Part shown: piece after piece, positions 1 through 64,000 of the stretch | Position numbering within the stretch: the first letter of the stretch is position 1 | Layout: each line of letters begins with the position of its first letter | NCBI RefSeq assembly: GCF_055900595.2 | Contig: NZ_CM148325.1 | Reading direction: 5' to 3' (one strand) | Length of the DNA stretch: 64,000 bases | Translations under genes and position numbers: made by a program | The notes under the pieces: model-generated | What the model was told of the DNA's origin: nothing | The model's input: only the letters and a program-made list of their open reading frames with translations | Database searches by the model: none

Positions 1-11528: not shown

Positions 11529-12116
11529 TTACTTTTGAAAGGCTTTTTTTAAGCTGATTTTGGAAATCAGCTCTGTCAGTGAAAGGACCATTGTTGATCG
11601 CACAGCCTGTTGGTAACGCTGAATTTGCATTGCATACAAACTGGAGTCTGCGGGTTCAAACTGTGGCGGCGGTGGTAACGCCGCCACACAGTGCAGCTCA
11701 CCAAAGGGGCCAAGAATTTCGTCGTCGGTAAAGGCGTACTCATTGCCGTCGTGATTTAGTTCTTCACGCAATGCCATCAGCAGTTCCGCATCTTCGTATT
11801 CATGGCGGTTAATGACACCCAACCCGTAAATGAGTTTTAAACGCACAGAAAGATCGCCCAGCGGGCCATCGCCGTCGAGTAACGGTTCTACAGCATACTT
11901 CACCGCGTAATCGTCTTTGCGGAATACCTGAAGCACCAGAAGATTTACCGCCTCGGTCAAAAGCTCGACGGCGGTAATCAGAAAGCTTCGCACGGTTTTG
12001 CCAGCATTCAGACGCTCAAGCACACGGTTTTCAAAGGCCTGGGTTTGTTCCATTGTTGCCTGCATATCTGACAATCTGTTATTCGGGCGCAGGGAGTCCT
12101 GCGCCTGGTCCACCAT
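11529..12116 (-). CDS. mtlR: Mannitol operon repressor
   Basis: 195-aa ORF recognised as MtlR; directly downstream of mtlD. Confidence 0.92.
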   Translation of the reverse strand: MVDQAQDSLRPNNRLSDMQATMEQTQAFENRVLERLNAGKTVRSFLITAVELLTEAVNLLVLQVFRKDDYAVKYAVEPLLDGDGPLGDLSVRLKLIYGLGVINRHEYEDAELLMALREELNHDGNEYAFTDDEILGPFGELHCVAALPPPPQFEPADSSLYAMQIQRYQQAVRSTMVLSLTELISKISLKKAFQK

Positions 12117-13264
12117 TATTGCATTGCTTTATAAGCGGTTACCGCCTCGGATACAACCTCGCTGTTAGCATCAAGGCCGGAAATCTGCGCCAGTGCGGCT
12201 TGCGGGCCTTTGTCGGCAATCAGTGCTGCCAGTTCCTGAGCCTGCGGATCATCTTCACTGCGGAAGTGCATTGCAGCGGCAATACCTTCAATCAGGTTTT
12301 TATGTGGCAGACCATATTCCAGCGTTCCGAGCAGTGGCTTGATCAGACGGTCGCCAGCACTCAGTTTACGCAGCGGCTGACGGCCTACGCGCTCTACATC
12401 GTCTTTCAGATACGGGTTCTCAAAACGACCAAGGATTTTCTGGATGTACGCCGCATGTTTGTCCGCGTCAAAACCGTAACGCTTGATCAGTACAGCGCCA
12501 CTTTCTTCCATCGCCCCTTTTACTACCGCGCGGATTTTCTCGTCGAGAATTGCGTCACGAATGGTCTGATGACCTGCCAGTTTTCCGAGGTACGCGGTTA
12601 TAGCATGACCTGTATTCAGGGTGAAGAGTTTACGCTCAACAAATGCCATCAGGTTGTCGGTTAACTCCATGCCTGGGATGTTCGGCAGTGCACCTTTGAA
12701 TTGGGTTTTATCGACAATCCATTCGCTGAAGGTTTCGACTGTCACTTCCAGCGGATCGTTCGTTGCCGAAGCGGAAGGCGGTACGATGCGGTCAACGGCA
12801 GAGTCCACAAAGCCAACATGTTCTTCGACCCACGCTTTGGCGTCTTCCGGCAGGGCGTTCATCACATGGCCTTTCAGCTGCGTGGTGCCGCGTACCATGT
12901 TTTCACAGGCGATAATGTTCAGCGGGGATTCATTACCTTGTTCTTTACGTTTCACCAGCCCTTTGGCGATTGCCGGAGCAATACGTTCCAGCACAACCGG
13001 GCCCACGGCGGTAGTGACTAAATCAACCTGAGCAATCAGATCAACGACATCATCACCAATGCTGCTGACAGCATTGACGCCAGAAACGGTATCTACCTGC
13101 TCGGTTTCACCGACTACATGAACCTGATAGCTATGACGGGCATTCAGGGCATCAAGTACCACCTGATTGACATCGGCAAACGTCAGTTGGATACCTGCGT
13201 CTGCCAGCAGTTTACCGATAAAGCCACGACCGATATTACCTGCGCCAAAATGTAATGCTTTCAT
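12116..13264 (-). CDS. mtlD: Mannitol-1-phosphate 5-dehydrogenase
   Basis: ORF 12116..13408; start taken at [15 protein letters not shown] (NAD-binding GxGxxG), 382 aa; the upstream extension runs into REP sequence. Confidence 0.92.
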
Positions 13265-13299
13265 AGTATTAACCTTCATCAATGTTTTTACCCGAGAGG

Positions 13300-13760
<461 letters not shown>

Positions 13761-13762
13761 GA

Positions 13763-15676
13763 TTACTTACGACCTGCCAGCAGTTCCAGCACTTCATCCA
13801 CGCTGGTGGTGTGCGCCAGACGCTCGATGACGGACTCATCATCCAGTGCGTTGGTCAGGCTGGTGATAACCTGAATGTGCTCGTTGTTACGGGCAGCAAT
13901 ACCAATCACCAGACGGGCAATGTCATCTTCTTCTTCACCGAAGCGCACGCCTTCCGGGTACTGGCAGAACACCACGCCCGTTTTCAGTACGCGATCTTTC
14001 GCTTCAACCGTACCGTGCGGTACCGCGATGGACTCACCCAGATAAGTCGGGGTCAGTTTTTCACGATCCAGCATCGCCTGAACGTATTCCGGCTCAACGT
14101 AACCGCCTTTCACCAGCTGCTCGCCAGCAAAACGAATCGCTTCTTCTTTGGTGGCCGCTTTGCGACCGAGGAAGATGTTCTCCGCGCCTAGCTTGAACAG
14201 GTTAGCACTGGAATCGTCAAAGCTGTCTTTCAGACTGTCTTTCACTTTTACTTCGTTTTCAGTATGGCGCTGGGCAGCAACCAGACGTTCGGTCAGGCTG
14301 GTGTACAGGCCGCTGTCGAGGAAGTTGGTCAGCGAAATATGCTGTGCCTGCGGAACCTGGCGCATAGCGCGTTCGGTCAGGTCACGGTGAGTGATGACCA
14401 GGTCCACATCTGGCGGCAGGTTGTTGATCGCGCTGTTAGTAACAGAAATCTGCGACAGACCTGCATCCTGAATTTTCTTACGCAGCACACCTGCGCCCAT
14501 CGCACTGGAACCCATACCGGCATCACAGGCAACGATGATTTTACGGACGTGGCTCAGGTCGTTAGTCACATCGCCAGCAGACAGCGGAGATGCGCCTTTA
14601 GATTCAGCTTTCATGTCCTGCATACGACGCGTTGCTGCTTCAATGTCATCTTCTTCTTTCACTTTGCTGGTTTTCAGCAGAATGGCAGAGACAACGAAGG
14701 AGACTGCCATCGCCGCACACACACCCGCTATGTTAGCGAAGTAAGCACCTTTTGGTGTCATCGCCAGTACCGCAAGGATAGAGCCCGGAGATGCCGGAGA
14801 AACCAGACCACCGCCCAGGATAGTCAGCGTGAATACGCCAGTCATACCACCGAGGATAACGGCCAGGATCAGACGCGGATTCATCAGCACATACGGGAAG
14901 TAGATTTCGTGGATACCCCCCAGGAAGTGAATGATTGCCGCACCGCCCGCAGACTGTTTAGCGCTACCACGACCAAAGAACATGTACGCCAGCAGAACAC
15001 CCATACCCGGACCTGGGTTAGCTTCAATCAGGAAGAAGATGGATTTACCCAGTTCATGGGACTGCTGAATACCCAGCGGCGAGAAGATACCGTGGTTAAT
15101 GGCGTTGTTGAGGAACAGGATTTTCGCCGGTTCAACAAAGATAGACGCCAGCGGCAGCATGTCATGGACAACCATGAAGTTAACGCCCGCAGCCAGCATT
15201 TTGGACAGGGCTTCAACAATCGGGCCAATGCCGAGGAACGCCAGAATAGCGAGGATCATCCCGATGATGCCTGCGGAGAAGTTATTCACCAGCATCTCAA
15301 AACCGGATTTGATCTTACCGTCTACCCAGCGGTCGAAGTGCTTAATGCACCAGCCGCCCAGCGGACCTGCAATCATAGAACCGAGGAACATCGGCATATC
15401 TGCGCCGACGATAACGCCCATTGTAGTGATGGCACCGACTACGCCGCCACGTTCGCCGCCTACCAGCTTACCACCGGTATAACCGATCAGCAGTGGCAGG
15501 AGATAAGTGATCATCGGCCCGACCAGCTTCGCCAGCGTTTCGTTCGGTAACCACCCTGTTGGAATAAATAGCGCGGTGATGATACCCCACGCGATAAACG
15601 CGCCGATATTTGGCATCACCATGTTGCTGAGGAAACGACCAAAGCTTTGCACTTTGATCTTAATATCGGATGACAT
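13763..15676 (-). CDS. mtlA: PTS mannitol-specific EIICBA component
   Basis: 637-aa ORF recognised as MtlA. Confidence 0.95.
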   Translation of the reverse strand: MSSDIKIKVQSFGRFLSNMVMPNIGAFIAWGIITALFIPTGWLPNETLAKLVGPMITYLLPLLIGYTGGKLVGGERGGVVGAITTMGVIVGADMPMFLGSMIAGPLGGWCIKHFDRWVDGKIKSGFEMLVNNFSAGIIGMILAILAFLGIGPIVEALSKMLAAGVNFMVVHDMLPLASIFVEPAKILFLNNAINHGIFSPLGIQQSHELGKSIFFLIEANPGPGMGVLLAYMFFGRGSAKQSAGGAAIIHFLGGIHEIYFPYVLMNPRLILAVILGGMTGVFTLTILGGGLVSPASPGSILAVLAMTPKGAYFANIAGVCAAMAVSFVVSAILLKTSKVKEEDDIEAATRRMQDMKAESKGASPLSAGDVTNDLSHVRKIIVACDAGMGSSAMGAGVLRKKIQDAGLSQISVTNSAINNLPPDVDLVITHRDLTERAMRQVPQAQHISLTNFLDSGLYTSLTERLVAAQRHTENEVKVKDSLKDSFDDSSANLFKLGAENIFLGRKAATKEEAIRFAGEQLVKGGYVEPEYVQAMLDREKLTPTYLGESIAVPHGTVEAKDRVLKTGVVFCQYPEGVRFGEEEDDIARLVIGIAARNNEHIQVITSLTNALDDESVIERLAHTTSVDEVLELLAGRK

Positions 15677-15819
15677 AAAAACACCCCTTCTTATGTTTGC
15701 TGTCGCGCAGGCTGGAAGCCCGAGGTTTTTTGTTAATGTGGCGGCAGAGGTAGCCGGACCTTGTTGATAGTGCGAAATCTGGCACTGAATCGGTTAACTG
15801 TCCAGTCGACGGCTTTTTG

Positions 15820-15996
15820 TGTGATATCGGTCACATAAATATAGGGGGTAGAGAGGTAATTGACGTGATGTGCATCACAAAATACTTGTGTAAAAAAGCA
15901 ACAAGACGGCGATTTTCGCTAAAAATGGCATTTAAATGTGAGTAATGTCACATTTTTGTTTTGTTGGTTTGTTGAATCTTTGTGATCTGAATCACA
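15820..15996. promoter_or_regulatory. mtl promoter region with several CRP-type palindromes
   Basis: tgtgatatcggtcaca (15820..15835) and tgtgatctgaatcaca (15981..15996) both fit TGTGA-N6-TCACA; gtgatgtgcatcac (15865..15878) is a further perfect palindrome. Confidence 0.65.
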
Positions 15997-16212
15997 AGAT
16001 ATTTTCTTACGGCGTTCACCTGATGTGATCTGCAGCATGTTATGCCTTCGTCATAAAATCGTTATGTAACTAAGCAACTCATCACCTCTAAAAATTATTC
16101 TTTGGTGTTATGGCGAGAATCGCGAACCCGAATTATTGTCAAAATATCAGCCTGACTCCCTTCTGGCTGCCAGCCAAAAAACAACACCGATAAACGTGAA
16201 TCCGAGGCAGAT

Positions 16213-16575
16213 ATGTTTCTAAACTATTTCGCGTTGGGAGTGCTGATCTTCGTCTTTCTGGTGATTTTTTATGTAATCATCGCGATACATGACATCCCTT
16301 ATCTGATTGCCAAAAAGCGCAATCACCCCCATGCCGACGCTATTCATACGGCGGGCTGGGTGAGCCTGTTTACTCTGCATGTTATCTGGCCGTTCCTGTG
16401 GATCTGGGCGACGCTCTATCAACCGGAGCGTGGCTGGGGTATGCAGTCACATGTTGCGTCGCAGGAGAAAGCGACTGACCCGGAAATCGCCGCACTTTCT
16501 GACCGAATTTCCCGGCTGGAGCATCAACTCGCCGCCGAGAAAAAGACTGACTATTCCACGTTCCCGGAGATCTAA
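16213..16575 (+). CDS. yibI: DUF3302-family small inner-membrane protein
   Basis: 120-aa ORF with two hydrophobic helices and a C-terminal coiled-coil tail; paralog of the ORF at 26155..26478. Confidence 0.85.
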
Positions 16576-16577
16576 AT

Positions 16578-17714
16578 ATGGATCTATTGATTGTTTTAAC
16601 TTACGTGGCGCTGGCGTGGGCGGTCTTTAAAATCTTCCGCATTCCGGTAAATCAGTGGACGCTGGCGACGGCGGCGCTGGGAGGCGTGTTTCTGGTGAGT
16701 GGTTTGATTTTGTTGATGAACTACAACCACCCTTACACTTTTACCGCACAGAAAGCGGTGATTGCTATTCCCATCACGCCACAGGTGACGGGGATCGTGA
16801 CTGAAGTCACTGACAAGAATAATCAGCTCATTCAGAAGGGCGAGGTGCTTTTTAAGCTCGACCCGGTACGTTATCAGGCGCGAGTCGACAGACTTCAGGC
16901 TGACCTGATGACGGCGACGCATAATATAAAGACACTGCGCGCGCAGCTCACTGAAGCGCAAGCCAATACCACCCAGGTTTCAGCGGAGCGTGACCGCTTG
17001 TTTAAAAATTATCAACGTTACCTGAAAGGCAGCCAAGCGGCGGTAAATCCGTTCTCAGAACGTGATATCGACGATGCGCGGCAGAATTTTCTCGCGCAGG
17101 ATGCGCTGGTGAAAGGCTCGGTGGCGGAACAGGCGCAAATCCAGAGCCAGCTCGACAGTATGGTTAACGGTGAGCAGTCGCAGATTGTCAGCTTAAGGGC
17201 GCAGCTTACCGAAGCGAAATATAACCTTGAGCAGACCGTCATTCGCGCGCCGAGCAATGGCTACGTCACTCAGGTGCTGATCCGCCCAGGTACATACGCA
17301 GCTGCCTTGCCGTTGCGTCCGGTAATGGTTTTCATCCCTGAGCAAAAACGGCAAATTGTCGCCCAATTTCGGCAAAACTCGCTGTTACGTCTGAAACCCG
17401 GCGATGATGCGGAAGTGGTGTTTAACGCGCTACCTGGGCAGGTGTTCCACGGCAAACTGACTAGTATTTTACCTGTCGTGCCAGGCGGTTCGTATCAGGC
17501 GCAAGGGGTATTGCAATCATTAACGGTCGTGCCCGGCACGGACGGTGTGCTGGGAACCATTGAACTGGACCCTAACGATGATATCGATGCTTTACCCGAC
17601 GGCATCTACGCCCAGGTGGCAGTTTACTCCGACCATTTCAGCCATGTTTCGGTGATGCGGAAGGTGCTGCTAAGAATGACCAGTTGGATGCATTATCTTT
17701 ATTTGGATCATTGA
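16578..17714 (+). CDS. yibH: HlyD-family membrane-fusion (periplasmic adaptor) protein
   Basis: 378-aa ORF with N-terminal TM helix, coiled-coil region and beta-barrel domain; starts 2 bp after yibI; paralog of yiaV. Confidence 0.85.
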
Positions 17715-17784
17715 GACTTGTATCACCTGTGTTTTGCGCGAGCCTGAGCCATACTGATATTTTTCCTCGCACAAAGGACTCGGC

Positions 17785-18393
17785 ATGAAACTCGTCGGTA
17801 GCTACACCAGCCCGTTTGTACGCAAACTTTCTATTCTGTTGTTAGAAAAGGGCATAACTTTCGAATTTATTAATGAACTGCCCTATAACGCGGACAACGG
17901 CGTGGCGCAATTTAACCCGTTAGGGAAAGTGCCGGTGCTGGTGACTGAAGAGGGCGAATGTTGGTTTGATTCGCCGATCATCGCTGAATATATTGAATTA
18001 ATGAATGTCGCTCCGGCGATGTTGCCGCGCGATCCGCTGGAGTCGTTGCGAGTGCGCAAAATTGAGGCGCTGGCGGATGGCATTATGGATGCCGGGCTGG
18101 TATCGGTGCGTGAACAGGCACGTCCGGCGGCGCAGCAGTCTGAAGATGAATTGTTACGCCAGCGGGAGAAAATCAACCGCAGTCTGGATGTGCTGGAAGG
18201 ATATCTGGTCGATGGCACGCTCAAAACCGATACGGTCAATCTGGCGACTATCGCCATTGCCTGTGCCGTCGGATATCTCAATTTCCGCCGCGTTGCGCCA
18301 GGCTGGTGTGTCGACCGCCCACACTTAGTCAAACTGGTCGAAAACCTGTTTAGCCGCGAAAGTTTTGCTCGCACCGAACCGCCAAAGGCTTGA
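17785..18393 (+). CDS. yibF: Glutathione S-transferase family protein
   Basis: 202-aa ORF recognised as YibF. Confidence 0.85.
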
Positions 18394-18490
18394 TGCGCGA
18401 TATGTCCTCCTGACCCATCTCACGTTACAATCCGTGGTTATGTTAAACGCCCTTCTCCGTGTGAGAGGGCCTTGATCAACCAGGTTTCCT

Positions 18491-19882
18491 ATGACAACCG
18501 AAACGCGTTCCCTCTATAGTCAACTTCCGGCTATTGATCGCTTATTGCGCGATAGCTCCTTCCTTTCTTTGCGTGATACTTATGGTCACACCCGCGTGGT
18601 GGAATTGCTGCGTCAGATGCTTGACGAAGCGCGAGAAGTGATTCGTGACAACCAGACGCTACCCGCGTGGTGTGAAAACTGGGCGCAAGAAGTTGATGCC
18701 CGGTTGACGAAAGAGGCGCAAAGCGCGCTGCGTCCGGTGATCAACCTGACGGGAACCGTGCTGCATACCAACCTTGGGCGAGCTTTACAGGCGGAAGCCG
18801 CGGTGGAGGCTGTTGCGCAGGCTATGCGTTCGCCAGTAACCCTCGAATACGATCTGGATGACGCCGGACGCGGACATCGCGATCGGGCGCTGGCGCAGCT
18901 GCTGTGCCGTATTACGGGGGCGGAAGATGCCTGTATCGTTAATAACAATGCGGCGGCGGTCTTGTTGATGTTGGCGGCCATTGCCAGCGGGAAAGAGGTG
19001 GTGGTTTCTCGCGGCGAACTGGTGGAGATTGGCGGTGCGTTTCGTATTCCCGATGTTATGCGCCAGGCAGGCTGCACACTACACGAAGTGGGGACCACCA
19101 ACCGCACGCACACTAATGATTATCGTCAGGCGGTGAATGAAAATACCGCTCTGTTGATGAAAGTACATACCAGTAACTACAGCATTCAGGGGTTCACCAA
19201 AGCGATAGATGAAGCTGAACTGGTGGCGCTCGGCAAAGAGCTGGATGTTCCCGTAGTGACTGACTTAGGCAGCGGCTCGCTGGTCGATCTTAGCCAGTAC
19301 GGTTTGCCGAAAGAGCCAATGCCGCAGGAGTTGATTGCGGCGGGCGTCAGTCTGGTGAGCTTCTCCGGCGACAAGCTGTTAGGCGGACCGCAGGCAGGAA
19401 TTATTGTTGGTAAAAAAGAGATGATTGCCCGCCTGCAAAGCCATCCGCTGAAGCGTGTATTACGCGCGGATAAAATGACCCTCGCGGCGCTGGAAGCCAC
19501 GTTGCGTCTTTATTTACACCCTGAAGCTTTGAGTGAAAAATTACCGACTCTGCGTCTGCTTACCCGCAGCGCAGAGGTCATTCAAATCCAGGCACAACGT
19601 TTACAGGCCCCCCTTGCCGCACATTACGGCGCGGAGTTTGCGGTACAGGTTATGCCATGTCTTTCGCAGATTGGCAGTGGTTCGCTGCCGGTTGATCGCC
19701 TGCCGAGCGCGGCATTAACGTTTACACCCCATGATGGACGCGGTAGCCACCTTGAGTCATTAGCCGCCCGCTGGCGTGAATTACCAGTGCCGGTGATTGG
19801 TCGTATTTATGACGGACGATTGTGGCTGGATTTACGCTGCCTTGAAGATGAGCAACGGTTTTTGGAGATGTTGTTGAAATGA
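18491..19882 (+). CDS. selA: L-seryl-tRNA(Sec) selenium transferase (selenocysteine synthase)
   Basis: 463-aa ORF recognised as SelA; 4-bp ATGA overlap with selB. Confidence 0.95.
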
Positions 19883-21723
19883 TTATTGCGACTGCCGGAC
19901 ACGTTGACCACGGCAAAACAACCTTATTGCAGGCGATTACTGGCGTAAATGCCGACCGTCTGCCGGAAGAAAAAAAGCGCGGCATGACCATCGATCTCGG
20001 CTATGCCTACTGGCCGCAGCCGGATGGTCGTGTTCCGGGTTTTATCGACGTTCCCGGTCATGAAAAGTTTCTTTCCAACATGCTGGCGGGCGTCGGGGGT
20101 ATCGATCACGCGCTGTTGGTGGTGGCGTGCGATGACGGCGTGATGGCACAGACTCGTGAGCATCTGGCGATTTTGCAGCTGACCGGTAACCCGATGCTGA
20201 CAGTGGCGCTGACCAAAGCCGATCGCGTGGACGAAGCGCGTGTTGATGAGGTTGAACGCCAGGTAAAGGAGGTGCTGCGGGAATACGGTTTTGCTGAGGC
20301 AAAACTGTTTATCACCGCAGCAACCGAAGGCCGGGGAATTGATGCCCTGCGCGAGCATCTGCTTCAGTTACCAGAACGTGAACACGCCAGCCAACATAGC
20401 TTCCGCCTCGCTATCGACCGTGCTTTTACCGTAAAAGGTGCCGGGCTGGTCGTCACCGGTACGGCGTTAAGTGGGGAAGTGAAGGTAGGCGATTCACTCT
20501 GGCTGACTGGTGTAAATAAACCGATGCGCGTGCGTGCGCTGCATGCGCAAAATCAGCCAACAAATGCAGCTCATGCCGGGCAGCGTATTGCGCTTAACAT
20601 CGCGGGTGATGCGGAAAAAGAACAGATTAACCGTGGGGACTGGTTGCTTGCCGATGCGCCGCCGGAGCCGTTTACGCGGGTGATAGTCGAGCTTCAAACT
20701 CATACACCGTTGACCCAGTGGCAGCCGCTGCATATTCACCACGCCGCCAGCCACGTTACGGGACGCGTTTCGCTGCTGGAAGATAACCTTGCCGAGTTGG
20801 TGTTCGACACGCCGCTGTGGCTGGCAGATAACGATCGCTTAGTGCTACGCGATATCTCGGCCCGCAACACGCTGGCGGGGGCGCGCGTGGTGATGCTTAA
20901 CCCGCCGCGTCGCGGTAAACGTAAGCCGGAATATCTGCAATGGCTGGAGTCTCTTGCACAGGCGCAGAGCGATGCCGATGCGTTAGCTATTCATCTGGAA
21001 CGCGGAGCGGTTAACCTTGCTGATTTCGCTTGGGCGCGCCAGCTCAACGGCGAAGGGATGCGTGAACTGCTGCAGCAACCGGGCTATATTCAGGCCGGTT
21101 ACAGCTTGCTGAATGCACCGGTTGCCGCTCGTTGGCAGCGTAAAATTCTCGATACCCTGGCGACTTATCATGAGCAGCATCGCGATGAACCAGGTCCTGG
21201 GCGCGAGCGTCTGCGGCGCATGGCGTTGCCAATGGAAGATGAAGCGCTGGTGCTGTTGCTGATTGAAAAGATGCGCGAAAGCGGCGACATCCTCAGTCAT
21301 CACGGTTGGCTGCATCTGCCGGATCATAAAGCGGGCTTCAGCGAAGAGCAGCAGGCCATCTGGCAAAAAGCGGAGCCGCTGTTTGGTGACGAGCCGTGGT
21401 GGGTGCGTGACCTGGCAAAAGAGACGGGAACCGACGAGCAGGCAATGCGTTTGACGCTACGCCAGGCGGCGCAGCAGGGGATAATTACCGCGATCGTTAA
21501 AGATCGTTATTACCGTAACGATCGGATTGTCGAGTTTGCCAATATGATCCGCGATCTCGATCAGGAATGTGGTTCAACCTGCGCGGCGGATTTCCGCGAT
21601 CGCTTAGGCGTAGGCCGAAAGCTGGCAATTCAAATCCTGGAATATTTTGACCGCATTGGCTTTACGCGGCGTCGTGGAAATGATCATTTATTGCGCGACG
21701 CATTATTATTTCCGGAAAAATAG
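19879..21723 (+). CDS. selB: Selenocysteine-specific translation elongation factor
   Basis: 614-aa ORF with N-terminal GTPase motif [11 protein letters not shown]. Confidence 0.95.
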
Positions 21724-21783
21724 GGGAATGATTAATTCATAATAAATATGAATTAATACAAAGTTCTTATTAATGTTAAGGAA

Positions 21784-21816
21784 GCACGTTATTTGATGAA
21801 TGTAACGTGCTTTTTA
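21784..21816 (+). terminator. Intrinsic terminator downstream of selB
   Basis: 8-bp stem gcacgtta/taacgtgc, 11-nt loop, then TTTTT. Confidence 0.6.
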
Positions 21817-21912
21817 TTAAAAATATTTTAATAAACGGTAATGTTGATCATATTTTCAAATGAAAATCCTCAGTAAGCTGCCGGCCCTTTTTTACTCTTT
21901 CAGGAGTGTATT

Positions 21913-23032
21913 ATGGCAGCTTCAACCTTTTTTATTCCTTCCGTGAATGTTATCGGCGCTGATTCATTGAATGATGCAATGAATATGATGGCAGATTATG
22001 GATTTACCCGTACCTTAATTGTCACCGACAATATGTTAACGAAATTGGGTATGGCGGGTGATGTGCAAAAAGCACTGGAAGAACGCAATATTTTTAGCGT
22101 TATTTATGATGGCACCCAACCTAACCCCACCACGGAAAACGTCGCTGCAGGTTTGAAATTACTTAAAGAAAATAATTGCGATAGCGTGATTTCCTTAGGC
22201 GGTGGTTCTCCACACGACTGCGCAAAAGGTATTGCGCTGGTTGCAGCCAACGGCGGTGACATCCGCGATTATGAAGGCGTTGACCGCTCTGCAAAACCGC
22301 AGTTGCCGATGATCGCCATCAACACCACGGCGGGTACGGCATCAGAAATGACCCGTTTTTGCATCATCACCGATGAAGCACGTCACTCCGCTGCTTTCTG
22401 TCAATGACTCCTCGCTGATGATCGGTATGCCGAAGTCACTGACCGCTGCAACGGGTATGGATGCCTTAACGCACGCTATCGAAGCGTATGTGTCTATTGC
22501 CGCCACGCCGATCACCGACGCTTGCGCACTGAAAGCGGTGACTATGATTGCCGAAAACCTGCCCTTAGCCGTTGAAGATGGCAGCAATGAGAAAGCGCGC
22601 GAAGCAATGGCTTACGCTCAGTTCCTCGCGGGTATGGCGTTCAACAATGCGTCTCTGGGTTATGTTCATGCGATGGCGCACCAGTTAGGTGGTTTCTACA
22701 ATCTGCCGCACGGTGTATGTAACGCCGTTCTGCTGCCGCACGTTCAGGTATTCAACAGTAAAGTCGCTGCTGCACGTTTGCGTGACTGCGCTGCCGCGAT
22801 GGGTGTTAACGTGACAGGTAAAAACGACGCGGAAGGTGCAGAAGCCTGCATCAATGCCATCCGTGAACTGGCGAAGAAAGTGAATATCCCGGCAGGCTTG
22901 CGTGACCTGAACGTGAAAGAAGAAGATTTCGCGGTACTTGCGACCAATGCCCTGAAAGATGCCTGCGGCTTTACTAACCCGATTCAGGCAACTCACGAAG
23001 AAATTGTGGCGATTTATCGCGCGGCGATGTAA
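21913..23032 (+). pseudogene. yiaY: Iron-containing alcohol dehydrogenase YiaY, split by a frameshift near 22375-22405
   Basis: Two ORFs in different frames (21913..22407, 164 aa; 22373..23032, 219 aa) together cover one Fe-ADH; about 10 residues between ...CIITDEARH and [32 protein letters not shown] are missing relative to family members such as FucO. Confidence 0.7.
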
Positions 23033-23045
23033 TCATCATTCCCAC

Positions 23046-23075
23046 AATGGCTGGCTAATTGTCAGCCATTTTTTC
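23046..23075 (+). terminator. Weak hairpin plus T-run downstream of yiaY
   Basis: atggctg ... cagccat followed by ttttt. Confidence 0.4.
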
Positions 23076-23232
23076 AACTCTCTCAAAATTTGCGATTTTT
23101 GAGAGAGTTTTAGTTATCTCTGTAATCCTTGCCCGTAAATTCGTGATAGCCGTCGTAAAGCTATCACCAGCTGGCGAAGATTTCGCCAGTCACGTCTACC
23201 CTTGTTATACCTCACACCGCAAGGAGACGATC

Positions 23233-24771
23233 ATGACCAATAATCCCCCTTCAGCACAGATTAAGCCCGGCGAGTATGGTTTCCCCCTCAAGTTAAAAGC
23301 CCGCTACGACAACTTTATTGGCGGCGAATGGGTAGCCCCTGCCGACGGCGAGTATTACCAGAACCTGACGCCGGTGACCGGGCAGCTACTGTGCGAAGTG
23401 GCGTCTTCGGGCAAACGAGACATCGATCTGGCGCTGGATGCTGCGCATAAAGTGAAAGATAAATGGGCGCATACTTCGGTGCAGGATCGCGCGGCGATTC
23501 TGTTTAAGATTGCCGATCGAATGGAGCAGAACCTCGAACTTTTAGCGACGGCTGAAACCTGGGATAACGGCAAACCCATTCGCGAAACCAGTGCTGCTGA
23601 TGTACCGCTGGCGATTGACCACTTCCGCTATTTCGCCTCGTGTATTCGGGCGCAGGAAGGCGGTATTAGCGAAGTGGATAGCGAAACCGTGGCTTATCAC
23701 TTCCACGAACCGTTAGGCGTGGTGGGGCAGATTATCCCGTGGAACTTCCCGCTGTTGATGGCGAGCTGGAAAATGGCTCCCGCGCTGGCGGCGGGCAACT
23801 GTGTGGTGCTGAAACCCGCACGTCTTACCCCGCTTTCTGTACTGCTGCTAATGGAAATCGTTGGTGATTTACTGCCGCCGGGCGTGGTGAACGTGGTTAA
23901 CGGTGCTGGTGGGGAAATTGGCGAATATCTGGCGACCTCGAAACGCATCGCTAAAGTGGCGTTTACCGGCTCAACGGAAGTGGGCCAACAAATTATGCAA
24001 TACGCTACGCAAAACATTATTCCGGTGACGCTGGAGCTGGGCGGCAAATCGCCAAATATCTTCTTTGCTGATGTGATGGATGAAGAAGATGCCTTTTTCG
24101 ATAAAGCGCTGGAAGGCTTTGCACTGTTTGCCTTTAACCAGGGCGAAGTTTGCACCTGTCCAAGCCGTGCTTTAGTGCAGGAGTCTATCTACGAACGCTT
24201 TATGGAACGCGCCATCCGCCGTGTCGAAAGCATTCGTAGCGGTAACCCGCTCGACAGCGTGACGCAAATGGGCGCGCAGGTTTCTCACGGGCAATTGGAA
24301 ACCATCCTTAACTACATTGATATCGGTAAAAAAGAGGGCGCAGACGTGCTCACCGGTGGGCGGCGCAAGCTGCTGGAAGGCGAACTGAAAGACGGCTACT
24401 ACCTCGAACCGACGATTCTGTTTGGTCAGAACAATATGCGCGTGTTCCAGGAAGAAATTTTTGGTCCGGTGCTGGCGGTAACCACCTTCAAAACGATGGA
24501 TGAGGCGCTGGAGCTGGCGAACGACACGCAATATGGTCTGGGGGCTGGTGTCTGGAGCCGCAACGGTAATCTGGCCTATAAGATGGGGCGCGGCATTCAG
24601 GCCGGGCGAGTGTGGACCAACTGTTATCACGCTTACCCGGCACATGCGGCGTTTGGTGGCTATAAGCAGTCGGGTATCGGGCGCGAAACCCATAAGATGA
24701 TGCTTGAGCATTACCAGCAAACCAAGTGCCTGCTGGTGAGCTACTCAGATAAACCGTTGGGGCTGTTCTGA
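23233..24771 (+). CDS. aldB: Aldehyde dehydrogenase B
   Basis: ORF 23059..24771; start taken at [17 protein letters not shown] (512 aa) with SD aaggagacg upstream. Confidence 0.93.
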
Positions 24772-24783
24772 TGTAAGAAGCTG

Positions 24784-24830
24784 GTCGCATCGGGTATTCA
24801 TTGCCTGATGCGACGCTTTCGCGTTTTACC
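24784..24830 (+). terminator. REP-like hairpin and T-rich tail downstream of aldB
   Basis: gtcgcatc ... gatgcgac inverted repeat followed by gctttcgcgtttt. Confidence 0.55.
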
Positions 24831-25000
24831 AATTCAAATGTCTACGTCTTGAATGACTGAATATTGATTGAACTTAATTACGAGTCTCCTCGCATCTTTT
24901 CAACAAGTTACTGCACACCGTTATTCTTCTTCCGAACGGCATTCCTGAGTCAACTTTATCTCCCTGACGGCCCATATAAATCGCGCTATCGTGATTGTTA

Positions 25001-25031
25001 TTGCTAAGTGTGTGTGTATCGTGTGTATAAT
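25001..25031 (+). promoter_or_regulatory. Putative sigma70 promoter of hicAB with direct repeats
   Basis: -35 ttgcta (25001..25006) and -10 tataat (25026..25031); the direct repeat gtgtgtat x2 overlaps the -10 region. Confidence 0.5.
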
Positions 25032-25048
25032 CATGGAAGGGCAGGGAT

Positions 25049-25234
25049 GTGAAAAGTGCAGACGTGATCGCCATCCTGAAGCAGCATGGCTGGGAACATA
25101 TTCGAACCCGTGGTAGTCATCATCAGTTCCGCCACCCTGTCCATCCGGGTCTGGTGACGGTTCCGCACCCTAAAAAAGATATTAAGCCCGGTACGCTGGC
25201 GCAAATTGGGCGTCAGGCTGGTTTAACATTTTAA
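25049..25234 (+). CDS. hicA: HicA-family toxin (61 aa)
   Basis: GTG start; small basic protein with RGSHH and PHP-KDIKPGTL-I-RQAGL motifs; 16 bp upstream of the antitoxin gene. Confidence 0.8.
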   Translation: MKSADVIAILKQHGWEHIRTRGSHHQFRHPVHPGLVTVPHPKKDIKPGTLAQIGRQAGLTF

Positions 25235-25250
25235 AATTTCAGGAGGCAAT

Positions 25251-25661
25251 ATGTTTTATCCCGCCTATATCCACAGTGATCCTGACGGCAGCGCCAGCGG
25301 TTTTTTCCCTGATGTTCCAGGCTGTTATTTTGCTGGTGATACGCTGGACAACGCTTTCCAGGATGCGCGAAGTGCACTGGTCGCGCACTTCGAAACCTTA
25401 TGCGAGATGAATGAAGAGTTGCCGCTTCCAGGCTCTGTGGAAACACATCTGGTCCAGCGTGCGCAGGACTTTATTGGCGGGCAATGGTTGCTGGTGGATA
25501 TCAATATGAATCAGTTCGAAGGTCGGGCTGAACGTATCAATATTACGATGCCGAAAAGATTACTGAACAAGATTGATACCTACGTGCGCAATAACCCAGA
25601 CTACGCCAACAGAAGTGCGTTTCTGGCGGAAGCTGCCCGGCGTGTATTGCCGGGCGTTTAA
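25251..25661 (+). CDS. hicB: HicB-family antitoxin with C-terminal ribbon-helix-helix DNA-binding domain (136 aa)
   Basis: Strong SD aggagg 7 nt upstream; C-terminal RHH-like segment NRSAFLAEAARRVL. Confidence 0.8.
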   Translation: MFYPAYIHSDPDGSASGFFPDVPGCYFAGDTLDNAFQDARSALVAHFETLCEMNEELPLPGSVETHLVQRAQDFIGGQWLLVDINMNQFEGRAERINITMPKRLLNKIDTYVRNNPDYANRSAFLAEAARRVLPGV

Positions 25662-26041
25662 TCTCGCGTTTCGATGGTGAGCGGGCGGACCAGGCTGTAC
25701 AGCCACAGACCAAAACAAGCGATGGTGCCAATCACCACGGTGAGGAACACACTGACTGACAGGCCTGCAAGCAATCCCGCAGGCAGGGCCAGCAGGCCGT
25801 GGATCACGGTGTCGTTCCATCTCACCTGATCGTAGCCAAACATGCCTAAAACGCCGCAAACCAGACCGTAAATCACCATTGGTGTTCCGAGGCCAATCAG
25901 CAATAAACGGTAGATAATTGAAGGTTTAATACGCTTTATCTGTACTGTGGATGTTTTACTGGGGTTATTCATTAGTTTGGTCAATAGTTCCATTATTTCA
26001 ATATGATAAACCTCGACCTGTTGAAAAGCCAGGTAGCACAC
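25658..26041 (-). CDS. Small hydrophobic membrane protein of unknown function (about 111-127 aa)
   Basis: ORF with two or three predicted TM helices; start uncertain (GTG at 26041 or ATG at 25993); 3' end overlaps the hicB stop by 4 bp. Confidence 0.45.
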   Translation of the reverse strand: MCYLAFQQVEVYHIEIMELLTKLMNNPSKTSTVQIKRIKPSIIYRLLLIGLGTPMVIYGLVCGVLGMFGYDQVRWNDTVIHGLLALPAGLLAGLSVSVFLTVVIGTIACFGLWLYSLVRPLTIETRD

Positions 26042-26154
26042 TTCAGAAAGTATATAAAAAACAATATGTCGTTATATAAATAAGGAAATTGCACTGCATC
26101 ATGGCATTTCATAATATGCGTTAATTGTTCTTTTTTATATTCTCTGAGGGAAAT

Positions 26155-26478
26155 ATGTTCCTGGACTATTTTGCACTGGGAGTGCTTATTTTTGTATTTC
26201 TGGTGATATTCTATGGGATTATTATTTTACATGATATTCCCTACCTGATTGCTAAAAAACGTAATCATCCTCATGCCGACGCCATTCATGTTGCTGGTTG
26301 GGTGAGTCTTTTTACGCTGCATGTTATCTGGCCATTTTTGTGGATTTGGGCCACGCTTTACCGCCCGGAGCGGGGATGGGGAATGCAAAACCATGACTCC
26401 TCCGTTGTGCAACTACAACAGCGTATTGCCGGGCTGGAGAAACAGCTCGCCGACATCAAATCCTCTTCTGCCGAGTAA
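26155..26478 (+). CDS. yiaW: DUF3302-family small inner-membrane protein
   Basis: ORF 26125..26478; start taken at MFLDYFALG with SD gaggg upstream (107 aa); paralog of yibI. Confidence 0.85.
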
Positions 26479-26483
26479 TACTT

Positions 26484-27620
26484 ATGGATTTACTGATTAT
26501 TTTGACCTATGTGGCTTTCGCATGGGCAATGTTTAAGATCTTCAAAATTCCTGTAAATAAATGGACCATTCCCACCGCGGCCCTGGGTGGCATATTTATT
26601 GTCAGCGGTCTAATTCTGTTAATGAACTATAACCATCCGTATACCTTTAAAGCGCAAAAAGCGGTTATTTCTATTCCTGTTGTCCCGCAGGTGACAGGCG
26701 TGGTGATCGAAGTGACGGACAAGAAAAATACGCTGATTAAAAAAGGTGAGGTGCTATTTCGACTGGACCCGACGCGTTATCAGGCGCGGGTGGATCGGCT
26801 GATGGCGGATATCGTTACCGCAGAACATAAACAGCGGGCGTTGGGCGCAGAGTTAGATGAGATGGCGGCGAATACTCAGCAGGCAAAGGCCACGCGGGAT
26901 AAATTCGCTAAAGAGTACCAGCGTTACGCACGCGGCAGCCAGGCGAAAGTAAACCCGTTTTCAGAACGCGATATTGATGTGGCGCGGCAAAATTATCTGG
27001 CGCAGGAAGCCTCCGTAAAGTCATCGGCGGCGGAACAAAAACAGATCCAGAGCCAGCTGGATAGCCTGGTGTTGGGTGAACATTCTCAAATCGCCAGCCT
27101 GAAAGCGCAGCTCGCGGAAGCAAAATATAACCTTGAGCAGACGATAGTGCGTGCGCCGAGCGATGGTTATGTGACCCAAGTGCTGATTCGTCCGGGTACC
27201 TATGCCGCATCGCTGCCGCTACGTCCTGTGATGGTGTTTATACCCGATCAGAAACGACAAATTGTGGCGCAGTTCCGTCAGAACTCCTTGCTGCGACTGG
27301 CTCCCGGCGATGATGCGGAAGTGGTGTTTAATGCTCTGCCAGGTAAGGTATTCAGCGGTAAGCTGGCAGCCATTAGCCCAGCTGTTCCCGGCGGAGCTTA
27401 TCAGTCGACCGGCACCTTACAGACGTTAAACACAGCACCGGGTTCAGATGGCGTTATCGCGACCATTGAACTGGATGAGCACACTGAGTTGAGCGCTTTA
27501 CCAGACGGTATTTACGCCCAGGTGGCGGTTTACTCTGATCATTTCAGCCATGTCTCGGTGATGCGCAAAGTGCTGTTACGCATGACCAGTTGGGTGCATT
27601 ACCTTTATCTCGATCATTAA
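26484..27620 (+). CDS. yiaV: HlyD-family membrane-fusion protein
   Basis: 378-aa ORF; paralog of yibH; starts 5 bp after yiaW. Confidence 0.85.
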
Positions 27621-28591
27621 TCTTCGCTTTCCGCCGCTTGTTCAGGCCGCAGTTGCTGCGACTGAGCAAGCTGGTGGCGAATTTCACGCAGCATTTCATC
27701 CAGCACATACTGGACCCGCCAGGGCTGGTATTCCCGTTTACGGAAGATAGCCACCAGATCCAGCCACCATTCATACGGTTGCTGAAAGCAGGGCACCAGC
27801 GTGCCGTCTTGCAGGTCGCTCTGCACACTTTTGTCTGGCGCAAACACAATCCCCAGGTGATTTCGTGCCAGCTCCAGCGCCGATTGCGTGTTGTCGCAAA
27901 CGTAATTTCCCTTCACGCGATAATCCCGCACCTCTTTACTCCCGGCGACGTTGAAGCGCCAGATATTCGCGTCGTCGATCATCATCGAGTCGATCAAAAT
28001 ACAGGAGTGATGTTCGAGTTCGTCAGGACGGCTAATGGGATGTTTCTCAAGATAGCGCTGACTGGCATAAGCGGTTACGGCATATTGCGTAATAAAACTG
28101 GCAACCAGCGATTCATCTTTTGGTGGAGCATAGCTGATTAAAACATCACAATCATCGGGAAATTCGACACCTTCATAAAAGGCATTACGCTCAAGATTGC
28201 AGGTTTTTAGCGATAAGGTGATATCACCGATATCTTTAATTTTATCGATAACATGTTTGGATAAATAGGTAATTATGCCGGTTGGGGCGTAGATGGTGAC
28301 CCGACCACGTTTCTCATGCTTATAATCTGCAATAAAATTATTAAGTTGCTCGTTTCTGTCCAGCATGTCGTTGATGTACGGTAACAGCGCGGTACCAAAA
28401 GGTGTGAGCATCAGCTGCCGGGTGGTTCGGTCAAAGACTTTTAAACCTACTTTTGATTCAAAATCAGCAAGATATTTGCTGACGTTGGCCTGTGCGAATC
28501 CAAGTACAGTCGCGGCATGGCTGATATTTTCACTGGCAGCGATTACCGAGATAATTTTTAACTCCCGGTACTTAAGTTGTAATTTTGTCAT
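27617..28591 (-). CDS. yiaU: LysR-family transcriptional regulator
   Basis: 324-aa ORF with N-terminal HTH; convergent with yiaV (4-bp overlap), divergent from yiaT. Confidence 0.85.
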
Positions 28592-28714
28592 CGCAACAGC
28601 CCAATTATATATAATTTTATATATTACTATATAAATATGAATCTTGCACCGGAGAAATTGTAAGCATTATTATGCCGACTCTTTTTTATCTTATTTTAAA
28701 ATGGAATACCGGAC

Positions 28715-29455
28715 ATGTTAATTAACCGCAATATTGTAGCGTTATTTACGTTGCCTTTTATGGCAAGCGCTACTGCTTCTGAATTATCCATTGGTGCTGG
28801 TGCAGCTTATAATGAATCGCCTTATCGTGGTTATAATGAAAATACAAAGGCAATTCCGCTGATTAGTTATGAAGGTGATTCTTTTTATGTTCGTCAGACC
28901 ACGTTAGGTTTTATTCTGTCGCAAAGTGAAAAAAATGAACTTAGCCTGACCGCATCCTGGATGCCGCTGGAATTTGACCCTGCAGATAATGACGATCATG
29001 CCATGCAACAGCTTGATAAGCGTGATAGTACGGCTATGGCGGGGGTTGCCTGGTATCACCACGAGCGTTGGGGAACCGTGAAAGCCTCTGCGGCTGCGGA
29101 CGTTCTGGATAACAGCAACGGCTGGGTGGGGGAGCTATCGGTATTTCACAAAATGCAGATAGGTCGCCTGTCGCTGACACCTGCACTGGGCGTTCTCTAT
29201 TATGACGAGAATTTCAGTGACTATTACTATGGCATTTCAGAGAGTGAGTCCCGTCGTAGCGGTCTGGCAAGTTATTCCGCGCAGGATGCTTGGGTGCCCT
29301 ATGTCAGCCTGACGGCAAAATACCCGATAGGAGAGCACATCGTATTGATGGCGAGTGCCGGATACAGCGAGCTGCCGGAAGAGATTACCGACAGCCCGAT
29401 GATTGATCGTAATGAGAGTTTTACCTTTGTCACCGGCGTGAGCTGGCGTTTTTAA
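28715..29455 (+). CDS. yiaT: MipA/OmpV-family outer-membrane protein
   Basis: 246-aa ORF with signal peptide and a terminal aromatic residue (…VSWRF). Confidence 0.8.
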   Translation: MLINRNIVALFTLPFMASATASELSIGAGAAYNESPYRGYNENTKAIPLISYEGDSFYVRQTTLGFILSQSEKNELSLTASWMPLEFDPADNDDHAMQQLDKRDSTAMAGVAWYHHERWGTVKASAAADVLDNSNGWVGELSVFHKMQIGRLSLTPALGVLYYDENFSDYYYGISESESRRSGLASYSAQDAWVPYVSLTAKYPIGEHIVLMASAGYSELPEEITDSPMIDRNESFTFVTGVSWRF

Positions 29456-29469
29456 TTTACCGGTGGATG

Positions 29470-29600
29470 TCGGTGCGGCTGGCCTACGCTCTCGCACTGA
29501 CCTTCAGGCTTGATAAGACGCGTTAAGCGTCGCATCAGGCAATGTGCACCCTACGTTGGATGCGGCGCGAGCGCCTTATCCAACCTACGGATGGCAATGC
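29470..29600. repeat. REP element pair between yiaT and the GH127 gene
   Basis: gcctacgctctcgcactgaccttcaggcttgataagacgcgttaagcgtcgcatcaggca ... ggatgcggcgcgagcgccttatccaacctacgg. Confidence 0.7.
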
Positions 29601-31555
29601 TTTTCCTCATTCACCCAGATCCGCATTTCGCCTTCACCCCGGTTAGCCCAGCTAAACCACGGGATAAATGTCAGAGTTTGCGGCTGGCGTTTGGCTGGCG
29701 CGCTGTCGTAATGCCACAGCGGTTGCTGCTCTGGATAGCTCTGTTCATACCGGTAACCCGGTGCCTGGATTAAGATCTTATGGCTGAACAATCCCTTACC
29801 TTCAAATGTCGTAAATGGCGCATCGGTGGGCAGCCACAGATTATGCAGTGACTCGCCGTTGTCGGCCTGTTCCAGGCAATACACCAGCGGGCCGCGCTGA
29901 ATCGCCACTTTTCCGGCGACGTGACGCACCAGCGGGTTACCGTAAACGCGACGTACCGGCATTGGCAACGTCAGATTCAGCGTGTCGCCCTCCTGCCATT
30001 CGCGGGTAATGTGCAAATACCCTTTACGAATATCCTGCTCGACCTCTTCCCCATTCAATGTAATCTGCGGCTGTGTGCACCAGTCCGGCAGACGTAAAGC
30101 CAGCGTATGACGCACCGGCTGGGGCGATTCAACCGCAATTGTCACCTGTTCCTGCCACGGATAGTTTCCGCTAACCCGCAGACGCAGCGTGCCATTTTCT
30201 ACCGGCACTTCCATGCTGTTTCCTGCGTAGATGTTGATATACAACGCATCTTCACGCGGCGTGTAGAGATAATGACCAATCGAGGTTAGCACGCGGGCGA
30301 TATTTGGCGGACAACAAGCGCAACCAAACCAACGCTGGCGGATCGGCTTAACGTGATCGTAGATATGGTTGAATTTCAGCGATTTTGGATGTACTTCCAG
30401 CGGATTCACATAGAAGAAATGTTTGCCATCCAGCGCCATGCCGCCGAGCACGGTGTTGTACAGTGCGCGCTCCATCACATCGGCATATTGACTGTCGCCT
30501 TCCATTTCCAGCATTCGCCGGGCGAACATCATCAGGCCGATGGAAGCACAGCTTTCGGCGTATACCGTGTCATTCGGCAGATCGTAATCGCTGCTGAACG
30601 CTTCGCCGCTGCTTTGTGAGCCAATGCCGCCGGTAATATATAACTGACGCTGGGCCATATTGTTCCACAGCCGCAGGCAGTCCTGACGCTTGCTTTCATC
30701 GTGACTTAAACGCGCGAGATGCGCGACGCCGGTCATCAGGTAGACAAAACGTACCGCGTGACCAATGGCGGTTTGCTGCTGTGCGATGGGCAAATGTGCC
30801 TGGCTGTAGGCTTTGTCTTTCACCATCCACGCCGGGCCGTAGGTGTGCCAGTGCGAGGTCTGCCCGCGCTTTTCATATTCCTGGTCGTAATAGTGCGGTT
30901 GCGCACCACGCTGTTCGACAAAATAGTTCGTCAGCGCCAGGTAGCGCGGCTCTTCGGTCACTTCATACAGGCGCATTAGTGCCAGTTCAATTTCCGGGTG
31001 ACCAGGATAACCGTGTAACTTACTTTCACCTGGACCAAATACGCTGTCGATATGATCGGCCAGACGGCAAACCACTTCCAGCAAGCGCCGCTTGCCCGTG
31101 GCCTGGAAGAAGGCGACTCCGGCTTCAATCAGATGACCGGCGCAGTAAAGTTCATGACACTCCGCCAGATTGCTCCAGCGTTCTTTGGGCGCTTTTACCG
31201 TAAAGTAAGTATTGAGATAGCCATCTTCGCACTGGGCGGAAGCGACCAGTTCGATTACCTCGTCAGCAGTTTTTTCCAGTTCGGCATCCGGCTTCTGGCA
31301 CAGCGACCAGGCTACCGCTTCCAGCCATTTGGCGACGTCGCTGTCCTGAAACACCATCCCGTAAAATTCACCGTCTTGCAGTCCTGCGGCAATGCGAAAG
31401 TTTTCAATCGCATGGCTGGGTTCCGCTTCTGGGATACGATCGTTCAAGGCATCCCACTGATAAGGAATCACCACGTCGCGGACCAGTTGTTGGTACTGAC
31501 CGAGGAACGGATCGCTGACCGTCAGTTTATGCAGATCGACTTCCGAAATGTTCAT
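29585..31555 (-). CDS. Glycoside hydrolase family 127-like (DUF1680) protein, candidate beta-L-arabinofuranosidase (about 656 aa)
   Basis: ORF 29585..31603; start taken at MNISEVDL with SD aaggag 8 nt upstream; large soluble protein with Cys-rich C-terminal part (FGCACCPPN); family assignment from recalled family features. Confidence 0.7.
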   Translation of the reverse strand: MNISEVDLHKLTVSDPFLGQYQQLVRDVVIPYQWDALNDRIPEAEPSHAIENFRIAAGLQDGEFYGMVFQDSDVAKWLEAVAWSLCQKPDAELEKTADEVIELVASAQCEDGYLNTYFTVKAPKERWSNLAECHELYCAGHLIEAGVAFFQATGKRRLLEVVCRLADHIDSVFGPGESKLHGYPGHPEIELALMRLYEVTEEPRYLALTNYFVEQRGAQPHYYDQEYEKRGQTSHWHTYGPAWMVKDKAYSQAHLPIAQQQTAIGHAVRFVYLMTGVAHLARLSHDESKRQDCLRLWNNMAQRQLYITGGIGSQSSGEAFSSDYDLPNDTVYAESCASIGLMMFARRMLEMEGDSQYADVMERALYNTVLGGMALDGKHFFYVNPLEVHPKSLKFNHIYDHVKPIRQRWFGCACCPPNIARVLTSIGHYLYTPREDALYINIYAGNSMEVPVENGTLRLRVSGNYPWQEQVTIAVESPQPVRHTLALRLPDWCTQPQITLNGEEVEQDIRKGYLHITREWQEGDTLNLTLPMPVRRVYGNPLVRHVAGKVAIQRGPLVYCLEQADNGESLHNLWLPTDAPFTTFEGKGLFSHKILIQAPGYRYEQSYPEQQPLWHYDSAPAKRQPQTLTFIPWFSWANRGEGEMRIWVNEEKHCHP

Positions 31556-31565
31556 CTTGTGCTCC

Positions 31566-32966
31566 TTAAGGCTGTACATGACGCTGACGCAGGTCGCTAG
31601 CAATGCGTGACATCATAGGGTTATTGAGTTTGCAAAAGCGGATCGCCATCGCCAGCAGCAGGTGGAACAGCGCAGGCAGCAATGTTTCCATCGCCGCGAT
31701 CCCGCCAAGCGAACTGGCGGTCTGGTTTTCCACGCCTGGCTGGTAGGCGACAAAAATAAACAGCAGGCTGATGATCCCGGCGCTGGAGGCCCAGGCCAGC
31801 TTGATGAAAAACAGATTGAAGGCGAAGTTCATGCCGGAAGAACGTACGCGGGTTTTCCACTCGCCGTAGTCATCGGCAAAGGCCATCAATGAGAAGTGCA
31901 ATGGCAATGTGAAGCCAAGAATCACGCCATTACCAAGGATCACCGCCAGCCACAGCGTTTGATAAGCCGGGCCAGAAGGCAGGAACCACATCAACACCGC
32001 CAGCGCGGCGAGGAGCAGGTTGGTGTAGTAGTAAATTTTGACGGTATCGAAACGTCGCGTTAACGGGCTGACAATCACCGAGCCGATAATGGAGGCGAAG
32101 GTGACCATAGTGAAGAACAGCGACGTGTAGCCCGTACTGCCTTGTAAGACGTAGGTAATGAAGTACATATACCCACCGCCGCGAATATTAAAGACGTTAA
32201 TCAGCAGGAAAGACATGACCAGCATCAGCAGCAGTTGGTCGTTGTTTCGCAGCCCGGCAAGATGTTCGCGCAGGGTAAATTTCCCCATTGTGGAGAGTGG
32301 CACCCGTTCACGAACCCAGAAGAAACAGCACAGGAACATCACCACAGCGATGGCGCACAGCACGCCGACGCCCAGTTGATAGCCGCGCGCGGCATTACCC
32401 TGACCGAAGAGATCTACCATCCACGGCAAGCCAACCGAAACCAGAAATCCTGCCACGCCGCAGAGAACGAATCGCCAGGACTGGCAGGAGATCACTTCAT
32501 TGTGGCGGGTGGTCATGGTGTTGATCAGCGCGCAGTACGGCACGTTGATGGCGGTATAACCGACTGAAAGGAGCAGGTAAGTGCCGAACGCCCAGGCGAT
32601 TTTTACTCCCATGCTGGCATCTGGCACGGTGAACGTCAGGATGCCGATAATGCCGATGGGAATGGCAATCCACAACTGCCACGGACGAAAGCGCCCCCAG
32701 CGACTTTGCGTCCGGTCGGCAATGACGCCCATCACCGGGTCGGAGATGGCATCAAACACGCGCAGTGCAATAAACATCGTGCCGACCAGCGCCGGAGTTA
32801 AGCCAAAAACGTCGGTGTAGAAAAAGGTGAGAAAGTTCATGATCAGGCAAGTTATTACGGTGCCGCCTGCGTCACCCAGGCCGTAGCCTATTTTTTCCCG
32901 TACAGATAACGCATCGTCAATTTTACCTTTAGCGATATCAGCGGTAGTAATCGGTGTAGAGGTCAT
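31566..32966 (-). CDS. GPH-family (MelB-like) glycoside-pentoside-hexuronide:cation symporter
   Basis: 466-aa polytopic membrane protein with N-terminal [18 protein letters not shown]; its stop lies in the RBS of the downstream GH127 gene. Confidence 0.75.
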
Positions 32967-33191
32967 AGATATTCCTCGTGAATAGGGAGCAATTTTTAGT
33001 TTTATTGAAATGACATGATTAATTCTGCCGTGAACGGGAATATCAACAAGGCGAGAAAAGAGTAAAAAAAGGTGACGATTCCGACCTGAATTTAAAAGTG
33101 TGAATTGGATCAGGTGAAATTAATGTTTTTGATTAATAATCAAAAGGTAATGTGTTTAATCATTAATGAATAAGCGGGAAATTACATATCA

Positions 33192-34007
33192 ATGCTCGAA
33201 TTATCCATGACGTTACCGATTAAAGTGCAAAATGGTGGATTATTTATTTCCCGTGGCGTAGGGAGGCATCCGGCAAGGCGGCTGGAGTCATGGGAAATTA
33301 TCTTTGTCGAAAAAGGTCGATTAGCGATTCAGGAAGAAGAGCGGATATTTCTGGTCGATGCGGGAGAGAGTTTATTACTCTGGCCGAACCGACAGCATGT
33401 TGGGGTAGAGGATTTTCCCGCCGATCTCAAATTTTACTGGCTGCATTTTGAGGTTAAAGCGCCGGATAGCGACCCGCGCTGGCTCACTCATCTTAGCGTG
33501 CCGCAACAAACGAAGGTTGCCGATCCGCAGGCGCTGGTGGCCCTGTTTCGCCAGTTCTTAAGCGAACAGGAAAAGCATCAACGCACTCCGGCGCTGGAGT
33601 TTATTGTGCTGCTGATTTTGCAGCAACTCACCCGTGACGCGCGTCTTGATGAACAGGCCGATGCCGCAGGTACCACGCTTGCCTGGAAAGCGCAGAAACT
33701 GATCCGCACGCAATATCATCGCCCGCTTTCCACGGCGCTTTTAGCCCGCGAGCTGTACTGCAATGCCGATTATCTTGGGCGCGTCTATCGGCGGGTGTTT
33801 CATCTGACGCTTACAGAAGCAATCCACCGCCAGCGGGTGCGCGAAGCCGAAAAGCTGTTAATTAGCGACGCGCGCTCGCTCACGGAAGTGGCGGCGTTGT
33901 GCGGGTTTAATGACGTTGGCTATTTCCGACAGATTTTTCGCAAACACACCGGATTAACGCCAGCTGCGTGGAAGCGACGTTACAGCAAGGAACATATCAA
34001 TTCGTAG
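33192..34007 (+). CDS. AraC/XylS-family transcriptional regulator
   Basis: 271-aa ORF with a cupin-like N-terminal part and C-terminal HTH; divergent from the symporter gene; start may be 33207. Confidence 0.75.
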   Translation: MLELSMTLPIKVQNGGLFISRGVGRHPARRLESWEIIFVEKGRLAIQEEERIFLVDAGESLLLWPNRQHVGVEDFPADLKFYWLHFEVKAPDSDPRWLTHLSVPQQTKVADPQALVALFRQFLSEQEKHQRTPALEFIVLLILQQLTRDARLDEQADAAGTTLAWKAQKLIRTQYHRPLSTALLARELYCNADYLGRVYRRVFHLTLTEAIHRQRVREAEKLLISDARSLTEVAALCGFNDVGYFRQIFRKHTGLTPAAWKRRYSKEHINS

Positions 34008-34038
34008 TGTCGGGGCAATGAAGCCCCGGCGTGAGAGA

Positions 34039-34734
34039 TTACTGCCCGTAATAGGCATTGGCCCCATGCTTACGCAGGTAGTGCTTATCCAGCAGTTCGT
34101 TTTGCATGGCAGGGAGCTGTGGTGCAAGCTGGCGCGAGAACAGGCCCATATAGGCGCACTCTTCCAGCACTACGGCATTATGCACGGCATCGGCGGCGTT
34201 TTTTCCCCAGGCGAACGGGCCGTGAGAATGCACCAGTACCGCCGGGATTTGTGCCGGGTTCAACCCACGCTCTTCGAAGGTTTTAATGATCACTTCGCCG
34301 GTCTGGTATTCATACTCGCCGTTGATCTCCTCTACGGTCATCTGTCGCGTGCAGGGGATGGCACCATAGAAATAATCGGCGTGCGTGGTGCCCCAGGCGG
34401 GGAGATCCAGCCCGGCCTGTGACCAGATGGTGGCGTGGCGCGAGTGGGTATGCACAATACCGCCAATTTCTGCATAGCGACGATAAAGCGCCAGATGCGT
34501 TGGCGTATCGGACGAGGGCTTTTTGCTACCTTCCACCACCTTGCCGCTGGCTATCTCAACCACCACCATATCGTCGGCGGTCATCACGTCGTACTCGACG
34601 CCGGAAGGTTTGATTACCATCCATTGCCGCGTCTCGTCTACCGCACTGACATTGCCCCAGGTAAACGTCACCAGATGGTGAGCGGGAAGCGCCAGATTTG
34701 CCGCCAGTACGTCGGCTTTCAGTTGTTCTAACAT
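34039..34734 (-). CDS. sgbE: L-ribulose-5-phosphate 4-epimerase
   Basis: 231-aa class II aldolase/AraD-like ORF. Confidence 0.88.
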
Positions 34735-35588
34735 ATAAATCCGGCCTCCTGCATACGCGCTTCAATCCAGCGCCGCGCCTGAATAATCTCCAGCACCGGC
34801 TCTTTGGCTTTTTCGGTCCACATCTCAATCAGAAATGATCCGCGATAGTTCAGTTCATGCAGCGTTTTGAAGATACCAACGAAATCGACGCAGCCTTCGC
34901 CAAACGGCACGTCGCGGAACTGTCCGGGGCTATGATCGGTCACTGGCTGGGTATCTTTCAGGTGGATGGCGGCGATACGGTCAATGCCCAGTTTCAGTTC
35001 GGCGGGAACATCATTGCCCCACGCGCTAAGGTTGCCGACGTCCGGGTAAACAGTGAACCACGGCGAAGCGAGTATCTCGTCCCATTTTTTCCATTTGCTG
35101 ATGGAGTTCATAAACGCGGTATCCATAATCTCCACCGCCAGCATCACCTGCGCGGCGGCTGCCTGTTCAACCGCCCACGCCAGCCCTTCGGCAAAACGTT
35201 GCTGCGTGCCTTCGTCATGGGCTTCGTAATAGACGTCGTAGCCCGCCAGTTGAATGGTGCGAATACCGAGATCGCGCGCCAGACGAATTGCTTTACTCAT
35301 GATCTCCCGTGCTCGCTGGCGTGCCGCGTCGTCACGGCTACCAAAGGGAAAACGACGATGTGCGGACAGGCACATCGACGGGATCCCAACACCCGTTTCG
35401 ATCATCGCGGCAACCAGCGAAGTCCTTTGTGCGGCGCTCCAGTCAAGGCGCGACAGACGCTCGTCGGTTTCATCCACCGACATTTCGACAAAATCAAAAC
35501 CGCAGCTTTTTGCCAGCACCAGCCGCTCCGGCCAGGAGAGATCTTTCGCCAGCGCTTTTTCATAAATCCCTAACGGATGATTACGCAC
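34728..35588 (-). CDS. sgbU: L-ribulose-5-phosphate 3-epimerase (putative)
   Basis: ORF 34728..35621; GTG start at 35588 gives 286 aa ([23 protein letters not shown]...). Confidence 0.85.
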
Positions 35589-36243
35589 GCGCGCCTCCCC
35601 AGATAGCGTCGATTTGCGCATGGAAGTCGGCAGCTACCTGTGCCGGATTTGCTGCGCCTGCCAGTGCTCGTCCGGCAATAAATGCCTTCACGCGGATATC
35701 TTTAAACAGCGGCAGGTCAGCAGGCGTAATCCCGCCGGTAATGGAAAGCTCAAGGCCGATATCGGAAAGCGCCTTCATGCGTGCCAGATCGGCTTCGCCC
35801 CACTGTTGCCCGCTGGCCTGCGCGTCACGACCACGATGATAAATCGCCTGCCGCACGCCAATACGATGCCAGTCGCGGGCGTCGTCCAGCGTCCAGTTAC
35901 CAAAAAGCTCTATCTGGATTTCACCACCGCAGCGTTGCGCCATAGCGTGGCCTTTTTCCACCGTCGCGAGCGGTGCGGCGCAGATGATGGTCATCCAGTT
36001 AGCGCCTGCGCCAAACGCCTGTTGCGCGAGCGTTTCACCAGCATCGGCGACCTTCCAGTCAGCAACGATGATTTTGTCCGGGCACTGTTCGCGCAAGGCT
36101 TTCACCGCGCCAAGCCCTTCGTTTAAACAGAGAATAGTGCCTGCTTCGACGATATCGACGCTGTCTTTTAACAGCGCAACGTCGCGCTGTGCGGCTTCAA
36201 GTGATGAGTGGTCGAGGGCCAGTTGCAGAAGTGGTCTGCTCAT
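35581..36243 (-). CDS. sgbH: 3-keto-L-gulonate-6-phosphate decarboxylase
   Basis: 220-aa ORF recognised as SgbH. Confidence 0.88.
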
Positions 36244-37736
36244 AATGTGTTCTCCTTAACGCGGGCATGAAAGCCCTGTAGTGCGGCAATGAGGTGCTGA
36301 TAGCGTTGGTATTTTTGTTGGTAAAGCTGATGGGCGGTCATATCCGGTAACAGGGTACGCACCGGGTGCTGTTGATCGCGCTGGGCTTCGCTGAAATCGC
36401 GATAAACTCCGGTGCCGACGCGGGCGGCAAGCGCCGCGCCAAAACAGCCCGTTTCTTGCACCTGCGGCAGTTCGATACGCAGTCCGCTAACGTCCGCCAG
36501 CATTTGCATCCAGACATCGGAGTGCGCCGGGCCGCCAGTGACGCGCAGGGTGTGCACATCAGTAAAACGTTCGCGCATCCGGTTGAGGTGGGTCATATGG
36601 CTGAACACCACGCCTTCATAAATGGCCTGCAACAGGTGTGCGCGGGTGTGAATGGCCTGCATCCCGTAGAAACCGCTGGTCATCTCGAGTCCGGCGTTGC
36701 TGCCGTACAGGAACGGCAGGAAAAAGAGATCGCCACCGGCTTTCGGTAAGCTGGCAACAGCCTGGTTGATCTCTGCAAACGAGATTTCTCCCCACTGCGC
36801 GGTAAACCATTCGAGATTGCCGGAAGAGGTAGGGCTGGCTTCGTGAACGATAAATTCACCGTCGTTAACGTAGCGGCCATAGACATACGGATGCGCTTCA
36901 CCGCCACCTAAACCGCTGGTTATGCCGCTGGTCACCGCCCAGGTCCCCATCACCGCATTGAGGGTAAATTCGTCTTCGATTCCGGCGCAGAGTGCGGTAG
37001 AAACCACATCAAACAGGCCGCCGACAACGGGCGTACCCGCTTTCAGACCGGTCAGTGCGGCTGTCTGAGCGGTGATTTCCCCGCAGATTTCGGCAGATCC
37101 AACAACAGGCGGCAGGGCGTGATTGATTTCACTGATCCCCAGCCAGTCGGTGAGGCACGGGTCATATTCCCCGCGACTCATGTTGTAGAGATTGGATTCG
37201 GAAATATTGCTCTCTTCGCAGCCTTTGACACCGGTTAAACACCAGCGCAGGTAGTCGTGCGTCATCATCACGCAGCCAATTTGCGCGTAGCGTTCTGGTT
37301 CGTGCTCTTTCAGCCAGCGTAACAGCGACACCGGATGCCCGGTCCACAAGGTTTGTCGGGTCAGCGGGTAGAGTTTTTCCGGGATGCCATCTTCCTGCCA
37401 GCGACGAACGATTTCCATCGCCCGGCGGTCCGAGGACAAAATAGCATTCCCGAGCGGCTTGTCGTTTTTATCCAGCAAAAACAAGCCCTTTCCCTGTGCG
37501 GAGATACCGATACCGACAATTTGTTCCCCGCTAACACCAGAATGAGTAAGCAGGGCGCGAATGACAGCCATGCAGCATTGCCACAGTTCTGCCATATCGC
37601 GCTCTGCCCAGCCTGGCTGCGGGCTTAATGCGCACAGCGGCAGGCGCTGCACGCCTGCCTCCCGTCCTTCGCGGTCATACAGCCCGGCTTTCAGCCAGCT
37701 ACCGCCACAATCTAACCCCAGCCAGTATTGCGTCAT
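36240..37736 (-). CDS. lyxK: L-xylulose kinase, FGGY family
   Basis: 498-aa ORF recognised as LyxK. Confidence 0.9.
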   Translation of the reverse strand: MTQYWLGLDCGGSWLKAGLYDREGREAGVQRLPLCALSPQPGWAERDMAELWQCCMAVIRALLTHSGVSGEQIVGIGISAQGKGLFLLDKNDKPLGNAILSSDRRAMEIVRRWQEDGIPEKLYPLTRQTLWTGHPVSLLRWLKEHEPERYAQIGCVMMTHDYLRWCLTGVKGCEESNISESNLYNMSRGEYDPCLTDWLGISEINHALPPVVGSAEICGEITAQTAALTGLKAGTPVVGGLFDVVSTALCAGIEDEFTLNAVMGTWAVTSGITSGLGGGEAHPYVYGRYVNDGEFIVHEASPTSSGNLEWFTAQWGEISFAEINQAVASLPKAGGDLFFLPFLYGSNAGLEMTSGFYGMQAIHTRAHLLQAIYEGVVFSHMTHLNRMRERFTDVHTLRVTGGPAHSDVWMQMLADVSGLRIELPQVQETGCFGAALAARVGTGVYRDFSEAQRDQQHPVRTLLPDMTAHQLYQQKYQRYQHLIAALQGFHARVKENTL

Positions 37737-37739
37737 GGT

Positions 37740-38726
37740 TTATTGCACCTCATCCACGGCTTTCAGCAGCTCAGCGCCCTGCGGAACATCTTTAACAAAC
37801 ATGTCGCGGACCTGAGTACCCAGTGCGTCGCTAAAGGCTTTGCGGTCGAGATCGGTGATGACTTCCACGCCAGCGTCTTTCATGCCGTCGATGATTTTTT
37901 GCTGATTTTCGGCGACCAATTTGCGCTGGTAATTACCCGCTTCTTGCGCAGATGAAATTAGCGCTTGCTGGAACTCCGGGCTTAAGCCATCAAATTTCGC
38001 TTTGTTGATCACTACCAGAAGCGGGGAATAGGCATGGTGAGTCAGAGATAGGTACTTCTGCACTTCATAAAATTTTGCCGACCAGACGACGTTGATGGGA
38101 TGTTCCTGAGCGTCGATAGTGCGTGTTTCCAGTCCGGTATAGACTTCGGCAAACGGCATCGGGATAGGGTTAGCGCCAAATACTTTAAATGCGGCGATAT
38201 TCATCGGGCTGTTGTTGGTGCGGATTTTCAGCCCTTTCAGGTCGCCAGGCGTTTTAACCGGTTGGCGTGAGTTGGTGACATCGCGCCAGCCGTTTTCCCA
38301 GTAGGCCAGTACTTTCAGTCCCTTACCTTCAAGGGAGGCCTTAAGTTCATCGCCGACTTTGCCGTCGAGTGTTTTATGCGCGTGGGCGGTATCGCGGAAC
38401 AGGAAAGGAACATCAAGCAGGTTCATCACAGGTGATAATCCGGCAAAGTTATTCGAGCCAGACATCTCCATATCAATAGTGCCGCCACGCACGCCACTGA
38501 TCATCGCTTGTGCGTTACCGAGAGTACTGTCCGGGAACAGTTTTAATTTCAGCTCGCCTTTGGTTCTCTCCTGCAATAAATCATTAAATTTTTTCGCCGC
38601 AATATGTTGAGAGTCGGTTTGCGATGTTTCATAACCGAAACGTAATGATTGTGTCGCCAGTGAAGATGTACTGAATGCAGCCAGGCCAGCAATGAATAAT
38701 GCGTAGGTTACAGAACGTAATTTCAT
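37740..38726 (-). CDS. yiaO: TRAP transporter periplasmic substrate-binding protein
   Basis: 328-aa DctP-family ORF with signal peptide. Confidence 0.9.
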   Translation of the reverse strand: MKLRSVTYALFIAGLAAFSTSSLATQSLRFGYETSQTDSQHIAAKKFNDLLQERTKGELKLKLFPDSTLGNAQAMISGVRGGTIDMEMSGSNNFAGLSPVMNLLDVPFLFRDTAHAHKTLDGKVGDELKASLEGKGLKVLAYWENGWRDVTNSRQPVKTPGDLKGLKIRTNNSPMNIAAFKVFGANPIPMPFAEVYTGLETRTIDAQEHPINVVWSAKFYEVQKYLSLTHHAYSPLLVVINKAKFDGLSPEFQQALISSAQEAGNYQRKLVAENQQKIIDGMKDAGVEVITDLDRKAFSDALGTQVRDMFVKDVPQGAELLKAVDEVQ

Positions 38727-38738
38727 AATATTTTCCTT

Positions 38739-40016
38739 TTAATTAATCCATTTCAACGGGAGGATGATGAGATCGGGAATAAAAACAAATAAGGCTAATA
38801 AGGAATATAAAACCAGGACGTAAGGGAAAACGCCTCTGACTGCATCATCGAATTTGAGTTTAGCCACCCCTGAAATAACGTTAAGCACATTACCGATAGG
38901 CGGTGTAATTAAGCCGATTGAGCAGTTGATGATAAACATGACACCGAAATAAATCGGATCGATTCCTGCCTCTTTAACTAAAGGCATTAATACCGGGGTA
39001 AGAATTAACACCGTCGGCGTTAAATCCATGACCATGCCGACAATCAGGATAGCCACCATAATGACGATAAACAGCAGACGCGGTGAATCGACCAACGGTT
39101 GCAGTAAATCAGAAACCATCATCGGCAATTCAGCAATGGTAATCAGCCAGGCAGAAACTTGTGCCGAGGCCACCAGAAACATCACCACTGAGGTCGTTTT
39201 CGCTGCGCCAATAAGTACATGCCAAAGTGTGGCGAAGGTCATTTCACGGTAAATAACTGTGGCGACAAACAACGCATAGAAAGCAGCAACGGCCCCGGCT
39301 TCGGTAGGGGTAAACAGACCGGAGCGAAAGCCGCCAATAATAATGACCGGAAGAAATAGCGCCCAGATACCGGAAACAAAAGAGTGCCAGATTTCTCGTT
39401 TCGTTGCTTTTTGCTGACGGGGTAAATTAAGACGACTGGCCTGCCACCACCATGTGAGCATCAGCGTTGCGCCCATCATAATGCCTGGGGCAATGCCCGC
39501 CATAAACAACTTACTGATGGATAATCCGCTGGAAACACCGAAGATAATAAACGGAATGGAAGGGGGAATAATTGGCGCGATAATCCCGCCAGAGGCAATC
39601 AGCCCCGCAGCACGGTTGACCGGGTAGTTAGCGCTGCGCATCATCGGCACCAGTAGCGCGGCAACGGCGGCGGTATCCGCAACAGCAGAACCGGAAAGGC
39701 TCGCCATAATCATAGCCGCCAGCACGCCGACGTAGCCCAACCCGCCTGGTTTATGCCCCACCAGTTTCATCGGCAGGTCAACAATGCGTTTTGATAAGCC
39801 GCCCGCATTCATGATTTCACCCGCCAGTACAAAGAACGGAATCGCCAGCAGGGAGAAGCTGTCAGCACCGTTTACCAGCGTTTGCGCCATGATCTGGACA
39901 TCAAACATATCCAGCCAGAACATAAGCGCCGCCCCGCACAACAGTAGCGACCAGGCAATAGGCAAACCGATAGCAATGCCACCCAACAGGCAGCCCAGAA
40001 AAATCAGCACAGCCAT
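38739..40016 (-). CDS. yiaN: TRAP transporter large permease (DctM family)
   Basis: 425-aa polytopic membrane ORF. Confidence 0.9.
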   Translation of the reverse strand: MAVLIFLGCLLGGIAIGLPIAWSLLLCGAALMFWLDMFDVQIMAQTLVNGADSFSLLAIPFFVLAGEIMNAGGLSKRIVDLPMKLVGHKPGGLGYVGVLAAMIMASLSGSAVADTAAVAALLVPMMRSANYPVNRAAGLIASGGIIAPIIPPSIPFIIFGVSSGLSISKLFMAGIAPGIMMGATLMLTWWWQASRLNLPRQQKATKREIWHSFVSGIWALFLPVIIIGGFRSGLFTPTEAGAVAAFYALFVATVIYREMTFATLWHVLIGAAKTTSVVMFLVASAQVSAWLITIAELPMMVSDLLQPLVDSPRLLFIVIMVAILIVGMVMDLTPTVLILTPVLMPLVKEAGIDPIYFGVMFIINCSIGLITPPIGNVLNVISGVAKLKFDDAVRGVFPYVLVLYSLLALFVFIPDLIILPLKWIN

Positions 40017-40018
40017 GA

Positions 40019-40492
40019 TTAAGCTCCTTGCGGTGGCGGCGTTAGAGAATTGCTACGCGTGATGAGTTGATATAAAAGGCGCAGCTCAAAGAATGCGATA
40101 ACGAGGCTGGTGGGTAGACAAGCGGCATACATCAGGCCGATGGGCAAGCCGAGGATCGGTGAATAATCGCTCCAGTCCTGAATTGTTTTTAGCGTTGCGC
40201 CCCAGGCCAGTGCGCCACAAATAAATAATATTAAGGAGTGGGTAACCAGAGCGACTCGTCGCTGCCACGCGGGGGAGAGTTTCTCCACCAGAAAGGTAAC
40301 CTGAACGTGGGCGTTATCCATAAAAGCCACAATCGCGCCAATAAAGGTTAACCAGACAAATAAATAACGCGACAATTCATCTACAGATAAAATACTTGTC
40401 TGAAAACCATATCTTAAAATAATGTTTATAAACACAATACAGGAAAGTACGGCGAGATTAATCGCCAGTATTGCTTCAAGTATTTTTTTCAT
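40019..40492 (-). CDS. yiaM: TRAP transporter small permease (DctQ family)
   Basis: 157-aa membrane ORF. Confidence 0.88.
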
Positions 40493-40609
40493 AGCTATTC
40501 CTTGAGGCTATGTTTGTCATAATTCAAGTTGCATGTGCAGCAACCTGAATTATTAATATAGTTAGAGCAATAACATTACCCAGGCGTTCTGGCGTAGACG
40601 ATTATTCGA

Positions 40610-41080
<471 letters not shown>

Positions 41081-41088
41081 TTATCTCC

Positions 41089-42087
41089 TTATAACGCCTG
41101 GATTTTTGCCCATACGCTGTCATCAACGGTAATACCGTTACGGCGGTTTTCTGCCAGCAGGGTGGTAAATTCGTGGCCGGGTAAGCGGATGGCCTGGTTT
41201 TCGTCAGCGCGTTCAGCGGTAGTAACGTAATCCATGATGCGTTGCAGCTTGGCATCGCGGGTGGGGCCGTCGATCAATTTATCCACTTCGATGGCGATAA
41301 AGATTTGCGAAACACCGTATTCGTCGCTGTTATCCTGGGTGACTTCAGCAACTGACGCGCCGTCAGAAAGAAGAGTAGCGATCATATCCAATACGATCGA
41401 CATACCGGAACCTTTCCAATAGCCCATCGGCAAAATTCGACGATTTTTCTCGATAACGCCAGGTTCTTTGGTCAAATTGCCCTCATCATCAAAGCCACCA
41501 TCGACCGGGAGCTGACGGCCCGCCAGGCGGTTAACTTCTAACATGCCATAAGAGAACATCGACATCGACATATCGACCATGGTGATTGGGGTAGAAGGAA
41601 TGGCGACGATCAGCGGGTTGGTGCCGATGCGACACTCTTTTGCGCCCCACGGCGGCATTACGGCGATGGAGTTGGTCCAGCAAATGCCAATATAGCCTTT
41701 TTCCGCCGCCTGCCAGCCGTAGCTGCCGCCGCGCATCCAGTGGTTGGCATTACGTAGAGCCACCAGACCAATACCGTGATCGGCAGCCAGTTCGATGGCG
41801 CGATCCATCATCTTTTTCGCTGTCAGGTTACCGATCGAACGCTGGGCGTCCCACTGTTCAATTGCGCCGAGGCTGGTTATACGTTTGGGTTGGGCATCAG
41901 GAATGATATCGCCGTTTTCCAGTTGTTGAATGAAACGAGGGAAACGGTTGACGCCGTGAGAATAAACGCCGGATTCGGTGGTGCGGGCGAACATTTCGGC
42001 ACAGGCATCAGCCGTTTCGCTGTCAACGCCGCGTGAAATTAAGACTCGATTAAAGGCTGCTTTTAACTGCTCAAATGTCACTTTCAT
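41089..42087 (-). CDS. yiaK: 2,3-diketo-L-gulonate reductase
   Basis: 332-aa ORF recognised as YiaK; first gene of the yiaK-sgbE operon. Confidence 0.9.
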
Positions 42088-42287
42088 CCCTGGCTTCCTT
42101 GTTTTTTTGATCGCTTTTTTGGCTTAAAATTTCAATATGCGAAATCTGATTTCAAATATATCGATCGCTTTTTAACAAAGCAATCTGATTGATGAATTTC
42201 AAAAAACTTAAAAATCAAGTGGTTATAAATTATCTGTCGAGATCGTGAACTACGACACACTTTGCGCTACCATCAGGACGCGACAAA

Positions 42288-43136
42288 ATGGGGAAAGAAG
42301 TGATGGGAAAAAAAGAGAACGAGATGGCGCAGGAAAAAGAGCGTCCAGCCGGAAGCCAGAGTCTGTTTCGCGGGTTGATGCTGATTGAGATTTTGAGCAA
42401 CTATCCAAACGGTTGTCCGTTGGCGCATCTTTCGGAGCTGGCTGGTTTAAATAAGAGTACCGTCCATCGCTTATTGCAGGGATTACAATCCTGCGGCTAT
42501 GTGACCACCGCGCCCGCCGCAGGGAGTTACCGCCTGACTACCAAATTTATTGCCGTCGGGCAGAAGGCGCTGTCTTCGCTGAATATCATTCATATCGCCG
42601 CTCCGCATCTTGAGGCACTGAACATCGCCACTGGTGAAACCATTAACTTCTCCAGCCGCGAAGACGATCACGCTATTTTGATTTATAAGCTGGAACCCAC
42701 GACCGGGATGCTGCGAACCCGAGCTTATATAGGCCAGCATATGCCGCTCTACTGTTCCGCAATGGGCAAGATCTACATGGCGTTTGGTCACCCGGACTAC
42801 GTGAAGTCATACTGGGAAAGCCATCAGCATGAGATCCAGCCGTTAACCCGCAATACCATTACCGAGCTGCCCGCGATGTTCGACGAACTGGCGCACATTC
42901 GTGAAAGCGGAGCGGCGATGGACAGAGAAGAAAACGAACTCGGCGTCTCCTGTATTGCTGTTCCGGTGTTTGATATTCATGGGCGGGTGCCGTACGCCGT
43001 GTCGATTTCTCTTTCGACATCACGTCTGAAACAGGTGGGGGAGAAAAATCTCCTGAAACCACTGCGTGAAACCGCGCAGGCTATTTCTAATGAACTGGGA
43101 TTTACTGTCAGGGACGACCAGGGCGCGATCACATAA
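42288..43136 (+). CDS. yiaJ: IclR-family repressor of the yiaK-sgbE operon
   Basis: 282-aa ORF with N-terminal HTH; divergent from yiaK. Confidence 0.9.
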   Translation: MGKEVMGKKENEMAQEKERPAGSQSLFRGLMLIEILSNYPNGCPLAHLSELAGLNKSTVHRLLQGLQSCGYVTTAPAAGSYRLTTKFIAVGQKALSSLNIIHIAAPHLEALNIATGETINFSSREDDHAILIYKLEPTTGMLRTRAYIGQHMPLYCSAMGKIYMAFGHPDYVKSYWESHQHEIQPLTRNTITELPAMFDELAHIRESGAAMDREENELGVSCIAVPVFDIHGRVPYAVSISLSTSRLKQVGEKNLLKPLRETAQAISNELGFTVRDDQGAIT

Positions 43137-43237
43137 CGCTCTGGACAAGTGCCAAAACTTTAACATTTCCTTCGTTGGATCAAAGCAGTAGAGACGCGCT
43201 CTCTGGCACTCTGCTGTTTTAGTGCAAAGGAGTGATC

Positions 43238-43711
43238 ATGAACCGGTTTATTATTGCGGATGCGACGAAATGTATCGGTTGCCGTACCTGTGAAGTGGCT
43301 TGCGCAGTGTCGCATCAGGAGAATCAGGATTGCGCTGCGTTGTCACCCGGTGAGTTTATTTCGCGTATTCGTGTCATTAAAGATCATACTTACACCACGG
43401 CAGTAGCCTGTCATCAGTGTGAAGATGCACCGTGCGCAAATGTGTGCCCTGTTGACGCGATAAGTCGCGAACATGGGCATATTTTCGTTGAACAATCACG
43501 TTGTATTGGCTGTAAAAGCTGTATGCTGGCTTGCCCGTTTGGTGCGATGGAGGTCGTTTCTTCACGCACAAAGGCGAGGGCGATTAAGTGCGATCTGTGC
43601 TGGCATCGGGCGACGGGACCGGCTTGTGTTGAAGCTTGCCCAACACAAGCGTTGCAATGCATGGATGTCGAGAAAGTGCAGCGGCATCGGCTACGGCAGC
43701 AGTCTGTTTGA
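43238..43711 (+). CDS. ysaA: 4Fe-4S ferredoxin-type protein
   Basis: ORF 43232..43711; start taken at MNRFIIADATKCIGCRTCEVAC; several CxxCxxCxxxCP motifs. Confidence 0.85.
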   Translation: MNRFIIADATKCIGCRTCEVACAVSHQENQDCAALSPGEFISRIRVIKDHTYTTAVACHQCEDAPCANVCPVDAISREHGHIFVEQSRCIGCKSCMLACPFGAMEVVSSRTKARAIKCDLCWHRATGPACVEACPTQALQCMDVEKVQRHRLRQQSV

Positions 43712-43759
43712 AACGTTTTTCCGGCGTTTTTTAACGCAGGAATAGTGCGCTTTGTTTAT

Positions 43760-43860
43760 GCCGGATGCGGCTTAAACGCCTTATCCGGCCTACAAATTAT
43801 TCCAAATTCAATATATTGCAGAAATGATGTAGGCCTGATAAGCGTAGCGCATCAGGCAAT
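43760..43860. repeat. REP element pair between ysaA and avtA
   Basis: gccggatgcggcttaaacgccttatccggcctaca ... tgtaggcctgataagcgtagcgcatcaggca. Confidence 0.8.
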
Positions 43861-43862
43861 TT

Positions 43863-45116
43863 TTAATGACTTTCAGCCCAGGCGCGTTCAATCTCTTCCG
43901 CCAGAATCTTCACCCCCGCTTCAATTTTATCCGGCTCCGGCACGTAGTTCATACGCATACATTGATGTGTATGTGGCCACGGTTTATCCAGCTCTGGGAA
44001 GAAGTTGTGCCCCGGCACCATCAGCACGCCCCGTGCTTTCAGGCGCTGGTAGAGCTGCTCGGTCGTAATTGGCAAATCCTTAAACCATAGCCAGAGGAAA
44101 ATGGCTCCTTCCGGTTTATGAATCAGGCAGCGATCTTCCGGTAAATAGCGGCGAATGATAGCGATAGTTTCCTGAACACGTTGGTAGTAAAACGGTTTGA
44201 TGACTGTTTCAGACAGGCGCAGCAGATCGTTACGCTTAATCATTTCACACATCATCGCTGGACCAATACCGCCAGGTGCCAGGCTGATAATGCCGTTCAT
44301 ATTGGTGATGGCGGTGATGATTTTTTCATTGGCGATGATAATGCCGCAGCGGGAGCCTGGTAGACCCAGCTTGGAAAGACTCATGCACAGTACGATATTC
44401 GGATTCCACAGCGGGCGCGCTTCGCTGAAGATGATACCCGGGAATGGGACGCCATAAGCGTTATCAATCACCAGCGGAATGCCGTGTTGATTCGCCAGCG
44501 CGTCAAGCTTCAGCAACTCTTCGTCAGTAATCACATTGCCTGTTGGATTCGTCGGCCGGGAGACGCAAATCATCCCGGTTTCTTCGCCAATATGCAGATG
44601 CTCAAAATCGACGTGGTATTTAAACTGGCCTTCCGGCAGCAGTTCAATATTCGGACGCGCAGAGACAAACAGATCTTCTTCCAGTCCGGCGTCAGCGTAG
44701 CCAATGTATTCCGGTGCCAGCGGAAACAGCACTTTTTTGATCCGACCATCTGCACGGCGTCCGGCGAACAGATTAAATAAGTAGAAAAACGCGCTCTGGC
44801 TGCCGTTTGTTAGTGCAATATTCTGTGGTTCGATATCCCAACCCAACTTCTCGCGTAGCATTCCGGCAAGCAGTGTGAGTAGCTCCGTTTTCCCCTGTGG
44901 ACCGTCGTAATTGCACAGTGCATCAGTCGCTTTGCCACTTTCCAGCATGTCGGTCAGTAGCGTCTGGAAGTAGTCCTGCATTTCCGGGATCTGCGCTGGA
45001 TTACCGCCGCCGAGCATAATCGCGCCAGGCGTGCGTAAACCGTCGTTCAGATCTTCCATCAGCAGCGTAATGCCGGAGTGGCGGGTAAATTTGTCACCAA
45101 AAAGGGAGAATGTCAT
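43863..45116 (-). CDS. avtA: Valine-pyruvate aminotransferase
   Basis: ORF 43863..45221; start taken at MTFSLFGDKFTRHSGI (417 aa). Confidence 0.9.
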   Translation of the reverse strand: MTFSLFGDKFTRHSGITLLMEDLNDGLRTPGAIMLGGGNPAQIPEMQDYFQTLLTDMLESGKATDALCNYDGPQGKTELLTLLAGMLREKLGWDIEPQNIALTNGSQSAFFYLFNLFAGRRADGRIKKVLFPLAPEYIGYADAGLEEDLFVSARPNIELLPEGQFKYHVDFEHLHIGEETGMICVSRPTNPTGNVITDEELLKLDALANQHGIPLVIDNAYGVPFPGIIFSEARPLWNPNIVLCMSLSKLGLPGSRCGIIIANEKIITAITNMNGIISLAPGGIGPAMMCEMIKRNDLLRLSETVIKPFYYQRVQETIAIIRRYLPEDRCLIHKPEGAIFLWLWFKDLPITTEQLYQRLKARGVLMVPGHNFFPELDKPWPHTHQCMRMNYVPEPDKIEAGVKILAEEIERAWAESH

Positions 45117-45254
45117 AGCGGGATATCTGTCGAACTCTGTAGCAAGGAAGGTAACAATAACGCTACATTTGCTGGGGTGCAAATCGCTCTGTTGAAGTGG
45201 GAGCGGTGCTTTATCCTGCAACGCTGATTAGGGCTGACATTTTATCCTGGTTGG

Positions 45255-45287
45255 CGGCTTCCCGAGGTACTGACGAACGGGAAGCCG
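45255..45287 (-). terminator. Hairpin immediately downstream of malS, no U-tract
   Basis: Perfect 10-bp inverted repeat cggcttcccg/cgggaagccg with a 13-nt loop, 7 bp after the malS stop. Confidence 0.35.
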
Positions 45288-45293
45288 GAAACG

Positions 45294-47324
45294 TTACTGT
45301 TGCCCCGCCCAGACGACCAGCACTTTATCGTCGTCATGCTCACGAACAAAGCCGTAGCCCTGCTTCAGCGAAAGTGTCGTTTGTTTGCCCGCGCCAATTG
45401 CGGGATGGCGGGCGCGGAACTGGCTGATTTTCTGCCAGTGCGCGACGCTGGCGGCAGATTTACCGCTAACATCCTGCCAGTTCATATCCGAACGCGTGCC
45501 TTGCAGTGGATCCGAACCGGTGGGGCCGAACGGACGCGAGGATTCATCACCATAAAAGATTTGTACTGCGCCTGGCGCTAATAACAATAACTCTGCTGCT
45601 TTGTCGCCCCCTTCACGGAACAGGCGGGTATCATGCGACGAGAGGTAGCTCAACACGTTGAAATCCTGCAATTTCTCTGCCATTTGCTGCCAGGTCGTAT
45701 CCATCTGCGCCAGACAATCGACCGCTTTCGCCGCCTGCTCCTGATAATCGAAATTGATCATCGCATCGAAGCCGTGGTGATAGTAGTCACTTTGCATCAC
45801 GCCGTGGCCCCAGGCTTCACCGATCATCCAGAAAGGTTTGTCATCTAATGCTTTGTCGGGATTCGCTTTTTTCCATTCGACAAGCGCGGCGCTGGCTTCG
45901 GTTTTCAGTTGCTGCCAGGCGGGCAACTCAACATGCTTGGCGGTATCGACCCGAAAACCATCAATTCCGTAGTCACGGACCCACTGGCTTAACCAATGGG
46001 TTAAGTAATCTCGAGGGGTAAAGCCGTCAATGGCTTTAGCGTGGGTATCCGTTTTGTTGTTATAGAACACTGGCAGGCCAGAAGCGGTCGTTGATTCGGT
46101 TTTGATATCCGGTAAAAAGGCCAGCGACATGGTGAGATCGTCAAATCCAGGATTGTCGTAGTCGCCGATATCCGTTCTGATCCAGTTTTTTCCCCACCAT
46201 TTATCCCAGCCTGTTTTGTCGCTGAAATTAATGTAATCGTTAAAGCTATGCCAGGTTTGCCCGGCGGCGGGCTTCCAGTCGCTCCAACGGTCACCTAACG
46301 TTTTTTTCACTTCGTCACCAGAAAGATATAACGCGCCAAACTGATACTCCTGCATATCCGCCAGTGTGGCATAGCCGGTGTGGTTCATCACGACATCAAA
46401 GAGAATACGAATACCGCGCTGATGCGCGCTATCAACCAGCGTCCGTAGATCGGCTTCGCTGCCCATATTGGCATCAAGATTCGTCCAGTCCTGTGTGTAA
46501 TAACCGTGGTAGGCATAATGCGGGAAATCGCCTTTTGTACCGCCGCCGACCCAGCCGTGAATTTGCTCAAATGGGGCACTTATCCATAAAGCATTGACGC
46601 CCAGCTGCTGGAGGTAATCCAGTTTGTTGGTCAGGCCGCGTAAATCGCCGCCGTGAAAAGTGCCAATTTCTGCCATATCGTCTTTATGACGTCCGTAACT
46701 CTGGTCATTACTGGGATCGCCGTTTTCGAAACGATCTGTCAGCACAAAGTAAACCGTAGCGTTATGCCAGTCGAAAGGGGCGGATGTGTCAGTTTCTGCC
46801 CGTTCCAGCAGGAGTAAACCGTTGCTGGTGGCAGCGGGTTGTAACGTTATTTGACCGTTCTTCACTATCGCAATTTGCTGGCTGTAATAATCCCGGACTG
46901 CGGCTCCCTCCGGAAAAGTGGCGCTGACATCCAGTGTGAGCGGTAATCCATCCCATTTCGGGCATTCACGGACCAGGCTTGCTACCGGTTCGACGGCGTT
47001 CTGGATGGAAATCATCAATGTTGGTGTACCGGAGCGGGTGTCTAGTTGCAGCGTATATTCGCCGTCCCTGAACAATCGCCATTGAGGTGGCGTGTTGCTA
47101 CAAGGTTGCAGGGAAAGCATCTGATTGAGTTTTATCGCATCCGCAGGCTGCCAGCACTGTTGGTCAAAATTTAGCGTTAGTGGACGCGTACCTTTGGGCA
47201 ACTGCGCGTGGCTGACAAATGTTCCCGTTCCCTGTTCGCTAAAGGCAGGGAACCCCGGAGAAGTCCAGCTGGCGGCAACGGCGAAGCCAGGAAGGAGTGT
47301 CAGAAAACAGGCGGCGAGTTTCAT
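45294..47324 (-). CDS. malS: Periplasmic alpha-amylase
   Basis: 676-aa ORF with signal peptide and GH13 motifs. Confidence 0.93.
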   Translation of the reverse strand: MKLAACFLTLLPGFAVAASWTSPGFPAFSEQGTGTFVSHAQLPKGTRPLTLNFDQQCWQPADAIKLNQMLSLQPCSNTPPQWRLFRDGEYTLQLDTRSGTPTLMISIQNAVEPVASLVRECPKWDGLPLTLDVSATFPEGAAVRDYYSQQIAIVKNGQITLQPAATSNGLLLLERAETDTSAPFDWHNATVYFVLTDRFENGDPSNDQSYGRHKDDMAEIGTFHGGDLRGLTNKLDYLQQLGVNALWISAPFEQIHGWVGGGTKGDFPHYAYHGYYTQDWTNLDANMGSEADLRTLVDSAHQRGIRILFDVVMNHTGYATLADMQEYQFGALYLSGDEVKKTLGDRWSDWKPAAGQTWHSFNDYINFSDKTGWDKWWGKNWIRTDIGDYDNPGFDDLTMSLAFLPDIKTESTTASGLPVFYNNKTDTHAKAIDGFTPRDYLTHWLSQWVRDYGIDGFRVDTAKHVELPAWQQLKTEASAALVEWKKANPDKALDDKPFWMIGEAWGHGVMQSDYYHHGFDAMINFDYQEQAAKAVDCLAQMDTTWQQMAEKLQDFNVLSYLSSHDTRLFREGGDKAAELLLLAPGAVQIFYGDESSRPFGPTGSDPLQGTRSDMNWQDVSGKSAASVAHWQKISQFRARHPAIGAGKQTTLSLKQGYGFVREHDDDKVLVVWAGQQ

Positions 47325-47385
47325 GGCGGATGAGTCCTTATTGCTGCGATTTCAGACAGTTTGCCAGCGATAAGCCAGACAAAAC

Positions 47386-47415
47386 TCATCCCTGAGCGGT
47401 AAGTCCACAGGATGA
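47386..47415. promoter_or_regulatory. Two MalT-box-like hexamers upstream of malS
   Basis: GGATGA on the minus strand at 47386..47391 (about 62 bp upstream of the malS start) and on the plus strand at 47410..47415. Confidence 0.4.
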
Positions 47416-47643
47416 GAAGCAAGGGTGAGCGATCGCGCGCAAAAAACGGCTGAATTTTGCGATAAACCCCACATTTTCTGCGATTTAGCGCCAATCTGAA
47501 TCGTTAACTCGTGACATAGTTTCAGATTTGGACTATTCCTTGGGGTGCTCTTGACAGCTATTTTTGATATGATTTGAGATTCAACTCTCAAATTTGTGAA
47601 AAATATAAGGTGTTGGAATGATTAAATCCGACCAGGAGACCTG

Positions 47644-48468
47644 ATGATTTTGACTCCCATACGACGATATGGGGCGATGATTCTTATGTTACTCACTCTG
47701 GTGTTTTCGAGTGAGGTGTTAGCGAAGACGCACACAACAACAGCGAGTCAAAAGTCCCACTTAATTAAAGCTAGTAATAAACAGGTAAGCAGTAAACAAG
47801 AGTATTCTCGCAATAGTGCAAAGAGTAGTTCACTTCCTGATTTGCGAAAATACCCTTCCGGAACACCAAGGAAAAAAGCGTTTCTCCGGACCGTAATGCC
47901 TTACATTACCAGCCAAAATGCGGCCATTACTGCGGAACGTAACTGGCTCATTTCAAAACAGTATCAGGGCCAATGGTCACCTGCTGAGCGTGCGCGTCTG
48001 AAAGACATCGCCAAACGCTACAAGGTGAAGTGGTCTGGTAATACGCGAAAAATCCCGTGGAATACCTTGCTTGAACGCGTAGACATTATCCCTACCAGTA
48101 TGGTAGCGACGATGGCTGCAGCAGAAAGCGGTTGGGGAACGTCGAAGCTGGCGCGCAACAACAACAATCTGTTCGGCATGAAATGCATGAAAGGACGTTG
48201 TACTAATGCGCCGGGTAAAGTGAAGGGGTACTCACAGTTTAGTTCTGTCAAAGAATCGGTGAGCGCCTATGTCACTAACCTGAATACTCACCCTGCTTAC
48301 TCTTCGTTCCGTAAATCGCGTGCACAACTGCGTAAAGCGGATCAGGAAGTGACTGCCACAGCGATGATTCACAAGCTGAAGGGCTACTCGACCAAAGGGA
48401 AGAGTTATAACAACTACCTGTTCGCAATGTACCAGGATAACCAACGGTTAATCGCGGCGCATATGTAA
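47644..48468 (+). CDS. bax: Bax protein, putative glucosaminidase-domain protein
   Basis: 274-aa ORF recognised as Bax. Confidence 0.85.
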   Translation: MILTPIRRYGAMILMLLTLVFSSEVLAKTHTTTASQKSHLIKASNKQVSSKQEYSRNSAKSSSLPDLRKYPSGTPRKKAFLRTVMPYITSQNAAITAERNWLISKQYQGQWSPAERARLKDIAKRYKVKWSGNTRKIPWNTLLERVDIIPTSMVATMAAAESGWGTSKLARNNNNLFGMKCMKGRCTNAPGKVKGYSQFSSVKESVSAYVTNLNTHPAYSSFRKSRAQLRKADQEVTATAMIHKLKGYSTKGKSYNNYLFAMYQDNQRLIAAHM

Positions 48469-48477
48469 TTGCATTTC

Positions 48478-48560
48478 CTCGAGCCTTATCCGACTTGTCA
48501 GTCGGATAAGGCTTTTGCTCGCATCAGGTGGTTGTGCTGAGTTACCTGATGCGACGCCGA
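48478..48560. terminator. REP-like hairpins between convergent bax and xylR
   Basis: gccttatccgac...gtcggataaggc followed by ttttgctc, and a second hairpin gcatcaggt...acctgatgc. Confidence 0.6.
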
Positions 48561-48575
48561 CAATTCTCATCATCG

Positions 48576-49754
48576 CTACAACATGACCTCGCTATTTACA
48601 TCGCGATACTCTTTTGGCGTCGTGTCATATGCTTTTTTAAAAACAGAGTAGAAATATTGCAGCGATGGATAACCGCACATTTGCGATATCTCATTGATCG
48701 ACAAGGTGGTTGAAATCAGCAGACTGCGCGCTTTCTCCAACTTCTCGGCATGAATCATGGCATGGATGGTTTCACCCACCTCTTCTTTAAAACGCTTCTC
48801 AAGATTGGAGCGCGAGATCCCGACCGCATCGAGTACCTGATCCACTTTAATCCCTTTACAGGCGTGATTACGAATGTAATGCATGGCCTGAATAACGGCG
48901 GGATCGGTCAGCGAGCGGTAATCTGTTGAGCGCCGTTCAATGACGCGAACTGGTGGGACCAAAATCCGCTGTAGCGGCATTTCTTCTTTATCTAATAATC
49001 GATGCAACAGTTTTGCCGCCTGATAGCCCATTTGCCGTGCGCCCTGAGCGACCGAAGAAAGGGCGACACGCGACAGATAGCGGGTCAGTTCTTCGTTATC
49101 GATGCCAATCACGCATAATTTTTCCGGTACGGGAATATGTAGATGTTCACATACTTGCAGAATATGCCGCGCCCGGGCGTCAGTAACGGCAATAATCCCG
49201 GTTTGCGGTGGCAGCGTTTGTAGCCAGTCTGCCAGCCGATTTTGCGCGTGTTGCCAGTTCTCTGGCGCGGTTTCTAACCCCTGATAAACCACTCCGCGAT
49301 ACTTTTCTTCGGCGACAAGCTGACGAAATGCATATTCGCGTTCAGTGGCCCAACGTTTGCCGCTTGATTCCGGAAGACCATAAAAAGCAAAGCGGTTAAC
49401 GCCTTTCTCTTTTAAATGCAAAAATGCGCTTTCAACCAGCGCATAGTTATCGGTGGCAATGTAATGAACGGGTGGGTAACTTTCGGCAAGGTGATACGAG
49501 CCACCAACCCCAACAATGGGGACGTCGACATCAGCTAGCGCTTGCTCGATTTGTTTGTCGTCGAAGTCGGCAATGACGCCATCTCCTAACCAGTCCTTGA
49601 TTTTATCAATGCGGGCGCGGAAATCTTCTTCAATGAAAATATCCCATTCCGATTGTGACGCCTGTAAATATTCCCCTACGCCTTCTACTACCTGACGGTC
49701 ATAGGCTTTATTAGCATTGAATAGTAATGTGATGCGGTGACGTTTAGTAAACAT
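48576..49754 (-). CDS. xylR: Xylose operon activator, AraC family with periplasmic-binding-protein-like sensor domain
   Basis: 392-aa ORF recognised as XylR. Confidence 0.93.
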   Translation of the reverse strand: MFTKRHRITLLFNANKAYDRQVVEGVGEYLQASQSEWDIFIEEDFRARIDKIKDWLGDGVIADFDDKQIEQALADVDVPIVGVGGSYHLAESYPPVHYIATDNYALVESAFLHLKEKGVNRFAFYGLPESSGKRWATEREYAFRQLVAEEKYRGVVYQGLETAPENWQHAQNRLADWLQTLPPQTGIIAVTDARARHILQVCEHLHIPVPEKLCVIGIDNEELTRYLSRVALSSVAQGARQMGYQAAKLLHRLLDKEEMPLQRILVPPVRVIERRSTDYRSLTDPAVIQAMHYIRNHACKGIKVDQVLDAVGISRSNLEKRFKEEVGETIHAMIHAEKLEKARSLLISTTLSINEISQMCGYPSLQYFYSVFKKAYDTTPKEYRDVNSEVML

Positions 49755-49831
49755 GGTTCTTTTCCTGCTGAATCATGCAAAAACTCAAAACCGGTAATAC
49801 GTTACCGGCTTTGAGAAAATTTTTATCAAAA

Positions 49832-51013
49832 TCAAGAACGGCGTTTGGTTGCGGAGTCCATCCATACTGCCAGCAACAGAATCGCACCTTTAACGATATA
49901 CTGCCAGAAGGTCGGTACATCCATCATACTCATGCCGTTATCCAGTGAAGCCATGATGAATGCCCCCATTACCGCTCCGGCCACGCTCCCGACGCCGCCT
50001 GCCAGACTGGTGCCGCCAATCACACATGCGGCAATTGCGTCCAGTTCGGCGATATTTCCCGCAGAAGGTGAACCAGCGCCAAGTCGAGAACTGAGGATTA
50101 ATCCGGCGATGGCTACCATTAATCCGTTAATAGCGAACACGGCAAGTTTGGTGCGTTCAACGTTAATCCCGGAGAGCCGTGCTGCTTCCAGATTGCCGCC
50201 GATGGCATAAATGCGTCTTCCAAATGCCGTCCGCGTTGCCATAAACATTCCGCCGAGTAACAGCAACGTCAGCAGCAGAACAGGAGTGGGAACGCCACGG
50301 TAATCGTTCAACAGCCAGATTGCGCCTAAGACGATAATCGCCGTTAATGCCTGGCGACCGACAACTGTGGTAGAGGCCGGAGACTGCAAACCCAAAGCCT
50401 GACGGCGCATTCTTCCGCGCCATTGCCAGCCAACAAAAGCCATTAAGCCAAGCGCGCCAATGATGAAGCCGGTGCTGGCGGGTAGATAGCTTTGCCCGAT
50501 TTGTGACATCGCGGCGCTGGTGGGGGAAACCGTCGTGCCGTTGGTGATGCCAATGAGTATGCCGCGAAATGCCAACATGCCCGCGAGGGTGACAATAAAT
50601 GAAGGGACTTTGCGGTACGCGACCCACCATCCGTTCCAGGCACCGAGAAGCAGTCCCAGAACCAACGTCACAATGATGGTAAGTGGCAAAGGCCAGCCTA
50701 GCCAGACGTCACAAATCGCCGCGACGCCACCTAATAGCCCCATCATTGAGCCGACGGAAAGGTCGATTTCAGCAGAAATTATGACGAACACCATTCCTAC
50801 CGCGAGGATGCCGGTAATCGCGGTCTGGCGTAACAGGTTGGAGACGTTACGGGCGCTTAAGTAGGCACCATCGGTGGTCCAGGTAAAGAACAGCATGATT
50901 GCGATGATAGCTGCAATCATCACGAAGACCTGCAAATTCAGTGACTTCAGCCCGGAAAAGCCACCGGATGTCGGTACGGCCAATTTCACTTCAGACGGAT
51001 TGCTTTTCGACAT
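49832..51013 (-). CDS. xylH: Xylose ABC transporter permease
   Basis: 393-aa membrane ORF. Confidence 0.93.
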
Positions 51014-52532
51014 GATGTTCGCTCCTCAATGCGGCTTCCATCACCTGCTCCTGAGTCAGGTTATGATTTATCAGGTTGGCTTTTAGTTTCCCTTCATGCA
51101 TCACCAGTACACGATCGCTAAGGCCGAGCACTTCAGGTAATTCGGAAGAGATGACAATAACGGCAATACCCTGCTGGACGAGTTGGTTAATTAATTTGTA
51201 GATCTCGTATTTCGCGCCAATATCGATACCCCTGGTAGGTTCATCAAGAATGAGAATGCGCGGGTTGAGTAACAGACAGCGAGCGAGGATCGCTTTTTGC
51301 TGATTGCCGCCGCTCAAACGTCCAATAGCAAGGTCGGGGGACGACGTTTTAACTTTGAGTTGCTGGATTGATTCCAGAATACATTTTTGCTCTGCCGCGT
51401 CATCAAGCTGGCTAATACCGCCGGTAAATTTATTGAGTGCGGCGAGGGTAATATTTTTACCAACCGCCATTACCGGAACGATGCCGTCGCGCTTTCTGTC
51501 TTCGGGTACCATCGCAATCCCCTGGGCGATGGCTTGCTGACAGTTACGAATATCTACCTGTTTGCCATCAATATAAATTTTTCCTTCCCATTGTCCGGGC
51601 CACACGCCAAACAGGCACTGAATGGTCTCGGTACGTCCGGCACCAACGAGTCCGGCAATACCCAGTATTTCGCCACGTTTCAGGGAAAACGAGACATCAT
51701 TAACTCGTTTAATATGACGATTAACCGGATGCCATGCCGTCAGATGTTCAATACGTAATATTTCATCTCCGGTGGTATGTGGTTCATTAGGGTAAAGCGC
51801 GGTTAACTCTCGCCCGACCATCATGGTGATAATATCGTCTTCACTCATTCCGGCAGCATCACGCGTACCAATGTGCTGACCGTCGCGAATAACGCAAATC
51901 GTATCGGAAATCGCTTTGACTTCGTTGAGTTTGTGCGAAATATAAATACAGGCGATACCGTGCTGTTGTAGATCGCGAATAATATCCAGTAAAACCGACG
52001 TTTCCTGCTCAGTTAATGAGGCTGTCGGTTCATCGAGAATTAACAAGCGCACCTGTTTATTAAGTGCCTTAGCAATTTCAACCAGTTGTTGTTGCCCTAG
52101 CCCTAAATCGCCAACGCGGGTATCTGGTGAAATGGATAAACTGACCTGTGCGAGCAGCTTCTGACAGCGTAGCGTCATCAGATCATAGTCCATAATACCA
52201 TTGTGGGTTATTTCGTTACCCAGGAAAATATTTTCCAGTACGGTCAATTCTTTCACCAGCGCCAATTCCTGGTGAATGATGGCGATACCTTTGCGTTCGG
52301 TATCGCGGATGTGACTCGCCTGAATCTCTTCTCCCGCAAAAATAATTTCGCCTTCGTAGGAGCCATGGGGATAAATACCACACAGCACTTTCATCAGCGT
52401 TGATTTACCAGACCCATTTTCCCCACAGAGTGAGACGATTTCGCCAGCATTCAACCGCAAGCTGACGTTATCAATCGCCTTCACACTGCCGAAGGTTTTG
52501 GTAATGTTCTTCATTTCAAGTAGATAAGGCAT
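50991..52532 (-). CDS. xylG: Xylose ABC transporter ATP-binding protein (two ATPase domains)
   Basis: ORF 50991..52568; start taken at [15 protein letters not shown] (513 aa); 23-bp overlap with xylH. Confidence 0.93.
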
Positions 52533-52609
52533 AACGACTCCACCTAAGCCAATTAATTCACGCGGCATGGAGAGAAATCACGCCCCCGCTCCTCGCCGGG
52601 GCGTAACGC

Positions 52610-53602
52610 TTACAGCTCGCTCTCTTTGTGGAATCCGTCTTTAACTACCGTATCTTTGATGTTGTTTTTATTCACATCGATCGGTGTCAGCAGGCGGGAG
52701 GGAACATCTTTCAGACCATTATTCAGTGTGGTATCTGCTTTTGGTTCCTGACCATTGCCCAACTCAACGGCAATTTCTGCGGCAGTATTTGCCAACAATG
52801 TAATAGGTTTATACACCGTCATAGTTTGCGTACCGGCAGCAATACGTTTAATACCTGCGAGATCCGCATCCTGGCCGGATATTGCTACTTTCCCTGATAA
52901 ACCTTGCGCACTTAATGCCTGAATTGCCCCACCTGCGGTGGCATCGTTTGAGGCAACTACAGCATCAATTTTGTTATTATTGGCGGTTAGCGCGTTTTCC
53001 ATAATTTTCAATGCGTTTTCCGGTAACCAGCCATCAACCCATTGGTCACCAACGACTTTAATTTTTCCGGAATCAACGTAAGGTTTTAACACTTTCATTT
53101 GTCCGGCGCGGAACAGCTTGGCGTTGTTATCTACCGGCGAGCCGCCCATCAGGAAGTAATTACCTTGCGGAACAATATCGACCAGGGCTTTTGCCTGCAG
53201 TTCACCGACTTTTTCGTTATCGAAAGAAATATAAAAATCGATATCCGCATCGTTAATCATACGGTCGTAAGCTAATACTTTAATACCTTCTTGTTTGGCT
53301 TCTTTTACAACGTTACTTAATACCTGACCGTTATACGGAATAATGACAAGAACATCGACACCCCGGTTAATCATGTTTTCAATCTGCGACATTTGTGTTT
53401 CTTCATTGCCATTTGCAGACTGTACAAATACTTTCGCGCCGAGAGATTCTGCCTTTTTCACAAAGATATCTCGATCTTTTTGCCAGCGTTCAAGACGGAG
53501 ATCATCAATCGCCATACCTATTTTGACTTCTTTGGCGTGCGCCGCAACGTTGGTAAGCAGAAGTGAGGTGCAAAGGGTGAGTAGAATGTTCTTTATTTTC
53601 AT
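52610..53602 (-). CDS. xylF: D-xylose-binding periplasmic protein
   Basis: ORF 52610..53680; start taken at MKIKNILLTLCTSLLLTNVAAHA (330 aa). Confidence 0.93.
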   Translation of the reverse strand: MKIKNILLTLCTSLLLTNVAAHAKEVKIGMAIDDLRLERWQKDRDIFVKKAESLGAKVFVQSANGNEETQMSQIENMINRGVDVLVIIPYNGQVLSNVVKEAKQEGIKVLAYDRMINDADIDFYISFDNEKVGELQAKALVDIVPQGNYFLMGGSPVDNNAKLFRAGQMKVLKPYVDSGKIKVVGDQWVDGWLPENALKIMENALTANNNKIDAVVASNDATAGGAIQALSAQGLSGKVAISGQDADLAGIKRIAAGTQTMTVYKPITLLANTAAEIAVELGNGQEPKADTTLNNGLKDVPSRLLTPIDVNKNNIKDTVVKDGFHKESEL

Positions 53603-53967
53603 GGTGTAGGGCCTTCTGTAGTTAGAGGACAGCTTTAATAAGTAACAATCACCGCGATAAACGTAACCAATTTTTAGCAACTAAACAGGGGAAAACAATT
53701 ACAGATTTTTATCTTTCGATTACGATTTTTGGTTTATTTCTTGATTTATGACAGAGATCTTACTTTTGTTGCGCAATTGTACTTATTGCATTTTTCTCTT
53801 CGAGGAATTACCCAGTTTCATCATTCCATTTTATTTTGCGAGCGAGCGCACACTTGTGAATTATCTCAATAGCAGTGTGAAATAACATAATTGAGCAACT
53901 GAAAGGGAGTGCCCAATATTACGACATCATCCATCACCCGCGGCATTACCTGATTATGGAGTTCAAT
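53603..53967. promoter_or_regulatory. Divergent xylF / xylA control region
   Basis: 365-bp AT-rich intergenic region between divergent xylF and xylA; in K-12 this carries XylR and CRP sites; includes tgtgaattatctcaatagcagtgtgaaat. Confidence 0.6.
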
Positions 53968-55290
53968 ATGCAAGCCTATTTTGACCAGCTCGATCGCGTT
54001 CGTTATGAAGGCTCAAAATCCTCTAACCCGTTAGCATTCCATCACTATAATCCCGACGAACTGGTGTTGGGCAAGCGTATGGAAGAGCACTTGCGTTTTG
54101 CCGCCTGCTACTGGCACACCTTCTGCTGGAACGGGGCGGACATGTTTGGTGTGGGGGCGTTTAATCGTCCGTGGCAGCAGCCTGGTGAGGCACTGGCGTT
54201 GGCGAAGCGTAAAGCAGATGTCGCATTTGAGTTTTTCCACAAGTTACATGTGCCATTTTATTGCTTCCACGATGTGGATGTTTCCCCTGAGGGCGCGTCG
54301 TTAAAAGAGTACATCAATAATTTTGCGCAAATGGTTGATGTCCTGGCAGGCAAGCAAGAAGAGAGCGGCGTGAAGCTGCTGTGGGGAACCGCTAACTGCT
54401 TTACAAACCCTCGCTACGGTGCGGGTGCGGCGACGAACCCAGATCCAGAAGTCTTTAGTTGGGCGGCAACTCAAGTTGTTACGGCGATGGAAGCAACCCA
54501 TAAATTGGGCGGTGAAAACTATGTCCTGTGGGGCGGTCGTGAAGGTTACGAAACGCTGTTAAATACCGACTTGCGTCAGGAGCGTGAACAACTGGGCCGC
54601 TTTATGCAAATGGTGGTTGAGCATAAACATAAAATCGGTTTCCAGGGTACGTTGCTTATCGAACCGAAACCGCAAGAACCGACTAAACATCAATATGATT
54701 ACGATGCCGCGACGGTGTATGGCTTCCTGAAACAGTTTGGTCTGGAAAAAGAGATTAAACTGAACATTGAAGCTAACCACGCGACGCTGGCAGGTCACTC
54801 TTTCCATCATGAAATAGCCACCGCCATTGCGCTTGGCCTGTTCGGTTCTGTCGACGCCAACCGTGGCGATGCACAACTGGGCTGGGACACCGACCAGTTC
54901 CCGAACAGTGTGGAAGAGAATGCGCTGGTGATGTATGAAATTCTCAAAGCAGGCGGTTTCACCACCGGCGGTCTGAACTTCGATGCCAAAGTCCGTCGTC
55001 AAAGTACTGATAAATATGATCTGTTTTACGGTCATATCGGCGCGATGGATACGATGGCGTTGGCGCTGAAAATTGCAGCACGCATGATTGAAGATGGCGA
55101 GCTGGATAAACGCATCGCGCAGCGTTATTCCGGCTGGAATAGCGAATTAGGCCAGCAAATCCTGAAAGGCCAAATGTCACTGGCAGATTTAGCCAAATAT
55201 GCTCTGGAACATGATTTGTCTCCGGTGCATCAGAGTGGTCGCCAGGAGCAACTGGAAAATCTGGTAAACCATTATCTGTTCGACAAATAA
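53968..55290 (+). CDS. xylA: Xylose isomerase
   Basis: ORF 53956..55290; start taken at [15 protein letters not shown] (440 aa). Confidence 0.95.
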
Positions 55291-55361
55291 CGGCTAACTG
55301 TGCAGTCCGTTGGCCCGGTTATCGGTAGCGATACCGGGCATTTTTTTAAGGAACGATCGAT

Positions 55362-56816
55362 ATGTATATCGGGATAGATCTTGGCACCTCGGGCGTAAAA
55401 GTTATTTTGCTCAACGAGCAGGGTGAGGTGGTTGCTTCGCAAACGGAAAAGCTGACCGTTTCGCGCCCGCATCCACTCTGGTCGGAACAAGACCCGGAAC
55501 AGTGGTGGCAGGCAACTGATCGCGCAATGAAAGCTCTGGGCGATCAGCATTCTCTGCAGGACGTTAAAGCATTGGGTATTGCCGGCCAGATGCACGGTGC
55601 AACCTTACTGGATGCCCAGCAACGGGTATTACGCCCTGCCATTTTGTGGAACGACGGGCGCTGTGCGCAAGAGTGCACTTTGCTGGAAGCGCGAGTTCCG
55701 CAATCACGGGTGATTACCGGTAACCTGATGATGCCCGGATTTACTGCGCCTAAATTGCTATGGGTTCAGCGGCATGAGCCGGAGATATTCCGTCAAATCG
55801 ACAAAGTATTATTACCGAAAGATTACTTGCGTCTGCGTATGACGGGGGAGTTTGCCAGCGATATGTCTGACGCAGCTGGCACCATGTGGCTGGATGTCGC
55901 AAAGCGTGACTGGAGTGACGTCATGCTGCAGGCTTGCCACTTATCTCGTGACCAGATGCCCGCATTATACGAAGGCAGCGAAATTACTGGTGCTTTGCTA
56001 CCTGAAGTTGCGAAAGCATGGGGTATGGCGGCAGTGCCAGTTGTCGCAGGCGGTGGTGATAATGCAGCTGGTGCGGTTGGTGTAGGAATGGTTGATGCTA
56101 ATCAGGCAATGTTATCGCTGGGGACGTCGGGGGTCTATTTTGCTGTCAGCGAAGGGTTCTTAAGCAAGCCAGAAAGCGCCGTACACAGCTTTTGCCATGC
56201 GCTACCGCAGCGTTGGCATTTAATGTCTGTGATGCTGAGTGCAGCGTCGTGTCTGGATTGGGCCGCGAAATTAACGGGCCTGAACAATGTCCCAGCTTTA
56301 ATCGCGGCTGCTCAACAGGCTGATGAAAGTGCCGAGCCTGTCTGGTTTCTGCCTTATCTTTCCGGCGAGCGTACACCACACAATAATCCCCAGGCGAAGG
56401 GGGTTTTCTTTGGTTTGACTCATCAACATGGCCCCAATGAACTGGCGCGAGCAGTGCTGGAAGGCGTGGGTTATGCGCTGGCAGATGGCATGGATGTCGT
56501 GCATGCCTGCGGCATTAAACCGCAAAGTGTTACGTTGATTGGTGGCGGGGCGCGTAGTGAGTACTGGCGTCAGATGCTGGCGGATATCAGCGGTCAGCAA
56601 CTCGATTACCGCACGGGGGGGGATGTGGGGCCAGCACTGGGCGCAGCAAGGCTGGCGCAGATTGCGGCGAATCCAGAGAAATCGCTCATTGAGTTGTTGC
56701 CACAACTGCCGTTAGAACAGTCGCATTTACCAGATGCGCAGCGTTATGCCACTTATCAGCCACGACGTGAAACGTTCCGTCGCCTCTATCAGCAACTTCT
56801 GCCATTAATGGCGTAA
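55362..56816 (+). CDS. xylB: Xylulokinase
   Basis: 484-aa FGGY-kinase ORF. Confidence 0.95.
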   Translation: MYIGIDLGTSGVKVILLNEQGEVVASQTEKLTVSRPHPLWSEQDPEQWWQATDRAMKALGDQHSLQDVKALGIAGQMHGATLLDAQQRVLRPAILWNDGRCAQECTLLEARVPQSRVITGNLMMPGFTAPKLLWVQRHEPEIFRQIDKVLLPKDYLRLRMTGEFASDMSDAAGTMWLDVAKRDWSDVMLQACHLSRDQMPALYEGSEITGALLPEVAKAWGMAAVPVVAGGGDNAAGAVGVGMVDANQAMLSLGTSGVYFAVSEGFLSKPESAVHSFCHALPQRWHLMSVMLSAASCLDWAAKLTGLNNVPALIAAAQQADESAEPVWFLPYLSGERTPHNNPQAKGVFFGLTHQHGPNELARAVLEGVGYALADGMDVVHACGIKPQSVTLIGGGARSEYWRQMLADISGQQLDYRTGGDVGPALGAARLAQIAANPEKSLIELLPQLPLEQSHLPDAQRYATYQPRRETFRRLYQQLLPLMA

Positions 56817-56941
56817 ACGTTATCCCCTGCCTGACCGGGTGGGGGATAATTCACATCTATATATATCAGTAATTAATTAATATTTAGTATGAATTTATTC
56901 TGAAATCATTTGTTAATGGCATTTTTCAGTTTTGTCTTTCG

Positions 56942-57325
56942 TTGGTTACTCGTAATGTATCGCTGGTAGATATGGAGATCGTTATGAAAACCTCAAAGAC
57001 TGTGGCAAAACTATTATTTGTTGTCGGGGCGCTGGTTTATCTGCTTGGGCTATGGATCTCATGCCCATTGTTAAGTGGAAAAGGCTATTTTCTTGGCGTG
57101 TTAATGACGGCAACTTTTGGCAACTATGCATATCTTCGTGCTGAAAAACTCGGGCAACTGGATGATTTTTTTATCCATGTCTGCCAGTTGGTAGCGTTAA
57201 TCACAATCGGTCTCTTGTTTATCGGTGTTTTAAATGCACCTATCAATGCTTATGAAATGGTGATTTATCCCATCGCCTTTTTTGTTTGCTTGTTTGGTCA
57301 AATGCGTTTGTTTCGCTCGGCATGA
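56942..57325 (+). CDS. yiaA: Inner-membrane protein YiaA
   Basis: Hydrophobic ORF with the YiaA/YiaB-type LGLW...KGY repeat; start codon uncertain. Confidence 0.7.
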   Translation: MVTRNVSLVDMEIVMKTSKTVAKLLFVVGALVYLLGLWISCPLLSGKGYFLGVLMTATFGNYAYLRAEKLGQLDDFFIHVCQLVALITIGLLFIGVLNAPINAYEMVIYPIAFFVCLFGQMRLFRSA

Positions 57326-57367
57326 GCAACATAAAGCTCTTACACATTCAGGAATGAAAGGAATACT

Positions 57368-57808
57368 GTGATGGACAACAAAATATCAACCTATTCTCCG
57401 GCATTTAGTATTGTGTCATGGATAGCTCTTGTTGGTGGTATCGTTACCTATCTATTAGGGCTATGGAATGCAGAGATGCAGTTAAATGAAAAAGGATATT
57501 ATTTTGCCGTGCTGGTGCTAGGACTGTTTTCTGCGGCATCTTATCAAAAGACCGTTCGGGACAAGTATGAAGGCATACCGACCACCTCCATTTATTATAT
57601 GACCTGCCTGACTGTCTTTATTATCTCTGTTGCGTTATTGATGGTAGGTCTGTGGAATGCGACGTTATTACTCAGCGAAAAAGGTTTTTATGGGCTGGCT
57701 TTCTTCTTAAGCTTGTTTGGTGCAGTAGCGGTGCAGAAGAATATTCGTGATGCCGGAATAAACCCACCAAAAGAAACACAGGTTACCCAGGAAGAATACA
57801 GCGAATAA
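57368..57808 (+). CDS. yiaB: Inner-membrane protein YiaB
   Basis: Hydrophobic ORF with two LGLWN...EKG(Y/F)Y repeats; start codon uncertain. Confidence 0.7.
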
Positions 57809-57849
57809 TTCACGTAAGCCCGGTCAGTCCAAGGTGACCGGGCTTTTAT

Positions 57850-58845
57850 TTAACTCACTAGTCTGTTTCTGTCGATTCGTTGTACCAGCACAGAAAGTAA
57901 CAAACTCGCTGCCAACGTCGCGCAAAAGATCCAAATAATATCGAGTATTGGCCAGTTTTTAAGCTCAATCCCCCGGGTACGCAGTGCATGGATAATCAAG
58001 GCGTGGAATCCGTATATACCCAACGAATGGCGGGAGATTAAGCCAAGTCCGCGAATGGTACGCGTATCCAGCGTGTTTTTAACCAGAGTCAATAGCGTGA
58101 TTGCGCAGATAAAAACCATCGGCCCACAGTAAAGATACCAGGTATCGGCAAAATTTCCGCGCCACTGCAATTCATATAATGTCCCGCGAGAGATAATAAA
58201 AACCCCCGTCGCAAACAGTGCGGCGCACACCCACGACAGTGCTTTATGCTGTGTGTCCATCATCCCTATAGCGCGGCCCAACATGCCATACAGGATGTAG
58301 TAAAAAGTATCGCCATTGATATATAAGTTAATTGGCAGCCATTCAAAACCGTCAATTTTCTGCGGCACTGTGTTTGGGTTAGCGATAATACCAATCACCA
58401 CCATTAGTACCAGCAACATTTTTCCGCCGACGTTCTTCACCTGAATCAGCGGTGAAACCAGATAAATCACCGCAATCGCGAAGAAAAACCATAAGTGGTA
58501 AAACACTGGCTTTTGCAGCAGGTTTTTCAGCGCTAACTCCACATTGATGGAGGTAAACAGCGCAATGTAGAGCAGTGCGATTGCGCTATAAAAAAGCAGA
58601 CATAAGCCGATACGTAAGAAATGGCGCGGCTGGGCGCTGCGTTCGCCAAAAAAGAGATAGCCGGAAATCATGAAAAATAGCGGAACGCTGACACGAGAGG
58701 CAGAATTCAGAACATTGGCGATATCCCAGGTGACGGGGCTAACACTATGAGCATTGGTCACATACCAGGTAGTGGTGTGAATCATCACCACCATTAAACA
58801 CGCTATCCCTCGCAGGTTATCAATCCAGTAAATTTTGGGCTGCAT
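57850..58845 (-). CDS. wecH: Membrane O-acetyltransferase (acyltransferase-3 family)
   Basis: 331-aa polytopic membrane ORF recognised as WecH/YiaH. Confidence 0.85.
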
Positions 58846-59019
58846 CTGTGTCTCTGTATCTGGTTAAAAAAAGTCTGACCGATAAATCATTCGGTTGGCG
58901 CACTGGAATAATCTGAGTTTTATCACTACAGCTTATAGAGGCTTGAGGAAATTCGTAAGATATCAGCCACTATACCGATATAAATAATAAGACTCACCTG
59001 CAAACCAGACGGTAATTTA

Positions 59020-59319
59020 ATGATGATGAACTCTTTCTTTCTGGCAATGGCGCTTGTAGTGTTAGTGGGATGCTCGACACCGCCACCCGTGCAGAAAGCA
59101 CAACGGGTAAAGGTTGATCCTCTGCGTTCGTTGAATATGGAAGCGTTATGCAAGGATCAGGCGGCAAAACGTTATAACACCGGTGAGCAAAAAATCGACG
59201 TCACCGCCTTCGAACAGTTCCAGGGAAGCTACGAAATGCGCGGTTATACCTTCCGGAAAGAGCAGTTTGTCTGTTCTTTTGACGCGGATGGCCATTTTTT
59301 GCATCTTTCCATGCGTTAA
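59020..59319 (+). CDS. ysaB: Small lipoprotein YsaB
   Basis: 99-aa ORF with signal peptide and lipobox LVGCS. Confidence 0.75.
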   Translation: MMMNSFFLAMALVVLVGCSTPPPVQKAQRVKVDPLRSLNMEALCKDQAAKRYNTGEQKIDVTAFEQFQGSYEMRGYTFRKEQFVCSFDADGHFLHLSMR

Positions 59320-59413
59320 GCCCTGCTTTTTCCCGTTTCGTACTGTATATCTTCCATCCAGCGGGTATACTGATCCCTTCCTTTAAATCCACACGTATCC
59401 AGCACGAAATAAT

Positions 59414-60325
59414 ATGCAAAAGTTTGATACCAGGACCTTCCAGGGCTTGATCCTGACCTTACAGGATTACTGGGCTCGCCAGGGCTGCACCATTGTTCAA
59501 CCATTGGACATGGAAGTCGGCGCGGGAACCTCTCACCCAATGACCTGTCTGCGCGCGCTGGGGCCAGAACCGATGGCGGCTGCTTATGTTCAGCCTTCTC
59601 GTCGCCCGACCGATGGTCGCTACGGCGAGAACCCCAACCGTTTACAGCACTACTATCAGTTCCAGGTGGTCATTAAGCCATCGCCGGACAATATTCAGGA
59701 GCTGTACCTTGGTTCTCTGAAAGAGCTGGGCATGGATCCGACTATCCACGATATCCGTTTCGTGGAAGATAACTGGGAAAACCCGACTTTGGGTGCCTGG
59801 GGACTGGGCTGGGAAGTGTGGCTGAACGGCATGGAAGTGACGCAGTTCACTTACTTCCAGCAGGTTGGTGGTCTGGAGTGTAAACCGGTTACCGGCGAGA
59901 TCACCTACGGTCTGGAACGTCTGGCCATGTACATTCAGGGCGTAGACAGCGTTTACGACCTGGTCTGGAGCGACGGTCCGCTGGGTAAAACCACCTACGG
60001 CGACGTGTTCCATCAGAACGAAGTGGAGCAGTCCACTTACAACTTCGAATACGCGGATGTGGACTTCCTGTTCACCTGCTTCGAGCAATACGAGAAAGAA
60101 GCGCAGCAGCTGCTGGCGCTGGAAAATCCGCTGCCGTTGCCAGCCTACGAGCGTATTCTGAAAGCCGCCCACAGCTTCAACCTGCTGGATGCGCGTAAAG
60201 CCATCTCCGTCACTGAGCGTCAGCGCTATATTCTGCGCATTCGCACCCTGACCAAAGCAGTGGCAGAAGCATACTACGCTTCCCGTGAAGCCCTCGGCTT
60301 CCCGATGTGCAACAAAGATAAGTAA
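59414..60325 (+). CDS. glyQ: Glycine--tRNA ligase alpha subunit
   Basis: 303-aa ORF recognised as GlyQ. Confidence 0.97.
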
Positions 60326-60334
60326 GAGGCGGCT

Positions 60335-62404
60335 ATGTCTGAGAAAACTTTTCTGGTGGAAATCGGCACTGAAGAGCTGCCACCAAAAGCACTGCGCAGC
60401 CTGGCTGAGTCCTTTGCTGCGAACTTTACTGCGGAGCTGGATAACGCTGGCCTCGCACATGGCACCGTTCAATGGTTTGCTGCTCCGCGTCGTCTGGCGC
60501 TGAAAGTAGCTAACCTGGCGGAAGCGCAACCGGATCGTGAAATCGAAAAACGCGGCCCGGCGATTGCCCAGGCGTTCGACGCTGAAGGCAAACCGAGCAA
60601 AGCGGCAGAAGGCTGGGCGCGTGGTTGCGGTATTACCGTTGACCAGGCTGAGCGTCTGACTACCGATAAAGGCGAATGGCTGCTGTATCGCGCCCACGTG
60701 AAGGGCGAAAGCACTGAAGCACTGTTGCCGAATATGGTTGCGACTTCGCTGGCGAAACTGCCGATCCCGAAACTGATGCGTTGGGGTGCAAGCGACGTGC
60801 ACTTCGTGCGTCCGGTGCACACCGTGACCCTGCTGCTGGGCGACAAAGTTATTCCGGCTACCATTCTGGGCATTCAGTCCGATCGCGTGATTCGCGGCCA
60901 CCGCTTTATGGGCGAGCCGGAATTCACTATCGACAATGCTGATCAGTATCCGGAAATTTTGCGTGAGCGCGGGAAAGTCATCGCCGATTACGAAGAACGT
61001 AAGGCGAAGATTAAAGCCGATGCCGAAGAAGCGGCGCGTAAGATTGGCGGTAACGCTGACTTAAGCGAAAGCCTGTTGGAAGAAGTCGCTTCGCTGGTGG
61101 AATGGCCGGTTGTGCTTACCGCAAAATTCGAAGAGAAATTCCTCGCGGTGCCGTCTGAAGCGCTGGTTTACACCATGAAAGGTGACCAGAAATACTTCCC
61201 GGTGTATGCGAACGACGGCAAACTGCTGCCGAACTTTATCTTCGTTGCCAATATCGAATCGAAAGATCCGCAGCAAATTATCTCTGGTAACGAGAAAGTC
61301 GTTCGTCCACGTCTGGCGGATGCCGAGTTCTTCTTCAATACCGACCGTAAAAAACGTCTGGAAGATAATCTGCCGCGCCTGCAAACCGTGCTGTTCCAGC
61401 AACAACTGGGTACGCTGCGCGACAAAACTGACCGCATTCAGGCGCTGGCTGGCTGGATTGCTGAACAGATTGGCGCTGACGTGAATCATGCCACCCGTGC
61501 GGGCCTGCTGTCTAAGTGTGACCTGATGACTAACATGGTCTTCGAGTTCACCGACACTCAGGGCGTTATGGGGATGCACTACGCGCGTCACGATGGCGAA
61601 GCGGAAGATGTTGCCGTGGCGCTGAACGAGCAGTATCAGCCGCGCTTTGCCGGTGATGACCTGCCGTCTAACCCAGTGGCTTGTGCGCTGGCGATTGCTG
61701 ACAAGATGGATACTCTGGCGGGTATCTTCGGTATCGGCCAGCATCCGAAAGGCGACAAAGATCCGTTTGCGCTGCGTCGTGCCGCACTTGGCGTGCTGCG
61801 TATTATCGTTGAGAAGAACCTCAATCTTGACCTGCAAACCCTGACCGAAGAAGCAGTGCGTCTGTATGGCGATAAGCTGACTAATGCCAACGTGGTTGAT
61901 GATGTTATCGACTTTATGCTCGGTCGCTTCCGCGCCTGGTATCAGGACGAAGGTTACACCGTTGACACCATCCAGGCGGTACTGGCGCGTCGTCCGACTC
62001 GTCCGGCTGATTTCGATGCCCGAATGAAAGCGGTATCGCACTTCCGTACCCTGGATGCAGCTGCAGCACTGGCGGCGGCGAACAAGCGTGTATCTAACAT
62101 TCTGGCGAAATCTGACGAAGTGCTGAGCGACCGCGTGAATGCCTCTACTCTGAAAGAGCCGGAAGAAATTAAACTGGCGATGCAGGTTGTGGTGCTACGT
62201 GACAAGCTAGAGCCGTACTTTGCTGAAGGTCGTTACCAGGATGCGCTGGTCGAACTGGCTGAGCTGCGTGAACCGGTTGATGCCTTCTTCGATAAAGTGA
62301 TGGTCATGGTTGATGACAAAGAATTGCGAATCAACCGTCTTACCATGCTGGAGAAACTGCGCGAATTATTCCTGCGAGTTGCGGATATTTCGCTGTTGCA
62401 GTAA
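60335..62404 (+). CDS. glyS: Glycine--tRNA ligase beta subunit
   Basis: 689-aa ORF recognised as GlyS. Confidence 0.97.
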
Positions 62405-62420
62405 TAACGTCGTTATTAAA

Positions 62421-62447
62421 AAGCCTGCCATCTGGCAGGCTTTTTTA
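62421..62447 (+). terminator. Intrinsic terminator of glyQS
   Basis: aagcctgcca-tc-tggcaggc hairpin followed by TTTTTT. Confidence 0.8.
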
Positions 62448-62725
62448 TCGCTAAATAATAGAGCAACCTTTAATAATCTTCTGCTGAATAAAGATTGTCT
62501 CATATATTAATTTTATGAGATTTTTTTAGGATTATATCAAGGAGAAGAAACGAACTTATTAAACTAGAATAGCTGCGGGTGCTTGAGACTGTTTGTCTCA
62601 GGTATTCACCGAAAGGCAGACAGAGAAAAGCCCCACCTGACTATAAATCAAAGTGAGGCTACCCTATGCCTGAACACCATAAGGTTAGCCTCTTACTCGT
62701 TGGAAATCAACACAGGAGGCTGGGA

Positions 62726-62878
62726 ATGCCGCAGAAATATAGATTACTTTCTTTAATAGTGATTTGTTGCACGCTTTTATTTTTCACCTGGATGATAAGA
62801 GATTCACTGTGTGAATTGCATATTAAACAGGGGAGTTATGAGCTGGCGGCATTTTTAGCCTGCAATTTGAAAGAGTAA
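62726..62878 (+). CDS. hokA: Hok-family small membrane toxin (50 aa); in-frame upstream extension from 62666 corresponds to mokA
   Basis: MPQKYRLLSLIVICCTLLFFTWMIRDSLCELHIKQGSYELAAFLACNLKE is a typical Hok toxin; SD aggagg at 62714..62719; the 70-aa ORF from 62666 is the Mok-type overlapping frame. Confidence 0.8.
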   Translation: MPQKYRLLSLIVICCTLLFFTWMIRDSLCELHIKQGSYELAAFLACNLKE

Positions 62879-62886
62879 GAGTCTTC

Positions 62887-62912
62887 GGCGGGAAGTTATT
62901 CCCGCCTTTCTT
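62887..62912 (+). terminator. 3' hairpin of the hokA transcript
   Basis: ggcgggaa-gtta-ttcccgcc followed by tttctt. Confidence 0.5.
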
Positions 62913-63003
62913 ACGGCGTTGCGCATTCTCATTGCACCCAAATTTATTTTTCACAAAAATAATAATAGATTTTATTACGCGATCGATTATTTATTTCCTG
63001 AAA

Positions 63004-63040
63004 AACAAATAAAAAAATCCCCGCCAAATGGCAGGGATCT
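63004..63040 (-). terminator. Intrinsic terminator of cspA
   Basis: Minus-strand hairpin (atccctgcc/ggcggggat) followed by a long U-run. Confidence 0.75.
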
Positions 63041-63065
63041 TAGATTCTGTGCTTTTAAGCAGAGA

Positions 63066-63278
63066 TTACAGGCTGGTTACGTTACCAGCTGCCGGGCCTT
63101 TAGCGCCGCTTTCGATGGTGAAGGACACTTTCTGACCTTCGTCCAGAGATTTGTAACCATCGTTCTGGATAGCAGAGAAGTGTACGAACACGTCTTTAGA
63201 GCCATCGTCAGGAGTGATGAAGCCGAAGCCTTTGTCAGCGTTGAACCATTTTACGATACCAGTCATTTTACCGGACAT
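63066..63278 (-). CDS. cspA: Major cold-shock protein CspA
   Basis: 70-aa [73 protein letters not shown]. Confidence 0.97.
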
Positions 63279-63480
63279 AGTGTATTACCTTTAATAATTA
63301 AGTGTGCCTTTCGGCGATATGGCGTGCTTTACAGATTTTGAAGCGTTAAAGGAATGTGCACTACGAGGGGTATCAACGATAACTCTTGAAGGGACTTGCC
63401 TTACTACACTGCTTTAATGGTCTGTACGTCAAACCGTTGATGTGCATTAAGCCACGCATTGGCGGGTGATGCAACAATTA
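63279..63480 (-). promoter_or_regulatory. cspA long 5' UTR (about 160 nt, cold-box region) and promoter with AT-rich UP element
   Basis: Minus-strand sequence ttgcat(-35)...cttaat(-10)...acggtttgacgtacagaccattaaagcagtgtagtaaggcaag... matches the cspA leader as recalled. Confidence 0.8.
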
Positions 63481-63558
63481 TTTTTCATATTTATGATTAA
63501 TCGGTTGGAAAACGGTCCTGTCATCAGGACCGTAAACAGCAATAAAGTGGATAAAAGT

Positions 63559-63849
63559 CTATTCCATCAACTGCTTACTTAATGCCGGGTTGGCTTGAAT
63601 CAAACGCATCAATTTTAGTTCGGCACTTGAAGGCTTCACGCGTCTGGATTCCCATTCCTTTACCATGGCGACTGATACGCCCAAAACCCGGGCGAAATCA
63701 TCGATTTTTAACCCTGTCCCTTTTCGTAACTGCTCAATTTCGGTACAGGACGTTGTTCTGTGCGTCAGGGTAATTTTCTGCGTTTCATCTTTAAAAACAA
63801 TCTGTTCCAGGCTGCTCAACAGCTCATGCATGGGATCTTTATATTCCAT
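63559..63849 (-). CDS. yiaG: HTH (XRE-type) transcriptional regulator YiaG
   Basis: 96-aa ORF with a C-terminal HTH segment (DDFARVLGVSVAMVKEWESRR). Confidence 0.8.
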   Translation of the reverse strand: MEYKDPMHELLSSLEQIVFKDETQKITLTHRTTSCTEIEQLRKGTGLKIDDFARVLGVSVAMVKEWESRRVKPSSAELKLMRLIQANPALSKQLME

Positions 63850-64000
63850 TGAAAACTCCTCAAATCACACTGCGGGATCGTGAATTGCATCGAAGCTCAT
63901 TAAGAATAGTCGGGAAAAACAGACACAGCGGGGTGTAGTCAGGGCATGCTCTGGCTATGATTCGATTCAGCCAGTCATTTAGCGTGACTTATAGCCACCT

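What the first reader, a model, noticed from the sequence alone, without database searches (positions are those of the whole stretch)
29585..29600. The GH127-like gene ends inside a REP element
The last four codons and the stop of the hydrolase gene (…HCHP-stop) are encoded by REP sequence (ccatccgtaggttggataaggcg on the plus strand). Either the REP inserted into the original 3' end, or the island junction fused the gene to a pre-existing REP. The true ancestral C-terminus may differ.
Basis: seen in the sequence. Interest (0 to 1): 0.3.

Follow-up and report, generated by a model that had tools for sequence, protein, structure and literature searches.

The report
Hydrolase gene ends inside a REP
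In Escherichia, a sugar-cleaving enzyme gene lost its own stop codon and now reads a few extra codons into a common repeated palindrome (REP) that supplies the stop; this is a real but ordinary kind of repeat-gene fusion that gives the protein a variable, probably useless tail and misleads automatic annotation.

Summary
The GH127 gene (window 29585-31555, minus strand) ends ...WVNEEKHCHP-TAG. The TAG (29585-29587) lies in the conserved GTAGG foot of a Y-type REP (29549-29590). That REP is half of a two-REP unit (BIME) that matches Rfam naRNA4.

The ancestral C-terminus does differ. In 73 of 77 orthologues from other genera the protein stops 1-3 residues after WVNE at its own TAA or TGA. A crystallised homologue (4QJY) and the Pfam domain also end there. 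None ends in HCHP. Only Escherichia reads on.

Across 5,426 complete E. coli genomes there are at least five tails: EEKHCHP, EEKHCHPEVG, EEKHRHPEVG, EETSAIRR and EETSA. Every one of them ends at a stop codon carried by a REP.

The "island junction" idea is wrong. The arrangement MFS-GH127 converging on yiaT-yiaU is conserved in about 25 loci from seven other genera, and K-12 keeps deletion remnants of the locus.

The most likely history is a small rearrangement in the Escherichia stem lineage that removed the native stop and fused the reading frame to REP-derived sequence. Later remodelling of the REPs then shuffled the tail.

The expected consequence is weaker translation, because a hairpin starts at the last codon and the protein ends in Pro-UAG. 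This is inferred, not tested.

Interest is low to moderate. This is a new example of a known phenomenon.

The parts
29585..31555 (-). GH127 (beta-L-arabinofuranosidase family) gene, 656 aa
   Evidence: ORF. Pfam PF07944, PF20736 and PF20737 all match. PDB 4QJY matches at E=9.6e-237. RefSeq CDS WP_001026869.
29606..29617 (-). Codons W647-V648-N649-E650, the last residues conserved across genera and the end of the structured domain
   Evidence: The Pfam C-terminal domain ends at residue 649. The 4QJY alignment ends at query residue 650, which is chain residue 647 of 648.
29588..29602 (-). Escherichia-specific extension K-H-C-H-P. It has no homologue in orthologues from other genera and resembles one arm of a truncated REP-like hairpin.
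   Evidence: Homology among E. coli alleles and with other genera breaks after GAGGAAA. Similarity to the Citrobacter REP head arm CCGGATGGCGACGCTT is 13/15, and 15/16 in the B-type allele.
29585..29587 (-). Stop codon TAG, lying inside the conserved GTAGG foot of the REP
29549..29590 (.). Y-type REP, a variant in which CCGG...CCGG is changed to TTGG...CCAA so the stem is kept. On the mRNA strand it forms a hairpin that starts at the Pro codon.
   Evidence: Inverted-repeat arms. Consensus match with 0 mismatches, 6 hits against 0 expected. Local fold -23.7 kcal/mol, z=-3.5.
29542..29548 (.). Head-to-head linker between the two REPs
   Evidence: Rfam naRNA4 alignment.
29507..29541 (.). Z2-type REP, the second half of the BIME. 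It supplies the TGA stop in the E. coli allele that lacks the Y REP.
   Evidence: The ETEC4068 allele is shown.
29507..29585 (-). Full-length match to Rfam RF02564 (naRNA4, a Y-linker-Z2 REP pair) on the GH127 mRNA strand
   Evidence: 67.8 bits against a gathering score of 59.5, E=3.5e-12, model positions 1-77 of 77.
28715..29455 (+). yiaT (MipA/OmpV family), the convergent neighbour. The BIME lies between the two stop codons.

Best explanation
The GH127 enzyme originally ended ...RIWVNE-x-stop. Many enteric relatives have a REP-type palindrome a few bases after that stop.

In the stem lineage of Escherichia a small rearrangement removed the native stop. The most likely event is a micro-deletion that took out the stop, the spacer and the near half of the adjacent palindrome. 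Translation now runs 4-9 extra codons (relative to WVNE-x) through REP-derived sequence and ends at whichever stop codon the REP offers in frame:
- TAG in GTAGG
- TAA in GGATAAGG
- TGA in CTGATGCG

Later point mutations, a 1-nt indel and gain or loss of a whole REP unit produced at least five different tails within E. coli. The tail is a neutral by-product, not a functional domain.

What is shown: the anatomy, the comparison with orthologues, the allele series and the conserved gene order.

What is inferred:
- The type of rearrangement.
- The consequence for expression. The REP hairpin begins at the last sense codon and the protein ends in Pro-UAG. Ribosomes should therefore pause just before or at termination, lowering enzyme yield through mRNA cleavage and tmRNA rescue, as reported for REPs 15 nt or less from a stop.
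- A second role for the REP pair as a two-way 3'-end protector or terminator for the convergent GH127 and yiaT transcripts.
For: **Anatomy**
- Stop codon inside the REP.
- Rfam naRNA4 match above the gathering score.

**Ancestral end**
- Of 77 non-Escherichia orthologues, 54 have 1 residue after WVNE, 11 have 2 and 8 have 3. All use their own TAA, TGA or TAG.
- 120 database homologues show the same pattern.
- 4QJY and the Pfam domain end at WVNE.

**Escherichia only**
- Escherichia sp. E1V33 ends EENRRHP-TAG, with the same CATCCGTAGG.
- E. whittamii has lost that TAG and stops at the TAA of the decayed REP.

**Allele series in 5,426 complete E. coli genomes**
- EEKHCHP*: about 848 genomes (147 + 701).
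- EEKHCHPEVG*: 131 genomes.
- EEKHRHPEVG*: about 404 genomes.
- EETSAIRR*: 568 genomes.
- EETSA*: about 354 genomes.
- The rest of the protein is about 98% identical between alleles, while the tail differs completely.

**REPs next to the stop elsewhere**
- A REP-type motif starts 15 nt or less after the native stop in 21 of 78 orthologous loci.
- The tail matches the Citrobacter hairpin arm.

**Expression inference**
- The hairpin folds at -23.7 kcal/mol and starts at the CCG (Pro) codon.
- REPs fewer than 16 nt from a stop reduce translation by stalling ribosomes (Liang et al. 2015, as summarised in PMC12306157).
- A C-terminal proline can stall termination (Hayes et al. 2002, via PMC7246954).
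- REPs act as terminators and stabilisers, and are linked to higher expression of convergent gene pairs (bioRxiv 10.64898/2026.03.23.713779).
Against: - No expression, ribosome-profiling or tmRNA-tagging data were available, so the regulatory consequence is untested.
- The 161-nt minimum-energy fold does not contain the canonical REP hairpin. Only local folds do.
- The PMC7246954 experiments saw no expression change with a C-terminal proline, though they were done in a different species.
- The direction of events is unresolved. The allele without the Y REP (EETSA*) could be an empty site that predates the insertion rather than a secondary loss. Its junction cannot be derived from the other alleles by one clean deletion.
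- The 'half REP' reading of the tail rests on a 13-16 nt similarity that I noticed after the fact.
Confidence: 0.75

Rival explanations
1. Island junction. A horizontally acquired GH127-transporter island was inserted next to yiaT, and the junction fused the gene to a REP that was already there.
For: K-12 and most E. coli genomes lack the intact gene. Only 1,253 of 5,426 hold the contiguous yiaT-BIME-GH127 configuration. At first sight this looks like presence/absence of an island.
Against: K-12 keeps internal remnants of the locus (ysaD, ysaC), so it lost the locus by deletion. The same convergent order GH127/yiaT-yiaU is found in seven other genera. The same CATCCGTAGG gene end occurs in another Escherichia species (Escherichia sp. 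E1V33), and E. whittamii carries a mutated form of it, both in different downstream contexts.
Confidence: 0.03
2. Clean REP insertion. A complete Y-REP unit of about 55 nt was inserted between the gene and an older Z2 REP, carrying in the TAG. The EETSA* allele, which has only the Z2 REP, is the surviving empty site.
For: The alleles differ by presence or absence of exactly one REP plus linker. A TGCC / CATTGCC motif flanks both sides of that unit. REPs and REP doublets are thought to be moved by RAYT transposases (Delihas 2011, PMC3184786; and my own knowledge of the RAYT literature).
Against: Even the 'empty' allele has already lost the native stop. It reads through the former spacer and ends at the TGA in the head of the Z2 REP, so this insertion cannot be the primary event. 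The Y REP, in decayed form, is present in E. whittamii and Escherichia sp. E1V33, and in the E. coli allele that shares the left-flank haplotype (ACCAGYGC). Loss in the EETSA* lineage is therefore more parsimonious.
Confidence: 0.15
3. Functional tail. The His/Cys-rich extension (HCHP, HRHPEVG) is an adaptive addition, for example a metal-binding tail for an enzyme that uses a zinc-cysteine active site.
For: The tail is rich in His and Cys. The H-P ending is shared by E. coli and Escherichia sp. E1V33. That GH127 enzymes use a Zn-Cys site is from my own knowledge of HypBA1. The CACCPPN motif is conserved here.
Against: At least five unrelated tails coexist in E. coli, including frame-shifted ones with no His or Cys (EETSA, EETSAIRR). 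The tail is absent from all other genera. It lies beyond the end of the crystallised fold. Its sequence follows from the REP nucleotide consensus.
Confidence: 0.05

Closest known systems
REP / BIME elements of E. coli (Y and Z2 palindromic units; Rfam RF02564 naRNA4, modelled on REP325)
   Same: Consensus sequence, imperfect palindrome, GTAGG foot, multiple copies and a Y-linker-Z2 pair lying between convergent genes. The covariance-model score is above the gathering threshold.
   Different: REPs are described as extragenic, and the 2026 preprint states that all E. coli REPs are extragenic. Here the foot of the REP holds the stop codon and the last codon, and REP-derived sequence is translated. 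This copy also carries a compensated CCGG-to-TTGG / CCGG-to-CCAA stem variant.
REPs within 15 nt of a stop codon that reduce translation (Liang, Rudd and Deutscher 2015, as summarised in PMC12306157)
   Same: A stable REP hairpin lies immediately 3' of the coding region. The distance criterion of 15 nt or less is met (the distance is 0 or negative).
   Different: In the described cases the REP lies downstream of the stop. Here the stop is inside the stem. Stalling, mRNA cleavage and tmRNA tagging have not been shown for this gene.
Small repeats fused in frame to gene 3' ends (enterobacterial RU/ERIC-type elements, RUP/BOX, BRE, Rickettsia RPE; Delihas 2007 PMC2759123 and 2011 PMC3184786)
   Same: A repeat element extends the 3' end of a protein-coding gene and provides a new C-terminus and stop.
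   Different: Those are mostly MITE-like elements of 100-170 bp that add longer peptides. Here a 35-40 nt REP adds only 4-9 residues.
GH127 beta-L-arabinofuranosidases (HypBA1, PDB 3WKW; Geobacillus enzyme, PDB 4QJY)
   Same: All three Pfam domains are present, the whole length aligns to 4QJY, and the CACCPPN motif is conserved.
   Different: It has 6 extra C-terminal residues beyond the end of the crystallised fold. Its substrate is unknown.

Membership tests
REP (Y-type palindromic unit) | Match to the REP consensus, with an imperfect palindrome of about 35-40 nt | tested here: met
   0 mismatches to GGATGCGGCGNNNNCGCCTTATCCNNCCTAC at 29558-29588. Two 20-nt arms are 80% complementary. The consensus is quoted in PMC12306157.
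REP (Y-type palindromic unit) | Many copies per genome, more than chance would give | tested here: met
   6 copies in the 64-kb window against 0 expected in 100 shuffles. Further copies occur in related loci.
REP (Y-type palindromic unit) | Extragenic location | tested here: not met
   The REP foot overlaps the stop codon and the Pro codon of the GH127 CDS. The overlap with the canonical unit is 5-6 nt.
REP (Y-type palindromic unit) | Recognised or cleaved by the RAYT transposase (TnpA-REP) | not testable with these tools
   This needs biochemistry.
BIME-2 / naRNA4 (Rfam RF02564) | Covariance-model score at or above the Rfam gathering threshold over the full model | tested here: met
   67.8 bits against 59.5, model positions 1-77 of 77, at 29507-29585 on the minus strand.
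BIME-2 / naRNA4 (Rfam RF02564) | Transcribed and processed into a discrete RNA that binds HU | not testable with these tools
   No expression data were available. The chromosome-compaction role is itself disputed.
REPs that reduce translation (15 nt or less from a stop) | REP hairpin starts within 15 nt of the stop codon of the upstream gene | tested here: met
   The hairpin (-23.7 kcal/mol) starts at the last sense codon, and the stop lies in the stem.
REPs that reduce translation (15 nt or less from a stop) | Ribosome stalling, mRNA cleavage and tmRNA tagging, with lower protein yield | not testable with these tools
   This needs reporter assays, ribosome profiling or ssrA-tag capture.
Glycoside hydrolase family 127 | The catalytic, middle and C-terminal GH127 domains | tested here: met
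   PF07944 at 5.5e-112, PF20736 at 2.4e-24 and PF20737 at 1.8e-25.
Glycoside hydrolase family 127 | Close sequence relation to solved GH127 enzymes, with the Cys-Cys-Pro-Pro-Asn active-site motif conserved | tested here: met
   4QJY at E=9.6e-237, aligned over query residues 11-650. The motif 'caccppn' is identical in both. That this motif is catalytic is from my own knowledge of HypBA1.
Glycoside hydrolase family 127 | beta-L-arabinofuranosidase activity | not testable with these tools
   This needs an enzyme assay.

The most novel reading that the evidence does not exclude
The REP is a built-in, evolvable brake on translation rather than a passive neighbour. Placing the stop codon at different depths in a REP hairpin (at the foot, four codons into the stem, or in the head of the second REP), together with a Pro-UAG ending, would give the E. 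coli tail alleles different levels of ribosome stalling and tmRNA-mediated loss of the enzyme. REP turnover would then tune the enzyme dose between lineages while also altering the protein's C-terminus.
Probability: 0.2. Interest if true: 0.45.

Novelty: new member of a known kind. Interest (0 to 1): 0.25.

Why it matters
**Annotation.** The 568 genomes with the EETSAIRR allele carry a 1-nt indel in the REP-derived tail. In both records I examined, PGAP labels the gene 'frameshifted' and so calls it a pseudogene. The 657-codon reading frame is intact and 98% identical in the record I translated. Pan-genome and metabolic inferences would wrongly score the enzyme as lost in those strains.

**Biology.** This is a clean natural series. 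It shows REPs donating stop codons, producing C-terminal polymorphism, and acting as breakpoints for deletions at one locus. It is also a counter-example to the statement that E. coli REPs never touch coding sequence. It offers a convenient native test case for the idea that REPs close to a stop throttle translation. None of this changes a major concept.

Tried and rejected
- **K-12 as a REP-free comparator.** Rejected. K-12 has a 212-nt deletion that removes the BIME and the last ~37 codons, so ysaD says nothing about the C-terminus.
- **Reading Liang et al. 2015 directly, by DOI and by a guessed PMC id.** The paper is not held. I relied on the summary in PMC12306157.
- **Census of K-12 genes whose stop lies in a REP.** The K-12 record in this collection lists no REP features, so I could not do it.
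- **Global 161-nt RNA fold.** The minimum-energy structure pairs across elements and does not show the REP hairpins. Local folds do.
- **Is 'CCATCC' upstream of GTAGG part of the repeated unit?** It is not. The flanks of about 40 other REP copies all differ, and the junction 58-mer occurs once per genome.
- **Target-site-duplication model (CATTGCC on both sides of the Y REP) and single-deletion derivations of the EETSA* allele.** Neither fits exactly, so I left the question unresolved.
- **Other REPs in the window overlapping annotated genes.** The apparent overlaps were a coordinate offset between the window and the reference genome. They are ordinary intergenic REPs, for example the mtlA-mtlD BIME.

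Full report
**1. What is at the coordinates**

The window is E. coli chromosome. A 1,001-nt piece around the finding is 99.9% identical to strain 2013C-4282. Two genes converge here:
- yiaT (MipA family), 28715-29455, plus strand.
- A 656-aa glycoside hydrolase, 29585-31555, minus strand. An MFS sugar transporter and an AraC-type regulator lie upstream of it.

The hydrolase is a true GH127 enzyme. All three Pfam GH127 domains match. It aligns end to end with the crystallised Geobacillus beta-L-arabinofuranosidase 4QJY at E=9.6e-237.

The gene ends GAG GAA AAG CAT TGC CAT CCG TAG, which reads ...E-E-K-H-C-H-P-stop. The TAG is at 29585-29587.

**2. The REP is real**

The 129-nt gap between the two stop codons holds two inverted palindromic units:
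- A Z2-type REP at about 29507-29541.
- A Y-type REP at 29549-29590.

The evidence:
- The Y unit matches GGATGCGGCGNNNNCGCCTTATCCNNCCTAC with no mismatch. It is one of six hits in the window, where shuffles give none.
- The pair gives a full-length hit above threshold to Rfam RF02564, naRNA4 (67.8 bits against 59.5). This family is modelled on the Y-linker-Z2 units of REP325.
- On the mRNA strand the Y unit folds into a hairpin of -23.7 kcal/mol (z=-3.5). Its stem starts at the CCG proline codon and includes the UAG.

One refinement is needed. In other REP copies the sequence just upstream of GTAGG is different every time. The 58-nt junction also occurs only once per genome. The canonical REP therefore accounts for the stop and the last 2-3 bases of the Pro codon, not for all four codons.

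The remaining codons do still look REP-derived:
- The window reads CGGATGGCAATGCTT on the plus strand.
- The common B-strain allele reads CCGGATGGCGATGCTT.
- The head arm of the REP just after the Citrobacter youngae orthologue reads CCGGATGGCGACGCTT. This is 13/15 and 15/16 identity.
- Escherichia sp. E1V33 shares CGCCATCCGT with the far arm of the C. gillenii hairpin.

I treat this similarity as suggestive only, because I noticed it after the fact.

**3. The ancestral C-terminus**

A scan of one genome per species returned 80 orthologous loci. I read each gene end with a script.
- Outside Escherichia, 54 of 77 proteins stop one residue after W-V-N-E, 11 after two and 8 after three.
- They use their own TAA (52), TGA (23) or TAG (3).
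- None ends in HCHP or HP.
- 120 database homologues show the same pattern.
- The Pfam C-terminal domain ends at residue 649. The 4QJY chain ends one residue after WVNE.

The ancestral end is WVNE-x. The six residues after WVNE in E. coli lie beyond the folded domain. The first of them corresponds to the usual last residue, so five (K-H-C-H-P) are extra.

**4. Only Escherichia reads on, and the tail is unstable**

- Escherichia sp. E1V33 ends EENRRHP-TAG, with the same CATCCGTAGG. Its Y REP is half deleted.
- E. whittamii has lost that TAG and stops at the TAA of the decayed GGATAAGG.

The fusion therefore predates E. coli.

Allele-specific 57- and 58-mer searches of 5,426 complete E. coli genomes gave the following:

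| Tail | Genomes | Stop used |
|---|---|---|
| EEKHCHP* | 147 + 701 | TAG in GTAGG |
| EEKHCHPEVG* | 131 | TAG changed to GAG; TAA deeper in the REP stem |
| EEKHRHPEVG* | about 404 (includes B-strain derivatives) | TAA deeper in the REP stem |
| EETSAIRR* | 568 | 1-nt deletion; TAG in a variant GTAGGTAGG |
| EETSA* | about 354 | Y REP absent; TGA in the Z2 REP head |

Every allele ends on a stop codon carried by a REP. The rest of the protein is about 98% identical between alleles, yet the tail differs completely. That is the signature of an unconstrained by-product.

**5. Not an island junction**

The order MFS, GH127, then convergent yiaT and yiaU recurs in Citrobacter, Leclercia, Enterobacter, Lelliottia, Silvania, Huaxiibacter and Pseudocitrobacter.

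K-12 has two pseudogene remnants where the locus should be, ysaD and ysaC. A 212-nt deletion between GGCTGG direct repeats removed the BIME and the gene's last ~37 codons. The locus is therefore ancestral and has been lost repeatedly.

**6. How the fusion arose (inferred)**

REP-type palindromes begin 15 nt or less after the native stop in 21 of the 78 non-Escherichia loci. The Escherichia ancestor probably already had one there. The tail looks like only the far arm of such a hairpin.

I therefore favour a micro-deletion that removed the stop, the spacer and the near arm. The alternative is insertion of a complete REP.

A rival view is that a whole Y unit was inserted next to an older Z2 REP, and that EETSA* is the empty site. 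It has some support: the presence/absence boundary is clean and TGCC motifs flank the unit. But that allele has itself already lost the native stop. The Y unit is also present in the outgroup Escherichia species. I could not derive EETSA* from the other alleles by one clean deletion, so the direction of change stays open.

**7. What it probably does (inferred, not tested)**

- REPs fewer than 16 nt from a stop stall ribosomes and lower translation. This is the finding of Liang et al. 2015, as summarised in PMC12306157. Here the distance is zero and the stop sits in the stem.
- A C-terminal proline can also stall termination in E. coli (Hayes et al. 2002, via PMC7246954). That paper's own assays, in another species, saw no effect.
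- REPs between convergent genes behave as two-way terminators and stabilisers (bioRxiv 10.64898/2026.03.23.713779). The simple scan found no intrinsic terminator on the GH127 strand in the intergenic region.

The expected net effect is a protected mRNA 3' end and reduced enzyme yield.

**8. Comparison with what is known**

Repeats that extend gene 3' ends are well documented (Delihas 2007 and 2011). REPs next to stop codons are common. This is a new example of a known kind.

It is mildly atypical in one way. E. coli REPs are usually described as strictly extragenic, and this one contains a stop codon.

**9. Practical consequence**

In both records I examined, PGAP marks the EETSAIRR allele as 'frameshifted'. 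The frame is intact over 657 codons in the one I translated. Up to 568 genomes may therefore wrongly list this enzyme as a pseudogene.

**Verdict**

- Observation: confirmed.
- Interpretation: partly supported. The ancestral C-terminus does differ, and the island idea is refuted.
- Novelty: low. Interest: 0.25.

Noticed in passing
window 29478-29695 versus L001 (K-12) 2856-2900: K-12 lacks the BIME and the last ~37 codons of the GH127 gene, through a 212-nt deletion between two GGCTGG direct repeats. The pseudogenes ysaD and ysaC are what is left of the GH127 gene and the regulator gene.
   Followed up: partly
L088 2500-2760 (strain SK1144), L005; corresponds to window ~25400-29545: In 568 E. 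coli genomes the REP linker on the GH127 side is joined to a REP next to aldB, through an 11-nt overlap in the REP heads. About 4 kb is deleted (yiaW, yiaV, yiaU, yiaT). This looks like REP-REP recombination.
   Followed up: partly
L088 569-2538 and L005 1571-3540: PGAP annotates the GH127 gene as a 'frameshifted' pseudogene in these genomes. In L088, the one I translated, the reading frame is intact (657 aa, 13 substitutions outside the tail). The flag comes from a 1-nt indel in the REP-derived tail.
   Followed up: yes
L003 800-1420, L004 840-1460: Some E. coli carry a hicAB toxin-antitoxin pair directly downstream of the GH127 BIME in place of yiaT. In the yiaT-type genome L002, a stretch at 5479-5587 that overlaps an annotated 'hypothetical protein' matches the sequence flanking hicB.
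   Followed up: partly
window 13340-13720: There are three tandem BIME units with a 135-nt period in the mtlD-mtlA intergenic region. Spurious ORFs of 112-134 aa run through them.
   Followed up: no
L076-L080, L082 (Bradyrhizobium spp.): Six Bradyrhizobium genomes encode a GH127 protein 72% identical to the E. coli enzyme, ending WINER*, with no MFS transporter next to it. This is unexpectedly close for an alphaproteobacterium and may reflect horizontal transfer.
   Followed up: no
L029 (record titled Chryseobacterium sp. 18061): The contig carries an 85%-identical GH127 gene with the enterobacterial MFS neighbour. The record looks mislabelled or contaminated.
   Followed up: no
L066 ~4933 (Enterobacter asburiae AEB30): A TGG-to-TAG nonsense change truncates the protein five codons before its normal end (...GEMRI*). 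This is a natural C-terminal truncation variant.
   Followed up: no
window 29556-29585: This REP copy carries a compensated double change in its stem (CCGGAT...ATCCGG to TTGGAT...ATCCAA), so pairing is kept. The commonest E. coli allele (701 genomes, including O157:H7 EDL933) has an additional G-to-A change in the inner stem.
   Followed up: partly

Follow-up and report, generated by a model that had tools for sequence, protein, structure and literature searches.

The region described here is an intergenic spacer of 200 bp (42088-42287, 34.5% G+C) between two divergent genes, within a stretch of DNA of 64 kb that we refer to throughout as the window. The window is E. coli DNA; when 600 bp across the spacer were used as a query, 4991 of 5426 complete E. 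coli genomes gave a match, among them one with 100% identity and K-12 with approximately 97.5%. To the left, on the minus strand, lies yiaK (41089-42087), an ORF that scores 671 bits against the NCBIfam equivalog for 3-dehydro-L-gulonate 2-dehydrogenase (cut-off 316), and the RefSeq annotation of the E. coli genome that is 100% identical over the 600-bp query gives the gene the same identity. According to the RefSeq annotation, yiaK is the first gene of the minus-strand operon yiaK-sgbE (yiaKLMNO-lyxK-sgbHUE), in which it is followed by yiaL-yiaMNO-lyxK-sgbH-sgbU-sgbE.

To the right, on the plus strand, lies yiaJ (annotated as 42288-43136), which encodes an IclR-family repressor in which Pfam recognises HTH_IclR and IclR_C. 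Among NCBIfam models, YiaJ fits KdgR best (1.3e-46), with 159 bits against a cut-off of 275; falling under the equivalog cut-off, YiaJ is to be regarded as a KdgR paralogue, and the yiaK operator therefore belongs to a different regulon. YiaJ was renamed PlaR by Shimada et al. 2019 (PMC6958661). A preliminary description had placed the spacer between an IclR-type yiaJ and the yiaK-sgbE operon, and here the profile matches and the annotation agree.

This divergent yiaK-sgbE/yiaJ control region is already characterised in E. coli, having been studied for its part in the use of L-ascorbate and 2,3-diketo-L-gulonate. What can be added is modest: a conserved third half-site next to the operator, a polymorphism of the operator among E. 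coli strains, and a yiaJ start codon that is probably mis-annotated.

Probable promoters and start codons, and the CRP and IHF sites

The yiaK promoter elements were read from the sequence on the minus strand, where a candidate -10 element, TATATT (42155-42160), is separated by a 17-bp spacer from a candidate -35 element, TTGCTT (42178-42183). The former is 99% conserved across 44 non-Escherichia spacers, and the TTG of the latter (CAA on the plus strand) is conserved to the same extent. A strict sigma-70 scan called no promoter here, TTGCTT-17-TATATT agreeing with the consensus at 8 of 12 positions. A match below the strict threshold is what one would expect of an activator-dependent promoter, and should not be mistaken for the absence of a promoter. 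Transcription of yiaK would begin near 42147, at a purine eight bases downstream of the -10 element that coincides with the centre of the palindrome discussed below. In agreement with this position, the 5' end of yiaK has reportedly been mapped 60 bp upstream of the ATG, and YiaJ is said to bind a fragment extending from -50 to +121.

Two other readings of the transcribed strand were rejected. The first is an RNA leader or riboswitch; no Rfam match was found in the region (E-value of at most 1), and the 63-nt yiaK leader folds at -3 kcal/mol with z = +1.43 relative to shuffles, making it less structured than shuffled sequence. The second is a small ORF within the spacer (42132-42260, minus strand, 42 aa), for which a conserved peptide is unlikely since 42186-42212 varies in both sequence and length among genera.

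For yiaJ, the probable -10 element is TACCAT (42268-42273, plus strand), situated inside the 99%-conserved block CTTTGCGCTACCATC (42260-42274). The annotated start codon should be viewed with caution. The ATG at 42288 is AAG or some other codon in other Escherichia and in other genera, and it lies within a conserved, purine-rich Shine-Dalgarno sequence (GGGGA/GGAG); this sequence, together with the ATG at 42303 (Met6), is conserved in 21 of 22 aligned sequences. Translation probably starts at 42303, in which case the annotation would be five codons too long, the protein 277 aa in length, and the spacer 215 bp.

The preliminary description had drawn attention to three words, each occurring twice in the spacer as a direct repeat, and had offered them as YiaJ operator half-sites or as CRP or IHF sites. 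All three pairs are present exactly as described, on the plus strand. Numbering from the yiaK start that we infer at 42147, GATCGCTTTTT occurs in the yiaK 5' leader (copy 1, 42109-42119, about +29 to +39) and in the spacer between the -10 and -35 elements (copy 2, 42163-42173, about -16 to -26). AATCTGATT is found within the YiaJ operator region (copy 1, 42143-42151) and again where it overlaps and flanks the yiaK -35 (copy 2, 42182-42190, about -35 to -43). TTTCAAA occupies the region of the right operator arm (copy 1, 42150-42156) and a TTTT[C/T]AAA tract 5' of the IHF core (copy 2, 42197-42203, about -50 to -56).

The CRP site, GATCGTGAACTACGACACACTT (42241-42262), has the core CGTGA-N6-ACACA (42244-42259), which matches TGTGA-N6-TCACA at 8 of 10 positions; its majority base averages a frequency of 95% in the 44 non-Escherichia spacers. 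With its centre at 42251.5 the site would lie at about -104.5, that is, 1-2 bp away from the centre of about -106 reported for CRP site 1; cAMP-CRP is said to bind two sites in the region, only site 1 being essential. The same site overlaps the yiaJ -35 region, which fits the reported lowering of yiaJ expression by cAMP-CRP. It is also the site given for yiaK, at -175 from the ATG, in Table 2 of Price 2008, and both yiaK and yiaJ are listed in CRP feed-forward tables derived from RegulonDB.

The IHF core, AATCAAGTGGTTA (42213-42225, plus strand), is an exact match to WATCAANNNNTTR and is conserved out to distant genera, AAAATCAAnnnnTT being kept across genera. It is preceded by TTTCAAAAAACTTAAA, an A/T-rich tract (approximately 42197-42212) that contains the second TTTCAAA, and would be positioned at about -72 from the yiaK start. 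Control of yiaK by IHF has reportedly been described. The CRP site and the IHF core both fall outside all six flagged words, and the words themselves do not make up the CRP site. The sole word to touch either is TTTCAAA copy 2, which belongs to the tract preceding the core and is covered by a weak match to the CRP consensus at 42188-42203.

That weak match, ATTGATGAATTTCAAA, takes in the last letters of AATCTGATT copy 2 and the whole of TTTCAAA copy 2, and could be read as a second, weak CRP site. It is the second-best TGTGA-N6-TCACA match inside the spacer (3 mismatches, centre at about -48.5), and it may or may not be site 2 of the two CRP sites said to exist in the region. A match with 3 mismatches in 10 positions is weak, however, and even those with 2 or fewer number 31 in the window versus 26 expected; moreover, other genera do not keep its left arm, and a centre at -48.5 is non-standard for class I or class II. 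We regard a second CRP site at this position as unlikely, and it would in any event be compatible with the explanation that we prefer. Another CRP-like match with 3 mismatches spans the yiaK start codon (42076-42091).

The probable YiaJ/PlaR operator

The candidate core operator for YiaJ/PlaR is a perfect inverted repeat, GAAAT-CTG-ATTTC (42141-42153, centre 42147), embedded in an imperfect extended palindrome (42135-42159). As GAAATCTGATTTC, it is the sole zero-mismatch match within the 64 kb. Relative to the inferred yiaK start the operator spans +7 to -6, and it overlaps the inferred -10 and start site.

Conservation was assessed with 80 YiaJ-orthologue loci, one genome per species. The divergent neighbour of the yiaJ orthologue is yiaK in 59 of them and, in 12 of 13 other loci examined, an ABC-transporter ATPase gene; loci of the ATPase type occur in Kosakonia, Phytobacter, Raoultella, Serratia, Pectobacterium, Yersinia, and Edwardsiella, among others. 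Whether beside yiaK or beside the ABC ATPase, the module ATTTCA-N6-GAAAT-N3-ATTTCAAA is present upstream of yiaJ in 76 of the 80. Among these 76 loci the middle GAAAT (42141-42145) is kept in 66 and the right-hand ATTTC (42149-42153) in 73, while the central triplet (42146-42148) takes 12 different forms. Invariant arms around a free centre are the pattern of an operator for a dimeric helix-turn-helix protein. In the 44 non-Escherichia spacers, the segment 42143-42156, which comprises copy 1 of both AATCTGATT and TTTCAAA, is 97-99% conserved. A symmetrised position weight matrix (PWM), derived from the 17 different 17-mers of the orthologous loci, scores centre 42147 at 24.2 bits, and the next best position anywhere in the window reaches 10.9 bits.

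The published PlaR box is the palindromic ATnTGAAACnnnGTTCAnTT, described as similar to the KdgR box and as overlapping the promoter of yiaK (Shimada 2019, PMC6958661). Read on the opposite strand, 42137-42157 (ATTTGAAATCAGATTTCGCAT) agrees with ATnTGAAACnnnGTT(T)CAnTT at 14 of the 18 specified positions. In the same study, the plaR-yiaK spacer was the strongest PlaR target in gSELEX and gel-shift experiments, L-ascorbate and galacturonate released PlaR from DNA, the likeness of the KdgR and PlaR boxes was noted, and co-regulation was proposed (Shimada 2019, PMC6958661). Deletion of yiaJ strongly derepresses the operon, and ChIP-exo placed two YiaJ peaks in the spacer, one of them at the position of RNA polymerase on the yiaK promoter (Gao et al. 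2018); set against these two peaks, the E. coli spacer contains only one strong PWM site.

As in KdgR-type operators, one finds here an arm-type inverted repeat, conserved arms with a free centre, and a linked gene of the IclR family. The exact bases that YiaJ would contact are assigned from conservation and from the fit to the PlaR box, and the conservation of 42149-42160 could be partly due to the -10 element and start site rather than to YiaJ contacts. By pairing, ATTTC and GAAAT could also give the mRNA a 5-bp hairpin at its 5' end; variants of the middle arm (such as GGAAT and GATAT), however, occur without a compensating change in the left arm, so conservation at the level of DNA is to be preferred. 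The researcher should also keep in mind that the perfect palindrome of this window, GAAAT-CTG-ATTTC, is a minority allele, K-12 having GAAAC-TTG-ATTTC.

The suggestion that the repeats are operator half-sites thus survives in part. Copy 1 of AATCTGATT and of TTTCAAA are the centre and right arm of the best-fitting operator. The direct-repeat form of the operator does not stand, since the element is an inverted repeat and AATCTGATT lies mostly over its freely variable centre. The GATCGCTTTTT pair, located in the yiaK leader and in the spacer between -10 and -35, is not kept as a pair and drops out as a candidate.

In a more elaborate arrangement, the AATC-T-GATT palindromes centred at 42147 and at 42186, a distance of 39 bp, would serve as main and auxiliary YiaJ operators, acting cooperatively and bracketing the yiaK core promoter. 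Both copies are indeed small palindromes (GAAATCTGATTTC and CAATCTGATTG), AATCTGATT copy 2 overlaps the -35, and the two ChIP-exo peaks in the spacer (Gao et al. 2018) would be accommodated. In addition, the copy-2 segment is kept in seven sampled E. coli genomes outside the divergent type of the GTDB representative, a type that should fall in the small band of 90-95% identity (161 of 4986 genomes). Copy 2, however, is without the conserved arms (GCAAT and ATTGA versus GAAAT and ATTTC), and the PWM, which gives 24.2 bits for copy 1, falls below -7.5 bits at centre 42186. Identity to the window in the 44 non-Escherichia yiaK-yiaJ spacers is 97% for copy 1 and 45% for copy 2, and within Escherichia the GTDB representative of E. 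coli carries AATCCACGC in place of copy 2, and E. whittamii AATCCGCAC. The central triplet, the very part of the operator that varies freely, accounts for most of what the copies have in common. Judged by these comparisons, AATCTGATT copy 2 is Escherichia-specific and not operator-like, and we consider an auxiliary operator there very unlikely.

Beside the single palindrome there is a third conserved half-site, ATTTCA (42129-42134), 20 bp from the right-hand ATTTCA and spanning +14 to +19 from the inferred yiaK start. Its ATTTC (42129-42133) is kept in 72 of the 76 loci, out to Serratia, Pectobacterium, Yersinia, and Edwardsiella, a conservation as deep as that of the palindrome, and its position (centre 42127) is the second best for the PWM inside the spacer, at 5.2 bits. 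It lies outside the published 21-bp PlaR box and has apparently gone undescribed so far. In Mangrovibacter the whole three-part element, gaATTTGAAATttgATTTCGCATATTGAAAc, recurs downstream of yiaJ, ahead of an ABC-ATPase gene, and keeps its orientation with respect to the gene under control; in locus L057 it is found at 3559-3592 (also in L059 and L060) as ATTTGAAATttgATTTCGCATATTGAAAc, upstream of a 524-aa ABC-transporter ATPase gene directly after yiaJ. With this second element, one has a genome with two YiaJ-type operators.

The deep conservation of the third half-site and its recurrence in Mangrovibacter suggest that a second dimer could use it. Tentatively, and with rather less than even confidence, we propose that the operator has three parts, ATTTCA-N6-GAAAT-N3-ATTTCA (42129-42154), and that YiaJ may bind it as a tetramer, one dimer on the palindrome at +1 and the second on the half-operator. 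If this is true, strain differences in the perfection of the palindrome could set different levels of repression.

Several observations were made on the module in other genomes. It seems that the regulator and its operator travel together between different sets of catabolic or transport genes; in many genera the operator/promoter module is kept where the gene divergent from yiaJ encodes an ABC-transporter ATPase (sugar-type, about 506-528 aa) in place of yiaK. In Serratia, Pectobacterium, Yersinia, and Brenneria roseae, the CRP site is separated from the yiaJ -10 by an inserted segment with a further KdgR/PlaR-type box (AATGAAACGGCGTTCCA, ACAATGAAACGGCGTTCCA), which could plausibly be an autoregulatory operator. 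E. coli is without this second box, and the CRP site occupies the corresponding position. In NZ_CP025268, a derivative of MG1655, galK is inserted in the yiaK-yiaJ spacer just upstream of the operator; as this is an engineered strain, its "split" spacer was rejected as natural variation.

Status of the repeated words

The repeats in this sequence are real and mildly unusual. An exact direct repeat of at least 11 nt occurs in 1.5% of 2000 dinucleotide-preserving shuffles of the 200-bp spacer, and one of at least 11 nt plus a separate one of at least 9 nt in 0.25% of them. TTTCAAA alone is not enriched, with 10 occurrences in the 64-kb window versus 14.6 expected.

The wider sampling of E. coli shows that repeats which are exact in one genome may be accidental to its allele. 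Of 4986 E. coli genomes, 330 contain the 95-nt stretch with all the repeats in exactly this form. For the 35-mer around the operator, the version with AATCTGATT copy 1 is present in 579 genomes and the K-12 form, in which AACTTGATT takes its place, in 3088; both copies of AATCTGATT are present in at most about 12% of E. coli genomes. K-12 further has GATCACTTTTT in place of GATCGCTTTTT copy 2; its spacer is likewise 200 bp long, free of indels relative to that of the window. Among eight sampled E. coli genomes, AATCTGATT stands at the copy-1 position in three, and AACTTGATT was found in six, K-12 counted.

Beyond Escherichia, identity to the window in the 44 spacers is 99% for TTTCAAA copy 1 and 84% for copy 2, and 84% and 70% for the two copies of GATCGCTTTTT. 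At GATCGCTTTTT copy 1 the T-run is kept in Enterobacteriaceae and the GATC is not, and the E. coli GTDB representative has GAACGC; at the position of copy 2, other genera carry GATCAAATTTT. A direct-repeat operator should keep both copies in orthologues; instead, K-12 and most E. coli are without both exact pairs.

The GATC within the 11-mers raises the matter of control elements sensitive to Dam methylation. GATC occurs three times in the spacer (at 42109, 42163, and 42241), the sites at 42163 and 42241 being conserved within Enterobacteriaceae; nevertheless, no GATC site is conserved in Serratia, Pectobacterium, Yersinia, or Rahnella, the GTDB representative of E. coli has GAAC where copy 1 has GATC, and a literature search found no link between yiaJ and GATC methylation. 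We consider such control highly improbable.

Least credible of all is the idea that a promoter-operator module of about 50 bp was once duplicated in tandem and has left these words as a remnant, as might be imagined from GATCGCTTTTT, AATCTGATT, and TTTCAAA following one another twice in the same order (start-to-start offsets of 54, 39, and 47 bp; joint repeat statistic p = 0.0025 in this allele). Local alignment of the halves gives p = 0.015 in this allele only, through the 11-mer alone; for K-12 the value is p = 0.13, and the non-Escherichia orthologues tested range over 0.05-0.83. The halves align significantly over their full length in none of 13 orthologues tested. A minority lineage of E. 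coli shows the likeness most sharply and the outgroups do not show it, the reverse of what a decaying old duplication should leave.

With second copies less conserved than the first and halves whose alignment is marginal, and that in this allele only, neither a tandem duplication nor a direct-repeat operator is supported. The repeated words are short similarities that overlie working parts of the spacer and are not functional units in themselves, copy 1 of AATCTGATT and of TTTCAAA being the only ones in the operator. Each flagged word can be mapped onto a known or inferred element, which has little significance beyond tidying up.

Two minor observations concern the same part of the spacer. The segment 42186-42215, from the yiaK -35 to the IHF core, is variable within E. 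coli; in the GTDB representative strain there is a block replacement (AATCCACGCTGTG... versus AATCTGATTGATG...), which looks like recombination between alleles rather than point mutation. On the minus strand of 42163-42185, within the promoter spacer of yiaK, an imperfect inverted repeat of 9 bp made by GATCGCTTT and AAAGCAATC was flagged as terminator-like. Other genera have GATCAAATTTTGACAGATC there, so the inverted repeat is not conserved and is probably incidental.

Proposed control of yiaK-sgbE and yiaJ

Taken as a whole, the spacer is in our opinion best explained by a KdgR-type YiaJ operator with an extra half-site, a weak yiaK promoter aided by CRP and IHF, and a CRP site placed over the yiaJ -35; we hold this with good, though not complete, confidence. 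The binding of YiaJ, its repression of the operon, its effectors, and the CRP site are taken from the literature. Since the operator covers the -10 and start site, YiaJ bound to GAAAT-N3-ATTTC should exclude RNA polymerase from the yiaK promoter or block the open complex. The second dimer of a YiaJ tetramer would probably sit on the ATTTCA half-site two helical turns downstream (42129-42134). Release of YiaJ by L-ascorbate or galacturonate would lift repression, and the weak promoter (TTGCTT-17-TATATT) would then depend on CRP at about -104.5, IHF at about -72 probably bending the DNA so as to bring CRP within reach. The same CRP site, lying over the yiaJ -35, would lower synthesis of the repressor while the operon is being activated.

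Comparable systems are known. KdgR operators (in Dickeya/Erwinia and in E. coli; IclR family) have a consensus of the type TGAAA-N5-TTTCA, and the yiaK operator uses the same half-site words and spacing; the difference is that YiaJ is a paralogue under the KdgR cut-off, with a different regulon. Tetrameric repressors of the IclR family that act on extended operators include TtgV on ttgG and IclR on aceB. The palindrome overlapping the promoter and the extra conserved sequence two turns away would be analogous to these, although for YiaJ both the oligomeric state and contact with the third half-site are proposals. With its weak -35, its CRP site at about -104.5, and its exact IHF core at about -72, the yiaK promoter resembles those at which an IHF bend brings a distal CRP near. 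It differs in that the same CRP site also overlaps the divergent yiaJ promoter, and the geometry is read from sequence alone. The closest relative is naturally the K-12 PlaR box (Shimada 2019, PMC6958661), with the same locus and genes, a fit at 42137-42157, and the same overlap of the yiaK promoter; the window differs in carrying the minority allele with its perfect palindrome, and the third half-site is additional to that box.

Elsewhere in the window, four strong CRP cores (TGTGATATCGGTCACA, CGTGATGTGCATCACA, TGTGAGTAATGTCACA, and TGTGATCTGAATCACA) are clustered within 180 bp (15820-15996, and 16025-16035), upstream of a 637-aa ORF on the minus strand (13763-15676). We take this ORF to be mtlA, and the cluster should then be the known multi-CRP mannitol promoter. 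NZ_CP148331, which is 100% identical over 600 bp at yiaK-yiaJ, is not collinear with the window near mtlA (approximately 13700-16600), the offset differing by about 880 bp; the window therefore comes from a different strain than NZ_CP148331, or there is an indel between the two regions.

What the first reader, a model, noticed from the sequence alone, without database searches (positions are those of the whole stretch)
45255..45287. Perfect 10-bp-stem hairpin just after malS, with no U-tract
The inverted repeat cggcttcccg/cgggaagccg lies 7 bp beyond the malS stop, between convergent malS and the avtA start region. With no U-run on either strand it is more likely an RNA 3'-end stabiliser or processing site than a classical intrinsic terminator.
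Basis: seen in the sequence. Interest (0 to 1): 0.2.

Follow-up and report, generated by a model that had tools for sequence, protein, structure and literature searches.

The report
U-less hairpin ending malS mRNA
A real, evolutionarily maintained RNA hairpin sits just after the E. coli amylase gene malS; it lacks the U-run of a classical terminator and most likely caps and protects the end of the malS message, which makes it an ordinary example of a known class.

Summary
The hairpin is real: CGGCTTCCCG / 13-nt loop / CGGGAAGCCG at 45255-45287. It starts 6 nt after the malS stop codon and has no U-run on either strand.

malS and avtA are tandem on the minus strand, not convergent. The hairpin lies in the 177-nt spacer, upstream of a conserved block that looks like the avtA promoter.

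- **Conservation.** About 80 Enterobacteriaceae malS loci were compared. A GC-rich hairpin occupies this position in 78% of them, against 2.5% of shuffles. Stem sequences differ but pairing is kept.
- **Covariation.** In Escherichia, Citrobacter and Salmonella, 91% of cells pair and 7 of 10 pairs show compensatory double changes. Slid controls pair at 29-52%.
- **Strand.** G·U wobbles favour the malS sense strand, which points to an RNA structure.
- **U-tract.** It varies between species. Only 9 species, all Klebsiella, Raoultella or Kluyvera relatives, score as intrinsic terminators. E. coli scores lowest.

The best reading is the known class of U-less 3' stem-loops that block exonucleases after Rho-dependent termination downstream. 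No 3'-end data for malS could be found, because malS is absent from the available Term-seq tables. The mechanism is therefore inferred. Interest is low.

The parts
45294..47324 (-). malS coding sequence (periplasmic alpha-amylase, 676 aa); stop codon TAA at 45296-45294
   Evidence: ORF list. RefSeq annotation of near-identical E. coli records and of K-12.
45288..45293 (-). 6-nt linker (CGUUUC) between the malS stop codon and the stem; varies within E. coli (CUUUUC, UUUUUC)
   Evidence: Sequence; E. coli alignment.
45278..45287 (-). 5' arm of the RNA hairpin (CGGCUUCCCG as transcribed)
   Evidence: Pairing conserved with compensatory changes.
45265..45277 (-). 13-nt loop (UUCGUCAGUACCU). Sequence and length vary between species; in Citrobacter and other Escherichia species the stem extends into it
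45255..45264 (-). 3' arm of the RNA hairpin (CGGGAAGCCG); predicted mature 3' end of malS mRNA lies at or just beyond 45255
   Evidence: The 3'-end position is inferred from the class described, not measured.
45117..45254 (-). Untranslated spacer downstream of the hairpin. It is C-rich and G-poor (24 C / 15 G per 78 nt) and is the candidate Rho loading region. It also carries the avtA upstream elements listed below
   Evidence: 90th-95th percentile of all 78-nt windows in the 64 kb. Caveat: C>G is also present in species with a T-tract.
45241..45249 (-). Box A, CAGGATAAA, 5 nt after the stem; conserved as yCAGrATAAA across genera; function unknown
45210..45218 (-). Box B, second CAGGATAAA, 31 nt after box A; conserved as GCAGsAyAAA; function unknown
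45150..45185 (-). Near-invariant block GATTTGCACC...TAGCGTTATTGTTACC (TTGCAC-17 nt-TATTGT); probable avtA promoter, downstream of the hairpin
   Evidence: Conservation profile over 56 spacers. It was not called by the strict consensus scan, so the promoter assignment is inference.
43863..45116 (-). avtA coding sequence (valine-pyruvate aminotransferase, 417 aa), same strand as malS

Best explanation
The inverted repeat encodes an RNA stem-loop in the 3' untranslated end of the malS transcript. It is not a factor-independent terminator.

Proposed mechanism: RNA polymerase reads through the hairpin into the C-rich, G-poor untranslated spacer before avtA. Rho loads there and terminates diffusely, in the spacer or early avtA. 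The 3'-to-5' exonucleases PNPase and RNase II then trim the tail back to the base of the stem. The stem blocks them, which fixes and stabilises the mature malS 3' end about 40 nt after the stop codon. A side effect is that maltose-induced malS transcription is kept from running over the separately regulated avtA promoter.

**Shown here:**
- The hairpin exists.
- It is maintained by compensatory evolution on the sense strand.
- It has no U-tract.
- No other intrinsic terminator lies between malS and avtA.
- The downstream RNA is C>G.

**Inferred:**
- Rho termination downstream.
- Exonuclease trimming back to the stem.
- Stabilisation of the message.
For: **Structure under selection.**
- 78% of 79 Enterobacteriaceae malS loci carry at least 8 contiguous bp closed by G-C within about 45 nt of the stop, against 2.5% of shuffles.
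- In an unfitted MAFFT alignment of 21 Escherichia, Citrobacter and Salmonella sequences, the 10-bp stem pairs in 91.4% of cells. Seven of 10 pairs have double changes. The covariation score is 0.394 against 0.152 in shuffles (0 of 500 reach it). Slid controls pair at 29-52%.
- RNAalifold recovers the same helix.

**Sense-strand RNA.**
- 23 G·U cells against 10 A·C cells in stems over 69 loci.
- The C-G, U·G, U-A series at one pair looks like a stepwise compensatory path.
- Two E. coli stem polymorphisms both give sense-strand G·U.

**Not intrinsic.**
- 0 U in the 8-nt tail.
- The scan finds no terminator in 44900-45600.
- The d'Aubenton-Carafa-type score is -63, the second lowest of 70 loci and the lowest of any locus with a real stem.

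**Downstream composition.** C>G at the 90th-95th percentile of the window.

**The class is documented.** Dar & Sorek 2018 (PMC6061677) found that Rho-dependent E. coli transcripts end just after stable stem-loops. These lack U-rich tails, have mild C>G downstream, and are trimmed by PNPase and RNase II.

**Local precedent.** For the next gene, avtA, Adams 2021 Term-seq lists a 3' end at K-12 3741106(+), 13 nt after a U-poor hairpin. It also lists a Rho termination region 277 nt further on, at 3741383 (score 6.9, p 2.8e-23).
Against: - No 3' end, bicyclomycin effect or half-life measurement exists for malS in any source I could read. Adams 2021 lists no 3' end between K-12 3737166 and 3741106 and no Rho region in the malS-avtA spacer. 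This is probably because malS was not induced, but it is still absence of support.
- C>G downstream is not specific. It is equally present in species whose hairpin has a T-tract (Spearman rho -0.18, p 0.18), and the spacer also serves as avtA upstream DNA.
- Only 138 nt separate the hairpin from the avtA start codon. That is short, though not prohibitive, for Rho loading and release.
- The covariation counts are not corrected for phylogeny.
Confidence: 0.58

Rival explanations
1. Weak or factor-assisted hairpin terminator. The stem-loop itself makes RNA polymerase pause and release without a U-tract, perhaps with help from NusA or NusG. The 3' end would then be made by termination, not by trimming.
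For: - The hairpin is positionally equivalent to hairpins that do have TTTT-TTTTTT tails and score as intrinsic terminators in Kluyvera, Klebsiella and Raoultella.
Against: - The tail is CCAACCAG, with no U and a G/C-rich hybrid. That is the opposite of the weak rU:dA hybrid that intrinsic release needs, by established mechanism.
- The loop is 13 nt.
- The score is far below threshold.
- Most species (about 60 of 70) keep the hairpin without a usable T-tract. Selection on the hairpin therefore does not depend on intrinsic termination.
Confidence: 0.15
2. Intercistronic stabiliser or processing boundary without dedicated termination. malS transcripts read through into avtA. After endonucleolytic cleavage downstream, the hairpin protects the upstream malS segment. 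This would resemble the REP hairpins between malE and malF.
For: - There is no intrinsic terminator between malS and avtA.
- The tandem gene order and the spacer of about 175 nt are conserved in about 70 species.
- The hairpin is conserved regardless of T-tract.
Against: - avtA has its own strongly conserved promoter-like block downstream of the hairpin.
- By established knowledge, avtA is regulated differently from malS, which depends on MalT.
- No co-transcript is reported in the tables searched.
- This reading shares the exonuclease-barrier step with the best explanation and differs only in how the downstream end arises.
Confidence: 0.12
3. The element belongs to avtA rather than to malS. 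It would be either a leader-RNA structure from a promoter inside the end of malS, or a palindromic DNA operator for an avtA regulator.
For: It lies 139-171 nt upstream of the avtA start codon, next to two conserved CAGGATAAA boxes that look like DNA sites.
Against: - The half-site sequence is not conserved while pairing is. That pattern fits an RNA helix and not a protein operator.
- The hairpin keeps a fixed short distance from the malS stop (gap 5-15 nt in most species).
- The conserved promoter-like block lies downstream of it.
- No promoter-like site lies upstream of it.
Confidence: 0.05
4. A member of a dispersed repeat family (REP/BIME-like), or a chance palindrome with no function.
For: In Enterobacter, Lelliottia, Buttiauxella and Cedecea, the same position is occupied by palindromic units that look like dispersed repeats. 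About one perfect 10-bp inverted repeat per 64 kb is expected by chance.
Against: - It is unique in the window.
- It occurs at exactly one place per genome in 5421 of 5426 E. coli genomes.
- No repeat feature is listed at this spot in the K-12 feature table returned.
- There is no Rfam match.
- It is conserved with compensatory changes across genera.
Confidence: 0.02

Closest known systems
Protective 3' stem-loops of Rho-dependent E. coli transcripts (Dar & Sorek 2018, NAR 46:6797, PMC6061677; idea from Peters et al. 2012)
   Same: - A stable GC-rich stem-loop just after the coding region.
- No U-rich tail.
- No A-tract upstream.
- Mild C>G downstream.
- Folding energy in the range of intrinsic-terminator hairpins.

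   Different: - No mapped 3' end, bicyclomycin sensitivity or exonuclease dependence is available for malS.
- The loop (13 nt) is long.
- The candidate Rho loading region is short and doubles as avtA upstream DNA.
Intrinsic (Rho-independent) terminators
   Same: A GC-rich hairpin immediately after a stop codon. The orthologous hairpins in Kluyvera, Klebsiella and Raoultella carry 4-6 T and score as intrinsic terminators.
   Different: The E. coli element has 0 U in the 8 nt after the stem and a 13-nt loop. It fails the consensus scan and the discriminant score.
REP/BIME hairpins as mRNA 3' stabilisers (for example the malE-malF intergenic REPs; from my own knowledge, Newbury et al. 1987)
   Same: The proposed action is the same: a stem-loop that blocks 3'-to-5' exonucleases and stabilises the upstream message in a mal-regulon transcript. 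In several genera, repeat-type palindromes occupy exactly this post-malS position.
   Different: The E. coli hairpin is single-copy and unrelated in sequence to REP. No REP is listed here in the K-12 feature table returned.
avtA 3' end in the same window (Adams et al. 2021, eLife 10:e62438, PMC7815308, supplementary files 1 and 2)
   Same: A U-poor hairpin with a Term-seq 3' end 13 nt after it, and a significant Rho termination region 277 nt downstream. This is the arrangement proposed for malS.
   Different: It is a different sequence, preceded by two REP-like units. For avtA the 3' end and the Rho dependence are measured; for malS they are not.

Membership tests
Intrinsic (Rho-independent) terminator | GC-rich stem-loop directly downstream of the gene | tested here: met
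   10 perfect bp, 8 of them G-C, -18.3 to -20.6 kcal/mol, 6 nt after the stop codon.
Intrinsic (Rho-independent) terminator | U-rich tract of about 7-8 nt immediately 3' of the stem | tested here: not met
   The tail is CCAACCAG, 0 U of 8. The T-tail score is 0.01 and the discriminant score is -63 (formula recalled from d'Aubenton-Carafa 1990). The scan finds no terminator.
Intrinsic (Rho-independent) terminator | Short loop (typically 3-8 nt) | tested here: not met
   The loop is 13 nt with no stable internal pairing in E. coli.
Intrinsic (Rho-independent) terminator | Factor-independent release of RNA polymerase in vitro | not testable with these tools
   Needs in vitro transcription.
Protective 3' stem-loop of a Rho-dependent transcript (Dar & Sorek class) | Stable stem-loop not followed by a U-rich sequence, at the end of a transcription unit | tested here: met
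   No other terminator lies before avtA.
Protective 3' stem-loop of a Rho-dependent transcript (Dar & Sorek class) | C-over-G enrichment (rut-like RNA) downstream of the stem-loop | tested here: inconclusive
   24 C against 15 G per 78 nt, at the 90th-95th percentile of the window. The same skew occurs in species with T-tracts, and the region also holds avtA promoter DNA.
Protective 3' stem-loop of a Rho-dependent transcript (Dar & Sorek class) | Steady-state RNA 3' end mapped immediately after the stem | not testable with these tools
   No malS row appears in the uncut Adams 2021 tables or in the SMRT-Cappable-seq tables. Other mal-regulon genes are absent too, so the conditions were uninformative.
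Protective 3' stem-loop of a Rho-dependent transcript (Dar & Sorek class) | Read-through increases when Rho is inhibited; tails lengthen in pnp or rnb mutants | not testable with these tools
   The supplements of Peters 2009/2012, Dar & Sorek, Nadiras 2018 and Helicase-SELEX are not held.
REP/BIME dispersed palindromes | Many copies per genome sharing a consensus | tested here: not met
   One copy in the window. One place per genome in 5421 of 5426 E. coli genomes. No repeat feature in the K-12 feature table returned.
Palindromic DNA operator of a transcription factor | Conserved half-site sequence across species | tested here: not met
   Stem sequences differ between species while complementarity is kept. 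Seven of 10 pairs show double changes.
Curated RNA family (Rfam 15) | Match to a covariance model at or near the gathering score | tested here: not met
   The only overlapping hit is mir-129 at 17.3 bits against a gathering score of 48.6, E = 1.4. This is noise.

The most novel reading that the evidence does not exclude
The post-malS hairpin is one orthologous 3'-end element whose stem has been held by compensatory evolution across Enterobacteriaceae. Its U-tract, in contrast, has come and gone. On this reading the same site works as an intrinsic terminator in Kluyvera, Klebsiella and Raoultella, and as a Rho-dependent, exonuclease-trimmed end in Escherichia and most Citrobacter. That would make it a natural, testable case of the switching between termination modes that Dar & Sorek proposed.
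Probability: 0.4. Interest if true: 0.35.

Novelty: new member of a known kind. Interest (0 to 1): 0.15.

Why it matters
The finding matters little on its own. It assigns a plausible 3' end to the malS message. It also explains how a maltose-induced gene is separated from the differently regulated avtA gene 177 nt downstream, even though no classical terminator lies between them.

The comparative picture is modestly useful. It gives a clean single-locus example in which the hairpin is conserved by compensatory change across about 70 species while the U-tract is not. That supports the view that, at this site, the stem-loop is the selected part. It also offers matched natural variants (0 to 6 T after equivalent stems) for testing how easily a site moves between intrinsic and Rho-dependent termination.

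Tried and rejected
**Direct 3'-end or Rho evidence for malS: nothing found.**
- Adams 2021 supplements (complete, four files): no malS or avtA row, and no coordinate in 3737167-3741105.
- SMRT-Cappable-seq 2018 supplements: nothing.
- Supplements not held: Dar & Sorek 2018, Conway 2014, Nadiras 2018, Helicase-SELEX 2022.
- Peters 2009 and 2012 are not held at all.
- Full-text searches for malS with avtA, or malS with terminator, gave nothing relevant.

**Other checks that led nowhere or were rejected.**
- Rfam search of 44900-45600 at E up to 10: only noise.
- Canonical terminator or promoter scan: none in 44900-45600.
- Repeat-family idea: rejected, because the element is single-copy.
- A CsrA reading of the GGA motifs in the two CAGGATAAA boxes: rejected. 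The GGA is not conserved; other genera have CAGAATAAA or CAGCATAAA.
- Test of whether loss of the T-tract goes with a stronger C>G skew downstream, which would be specific support for Rho: weak and not significant (rho -0.18, p 0.18).
- A first hairpin finder that minimised energy absorbed T-tracts into A-U extensions of the stem. I replaced it with G-C-closed cores.
- I looked for a citable source that Lrp regulates avtA. The paper opened did not say so, so that idea remains my recollection only.

Full report
**Observation.** The + strand of the window reads CGGCTTCCCG (45255-45264), a 13-nt spacer (45265-45277) and CGGGAAGCCG (45278-45287). This is a perfect 10-bp inverted repeat.
- The 676-aa ORF at 45294..47324 on the minus strand is malS, and the 417-aa ORF at 43863..45116 on the same strand is avtA. 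This follows from the ORF list and from the RefSeq annotation of near-identical E. coli records and of K-12.
malS and avtA are tandem, and the hairpin lies at the malS-proximal end of a 177-nt spacer.
- The transcribed RNA is UAA-CGUUUC-CGGCUUCCCG-UUCGUCAGUACCU-CGGGAAGCCG-CCAACCAGGAUAAAAUG. There is no U among the 8 nt after the stem, and the opposite strand has no U-run either.
- The hairpin folds at -20.6 kcal/mol (z = -3.4) and persists when 131 nt of context are folded.

**Chance, repeats and known families.**
- The exact pattern occurs once in the window and in none of 100 shuffles.
- Perfect 10-bp inverted repeats with 3-20 nt loops give 26 overlapping hits (about 12 sites) in the window, against 1.25 hits per dinucleotide shuffle. 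Such palindromes are enriched overall, although a single one could arise by chance.
- The element sits at one place per genome in 5421 of 5426 complete E. coli genomes, always after malS.
- No repeat feature is listed at this spot in the K-12 feature table returned, and nothing credible matches in Rfam.
- It is therefore not a REP-type repeat and not a curated RNA family.

**Not a classical intrinsic terminator.**
- The consensus scan finds no terminator-like site on either strand in 44900-45600.
- I used G-C-closed stem cores and the d'Aubenton-Carafa tail score and discriminant. The formula is recalled from memory and modern folding energies were used, so the values are approximate.
- The E. 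coli element has T = 0.01 and d = -63. That is the second lowest of 70 loci, and the lowest of any locus with a real stem.

**Comparative evidence.** A scan of species-representative genomes with the MalS protein returned 80 Enterobacteriaceae loci.
- malS is followed by avtA, with a spacer of about 150-250 nt, in nearly all of them.
- A G-C-closed stem of at least 8 contiguous bp lies within about 45 nt of the malS stop in 78% of 79 loci, against 2.5% of composition-matched shuffles.
- The stems differ in sequence:
  - GGCTTCCCG/CGGGAAGCC (Escherichia)
  - GGCTTCTCG/CGAGAAGC (C. gillenii, C. werkmanii)
  - GGGTTCTGACA/TGTCAGAACCC (three Citrobacter species)
  - GCTACCGGT/ACCGGTAGC (Salmonella)
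  - GGCTCCCC/GGGGAGCC (Klebsiella)
  - GGCCCG/CGGGCC (Kluyvera)
- In an unfitted MAFFT alignment of 21 Escherichia, Citrobacter and Salmonella sequences, the 10-bp stem pairs in 91.4% of cells.
  - Seven of 10 pairs carry double changes.
  - The covariation score is 0.394 against 0.152 in shuffles (0 of 500 reach it).
  - Versions with the 3' partner slid by 1-3 columns pair in only 29-52% of cells.
  - RNAalifold recovers the same helix on its own.
- These counts are not corrected for phylogeny, but at least six distinct stem haplotypes are involved.

**Which strand and which molecule.**
- Stems contain 23 G·U cells on the malS sense strand, against 10 A·C cells that would be G·U on the antisense strand (p = 0.035, not corrected for phylogeny).
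- One pair shows the series C-G (9), U·G (5), U-A (6), which looks like a stepwise compensatory path.
- Among eight E. coli strains, variation falls in the stop codon, the linker and the loop. The only two stem changes both create sense-strand G·U pairs.
- This points to selection on an RNA helix in the malS transcript, not on a DNA operator. An operator would conserve half-site sequence.

**The U-tract is labile while the hairpin is not.**
- The 8 nt after the stem hold 0-6 T across species.
- Only 9 of 70 species reach d >= 0. They are Kluyvera genomosp. 1, Kluyvera georgiana, Klebsiella indica, K. grimontii, K. spallanzanii, K. oxytoca, Raoultella planticola, and two unnamed relatives.
- Some Citrobacter have TTTA tails. 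All Escherichia have 0-1 T.
- In Enterobacter, Lelliottia, Leclercia and Buttiauxella, one to three palindromic units of the CCCTCTCCC...GGGAGAGGG type occupy the position. In Cedecea and Buttiauxella, units of the GCCGGATAAG type do so.
- Something that folds is therefore kept after malS almost everywhere, while a functional U-tract is the exception.
- I cannot say which state is ancestral.

**What lies downstream.** An alignment of 56 spacers shows a fixed order of elements:
- the hairpin;
- box A, yCAGrATAAA (window 45241-45249);
- box B, GCAGsAyAAA (45210-45218);
- a nearly invariant block GATTTGCACC...TAGCGTTATkGTTA (45150-45185, readable as TTGCAC-17-TATTGT);
- the avtA start codon.

The invariant block is probably the avtA promoter, so the hairpin belongs to the malS 3' end and not to an avtA leader. 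The spacer RNA is C-rich and G-poor (24 C / 15 G per 78 nt, at the 90th-95th percentile of all windows in the 64 kb), as expected for a Rho loading region. This skew is not specific, however. It is about as strong in species whose hairpin carries a T-tract.

**Literature.**
- Dar & Sorek 2018 mapped E. coli 3' ends. Transcripts that depend on Rho end precisely after stable stem-loops that lack U-rich tails and upstream A-tracts.
  - These stem-loops show mild C>G downstream.
  - They are produced by PNPase and RNase II trimming after diffuse termination further on.
  - The authors also proposed that sites could switch between modes by changing U content.
- A 2025 preprint generalises the association of stem-loops with both kinds of 3' end.
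- In the complete supplementary tables of Adams et al. 2021, no 3' end lies between K-12 3737166 and 3741106, and no Rho region lies in the malS-avtA spacer.
  - malS, malE, malG, malM and malZ are all absent from those tables. The growth conditions (LB and M63-glucose) therefore probably did not express malS.
- The same tables give a local precedent for the next gene.
  - avtA has a 3' end at 3741106(+), 13 nt after the U-poor hairpin TTCCGGCG...CGCCGGAA.
  - A significant Rho termination region lies at 3741383(+).
  - The corresponding window sequence is at about 43704-43742.

**Mechanism.** The most likely account (confidence 0.58) is as follows.
- The hairpin is the exonuclease barrier that defines and stabilises the malS mRNA 3' end.
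- Termination occurs by Rho in the untranslated C-rich spacer or early avtA.
- This also shields the avtA promoter from MalT-driven read-through.
- Shown: the structure, its selection on the sense strand, the absence of a U-tract, the absence of any other terminator, and the composition.
- Inferred: Rho action, trimming and stabilisation.

Rivals are:
- hairpin-dependent termination or pausing without a U-tract (0.15);
- a stabiliser of the upstream half of a read-through malS-avtA transcript (0.12);
- an avtA leader or operator (0.05);
- a repeat or a chance palindrome (0.02).

**Comparison and verdict.**
- The element works like, and probably belongs to, the Dar & Sorek class of U-less protective 3' stem-loops. 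Two of that class's defining features (a mapped 3' end and Rho/exonuclease dependence) could not be tested.
- It fails the defining U-tract test for intrinsic terminators and the copy-number test for REP elements.
- It is a new member of a known kind and of low interest (0.15).
- The one mildly novel angle is that orthologous hairpins with 0 to 6 T after equivalent stems offer a natural series for testing switches between termination modes.

Noticed in passing
window 45241-45249 and 45210-45218 (minus strand): Two exact copies of CAGGATAAA lie 31 nt apart, between the malS hairpin and the avtA promoter-like block. They are conserved as yCAGrATAAA and GCAGsAyAAA across about 50 Enterobacteriaceae spacers. 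They are probably DNA sites for an avtA regulator. Lrp is only my guess from memory, and the match to its consensus is poor.
   Followed up: partly
window 45150-45185 (minus strand): A nearly invariant block GATTTGCACC...TAGCGTTATTGTTACC, readable as TTGCAC-17 nt-TATTGT, is the most conserved part of the spacer across genera. It is probably the avtA promoter. The strict consensus scan did not call it.
   Followed up: partly
window ~43700-43860 (minus strand), downstream of avtA: Two REP-like palindromes (gcctgatgcgctacgcttatcaggcctac and gtaggccggataaggcgtttaagccgcatccggc) are followed by a U-poor hairpin at ~43719-43742. In K-12, Term-seq places the avtA 3' end 13 nt after that hairpin (3741106) and a Rho termination region 277 nt further on (3741383). 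In the window the hairpin carries a mismatch relative to K-12.
   Followed up: partly
L020, L021, L024-L030, L039, L045, L054, L072 (first 30-120 nt after the malS stop); L070, L075, L077: In Enterobacter, Lelliottia and Buttiauxella izardii, the unique hairpin is replaced by one to three palindromic units of the CCCTCTCCC-N-GGGAGAGGG / GGGTGAGGG type. In Cedecea and Buttiauxella agrestis it is replaced by GCCGGATAAG-type REP-like units. I did not verify their copy number in those genomes.
   Followed up: no
L034 (spacer 1688 nt), L073 (924 nt), L078 (560 nt); L066, L080 (no avtA after malS): A few species have insertions between malS and avtA, or have lost the adjacency. The contents of the insertions were not examined.
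   Followed up: no
window 45050-45400: This stretch is at least 99% identical to only 13 of 5423 E. coli genomes and 95-99% identical to almost all others. The window therefore comes from a minority E. coli lineage, close to strain 2013C-4282. E. coli strains also differ in the malS stop codon (TAA or TGA).
   Followed up: no

What the first reader, a model, noticed from the sequence alone, without database searches (positions are those of the whole stretch)
47386..47415. Inverted pair of MalT-box-like hexamers upstream of malS
GGATGA occurs at 47386..47391 in the malS direction and at 47410..47415 on the opposite strand, within about 100 bp of the malS start codon. This is consistent with malS belonging to the MalT regulon.
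Basis: partly seen in the sequence, partly recalled or inferred. Interest (0 to 1): 0.25.

Follow-up and report, generated by a model that had tools for sequence, protein, structure and literature searches.

The report
Known MalT activator sites at malS promoter
The two short motifs are real and are two of the three binding sites through which the maltose activator MalT switches on the E. coli amylase gene malS, an arrangement that is textbook and therefore ordinary.

Summary
The window is E. coli chromosome. malS lies on the minus strand with its ATG at 47324, divergent from baxL/bax.

**Observation.** GGATGA is present exactly where stated: 47391..47386 in the malS direction and 47410..47415 on the opposite strand.

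**Chance.** The pair alone proves little, because 16% of shuffled windows contain such an inverted pair.

**What it is.** The pair is part of a three-box array:
- TCACCC(47428..47423)-N7-TCATCC(47415..47410)-N18-GGATGA(47391..47386)-N22-CAAACT(47363..47358).
- The classical MalT-dependent malP promoter has almost the same geometry (N7/N17/N22, with an identical CTGGCAAACT).
- All five K-12 mal promoters share box-N22-NANNNT.

**Conservation.** Of 81 malS upstream regions from many Enterobacteriaceae genera, 68 match the full pattern.
- The N7 and N22 spacers are invariant.
- The box bases are near-invariant and the spacers are unconserved.
- Boxes switch freely between T and G at the degenerate position of the GGA(T/G)GA consensus.

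**Reading.** The working unit is a proximal box over the -35 region plus an upstream direct-repeat pair. It is not an inverted pair.

**Limits.** MalT control of malS is established in the literature. I could not retrieve the 1992 paper that characterised malS and, by my recollection, its promoter. The start site (about 47351) is inferred.

**Verdict.** Already known; low interest.

The parts
47386..47391 (-). Promoter-proximal MalT box GGATGA (extended GGGATGAG, 47385..47392). It reads in the malS direction. Inferred position is -40..-35, centre about -37.5.
   Evidence: Exact match. It lies 22 nt upstream of the -10-like CAAACT, the same spacing as in malPp, malEp, malKp and malZp. It is GGATGA or GGAGGA in all 68 loci that match the full pattern, and the N22 spacer is invariant. 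G90 G91 A92 G94 A95 are invariant in alignment A2.
47410..47415 (+). Middle MalT box (GGATGA on the plus strand, TCATCC in the malS direction). It is the promoter-proximal member of the upstream direct repeat. Inferred centre about -61.5.
   Evidence: Exact match. An 18-nt spacer separates it from the proximal box (17 nt in malPp). In orthologues it is TCCTCC in 42, TCATCC in 24 and TCACCC in 2. T66 C67 C70 C71 are invariant in A2.
47423..47428 (+). Distal MalT box, degenerate (GGGTGA on the plus strand, TCACCC in the malS direction). It forms a 13-bp-period direct repeat with the middle box. Inferred centre about -74.5.
   Evidence: An N7 spacer to the middle box is invariant in 68 of 68 matching loci, and malPp has the same N7. 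In orthologues it is TCACCC in 40, TCATCC in 18, TCAGCC in 6, TCCCCC in 3 and TCCTCC in 1. C52 T53 C54 C57 C58 are invariant in A2.
47358..47363 (-). -10-like hexamer CAAACT, within CTGGCAAACT, which is identical to the malPp sequence.
   Evidence: In orthologues it is CAAACT in 33, CACACT in 26, CAAAAT in 6 and other in 3, always 22 nt from the proximal box. C118 A119 A121 T123 are invariant in A2. The generic sigma-70 scan finds no -35/-10 promoter here, as expected for an activator-dependent promoter that lacks a -35 hexamer.
47350..47352 (-). Inferred transcription start, about 47351 (MG1655 coordinate 3737470, 27-nt leader), in a conserved A-run.
   Evidence: This is inference only: 7 nt downstream of the -10-like hexamer, in the conserved AAAA block. 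It was not mapped here.
47458..47473 (-). CRP-like site TGTGGGGTTTATCGCA. It matches the consensus at 8 of 10 half-site bases and is centred about -114.5 from the inferred start.
   Evidence: it is a 2-mismatch match, and such matches are not rare (31 observed against 26 expected). The TATCGCA half-site is conserved in many genera. malS is listed among known CRP targets recovered by genomic SELEX (PMC3105977). Assigning that record to this exact site is my inference.
45294..47324 (-). malS coding sequence (periplasmic alpha-amylase, 676 aa), the regulated gene. Its Shine-Dalgarno AAGGA is at 47339..47335.

Best explanation
The two hexamers are two of the three MalT-binding boxes of the sigma-70, activator-dependent malS promoter of E. 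coli.

The box in the malS direction (47391..47386) replaces the -35 element. It lies 22 nt upstream of a weak -10 (CAAACT).

The opposite-strand box (47410..47415) and a degenerate box 13 bp further upstream (47423..47428) form the direct-repeat pair typical of mal promoters.

From established knowledge of MalT: maltotriose- and ATP-bound MalT oligomerises, binds the three boxes cooperatively and recruits RNA polymerase. Transcription then starts near 47351 and makes the periplasmic amylase MalS when maltodextrins are available. A conserved CRP-like site upstream probably adds catabolite control.

Shown here: the boxes, their geometry, its identity with other mal promoters, and their selective conservation. 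Inferred: the start site, the centre positions (-37.5, -61.5, -74.5), the CRP assignment, and actual MalT binding.
For: - The sequence is E. coli malS-bax intergenic DNA.
- The geometry is TCACCC-N7-TCATCC-N18-GGATGA-N22-CAAACT, against malPp TCATCC-N7-TCCTCC-N17-GGATGA-N22-CAAACT.
- In each of malP, malE, malK, malZ and malS, the pattern (G/T)GA(T/G)GA-N22-NANNNT matches exactly once in the upstream region searched.
- 68 of 81 orthologous upstream regions match the whole pattern, with N7 and N22 invariant. Nine more keep the proximal box and the N22 geometry.
- Information content peaks on the boxes and the -10, and is near zero in the spacers.
- Boxes alternate between T and G at the consensus-degenerate position. 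This indicates selection for MalT recognition rather than simple lack of divergence.
- The three-box pattern occurs in 0 of 500 shuffles.
- The consensus GGA(T/G)GA / GGGGA(T/G)GAGG, with the box overlapping the -35 region, is quoted in PMC7567727.
- MalT binds cooperatively to MalT boxes (PMC4381067).
- malS expression follows malT genotype (PMC9645810; PMC2763269).
Against: - No experimental start site or footprint for malS could be retrieved. Schneider 1992 is not held, and two TSS data sets had no entry.
- The distal box departs from the core consensus at position 3 (GGGTGA).
- The exact-hexamer pair is not statistically unusual on its own.
- The flanks match the extended 10-mer only in part (8 of 10 for the proximal box).
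- The CRP-like site is a common-quality match.
Confidence: 0.9

Rival explanations
1. The hexamers are chance occurrences with no regulatory role. MalT control of malS would then be exerted elsewhere or indirectly.
For: GGATGA is not enriched in the window (34 against 29.5). An inverted pair within 30 bp arises in 16% of shuffles. A third exact copy at 47328..47333 does look like chance, because it is absent from 61 of 62 other orthologues.
Against: Position, spacing and box identity are conserved across many genera while the spacers are not. The geometry matches four other mal promoters. The composite pattern occurs in 0 of 500 shuffles.
Confidence: 0.03
2. The inverted repeat TCATCC...GGATGA is a palindromic operator for a dimeric regulator, or a DNA or RNA hairpin, rather than separate MalT sites.
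For: In this strain the arms form a 7-bp inverted repeat (CTCATCC / GGATGAG) with a 16-nt gap. In Actinoplanes the MalT motif is a true inverted repeat, TCATCC-5nt-GGATGA (PMC7567727).
Against: Across orthologues the two arms do not covary. They are identical in 36 of 67 unique sequences, against 31 expected if independent. The spacer between them is 17, 18 or 8 nt. The middle box instead keeps an invariant 7-nt spacer to the distal box. The region lies upstream of the inferred start, so it is not transcribed from malSp. No Rfam family matches.
Confidence: 0.03
3. The boxes regulate the divergent baxL-bax unit rather than, or as well as, malS.
For: The 293-bp intergenic region is shared. The malE/malK region shows that MalT arrays can serve divergent promoters.
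Against: The proximal box is locked at 22 nt to a -10-like hexamer oriented toward malS. The boxes lie more than 200 bp from baxL (47618). None of the papers I retrieved names bax as MalT-regulated.
Confidence: 0.04

Closest known systems
malPp, the promoter of malPQ in E. coli K-12 (classical MalT-dependent promoter)
   Same: Both have three boxes in the same orientations: two upstream in direct repeat, antiparallel to one proximal box. Both have the N7 and N22 spacers and an identical CTGGCAAACT -10 region.
   Different: The middle-to-proximal spacer is 18 nt in malS and 17 nt in malPp. The distal box is GGGTGA in malS and GGATGA in malPp. The CRP-like site lies further upstream in malS, about 40 bp from the distal box.
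malKp/malEp divergent control region and malZp (the other E. coli MalT promoters)
   Same: All have a proximal (G/T)GA(T/G)GA box 22 nt from an NANNNT -10, with TC(A/C)TCC boxes upstream.
   Different: malKp carries overlapping box registers 3 bp apart (TCATCCTCC...TCCTCCCCC). The register that gives an 18-nt spacer corresponds to the malS arrangement. The link to activator repositioning is from my memory of Richet et al. 1991 and was not checked here. E. coli malS has a single register. Klebsiella malS has an overlapping TCATCCTCC.
Published malS promoter description (Schneider, Freundlieb, Tapio and Boos 1992, J Biol Chem 267:5148; curated in RegulonDB/EcoCyc)
   Same: It concerns the same gene. 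The title states MalT dependence, and it is cited for this in PMC10223318.
   Different: I could not read it. Whether its mapped start and annotated boxes coincide with 47351 and 47386..47428 rests on my recollection and on the analogy with malPp.
Actinoplanes MalT motif TCATCC-5nt-GGATGA (PMC7567727)
   Same: It uses the same hexamers in inverted orientation, overlapping the -35 region.
   Different: Its spacer is 5 nt, it is a true palindrome, and it regulates non-maltose genes. In E. coli malS the inverted arms are 18 nt apart and evolve independently.

Membership tests
MalT-dependent promoter of the enterobacterial maltose regulon | Core hexamer 5'-GGA(T/G)GA-3' is present (consensus as quoted in PMC7567727). 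| tested here: met
   There are exact GGATGA copies at 47391..47386 (-) and 47410..47415 (+). The third box, GGGTGA, has one mismatch.
MalT-dependent promoter of the enterobacterial maltose regulon | A promoter-proximal box overlaps the -35 region and reads in the direction of transcription. | tested here: met
   The box-N22-(-10) geometry is identical to malPp, malEp, malKp and malZp and invariant in 68 of 68 matching orthologues. The position relative to +1 is inferred, not mapped.
MalT-dependent promoter of the enterobacterial maltose regulon | Two further boxes lie upstream in direct repeat (the Vidal-Ingigliardi 1991 motif), antiparallel to the proximal box. | tested here: met
   The array is TCACCC-N7-TCATCC with a 13-bp period, the same as malPp TCATCC-N7-TCCTCC. 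The N7 spacer is invariant in orthologues. The definition of the motif is taken from that paper's title and from my memory of its content.
MalT-dependent promoter of the enterobacterial maltose regulon | Extended 10-mer GGGGA(T/G)GAGG, with G flanks on both sides. | tested here: inconclusive
   The proximal site aGGGATGAGt matches 8 of 10. In orthologues the 3' flank GAGT is conserved and the 5' flank is not. The flanks of the middle and distal boxes match less well.
MalT-dependent promoter of the enterobacterial maltose regulon | Boxes are under purifying selection consistent with MalT specificity. | tested here: met
   The boxes carry close to 2 bits of information and the spacers close to 0. 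All invariant columns fall in the boxes, the -10, the Shine-Dalgarno sequence, the ATG and the CRP-like site. T/G alternation occurs only at the degenerate position.
MalT-dependent promoter of the enterobacterial maltose regulon | Transcription requires MalT together with maltotriose and ATP. | not testable with these tools
   Literature only. malS is down-regulated with the mal operons in lines of the long-term evolution experiment, where malT was a frequent mutational target (PMC9645810). It is up-regulated with the mal regulon in evolved isolates (PMC2763269). 'Regulated by the MalT protein' appears in PMC10223318.
MalT-dependent promoter of the enterobacterial maltose regulon | MalT physically occupies the boxes (footprint or ChIP). 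| not testable with these tools
   No footprint data for malS could be retrieved.
CRP co-activated promoter | A CRP site TGTGA-N6-TCACA lies upstream and is bound by cAMP-CRP. | tested here: inconclusive
   The site at 47458..47473 has 2 mismatches, and matches of that quality are as common as chance. It is nevertheless conserved, and malS is listed as a known CRP target found by genomic SELEX (PMC3105977).

The most novel reading that the evidence does not exclude
Nothing about the E. coli site itself looks new. The most novel reading left open comes from the orthologues and has two parts.

First, in nine loci (Kluyvera, Trabulsiella, Pseudocitrobacter and an unnamed Enterobacteriaceae genome) the upstream box pair sits 8 nt from the proximal box instead of 17 or 18 nt. 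That is about one helical turn closer. It would be a natural variant showing that the MalT oligomer needs helical phasing rather than a fixed distance.

Second, a block TTTTTT-GCGCG-N-GATCAC immediately upstream of the distal box is conserved across genera. It may be an undescribed additional cis element of malSp.
Probability: 0.25. Interest if true: 0.3.

Novelty: already known. Interest (0 to 1): 0.1.

Why it matters
It matters little beyond annotation. The finding correctly flags part of the cis-regulatory array of a long-known member of the maltose regulon. The useful outcome is a precise three-box map of malSp in this window (47386..47428, with the -10 at 47358..47363). It also shows that an exact-hexamer scan misses the degenerate distal box and picks up one non-conserved decoy (47328..47333). 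The cross-genus comparison gives a compact rule for recognising MalT promoters: box-N7-box-N17/18 (or N8)-box-N22-CAnAnT.

Tried and rejected
- **Original mapping paper.** Schneider et al. 1992 is not held under PubMed id or DOI. Boos and Shuman 1998 (PMC98911) and Richet and Raibaud 1989 (PMC400900) are not held either.
- **Full-text searches.** Searches for malS with MalT box, promoter, malSp or malS-5'UTR returned no description of the malS promoter.
- **Genome-wide start-site data.**
  - Kim 2012 and Ettwiller 2016 supplements have no entry near malS.
  - Thomason 2015 is not held.
  - Conway 2014 supplements are not held.
- **Generic sigma-70 and terminator scan.** It found nothing in 47250..47700. 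That is expected for a promoter without a -35 hexamer, so it is uninformative.
- **Rfam scan of the intergenic region.** It gave only a meaningless sub-threshold snoRNA hit.
- **Hairpin or palindrome idea.** Rejected, because the arms do not covary and the spacer length varies.
- **A fourth MalT box.** I read the sequence one 13-bp period upstream of the distal box (47441..47436, TGCGCG). It does not resemble a box.
- **Third exact GGATGA (47328..47333).** Rejected as a site, because it is confined to Escherichia.

Full report
**Identity of the region.**
- The 501 bases around the finding match 5,423 of 5,426 complete E. coli genomes, all on chromosomes, and the best hits are 100% identical. 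The annotation under the match is malS (alpha-amylase) and bax.
- In the window malS is the 676-aa ORF 47324..45294 on the minus strand. bax is 47644..48468 on the plus strand.
- The intergenic sequence aligns to MG1655 without indels and with four substitutions. None of them falls in the motifs discussed below.
- Window position w therefore corresponds to MG1655 position 3737497 + (47324 - w).

**The observation.**
- GGATGA is on the minus strand at 47391..47386 and on the plus strand at 47410..47415, as reported. A third exact copy lies at 47328..47333 (plus strand), between the Shine-Dalgarno sequence and the ATG.
- The hexamer is not enriched in the window: 34 copies against 29.5 expected.
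- In 500 dinucleotide-preserving shuffles, an opposite-strand pair within 30 bp turned up in 16% of windows. The pair by itself is weak evidence.
- Three copies within 90 bp occurred in 0.6% of shuffles.

**What the pair belongs to.**
- Read in the malS direction, the sequence is gatcgc-TCACCC-ttgcttc-TCATCC-tgtggacttaccgctcag-GGATGA-gttttgtctggcttatcgctgg-CAAACT-gtctgaaatcgc.
- I fetched the four other MalT-controlled promoter regions of K-12: malP, malE, malK and malZ.
- The malP region reads TCATCC-N7-TCCTCC-N17-GGATGA-N22-CAAACT, with the same CTGGCAAACT as malS.
- The pattern (G/T)GA(T/G)GA-N22-NANNNT occurs exactly once upstream of each of the five genes.
- malS therefore has the standard layout. 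A proximal box reads toward the gene and takes the place of a -35 hexamer. Two boxes further upstream, of opposite orientation, repeat with a 13-bp period.
The farther member (47428..47423, TCACCC, which is GGGTGA on the plus strand) has one mismatch, so an exact scan cannot see it.
- The three-box pattern occurs once in the window, at this place, and in none of 500 shuffles.
- The generic sigma-70 scan finds no promoter here. This fits an activator-dependent promoter with a weak -10 and no -35.

**Conservation.**
- A scan of one genome per species returned 80 MalS loci. They come from Escherichia, Citrobacter, Salmonella, Enterobacter, Klebsiella, Raoultella, Kluyvera, Kosakonia, Cedecea, Buttiauxella and other genera.
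- Of 81 upstream regions, including the window, 68 match TC[ACG][CTG]CC-N7-TC[AC][TC]CC-N(5-22)-GGA[TG]GA-N(20-24)-CA[ACG]A[ACT][TG].
- In all 68 the first spacer is 7 nt and the last is 22 nt. The middle spacer is 17 nt in 35, 18 nt in 24 and 8 nt in 9.
- Nine of the 13 non-matching loci still keep the proximal box and the N22 geometry, with a weaker middle box or a variant -10. At least two of the remaining four were mis-sliced by my script, because their ATG is not at position 2001.
- Anchored information-content profiles show close to 2 bits on the boxes and the -10, and close to 0 in the spacers.
- In a 19-genus alignment the invariant columns are confined to the three boxes, the -10, one Shine-Dalgarno G, the ATG and two columns of the CRP-like site.
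- The proximal box is GGATGA in 39 loci and GGAGGA in 29. The middle box is TCCTCC in 42 and TCATCC in 24.
- That alternation sits exactly at the degenerate position of the published consensus 5'-GGA(T/G)GA-3', extended 5'-GGGGA(T/G)GAGG-3', which overlaps the -35 region (quoted in PMC7567727).
- This is the signature of selection for MalT recognition. It is not simply a lack of divergence.

**Rivals.**
- Hairpin or palindromic operator. The middle and proximal boxes are the same variant in 36 of 67 unique sequences, against 31 expected if independent. Their spacing also varies, whereas the spacing of the middle box to the distal box never does.
- Chance. This is excluded by the conservation.
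- Control of bax instead of malS. This is unlikely, because the array is locked to a -10 that faces malS and lies more than 200 bp from baxL.
- The copy at 47328..47333. It is found in only one of 62 other orthologues with an ATG at the expected place. I treat it as a decoy.

**Mechanism.**
- Established knowledge of MalT, as summarised in PMC4381067 and PMC10427625: maltotriose and ATP drive MalT into oligomers. These bind the MalT boxes cooperatively and recruit RNA polymerase.
- Applied here, this gives MalT on 47386..47428 and RNA polymerase on CAAACT (47363..47358).
- The start would be about 7 nt downstream, in a conserved A-run, near 47351 (MG1655 3737470). That leaves a 27-nt leader.
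- The boxes would then be centred near -37.5, -61.5 and -74.5. The near edge of the proximal box would lie at -35, which agrees with the -34.5 to -35.5 quoted from Boos and Shuman in PMC7567727.
- These positions are inferred by analogy. They were not mapped here.
- A CRP-like site, TGTGGGGTTTATCGCA (47473..47458), is conserved in many genera. malS is listed among known CRP targets recovered by genomic SELEX (PMC3105977). By sequence alone the site is no better than chance.

**Literature.**
- Regulon membership is stated in accessible papers. MalT regulates malS, and malS falls with the other mal operons in the long-term evolution lines, where malT was a frequent mutational target (PMC9645810).
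- malS rises with malEFG and malK-lamB-malM in evolved isolates (PMC2763269).
- 'Regulated by the MalT protein', citing Freundlieb 1986 and Schneider 1992, appears in PMC10223318.
- The paper that characterised malS, and by my recollection its promoter (Schneider et al. 1992), is not in the library. Two start-site data sets had no entry for malS.
The probability that the mapped sites differ is low.

**Verdict.**
- The feature is already known, and interest is low.
- The only mildly new points are comparative. One is the 8-nt spacer variant, about one helical turn shorter, in Kluyvera, Trabulsiella and Pseudocitrobacter. The other is a conserved T6-GCGCG-N-GATCAC block next to the distal box.

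Noticed in passing
window 47328..47333 (+): A third exact GGATGA (TCATCC in the malS direction) lies between the malS Shine-Dalgarno sequence and the ATG. It is present in Escherichia only, in 1 of 62 other orthologues, so it is probably a chance copy and not a MalT site.
   Followed up: yes
window 47429..47446 (read on the - strand): A block TTTTTT-GCGCGCGATCGC (cross-genus consensus tttTtTGcgCg.gATCaC) lies immediately upstream of the distal MalT box. It is conserved across genera although it is not a MalT box. Its function is unexplained. It could be a bend or UP-like tract, or an extra protein site.
   Followed up: partly
L034, L035, L040, L044, L053, L058, L061, L074, L079 (about 1900..1960 in each locus): In Kluyvera, Trabulsiella, Pseudocitrobacter and one unnamed Enterobacteriaceae genome, the spacer between the middle and proximal MalT boxes is 8 nt instead of 17 or 18 nt. 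That is about one helical turn shorter. The N7 and N22 spacers are unchanged.
   Followed up: partly
window 47618..47644 (+): An 8-codon mini-ORF (ATGATTAAATCCGACCAGGAGACCTGA) has a stop codon that overlaps the bax ATG. It corresponds to the annotated baxL 'putative translational regulatory protein' of MG1655.
   Followed up: partly
window 15820..15996 (+): There is a cluster of four CRP-consensus sites within 180 bp, three of them perfect TGTGA-N6-TCACA. It lies next to yibI and is presumably the multi-CRP mtlA promoter region.
   Followed up: partly
window 47575..47590 (+): A second CRP-like or palindromic sequence, TGAGATTCAACTCTCA, lies on the bax side of the intergenic region, just upstream of baxL.
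   Followed up: no
L029, L045, L059 (Klebsiella malS upstream, about 1905..1915): The Klebsiella malS promoters carry an overlapping TCATCCTCC at the middle box. This gives two box registers 3 bp apart, like the overlapping registers in E. coli malKp.
   Followed up: no
literature (PMC8265627, citing Zhang et al. 2017): In Salmonella Typhi a 'malS-5'UTR' RNA is reported to act in trans on hisG. That would imply transcription through this intergenic region from further upstream in Salmonella. It was not examined here.
   Followed up: no

What the first reader, a model, noticed from the sequence alone, without database searches (positions are those of the whole stretch)
62405..62915. hokA/mokA toxin locus next to glyS with no IS element beside it
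A Hok-family 50-aa toxin ORF with a strong SD, an in-frame upstream mok-type extension, a leader hairpin (gagactgtttgtctc at about 62585) and a 3' hairpin (62887..62912) are all present, and no IS element is present in the window. As I recall, K-12 hokA is inactivated by an IS150 beside it, so here the locus may be functional. The antisense sokA RNA should be encoded opposite the mok start region but cannot be delimited by eye.
Basis: partly seen in the sequence, partly recalled or inferred. Interest (0 to 1): 0.5.

Follow-up and report, generated by a model that had tools for sequence, protein, structure and literature searches.

The report
Intact hokA/sokA toxin-antitoxin locus, already known

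Summary
Window 62565-62951 holds a complete hok/sok-type type I toxin-antitoxin locus between glyS and cspA. It has:
- a 50-aa Hok/Gef toxin (Pfam E 4.7e-22)
- an in-frame mokA
- a hok-type mRNA leader (Rfam RF01794, 124 bits against a threshold of 59)
- a 5' metastable hairpin
- a 3' protective hairpin
- a delimitable ~52-nt antisense sokA with its own promoter.

No IS element is present. K-12 does carry IS150, but inside the locus rather than beside it, together with a 39-bp deletion that removes the mokA start and the sokA -10 box.

The IS-free state is not unusual. Of 5,426 complete E. coli genomes, 2,800 have it, 1,644 have the K-12-type IS150 lesion, and 904 have a second IS150 insertion about 40 bp away.

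The window's allele differs at only six positions in the transcription unit from E. coli C hokA/sokA. That is the IS-free locus characterised by Pedersen & Gerdes (1999). Later papers report that it has all the regulatory elements yet did not mediate post-segregational killing or rifampicin-induced killing. So "may be functional" is only partly supported: the sequence is intact, and killing activity is unproven. Already known, low interest.

The parts
62565..62570 (+). Probable hokA -10 box (TAGAAT, 5/6 consensus), 6 nt before the transcript start. There is no good -35, so the promoter is weak.
   Evidence: It aligns with the TATGAT -10 of the R1-type plasmid hok (alignment A1). The generic promoter scan did not flag it because the -35 is poor. 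Inferred, not shown.
62577..62951 (+). Full-length hokA (mokA-hokA) mRNA, about 375 nt. The 5' end is set by homology. The 3' end is inferred from the fbi element plus the U-tract.
   Evidence: Rfam RF01794 model position 1 falls at 62577. The fold is -138.9 kcal/mol, z -7.4, with the 5' and 3' ends paired. The same geometry is seen in the R1-type control.
62577..62588 (+). tac element (GGGUGCUUGAGA), the 5' end of the mRNA. It pairs with fbi in the full-length RNA and with ucb in the truncated RNA.
   Evidence: Pair probability is 1.00 with fbi in the full-length RNA and 0.62 with ucb in the truncated RNA. There are compensatory changes against the R1-type locus: GGGUGC/GCACCC versus GGCGC/GCGCC.
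62578..62606 (+). Metastable 5' hairpin of the nascent transcript.
   Evidence: dG -15.6, z -5.9. It is homologous to GAGGC-UUUCU-GCCUC of the R1-type locus, with an A-U to G-C compensatory change. The role is as described for R1 in PMC9841398.
62628..62636 (+). ucb, the anti-SD of mok (AAGCCCCAC). It pairs with the mok SD in the full-length RNA and with tac in the truncated RNA.
   Evidence: AGCCCC is invariant between hokA and the R1-type locus.
62624..62675 (-). sokA antisense RNA, about 52 nt. It has a 10-nt single-stranded 5' tail, a long hairpin and a UUUUCUCU tail. It is complementary to the mok SD and start region.
   Evidence: The fold has the same architecture as the R1-type Sok. The published sokA target length is 52 bp (PMC3562002). 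The ends are inferred from the promoter and terminator geometry.
62682..62710 (-). sokA promoter: -35 TTGATT (62710-62705), a 17-nt spacer, and -10 TAACCT (62687-62682).
   Evidence: The spacing and position relative to the mok ATG match the R1-type Sok promoter, TTGCGC-17-TATCCT. It is invariant in all 9 intact E. coli loci sampled. The generic scan did not flag it.
62655..62658 (+). mok Shine-Dalgarno (GAGG).
   Evidence: It is sequestered by ucb in the full-length RNA, pair probability 0.97. GAGGC is invariant against the R1-type locus.
62666..62878 (+). mokA ORF, 70 aa, in frame with hokA. It carries the YUNR-like CUGA at 62670-62673 in the Sok-recognition region.
   Evidence: The YUNR reading is inference from established knowledge of R1 hok/sok.
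62714..62719 (+). hokA Shine-Dalgarno (AGGAGG). It is buried in a long helix with the 3' part of the coding region in both the full-length and truncated folds.
   Evidence: Most of its bases (139 and 141-143) are paired, with unpaired probability 0.00-0.04; A138 and G140 are predicted unpaired (0.97-0.98). E. coli C and most other alleles have AGGGGG here.
62726..62878 (+). hokA toxin gene, 50 aa. It is identical to RefSeq WP_001135727.1.
   Evidence: Pfam HOK_GEF E 4.7e-22. RefSeq annotates the 100%-identical locus as hokA. Cys29 and Cys46 are present.
62887..62912 (+). GC-rich 3' hairpin plus UUUCUU.
   Evidence: dG -16.0 and terminator-like in the scan. It is homologous to the terminal stem of R1 Tr-hok mRNA, where mutations destabilise the RNA (PMC9841398).
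62927..62939 (+). fbi, the fold-back inhibition element (UCUCAUUGCACCC), which pairs with tac.
62940..62951 (+). U-rich tract (AAAUUUAUUUUU) after fbi, the probable 3' end of the full-length mRNA.
   Evidence: By analogy with the UUUAUAAA that follows fbi in the R1-type locus. Inferred.

Best explanation
This is the IS-free allele of the chromosomal E. coli hokA/mokA/sokA type I toxin-antitoxin locus, and it has every cis element of the plasmid R1 hok/sok paradigm.

Predicted mechanism:
1. A weak promoter makes a ~375-nt mRNA starting at 62577.
2. While the RNA is being made, a 5' hairpin (62578-62606) keeps the 5' end occupied.
3. In the finished RNA the 5' end (tac) pairs with fbi at 62927-62939. 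The anti-SD box ucb (62628-62636) then covers the mokA ribosome-binding site. The RNA can neither be translated nor bind SokA.
4. Slow 3' trimming back to the stable hairpin at 62887-62906 removes fbi. tac then captures ucb, and the mokA start region is exposed.
5. At that point one of two things happens. The ~52-nt antisense SokA (62675 to 62624, minus strand) pairs with the exposed region and the duplex is destroyed. Or, if SokA is gone, mokA is translated, which opens the buried hokA SD, and the 50-aa membrane toxin is made.

Shown here: the sequence elements, their homology and covariation with an R1-type locus, and the predicted structural switch.
Inferred: the transcript ends, the processing step, SokA expression, and killing.

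On published evidence for the near-identical E. coli C allele, the locus is probably kept silent under laboratory conditions and does not act as an addiction module.
For: Identity:
- Pfam HOK_GEF E 4.7e-22.
- Rfam RF01794 at 124 bits against a gathering score of 59.
- The 661-bp locus is 100% identical to a RefSeq locus annotated as hokA.
- The glyS-hokA-cspA-yiaG synteny is the same as in K-12 and E. coli C.

Structure:
- In the full-length fold the 5' and 3' ends pair, z -7.4.
- Pair probabilities in the full-length RNA are tac-fbi 1.00 and ucb-SDmok 0.97. In the truncated RNA tac-ucb rises from 0.00 to 0.62.
- The metastable hairpin has z -5.9.
- SokA folds as a 5' tail plus hairpin plus U tail, like the R1-type Sok.

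Covariation with the R1-type plasmid locus:
- tac/fbi is GGGUGC/GCACCC versus GGCGC/GCGCC.
- The metastable hairpin is GAGAC/GUCUC versus GAGGC/GCCUC.
- The tac-stem is CUGUUUGUCU/AGGCAGACAG versus GCUUUCUGCC/GGCAGAAAG.

Conservation: the sokA promoter, ucb, the mok SD and fbi are invariant or nearly so in 9 intact loci from diverse strains.

Literature:
- The mechanism for R1 is described in PMC9841398.
- hokA/sokA of E. coli C is described as a standard hok homologue (PMC3562002).
- HokA is toxic on overexpression (bioRxiv 10.1101/2025.08.07.668861).
Against: - There are no expression data for this strain.
- The generic sigma-70 scan flags neither the hokA promoter nor the sokA promoter. The sokA -10 (TAACCT) is one match weaker than R1's TATCCT.
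- For the R1-type positive control, the MFE of the truncated RNA does not show the tac-ucb stem. Thermodynamic prediction alone therefore cannot prove or disprove the switch.
- The IS-free E. coli C allele is reported not to give post-segregational killing or rifampicin-induced killing. At least one step, such as promoter strength, processing rate or relative RNA stabilities, may differ from R1.
Confidence: 0.85

Rival explanations
1. Because it lacks the IS, this copy is a fully active killer module: loss of SokA (transcription arrest, loss of the locus, phage shut-off) would lead to HokA synthesis and cell death, as for plasmid R1 hok/sok.
For: - All cis elements are intact.
- The window has the consensus hok SD AGGAGG, where E. 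coli C has AGGGGG.
- The HokA peptide is toxic on overexpression.
- Recurrent IS150 disruption in 47% of genomes could mean the intact locus is costly. hok/sok homologues are reported to lie near mobile-element insertion hotspots (bioRxiv 10.1101/527788).
Against: - The IS-free E. coli C locus differs at only 6 positions in the transcription unit. It is reported not to mediate PSK and not to be rifampicin-activated.
- The IS-free allele is stably carried by 52% of complete genomes.
Confidence: 0.15
2. The locus is intact in sequence but dead in regulation. It is a decaying remnant in which transcription of hokA, or 3' processing, is too weak for the toxin ever to be made, and it persists only by drift.
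For: - The hokA promoter has no recognisable -35.
- Some alleles carry -10 changes (TAGAAT to TGGAAT at 62566), a lost stop codon (ECOR29), a 1-nt deletion that shifts the mok frame, or an fbi mismatch.
- The PSK and rifampicin results for E. coli C were negative. The authors of that work suggested that chromosomal hok loci are inactive.
Against: - The structural elements are conserved with almost no substitutions in helices across diverse phylogroups.
- Only 3-4 amino-acid polymorphisms are seen in HokA, and both cysteines are kept.
- Weak promoters are normal for hok genes (established knowledge of R1 hok/sok).
Confidence: 0.25
3. The ORF and hairpins are a chance occurrence in an AT-rich intergenic spacer.
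For: None beyond the small size of the ORF.
Against: Pfam E 4.7e-22, Rfam E 1.3e-29, fold z -7.4, and presence in 5,425 of 5,426 complete E. coli genomes at the same site.
Confidence: 0.01

Closest known systems
hokA/mokA/sokA of E. coli C (Pedersen & Gerdes 1999, Mol Microbiol 32:1090; genome record NZ_CP020543.1, 346202-346354)
   Same: - It sits at the same chromosomal site (glyS-hokA-cspA) and has no IS.
- 62577-62716 is identical, which covers tac, the metastable hairpin, ucb, the mok SD and start, sokA and its promoter.
- fbi and the 3' hairpin are the same, and the predicted pair probabilities are identical.
   Different: There are six differences in the transcription unit:
- A (window) versus G at 62717, giving AGGAGG versus AGGGGG as the hok SD.
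- Cys15 versus Phe15 in HokA (62769).
- One synonymous change (62869).
- A substitution plus a 1-nt indel at 62921-22, between the hairpin and fbi.
- T versus C at 62949 in the terminal U tract.

There are also three differences just upstream of +1 (62563, 62574-75).
hok/mok/sok of plasmid R1 and related IncF plasmids (control locus L012, whose Hok is 100% identical to the R1 Hok sequence I supplied from memory)
   Same: - The order and spacing of all elements match: -10, tac, metastable hairpin, ucb, mok SD, mok, antisense promoter (17-nt spacer, about 14 nt after the mok ATG), hok SD, hok, 3' hairpin, fbi and U tract.
- Both match Rfam RF01794, at 124 and 87 bits.
- Both give a full-length fold with paired ends.
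   Different: - It is chromosomal and was never found on plasmids (0 of 8,027 places).
- The leader is 18 nt shorter.
- The toxin sequences are highly diverged (HokA 50 aa versus R1 Hok 52 aa; identity not measured).
- The sokA -10 is TAACCT rather than TATCCT.
- R1 mediates PSK, and the E. coli C hokA allele reportedly does not.
hokA::IS150 of E. coli K-12
   Same: The hokA ORF and 3' region are 98% identical and the flanks are the same. The hok SD is AGGAGG in both.
   Different: - K-12 has a 1.44-kb IS150 in the minus orientation between window positions 62654 and 62694.
- K-12 lacks the 39 bp in between (mok SD, mok ATG, sokA 5' end and -10), and there is no target-site duplication.
- K-12 HokA has Phe15, Glu36 and Lys47 where the window has Cys15, Gly36 and Asn47.

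Membership tests
[quoted passage not shown] | A ~50-aa hydrophobic toxin that matches the Hok/Gef profile | tested here: met
   Pfam PF01848 HOK_GEF, E 4.7e-22, model positions 1-42 of 42.
[quoted passage not shown] | The two conserved cysteines (Cys29 and Cys46 in the HokA/HokB numbering) needed for the disulfide | tested here: met
   Both are present in the translated ORF. HokA is stated to encode both cysteines without RNA editing.
[quoted passage not shown] | An overlapping upstream mok reading frame with its own SD, to which hok translation is coupled | tested here: met
   ATG at 62666 with GAGG at 62655-58, open through hokA. Most of the hok SD (4 of 6 bases) is predicted to be paired in both RNA forms. 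The coupling itself cannot be tested here.
[quoted passage not shown] | A conserved hok mRNA leader structure | tested here: met
   Rfam RF01794, 124 bits against a gathering score of 59, full model 1-157, on the hok-sense strand.
[quoted passage not shown] | A 5'-3' fold-back (tac/fbi) that locks the full-length mRNA | tested here: met
   GGGUGC.UGAGA pairs with UCUCA..GCACCC, probability 1.00. There is a compensatory U-A versus C-G change relative to the R1-type locus.
[quoted passage not shown] | A metastable 5' hairpin, and a tac-ucb refolding once the 3' end is removed | tested here: met
   The hairpin has dG -15.6, z -5.9. tac-ucb probability goes from 0.00 in the full-length RNA to 0.62 in the truncated RNA. 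This is prediction only, and the R1-type control MFE did not show the stem.
[quoted passage not shown] | A cis-encoded antisense Sok RNA with its own promoter, overlapping the mok translation-initiation region | tested here: met
   TTGATT-17-TAACCT lies on the minus strand in the same position as the R1-type Sok promoter. The predicted 52-54-nt RNA has a free 5' tail, a hairpin and a U tail. Expression was not tested.
[quoted passage not shown] | 3' exonucleolytic processing of the mRNA, an unstable Sok, and killing when Sok decays (PSK or rifampicin induction) | not testable with these tools
   This needs experiments. For the near-identical E. coli C allele the literature reports no PSK and no rifampicin activation.
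Orthologue of E. coli hokA (glyS-cspA intergenic locus) | The same chromosomal position and high nucleotide identity to annotated hokA loci | tested here: met
   5,425 of 5,426 complete genomes match (95-100% identity in 5,408 of them, 90-95% in 17), all on chromosomes. The flanking genes are glyS, cspA and yiaG.
K-12-type inactivated hokA (IS150-disrupted) | IS150 between the mokA start and hokA, with loss of 39 bp | tested here: not met
   The window is continuous across 62620-62730, and there is no IS150 anywhere in the window.

The most novel reading that the evidence does not exclude
In 47% of complete E. coli genomes the locus is cut by IS150 at one of two junctions about 40 bp apart, in a way that disables hokA expression and sokA together. 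This may reflect recurrent selection against an intact, conditionally active hokA/sokA, rather than only a preferred IS150 target site. On that reading the IS-free allele here, with the consensus AGGAGG hok SD and the rare Cys15 toxin variant, would be a live module with a cost or a function (for example abortive infection or persistence) that the 1999 PSK and rifampicin assays missed.
Probability: 0.1. Interest if true: 0.35.

Novelty: already known. Interest (0 to 1): 0.1.

Why it matters
It matters little as a discovery. IS-free hokA/sokA loci have been known since 1999 (E. coli C) and were noted again in AIEC strain NRG857c (PMC7232551). RefSeq already annotates this exact toxin.

The useful results are practical. 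The K-12 lesion is defined precisely as IS150 plus a 39-bp deletion. The three allelic states are counted across 5,426 genomes: 52% intact, 30% K-12-type, 17% with a second IS150 insertion.

If someone wanted to revisit whether chromosomal hok loci are ever active, this allele would be a reasonable candidate to test, because it has a consensus hok SD.

Tried and rejected
- The generic sigma-70 scan found neither the hokA nor the sokA promoter. I placed both by homology to the R1-type locus instead, so they remain inferred.
- The primary paper (Pedersen & Gerdes 1999) is not held. Its results are cited second-hand.
- The searches 'hokA + IS150' and 'hokA + sokA' returned mostly irrelevant papers.
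- A base-by-base comparison of the window with NZ_CM128600.1 failed because of indels in an adhesin gene. BLAST resolved it. The window is not that strain (98.4-99.6% identical) but has the same gene order.
- I considered that the 62887-62906 hairpin plus T tract is the true terminator, so that fbi would never be transcribed. I rejected this as the primary reading. The R1-type locus has the same hairpin-plus-U arrangement upstream of its fbi, and in R1 that stem is the 3' end of the processed RNA, not of the primary transcript. Only 3'-end mapping can exclude it.
- The weak Rfam hits at 62352-62511 (STnc370, leader families) are all below gathering score and fall on the glyS terminator hairpin, so I dismissed them.
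- MFE folding of the truncated R1-type control did not reproduce the tac-ucb stem. I therefore do not treat the window's predicted switch as proof.

Full report
**What is there**

The end of the window is the E. coli segment glyQ-glyS (+), a 320-bp spacer, a 50-codon ORF (+), cspA (-) and yiaG (-). The ORF at 62726-62878 translates to MPQKYRLLSLIVICCTLLFFTWMIRDSLCELHIKQGSYELAAFLACNLKE. It is preceded by AGGAGG at 62714-62719. An in-frame ATG at 62666, with GAGG at 62655-62658, gives a 70-aa mok-type frame. The 70-aa product matches Pfam HOK_GEF over the whole model, E 4.7e-22. Rfam RF01794 ('sok') matches 62577-62728 on the plus strand at 124 bits, against a gathering score of 59, E 1.3e-29. 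That match runs from the mRNA 5' end to the hok AUG, so in practice it scores the hok mRNA leader.

**Identity and context**

A megablast of 62405-63065 against 5,426 complete E. coli genomes finds the locus in 5,425. All hits are on chromosomes, none on plasmids, and the gene is annotated hokA. One genome, NZ_CM128600.1, is 100% identical over the 661 bp, and its toxin is RefSeq WP_001135727.1. The window is collinear with that genome at 98.4-99.6% identity, apart from repeat variation in a YadA-like adhesin gene. No transposase is annotated in the corresponding 64 kb, and IS150 gives no BLAST hit in the window. The 'no IS in the window' claim therefore holds.

**The K-12 comparison**

In K-12 the window aligns at 62300-62654 and again at 62694-63100, with 1,444 bp of IS150 between. 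The 39 bp at 62655-62693 are missing and there is no target-site duplication. Those 39 bp hold the mok SD, the mok ATG, the 5' part of sokA and the sokA -10 box. However, the IS lies inside the locus, cutting hokA off from its promoter, leader and mok start, and it destroys the sokA promoter.

A second class of genomes, for example L002, has IS150 in the opposite orientation. It is inserted after 62653 with a clean AAG duplication.

Junction-specific searches give the following counts:

| State of the locus | Genomes | Share |
|---|---|---|
| Intact core | 2,800 | 51.6% |
| K-12-type junction | 1,644 | 30.3% |
| Second IS150 junction | 904 | 16.7% |
| Other | about 78 | — |

The IS-free state is thus the commonest state.

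**Anatomy by homology and folding**

I fetched an IncFII plasmid locus whose Hok is 100% identical to the R1 Hok sequence I supplied from memory. It also matches RF01794, at 87 bits. The alignment lines up these elements:

| Element | Window (hokA) | R1-type plasmid locus |
|---|---|---|
| -10 box | TAGAAT | TATGAT |
| Transcript start and tac | GGGTGCTTGAG | GGCGCTTGAGG |
| Metastable hairpin | GAGAC..GTCTC | GAGGC..GCCTC |
| ucb | AGCCCC | AGCCCC |
| mok SD | GAGGC | GAGGC |
| Antisense promoter | AGGTTA..17 nt..AATCAA | AGGATA..17 nt..GCGCAA |
| 3' hairpin | GGCGGG..CCCGCC TTT | GGCGGG..CCCGCC TTT |
| fbi | GCACCC | GCGCC |

The differences in tac/fbi, in the metastable hairpin and in the tac-stem are compensatory.

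Folding 62577-62951 gives -138.9 kcal/mol, z -7.4. Nucleotides 1-6 and 8-12 pair with 62927-62939, and the mok SD is paired to ucb. Boltzmann pair probabilities are:

| Pairing | Full-length RNA | Truncated RNA (62577-62912) |
|---|---|---|
| tac-fbi | 1.00 | fbi removed |
| ucb-SDmok | 0.97 | 0.36 |
| tac-ucb | 0.00 | 0.62 |

The hok SD is largely paired in both forms: four of its six bases have an unpaired probability of 0.04 or less. This is the switch described for R1 (PMC9841398).

**sokA**

On the minus strand, TTGATT (62710-62705), a 17-nt spacer and TAACCT (62687-62682) sit in the same position relative to the mok ATG as the R1-type Sok promoter. A start near 62675 and an end in the UUUUCUCU tract near 62624 give an RNA of about 52 nt. 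It has a 10-nt free 5' tail and one long hairpin, the same architecture as the plasmid Sok. The length matches the 52-bp target reported for sokA (PMC3562002). These ends are inferred.

**Is it functional?**

No disabling lesion was found on alignment to the R1-type locus or across nine intact E. coli loci. In those loci the sokA promoter, ucb, the mok SD and (with one exception) fbi are invariant.

The literature already covers this state. E. coli C carries an IS-free hokA/sokA (PMC3562002). I located it in NZ_CP020543.1. It is identical to the window across 62577-62716 and differs at six positions in the transcription unit. These include G for A at 62717, so the window has the stronger AGGAGG SD, and Phe15 for Cys15. 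Its predicted pair probabilities are identical to the window's.

That E. coli C locus, like hokB of K-12 and hokC of ECOR24, is reported not to mediate post-segregational killing and not to be rifampicin-activated. HokA peptide, by contrast, is toxic when overexpressed (bioRxiv 10.1101/2025.08.07.668861 summarising Pedersen & Gerdes 1999). The K-12 copies are described as inactivated by IS elements, point mutations or rearrangements (PMC2654758). An IS-free hokA was also noted in AIEC strain NRG857c (PMC7232551).

The locus is therefore intact in sequence, and there is no evidence that it kills.

**Verdict**

It is a member of the hok/sok family by every sequence-level criterion I could test, and an orthologue of the hokA already characterised in E. 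coli C. Novelty: already known. Interest: low.

The one mildly interesting angle is that IS150 disrupts the sokA/mokA overlap at two nearby junctions in 47% of genomes. This is consistent with the published observation that hok/sok homologues lie near mobile-element insertion hotspots (bioRxiv 10.1101/527788).

Noticed in passing
window 62651-62694; L001 1057-2500; L002 1060-2500: IS150 has hit the sokA/mokA overlap in two ways. One is a simple insertion in the + orientation with an AAG duplication at 62651-62653 (904 genomes). The other is the K-12-type, in the - orientation, with its left junction 1-2 bp from the first, a 39-bp deletion and no target duplication (1,644 genomes). The nearly identical left junction suggests a preferred IS150 target, with the K-12 form arising by a secondary IS-mediated adjacent deletion. 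The number of independent events was not determined.
   Followed up: partly
window 62660-62673 (compare L004, L005, L008-L010): A second common intact allele (O157:H7 and others) differs at 6-7 clustered positions between the mok SD and mok codon 3: CUACCCUAUGCCUGA becomes CCCCUCUAUG(C/U)AUAGA. This changes Mok codons 2-3 and removes the YUNR-like CUGA that the window shares with the R1-type plasmid locus in the Sok-recognition region. In the O157:H7 allele the predicted tac-ucb probability in the truncated RNA drops to 0.12.
   Followed up: partly
L007 (ECOR29) at window-equivalent 62877; L006 at 62725 and 62934: Some IS-free alleles carry point lesions. ECOR29 has lost the hokA stop codon (TAA to TTA) and is annotated as a pseudogene. 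Strain uk_P46212 has a 1-nt deletion just before the hokA ATG, so mok stops 9 codons into hokA, and it also has a G-to-A change in fbi.
   Followed up: partly
window 62855-62926 (-): A 23-codon ORF (MRNAVRKAGITSRRRLLLFQIAG) lies antisense to the hokA 3' end and 3' hairpin. It corresponds to the K-12 gene annotated ysaE (protein YsaE) and to 'hypothetical protein' in other RefSeq records.
   Followed up: no
window 62498-62527 (+): An AT-rich inverted repeat (TCTCATA ... TATGAGA) followed by seven T lies 50 nt upstream of the hokA start and downstream of the strong glyS terminator (62420-62449). It may be a second, weak terminator that insulates hokA from glyS read-through, or a protein-binding site.
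   Followed up: no
L011 (NZ_CP069973.1) 697-1150, equivalent to an insertion near window 62950: One strain has about 390 extra bp between hokA and cspA. They carry a CDS annotated 'yidD: membrane protein insertion efficiency factor' and start right at or after the fbi/U-tract region.
   Followed up: no
window 62577-62728 (+): Rfam family RF01794, named 'sok antitoxin', matches the hok-sense strand and ends on the hok AUG, both here and in the plasmid control. In practice it models the hok mRNA leader, not the antisense RNA. There was no minus-strand match at E up to 1.
   Followed up: partly
window about 25048-25660 (+) and about 4750-9330 (-): By collinearity with NZ_CM128600.1, the window also carries a HicA/HicB type II toxin-antitoxin pair between aldB and yiaW. 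It also carries a large YadA-like adhesin gene whose internal repeats differ between the window and that genome.
   Followed up: no
window 63066-63278 (-): The cspA gene (Rfam cspA thermoregulator, 450 bits) is named cspE in several RefSeq records and cspA in others, although the protein accession is the same. This is an annotation inconsistency only.
   Followed up: no

What the first reader, a model, noticed from the sequence alone, without database searches (positions are those of the whole stretch)
63279..63500. cspA long 5' UTR and UP-element promoter
The roughly 160-nt leader upstream of cspA matches the cold-shock leader that acts as an RNA thermosensor and contains the cold-box. The promoter (-35 ttgcat, -10 cttaat on the minus strand) is preceded by an AT-rich UP element. 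This is known biology and is noted only for completeness.
Basis: established knowledge. Interest (0 to 1): 0.2.

Follow-up and report, generated by a model that had tools for sequence, protein, structure and literature searches.

The report
Standard E. coli cspA promoter and leader
This is the well-studied promoter and long untranslated leader of the E. coli cold-shock gene cspA, base-for-base identical to the laboratory strain K-12, so it is ordinary, already explained biology.

Summary
Window 63279-63500 (minus strand) holds the cspA 5' UTR (159 nt, 63437..63279), the sigma-70 promoter and the AT-rich UP region. The promoter is -35 TTGCAT at 63474..63469, a 17-nt spacer ending in TGG (an extended -10), and -10 CTTAAT at 63451..63446. 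The UP region at 63497..63475 is 87% A+T.

From 350 nt upstream of the ATG to 276 nt downstream, the window differs from K-12 MG1655 at one base, a synonymous change in the coding sequence. The flagged 222 nt are at least 99% identical in 5402 of 5422 complete E. coli genomes. Rfam's cspA thermoregulator model (RF01766) matches full length at 501 bits against a threshold of 78. The cold box, the GCCGAAAGGCACA box, the Shine-Dalgarno sequence and the downstream box are all present. The cold box is shared with cspB and cspG and with eight orthologues from other genera.

One correction: the published thermosensor is the whole mRNA, not the leader alone. At 37 C the leader pairs with codons about 11-23 (63247..63210), which lie outside the flagged interval.

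The transcription start and the temperature response rest on K-12 literature and were not measured here. Nothing new; low interest.

The parts
63475..63497 (-). AT-rich UP-element region, promoter positions -38 to -60 (ATCATAAATATGAAAAATAATTG)
   Evidence: 87% A+T, in the top 0.35% of 23-nt windows in this window. 9 of 14 specified positions match the UP consensus as I recalled it, which is a weak match. Identical to K-12. AAAATAA next to the -35 is shared with cspG and cspB. The UP requirement is known from Mitta et al. 1997, whose title is cited in PMC9947658.
63469..63474 (-). -35 hexamer TTGCAT (3/6 to consensus)
   Evidence: TTG is invariant in 9 cspA orthologues.
63446..63454 (-). Extended -10: TGG + CTTAAT (TGn 63454..63452, hexamer 63451..63446), with a 17-nt spacer to the -35
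   Evidence: TG and TTAAT are invariant in 9 orthologues and shared with cspG, cspB and cspI. The functional importance of the extended -10 is known from Phadtare & Severinov 2005, seen as a title only.
63437..63437 (-). Transcription start (A of ACGGUUUGACG), inferred from the 159-nt K-12 UTR. The Rfam model starts one base upstream, at 63438.
   Evidence: Positional transfer from K-12. Not measured here. PMC2760140 reports that cspA initiates at a preferred site plus three adjacent sites.
63279..63437 (-). cspA 5' untranslated leader, 159 nt
   Evidence: Identical to K-12 and part of the full-length RF01766 match.
63419..63435 (-). Cold-box stem-loop (6 bp, 63435..63430 with 63424..63419). 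The 11-nt cold box TGACGTACAGA is at 63431..63421.
   Evidence: The hairpin is invariant in 9 orthologues. GGTTTGAnnnACAGAC is shared with cspG and cspB. Predicted in every ViennaRNA fold of the full mRNA.
63346..63365 (-). Anti-SD / anti-AUG strand of the leader (mRNA nt 73-92, includes CCUUUAA). It pairs with 63294..63276.
   Evidence: Rfam consensus helices and the ViennaRNA closed fold. One compensatory pair in each of the two helices.
63303..63315 (-). GCCGAAAGGCACA box (mRNA +123..+135, the 'upstream box'), containing a 3-bp GCC/GGC hairpin
   Evidence: GCCGAAAGGC is shared with cspG and cspB, and cspI has GCCCAAGGGC. The hairpin is invariant in orthologues. The name and role are from my own knowledge (Yamanaka et al. 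1999).
63276..63294 (-). Translation initiation region: SD AAGG at 63291..63288 and AUG at 63278..63276. Paired in the closed (37 C-type) fold.
63253..63266 (-). Downstream box AUGACUGGUAUCGU inside the CDS
   Evidence: Described for cold-inducible csp genes in PMC6719143.
63210..63247 (-). Coding-region partner of the long-range helices with leader nt 25-69 (63413..63369). Defines the 37 C conformation.
   Evidence: Rfam consensus structure mapped to the window. Pairing of the 5' UTR with the CDS at 37 C is described in PMC6386945. Comparative support here is weak.
63066..63278 (-). cspA coding sequence, 70 aa
   Evidence: The protein is identical to K-12 b3556, with one synonymous difference at 63192.
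63014..63041 (-). cspA intrinsic terminator (12-bp stem followed by a T-run)
   Evidence: Three compensatory pairs among orthologues.

Best explanation
This is the canonical Escherichia coli cspA control region.

Promoter. The sigma-70 hexamers are poor (TTGCAT, 17 nt, CTTAAT). They are compensated by an extended -10 TGn and an AT-rich UP element that contacts the RNA polymerase alpha subunits. Transcription starts at about 63437.

mRNA. The transcript carries a 159-nt leader. At 37 C the finished mRNA adopts a closed fold: leader nt 25-69 pair with codons about 11-23, and the CCUUUAA segment (nt 86-92) pairs with the Shine-Dalgarno region. Ribosome binding is then poor, and the mRNA is also degraded very quickly. 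When transcription happens in the cold, the leader stays in the fold of the transcription intermediates. The Shine-Dalgarno sequence and AUG are more exposed, the mRNA is stabilised (the 5' cold-box hairpin contributes), and CspA is made in bulk. CspA later feeds back on its own leader.

Shown here: sequence identity with K-12, the Rfam family match, the presence and conservation of each motif, and predicted folds. Inferred from K-12 literature: the start site, the UP and TGn functions, the temperature switch, mRNA stability and autoregulation.
For: - Identity with K-12 MG1655: no differences from -350 to +85 relative to the ATG, and one synonymous difference in the CDS.
- Same gene neighbourhood as K-12: yiaG, cspA, ysaE/hokA, glyS.
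- RF01766 cspA thermoregulator: full-length match at 63438..63011, 501 bits against a gathering score of 78, E = 7e-143.
- The flagged 222 nt are at least 99% identical in 5402 of 5422 complete E. coli genomes.
- All named motifs are located.
- The cold box, extended -10, TTGC of the -35, AAAATAA and GCCGAAAGGC are shared with K-12 cspG and cspB, and partly with cspI.
- Eight cspA orthologues from E. albertii, Citrobacter, Kluyvera, Enterobacter, Superficieibacter, Pseudocitrobacter and Pseudescherichia keep TTG, TG-n-n-TTAAT and the cold box invariant.
- The Rfam structure is 88.6% paired on those orthologues, against 33-48% when the partners are slid.
- ViennaRNA reproduces the closed fold, with SD and AUG unpaired probability at most 0.01 in the full mRNA. 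For 187-200 nt intermediates it predicts a switch between 25 and 30 C to an alternative fold that leaves the SD only half-paired (two of its four bases) in a short local hairpin.
- Literature: thermosensor and two conformers (PMC6386945; PMC9947658); 159-nt UTR, cold box and downstream box as hallmarks of cspA/B/G/I (PMC6719143); UP element; extended -10; cold-box stem-loop stabilises the mRNA (Xia et al. 2002, cited).
Against: - Nothing contradicts the identification.
- A generic sigma-70 scan finds no promoter in 62900-63700, so promoter function is not evident from consensus alone.
- With the 159-nt UTR, the -10 hexamer lies at -14..-9, leaving 8 nt to the start site. That is at the long end of normal, and the start site was not measured here.
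- Comparative support for the long-range UTR:CDS helices is weak: no compensatory changes and 74-97% of cells paired. The 9 sequences are 85% identical and the 3' strand is constrained by coding.
- Equilibrium folding of the full-length mRNA gives the closed fold at 10 C as well. The cold form therefore cannot be derived from thermodynamics and has to be taken from experiments.
Confidence: 0.97

Rival explanations
1. The gene is cspE, as RefSeq/PGAP labels it in many E. coli genomes, and the upstream region is a short, constitutive cspE-type leader.
For: In records 100% identical to the window, the feature under the match is annotated 'cspE: transcription antiterminator/RNA stability regulator CspE' (WP_000014594.1).
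Against: The protein is identical to K-12 CspA b3556 and sits in the same yiaG-cspA-hokA-glyS context. The leader carries the cold box and downstream box and matches RF01766. PMC6719143 states that cspE has neither a cold box nor a downstream box. The label is an annotation-pipeline naming artefact.
Confidence: 0.01
2. The roughly 160-nt leader by itself is a self-contained RNA thermometer. This is the literal reading of the finding.
For: ViennaRNA places the SD-sequestering helices (nt 73-92 with 144-162) almost entirely within the leader. The cspA 5' UTR alone improves translation of a heterologous mRNA at 37 C (PMC6386945).
Against: PMC6386945 reports that fragments under 190 nt fold identically at 37, 20 and 10 C, that the 37 C form requires association of the UTR with the coding region, and that cold translation needs the UTR plus the first codons. 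The Rfam model spans the whole mRNA and includes 29 long-range UTR:CDS pairs. In my folds the 160-nt and 170-nt fragments do not switch conformer between 37 and 10 C, whereas the 187-200 nt fragments do.
Confidence: 0.1
3. Cold induction through this region is mainly due to mRNA stabilisation, with loss of rapid nuclease decay in the cold, and the structural translation switch is secondary.
For: The literature summarised gives a half-life of about 12 s at 37 C and strong stabilisation at 15 C. Xia et al. 2002 reported that the cold-box stem-loop stabilises the mRNA (title). The cold-box hairpin is invariant in all orthologues.
Against: This is complementary to the thermosensor model, not exclusive of it. 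In vitro translation with purified components shows conformer-dependent ribosome binding that is independent of decay (PMC9947658). The sequence alone cannot apportion the two contributions.
Confidence: 0.3

Closest known systems
Escherichia coli K-12 MG1655 cspA (b3556) promoter and 5' UTR, NC_000913.3 about 3,719,827-3,720,048
   Same: Every base of window 63279-63500 is the same. So are the CDS product, the flanking genes, the hexamers, TGn, UP region, cold box, GCCGAAAGGCACA box, SD and downstream box.
   Different: Nothing differs within the finding. Outside it, there is one synonymous CDS change (63192). The sequence also diverges beyond the terminator T-run (from 63001), and the window lacks the IS150 that K-12 carries beside hokA.
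Rfam RF01766, cspA thermoregulator
   Same: Full-length, ungapped match to all 428 model positions at 501 bits. All consensus helices can form.
   Different: None. The family covers the whole mRNA, which is a wider span than the flagged interval.
Leaders of the cold-inducible paralogues cspB, cspG and cspI (E. coli K-12)
   Same: Long leaders, the cold box GGTTTGAnnnACAGAC (cspB, cspG), the extended -10 TGnnTTAAT, TTGC at the -35, the AAAATAA upstream tract and the GCCGAAAGGC box (PMC6719143).
   Different: Mean column identity is only about 67%. The middle of the leaders is not alignable with confidence, and the cspI cold box is degenerate in the alignment. The window sequence is the cspA orthologue, not one of these paralogues.
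Heat-opening RNA thermometers (ROSE, fourU, the rpoH type)
   Same: Temperature-dependent access of the ribosome to the SD and AUG (my own knowledge).
   Different: The polarity is opposite: cspA is open in the cold. The mechanism also differs. It is a choice between alternative co-transcriptional folds of a roughly 430-nt mRNA, not the melting of a single local hairpin (PMC6386945).

Membership tests
Rfam RF01766 cspA thermoregulator | Covariance-model score above the curated gathering threshold, over the full model | tested here: met
   501 bits against 78, model positions 1-428 of 428, E = 6.9e-143, at 63438..63011 on the minus strand.
Rfam RF01766 cspA thermoregulator | The consensus helices can form and are conserved in orthologues | tested here: met
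   88.6% of cells are paired across 9 orthologues, against 33-48% with slid partners. Covariation is sparse: 8 pairs have changes on both sides, mostly in the terminator and 3' hairpins, and none lie in the long-range UTR:CDS helices.
Rfam RF01766 cspA thermoregulator | The mRNA adopts different structures at 37 C and below 20 C, with different ribosome access | not testable with these tools
   This needs structure probing or toeprinting. In silico only: the full-length equilibrium fold is closed at all temperatures, while 187-200 nt intermediates switch fold between 25 and 30 C. Experimental evidence exists for the identical K-12 sequence.
E. coli cspA promoter (sigma-70, UP element plus extended -10) | -35 TTGCAT, 17-nt spacer, TGn and -10 CTTAAT at the K-12 positions | tested here: met
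   63474..63469, 63468..63452, 63454..63452 and 63451..63446, identical to K-12. The core bases are invariant in orthologues.
E. coli cspA promoter (sigma-70, UP element plus extended -10) | AT-rich UP element immediately upstream of the -35 | tested here: met
   63497..63475 is 87% A+T, in the top 0.35% of windows. 9 of 14 specified positions match the UP consensus as I recalled it. Function is inferred from Mitta et al. 1997, seen as a title only.
E. coli cspA promoter (sigma-70, UP element plus extended -10) | Transcription starts 159-160 nt upstream of the ATG | not testable with these tools
   No RNA data are available for this strain. The position is transferred from K-12. Start-site microheterogeneity has been reported.
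Cold-inducible group I csp genes (cspA/B/G/I) | Unusually long 5' UTR containing the cold box | tested here: met
   The cold box is at 63431..63421, 6 nt from the inferred start site. It is conserved with cspB and cspG and in 14 Enterobacterales csp loci.
Cold-inducible group I csp genes (cspA/B/G/I) | Downstream box just after the start codon | tested here: met
   AUGACUGGUAUCGU at 63266..63253. AAAATGACTGGT is invariant in orthologues.
cspE (the RefSeq label on identical sequences) | Identity or synteny with K-12 cspE; a short leader without a cold box or downstream box | tested here: not met
   The protein and its context equal K-12 cspA b3556. The cold box and downstream box are present, and cspE lacks both (PMC6719143).

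The most novel reading that the evidence does not exclude
Nothing in the flagged interval is new. The most novel reading not excluded concerns folding alone. The temperature decision may be taken in a narrow co-transcriptional window, at transcript lengths of about 187-200 nt. At those lengths the nearest-neighbour model predicts a crossover between two leader folds at about 25-30 C. In the cold-favoured fold, nt 20-92 form one long hairpin that hides the anti-SD segment. That would pin the switch to a specific competing helix, UUAAAGCAGUG (nt 20-31) against the SD region, both competing for CCUUUAA. Much of this is already implicit in Giuliodori et al. 2010.
Probability: 0.15. Interest if true: 0.15.

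Novelty: already known. Interest (0 to 1): 0.04.

Why it matters
It matters only as a sanity check. The first-stage reader recognised a textbook regulatory region correctly from raw sequence, with the right strand, hexamers and leader length. The locus is a paradigm for cold-shock gene control and the basis of the pCold expression vectors. This copy is identical to K-12, so it adds no new biology. The practical by-products are small. One is a reminder that the thermosensor includes part of the coding region. The other is that RefSeq's 'cspE' label on this gene in many E. coli genomes is misleading.

Tried and rejected
1. A generic sigma-70 promoter scan of 62900-63700 found no sites. This is uninformative for a promoter that relies on TGn and a UP element.
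2. I tried to read the primary promoter papers, Tanabe 1992 (PMC206093) and Phadtare & Severinov 2005 (PMC1236650). Neither is held, so their claims are cited only through titles in other papers' reference lists. The review PMC9800685 had no locus-specific detail.
3. A genome-contig scan with the 14-base cold-box pattern was poorly specific. Only 14 were followed by a csp ORF.
4. Equilibrium folding of the full mRNA at 10-37 C did not reproduce an open cold form. I rejected it as a test of the thermosensor, because the cold form is a kinetically retained intermediate.
5. I considered small ORFs inside or antisense to the leader (63304..63417 on the plus strand, 37 aa; 63373..63477 on the minus strand, 34 aa, starting upstream of the start site). 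No evidence supports them, and the region is fully explained.
6. I considered the RefSeq 'cspE' naming as a rival and rejected it (see rival explanations).

Full report
**What is there.** The last kilobase of the window carries a 70-codon ORF on the minus strand, at 63278..63066. Its product is identical to CspA of E. coli K-12. The neighbours are yiaG upstream (63849..63559, minus strand) and hokA/sokA and glyS downstream. This is the K-12 gene order yiaG-cspA-ysaE/hokA-glyS.

**Check against K-12.** An ungapped comparison anchored on the ATG shows no difference from K-12 MG1655 between -350 and +85. One difference lies in the CDS at 63192, GAC versus GAT, both Asp29. The next differences come only beyond the terminator T-run, from 63001. 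The flagged 222 nt occur in 5422 of 5426 complete E. coli genomes and are at least 99% identical in 5402 of them. The condition that would refute the finding, substantial divergence from the known leader, is not met.

**Anatomy on the minus strand.**
- UP region: 63497..63475, promoter positions -60..-38, 87% A+T. Only 0.35% of 23-nt windows in this 64-kb window are as AT-rich.
- -35 hexamer: TTGCAT at 63474..63469.
- Spacer: 17 nt, ending in TGG at 63454..63452, which is an extended -10 TGn.
- -10 hexamer: CTTAAT at 63451..63446.
- Inferred start: A at 63437, giving a 159-nt leader. Rfam and Giuliodori et al. count 160, starting from 63438.
- Cold-box hairpin: 63435..63419, with the 11-nt cold box at 63431..63421.
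- Anti-SD segment: CCUUUAA at 63352..63346.
- GCCGAAAGGCACA box: 63315..63303, which is mRNA +123..+135.
- Shine-Dalgarno AAGG: 63291..63288.
- AUG: 63278..63276.
- Downstream box: 63266..63253.
- Terminator: 63041..63014.

A generic sigma-70 scan finds no promoter here, because the hexamers match consensus only 3/6 and 4/6. That fits a promoter that depends on TGn and a UP element. It also means the promoter assignment rests on identity with the mapped K-12 promoter. The -10 hexamer is 8 nt from the inferred start, which is long but within range. High-throughput start-site mapping found that cspA uses a preferred site plus three neighbouring sites (PMC2760140).

**Family evidence.** Rfam's cspA thermoregulator model RF01766 matches 63438..63011 over all 428 model positions without gaps, at 501 bits against a gathering score of 78. 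Alignment with the K-12 leaders of cspG, cspB and cspI shows the following shared elements:
- AAAATAA upstream of the -35
- TTGC of the -35
- TGnnTTAAT
- the cold box GGTTTGAnnnACAGAC (cspG and cspB)
- GCCGAAAGGC

PMC6719143 lists exactly these hallmarks for the cold-inducible group: long UTRs of 159, 160, 155 and 145 nt, a cold box and a downstream box. It also states that cspE lacks them.

**Other genera.** A scan of one genome per species with the cold-box pattern returned 120 loci, most of them chance matches. Fourteen, all Enterobacterales, have a csp ORF 148-208 nt downstream. Eight are cspA orthologues, from E. albertii, Citrobacter werkmanii, Kluyvera, two Enterobacter, Superficieibacter, Pseudocitrobacter and Pseudescherichia. 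In these, TTG of the -35, TG plus TTAAT of the extended -10, and the cold box are invariant, while the UP region stays AT-rich only in the closest relatives.

I projected the Rfam consensus structure onto the 9-sequence mRNA alignment. It is 88.6% paired, against 33-48% when the partners are slid. The helices behave as follows:
- The cold-box hairpin and the GCC/GGC hairpin never vary.
- The two helices that close the SD and AUG each show one compensatory pair.
- The terminator shows three compensatory pairs.
- The long-range leader:CDS helices show none and are 74-97% paired.

With sequences 85% identical and one strand constrained by coding, this neither supports nor undermines the long-range pairing.

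**Mechanism.** Steps shown here are the sequence, the motifs, the family membership and the predicted folds. Steps taken from K-12 experiments on the identical sequence are these:
- Dependence on the UP element (Mitta et al. 1997, title).
- Dependence on the extended -10 (Phadtare & Severinov 2005, title).
- Very short mRNA half-life at 37 C and stabilisation in the cold (summarised).
- Stabilisation by the cold-box stem-loop (Xia et al. 2002, title).
- The thermosensor itself.

According to PMC6386945, fragments under 190 nt fold the same at 37, 20 and 10 C. [quoted passage not shown] Cold translation needs the UTR plus the first codons. PMC9947658 adds that the cold structure exists only below 20 C and exposes the SD. 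The 37 C structure partly occludes the SD and AUG and persists after cooling, and CspA itself then helps ribosomes through it.

**My own folds of the window sequence.** They agree qualitatively with the published picture.
- The full mRNA at equilibrium is closed at every temperature, with SD and AUG unpaired probability at most 0.01 and 21-29 leader bases paired to the CDS. The cold form cannot be an equilibrium state.
- For 187-200 nt intermediates the minimum-energy fold changes between 25 and 30 C. Above that range it is the closed fold.
- Below it, nt 20-92 form one long hairpin that sequesters CCUUUAA, and only two of the four SD bases pair, in a short local hairpin.

This is model output only.

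The thermosensor is not confined to the roughly 160-nt leader. Its 37 C state requires 63247..63210, and cold translation requires the downstream-box region at 63266..63253. Both lie outside the flagged coordinates.

**Verdict.** This is known biology, correctly identified, in a copy identical to the reference strain. Novelty: already known. Interest: very low.

Noticed in passing
window 63066-63278 (-); L002 1843-2055: In many RefSeq/PGAP E. coli genomes the gene identical to this one is labelled 'cspE: transcription antiterminator/RNA stability regulator CspE' (WP_000014594.1). By sequence and synteny it is cspA (K-12 b3556). This is a naming artefact that could mislead automated comparisons.
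   Followed up: yes
window 62405-62900 (+): The hokA/sokA type I toxin-antitoxin locus is uninterrupted here. hokA is at 62726..62878, and Rfam 'sok' RF01794 matches 62577..62728 at 124 bits over the full model. K-12 MG1655 and strain CFSAN061763 carry IS150 beside hokA. The uninterrupted arrangement occurs in 2816 of 5425 complete E. coli genomes; most of the rest are split near query position 245-250.
   Followed up: partly
window 63512-63533 (-): A strong hairpin (ACGGUCCUG-AUGA-CAGGACCGU, 9 bp, -15.5 kcal/mol) followed by UUUUCC lies 26 nt after the yiaG stop codon and about 15 nt upstream of the cspA UP region. It is probably the yiaG terminator. The terminator scan missed it because it has only 4 U. 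A GC-rich hairpin occupies the same position in most cspA orthologues. Whether yiaG read-through reaches cspA was not examined.
   Followed up: partly
window 62855-62926 (-): This is the equivalent of the K-12 small protein gene ysaE (b4793, 23 aa), lying between the cspA terminator and hokA and overlapping the hokA 3' end convergently. The window version, MRNAVRKAGITSRRRLLLFQIAG, differs from K-12 MRNAVSKAGIISRRRLLLFQFAG at 3 residues. PGAP calls it a hypothetical protein.
   Followed up: partly
window 62412-62478 (both strands): A sub-threshold Rfam STnc370 match (46 bits against a gathering score of 54 on the minus strand; 33 bits on the plus strand, at 62364-62451) sits just after the glyS stop at 62404. 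It is a GC-rich hairpin (GCCUGCC-AGAU-GGCAGGC) flanked by A-runs and U-runs, and it looks like a bidirectional terminator, not an sRNA.
   Followed up: no
window 63458-63462 (-): The promoter spacer contains CCAAT (ATTGG on the other strand), the Y-box core once proposed as a CspA DNA target (my own knowledge). It is not conserved in the orthologue alignment, so it is probably fortuitous.
   Followed up: partly
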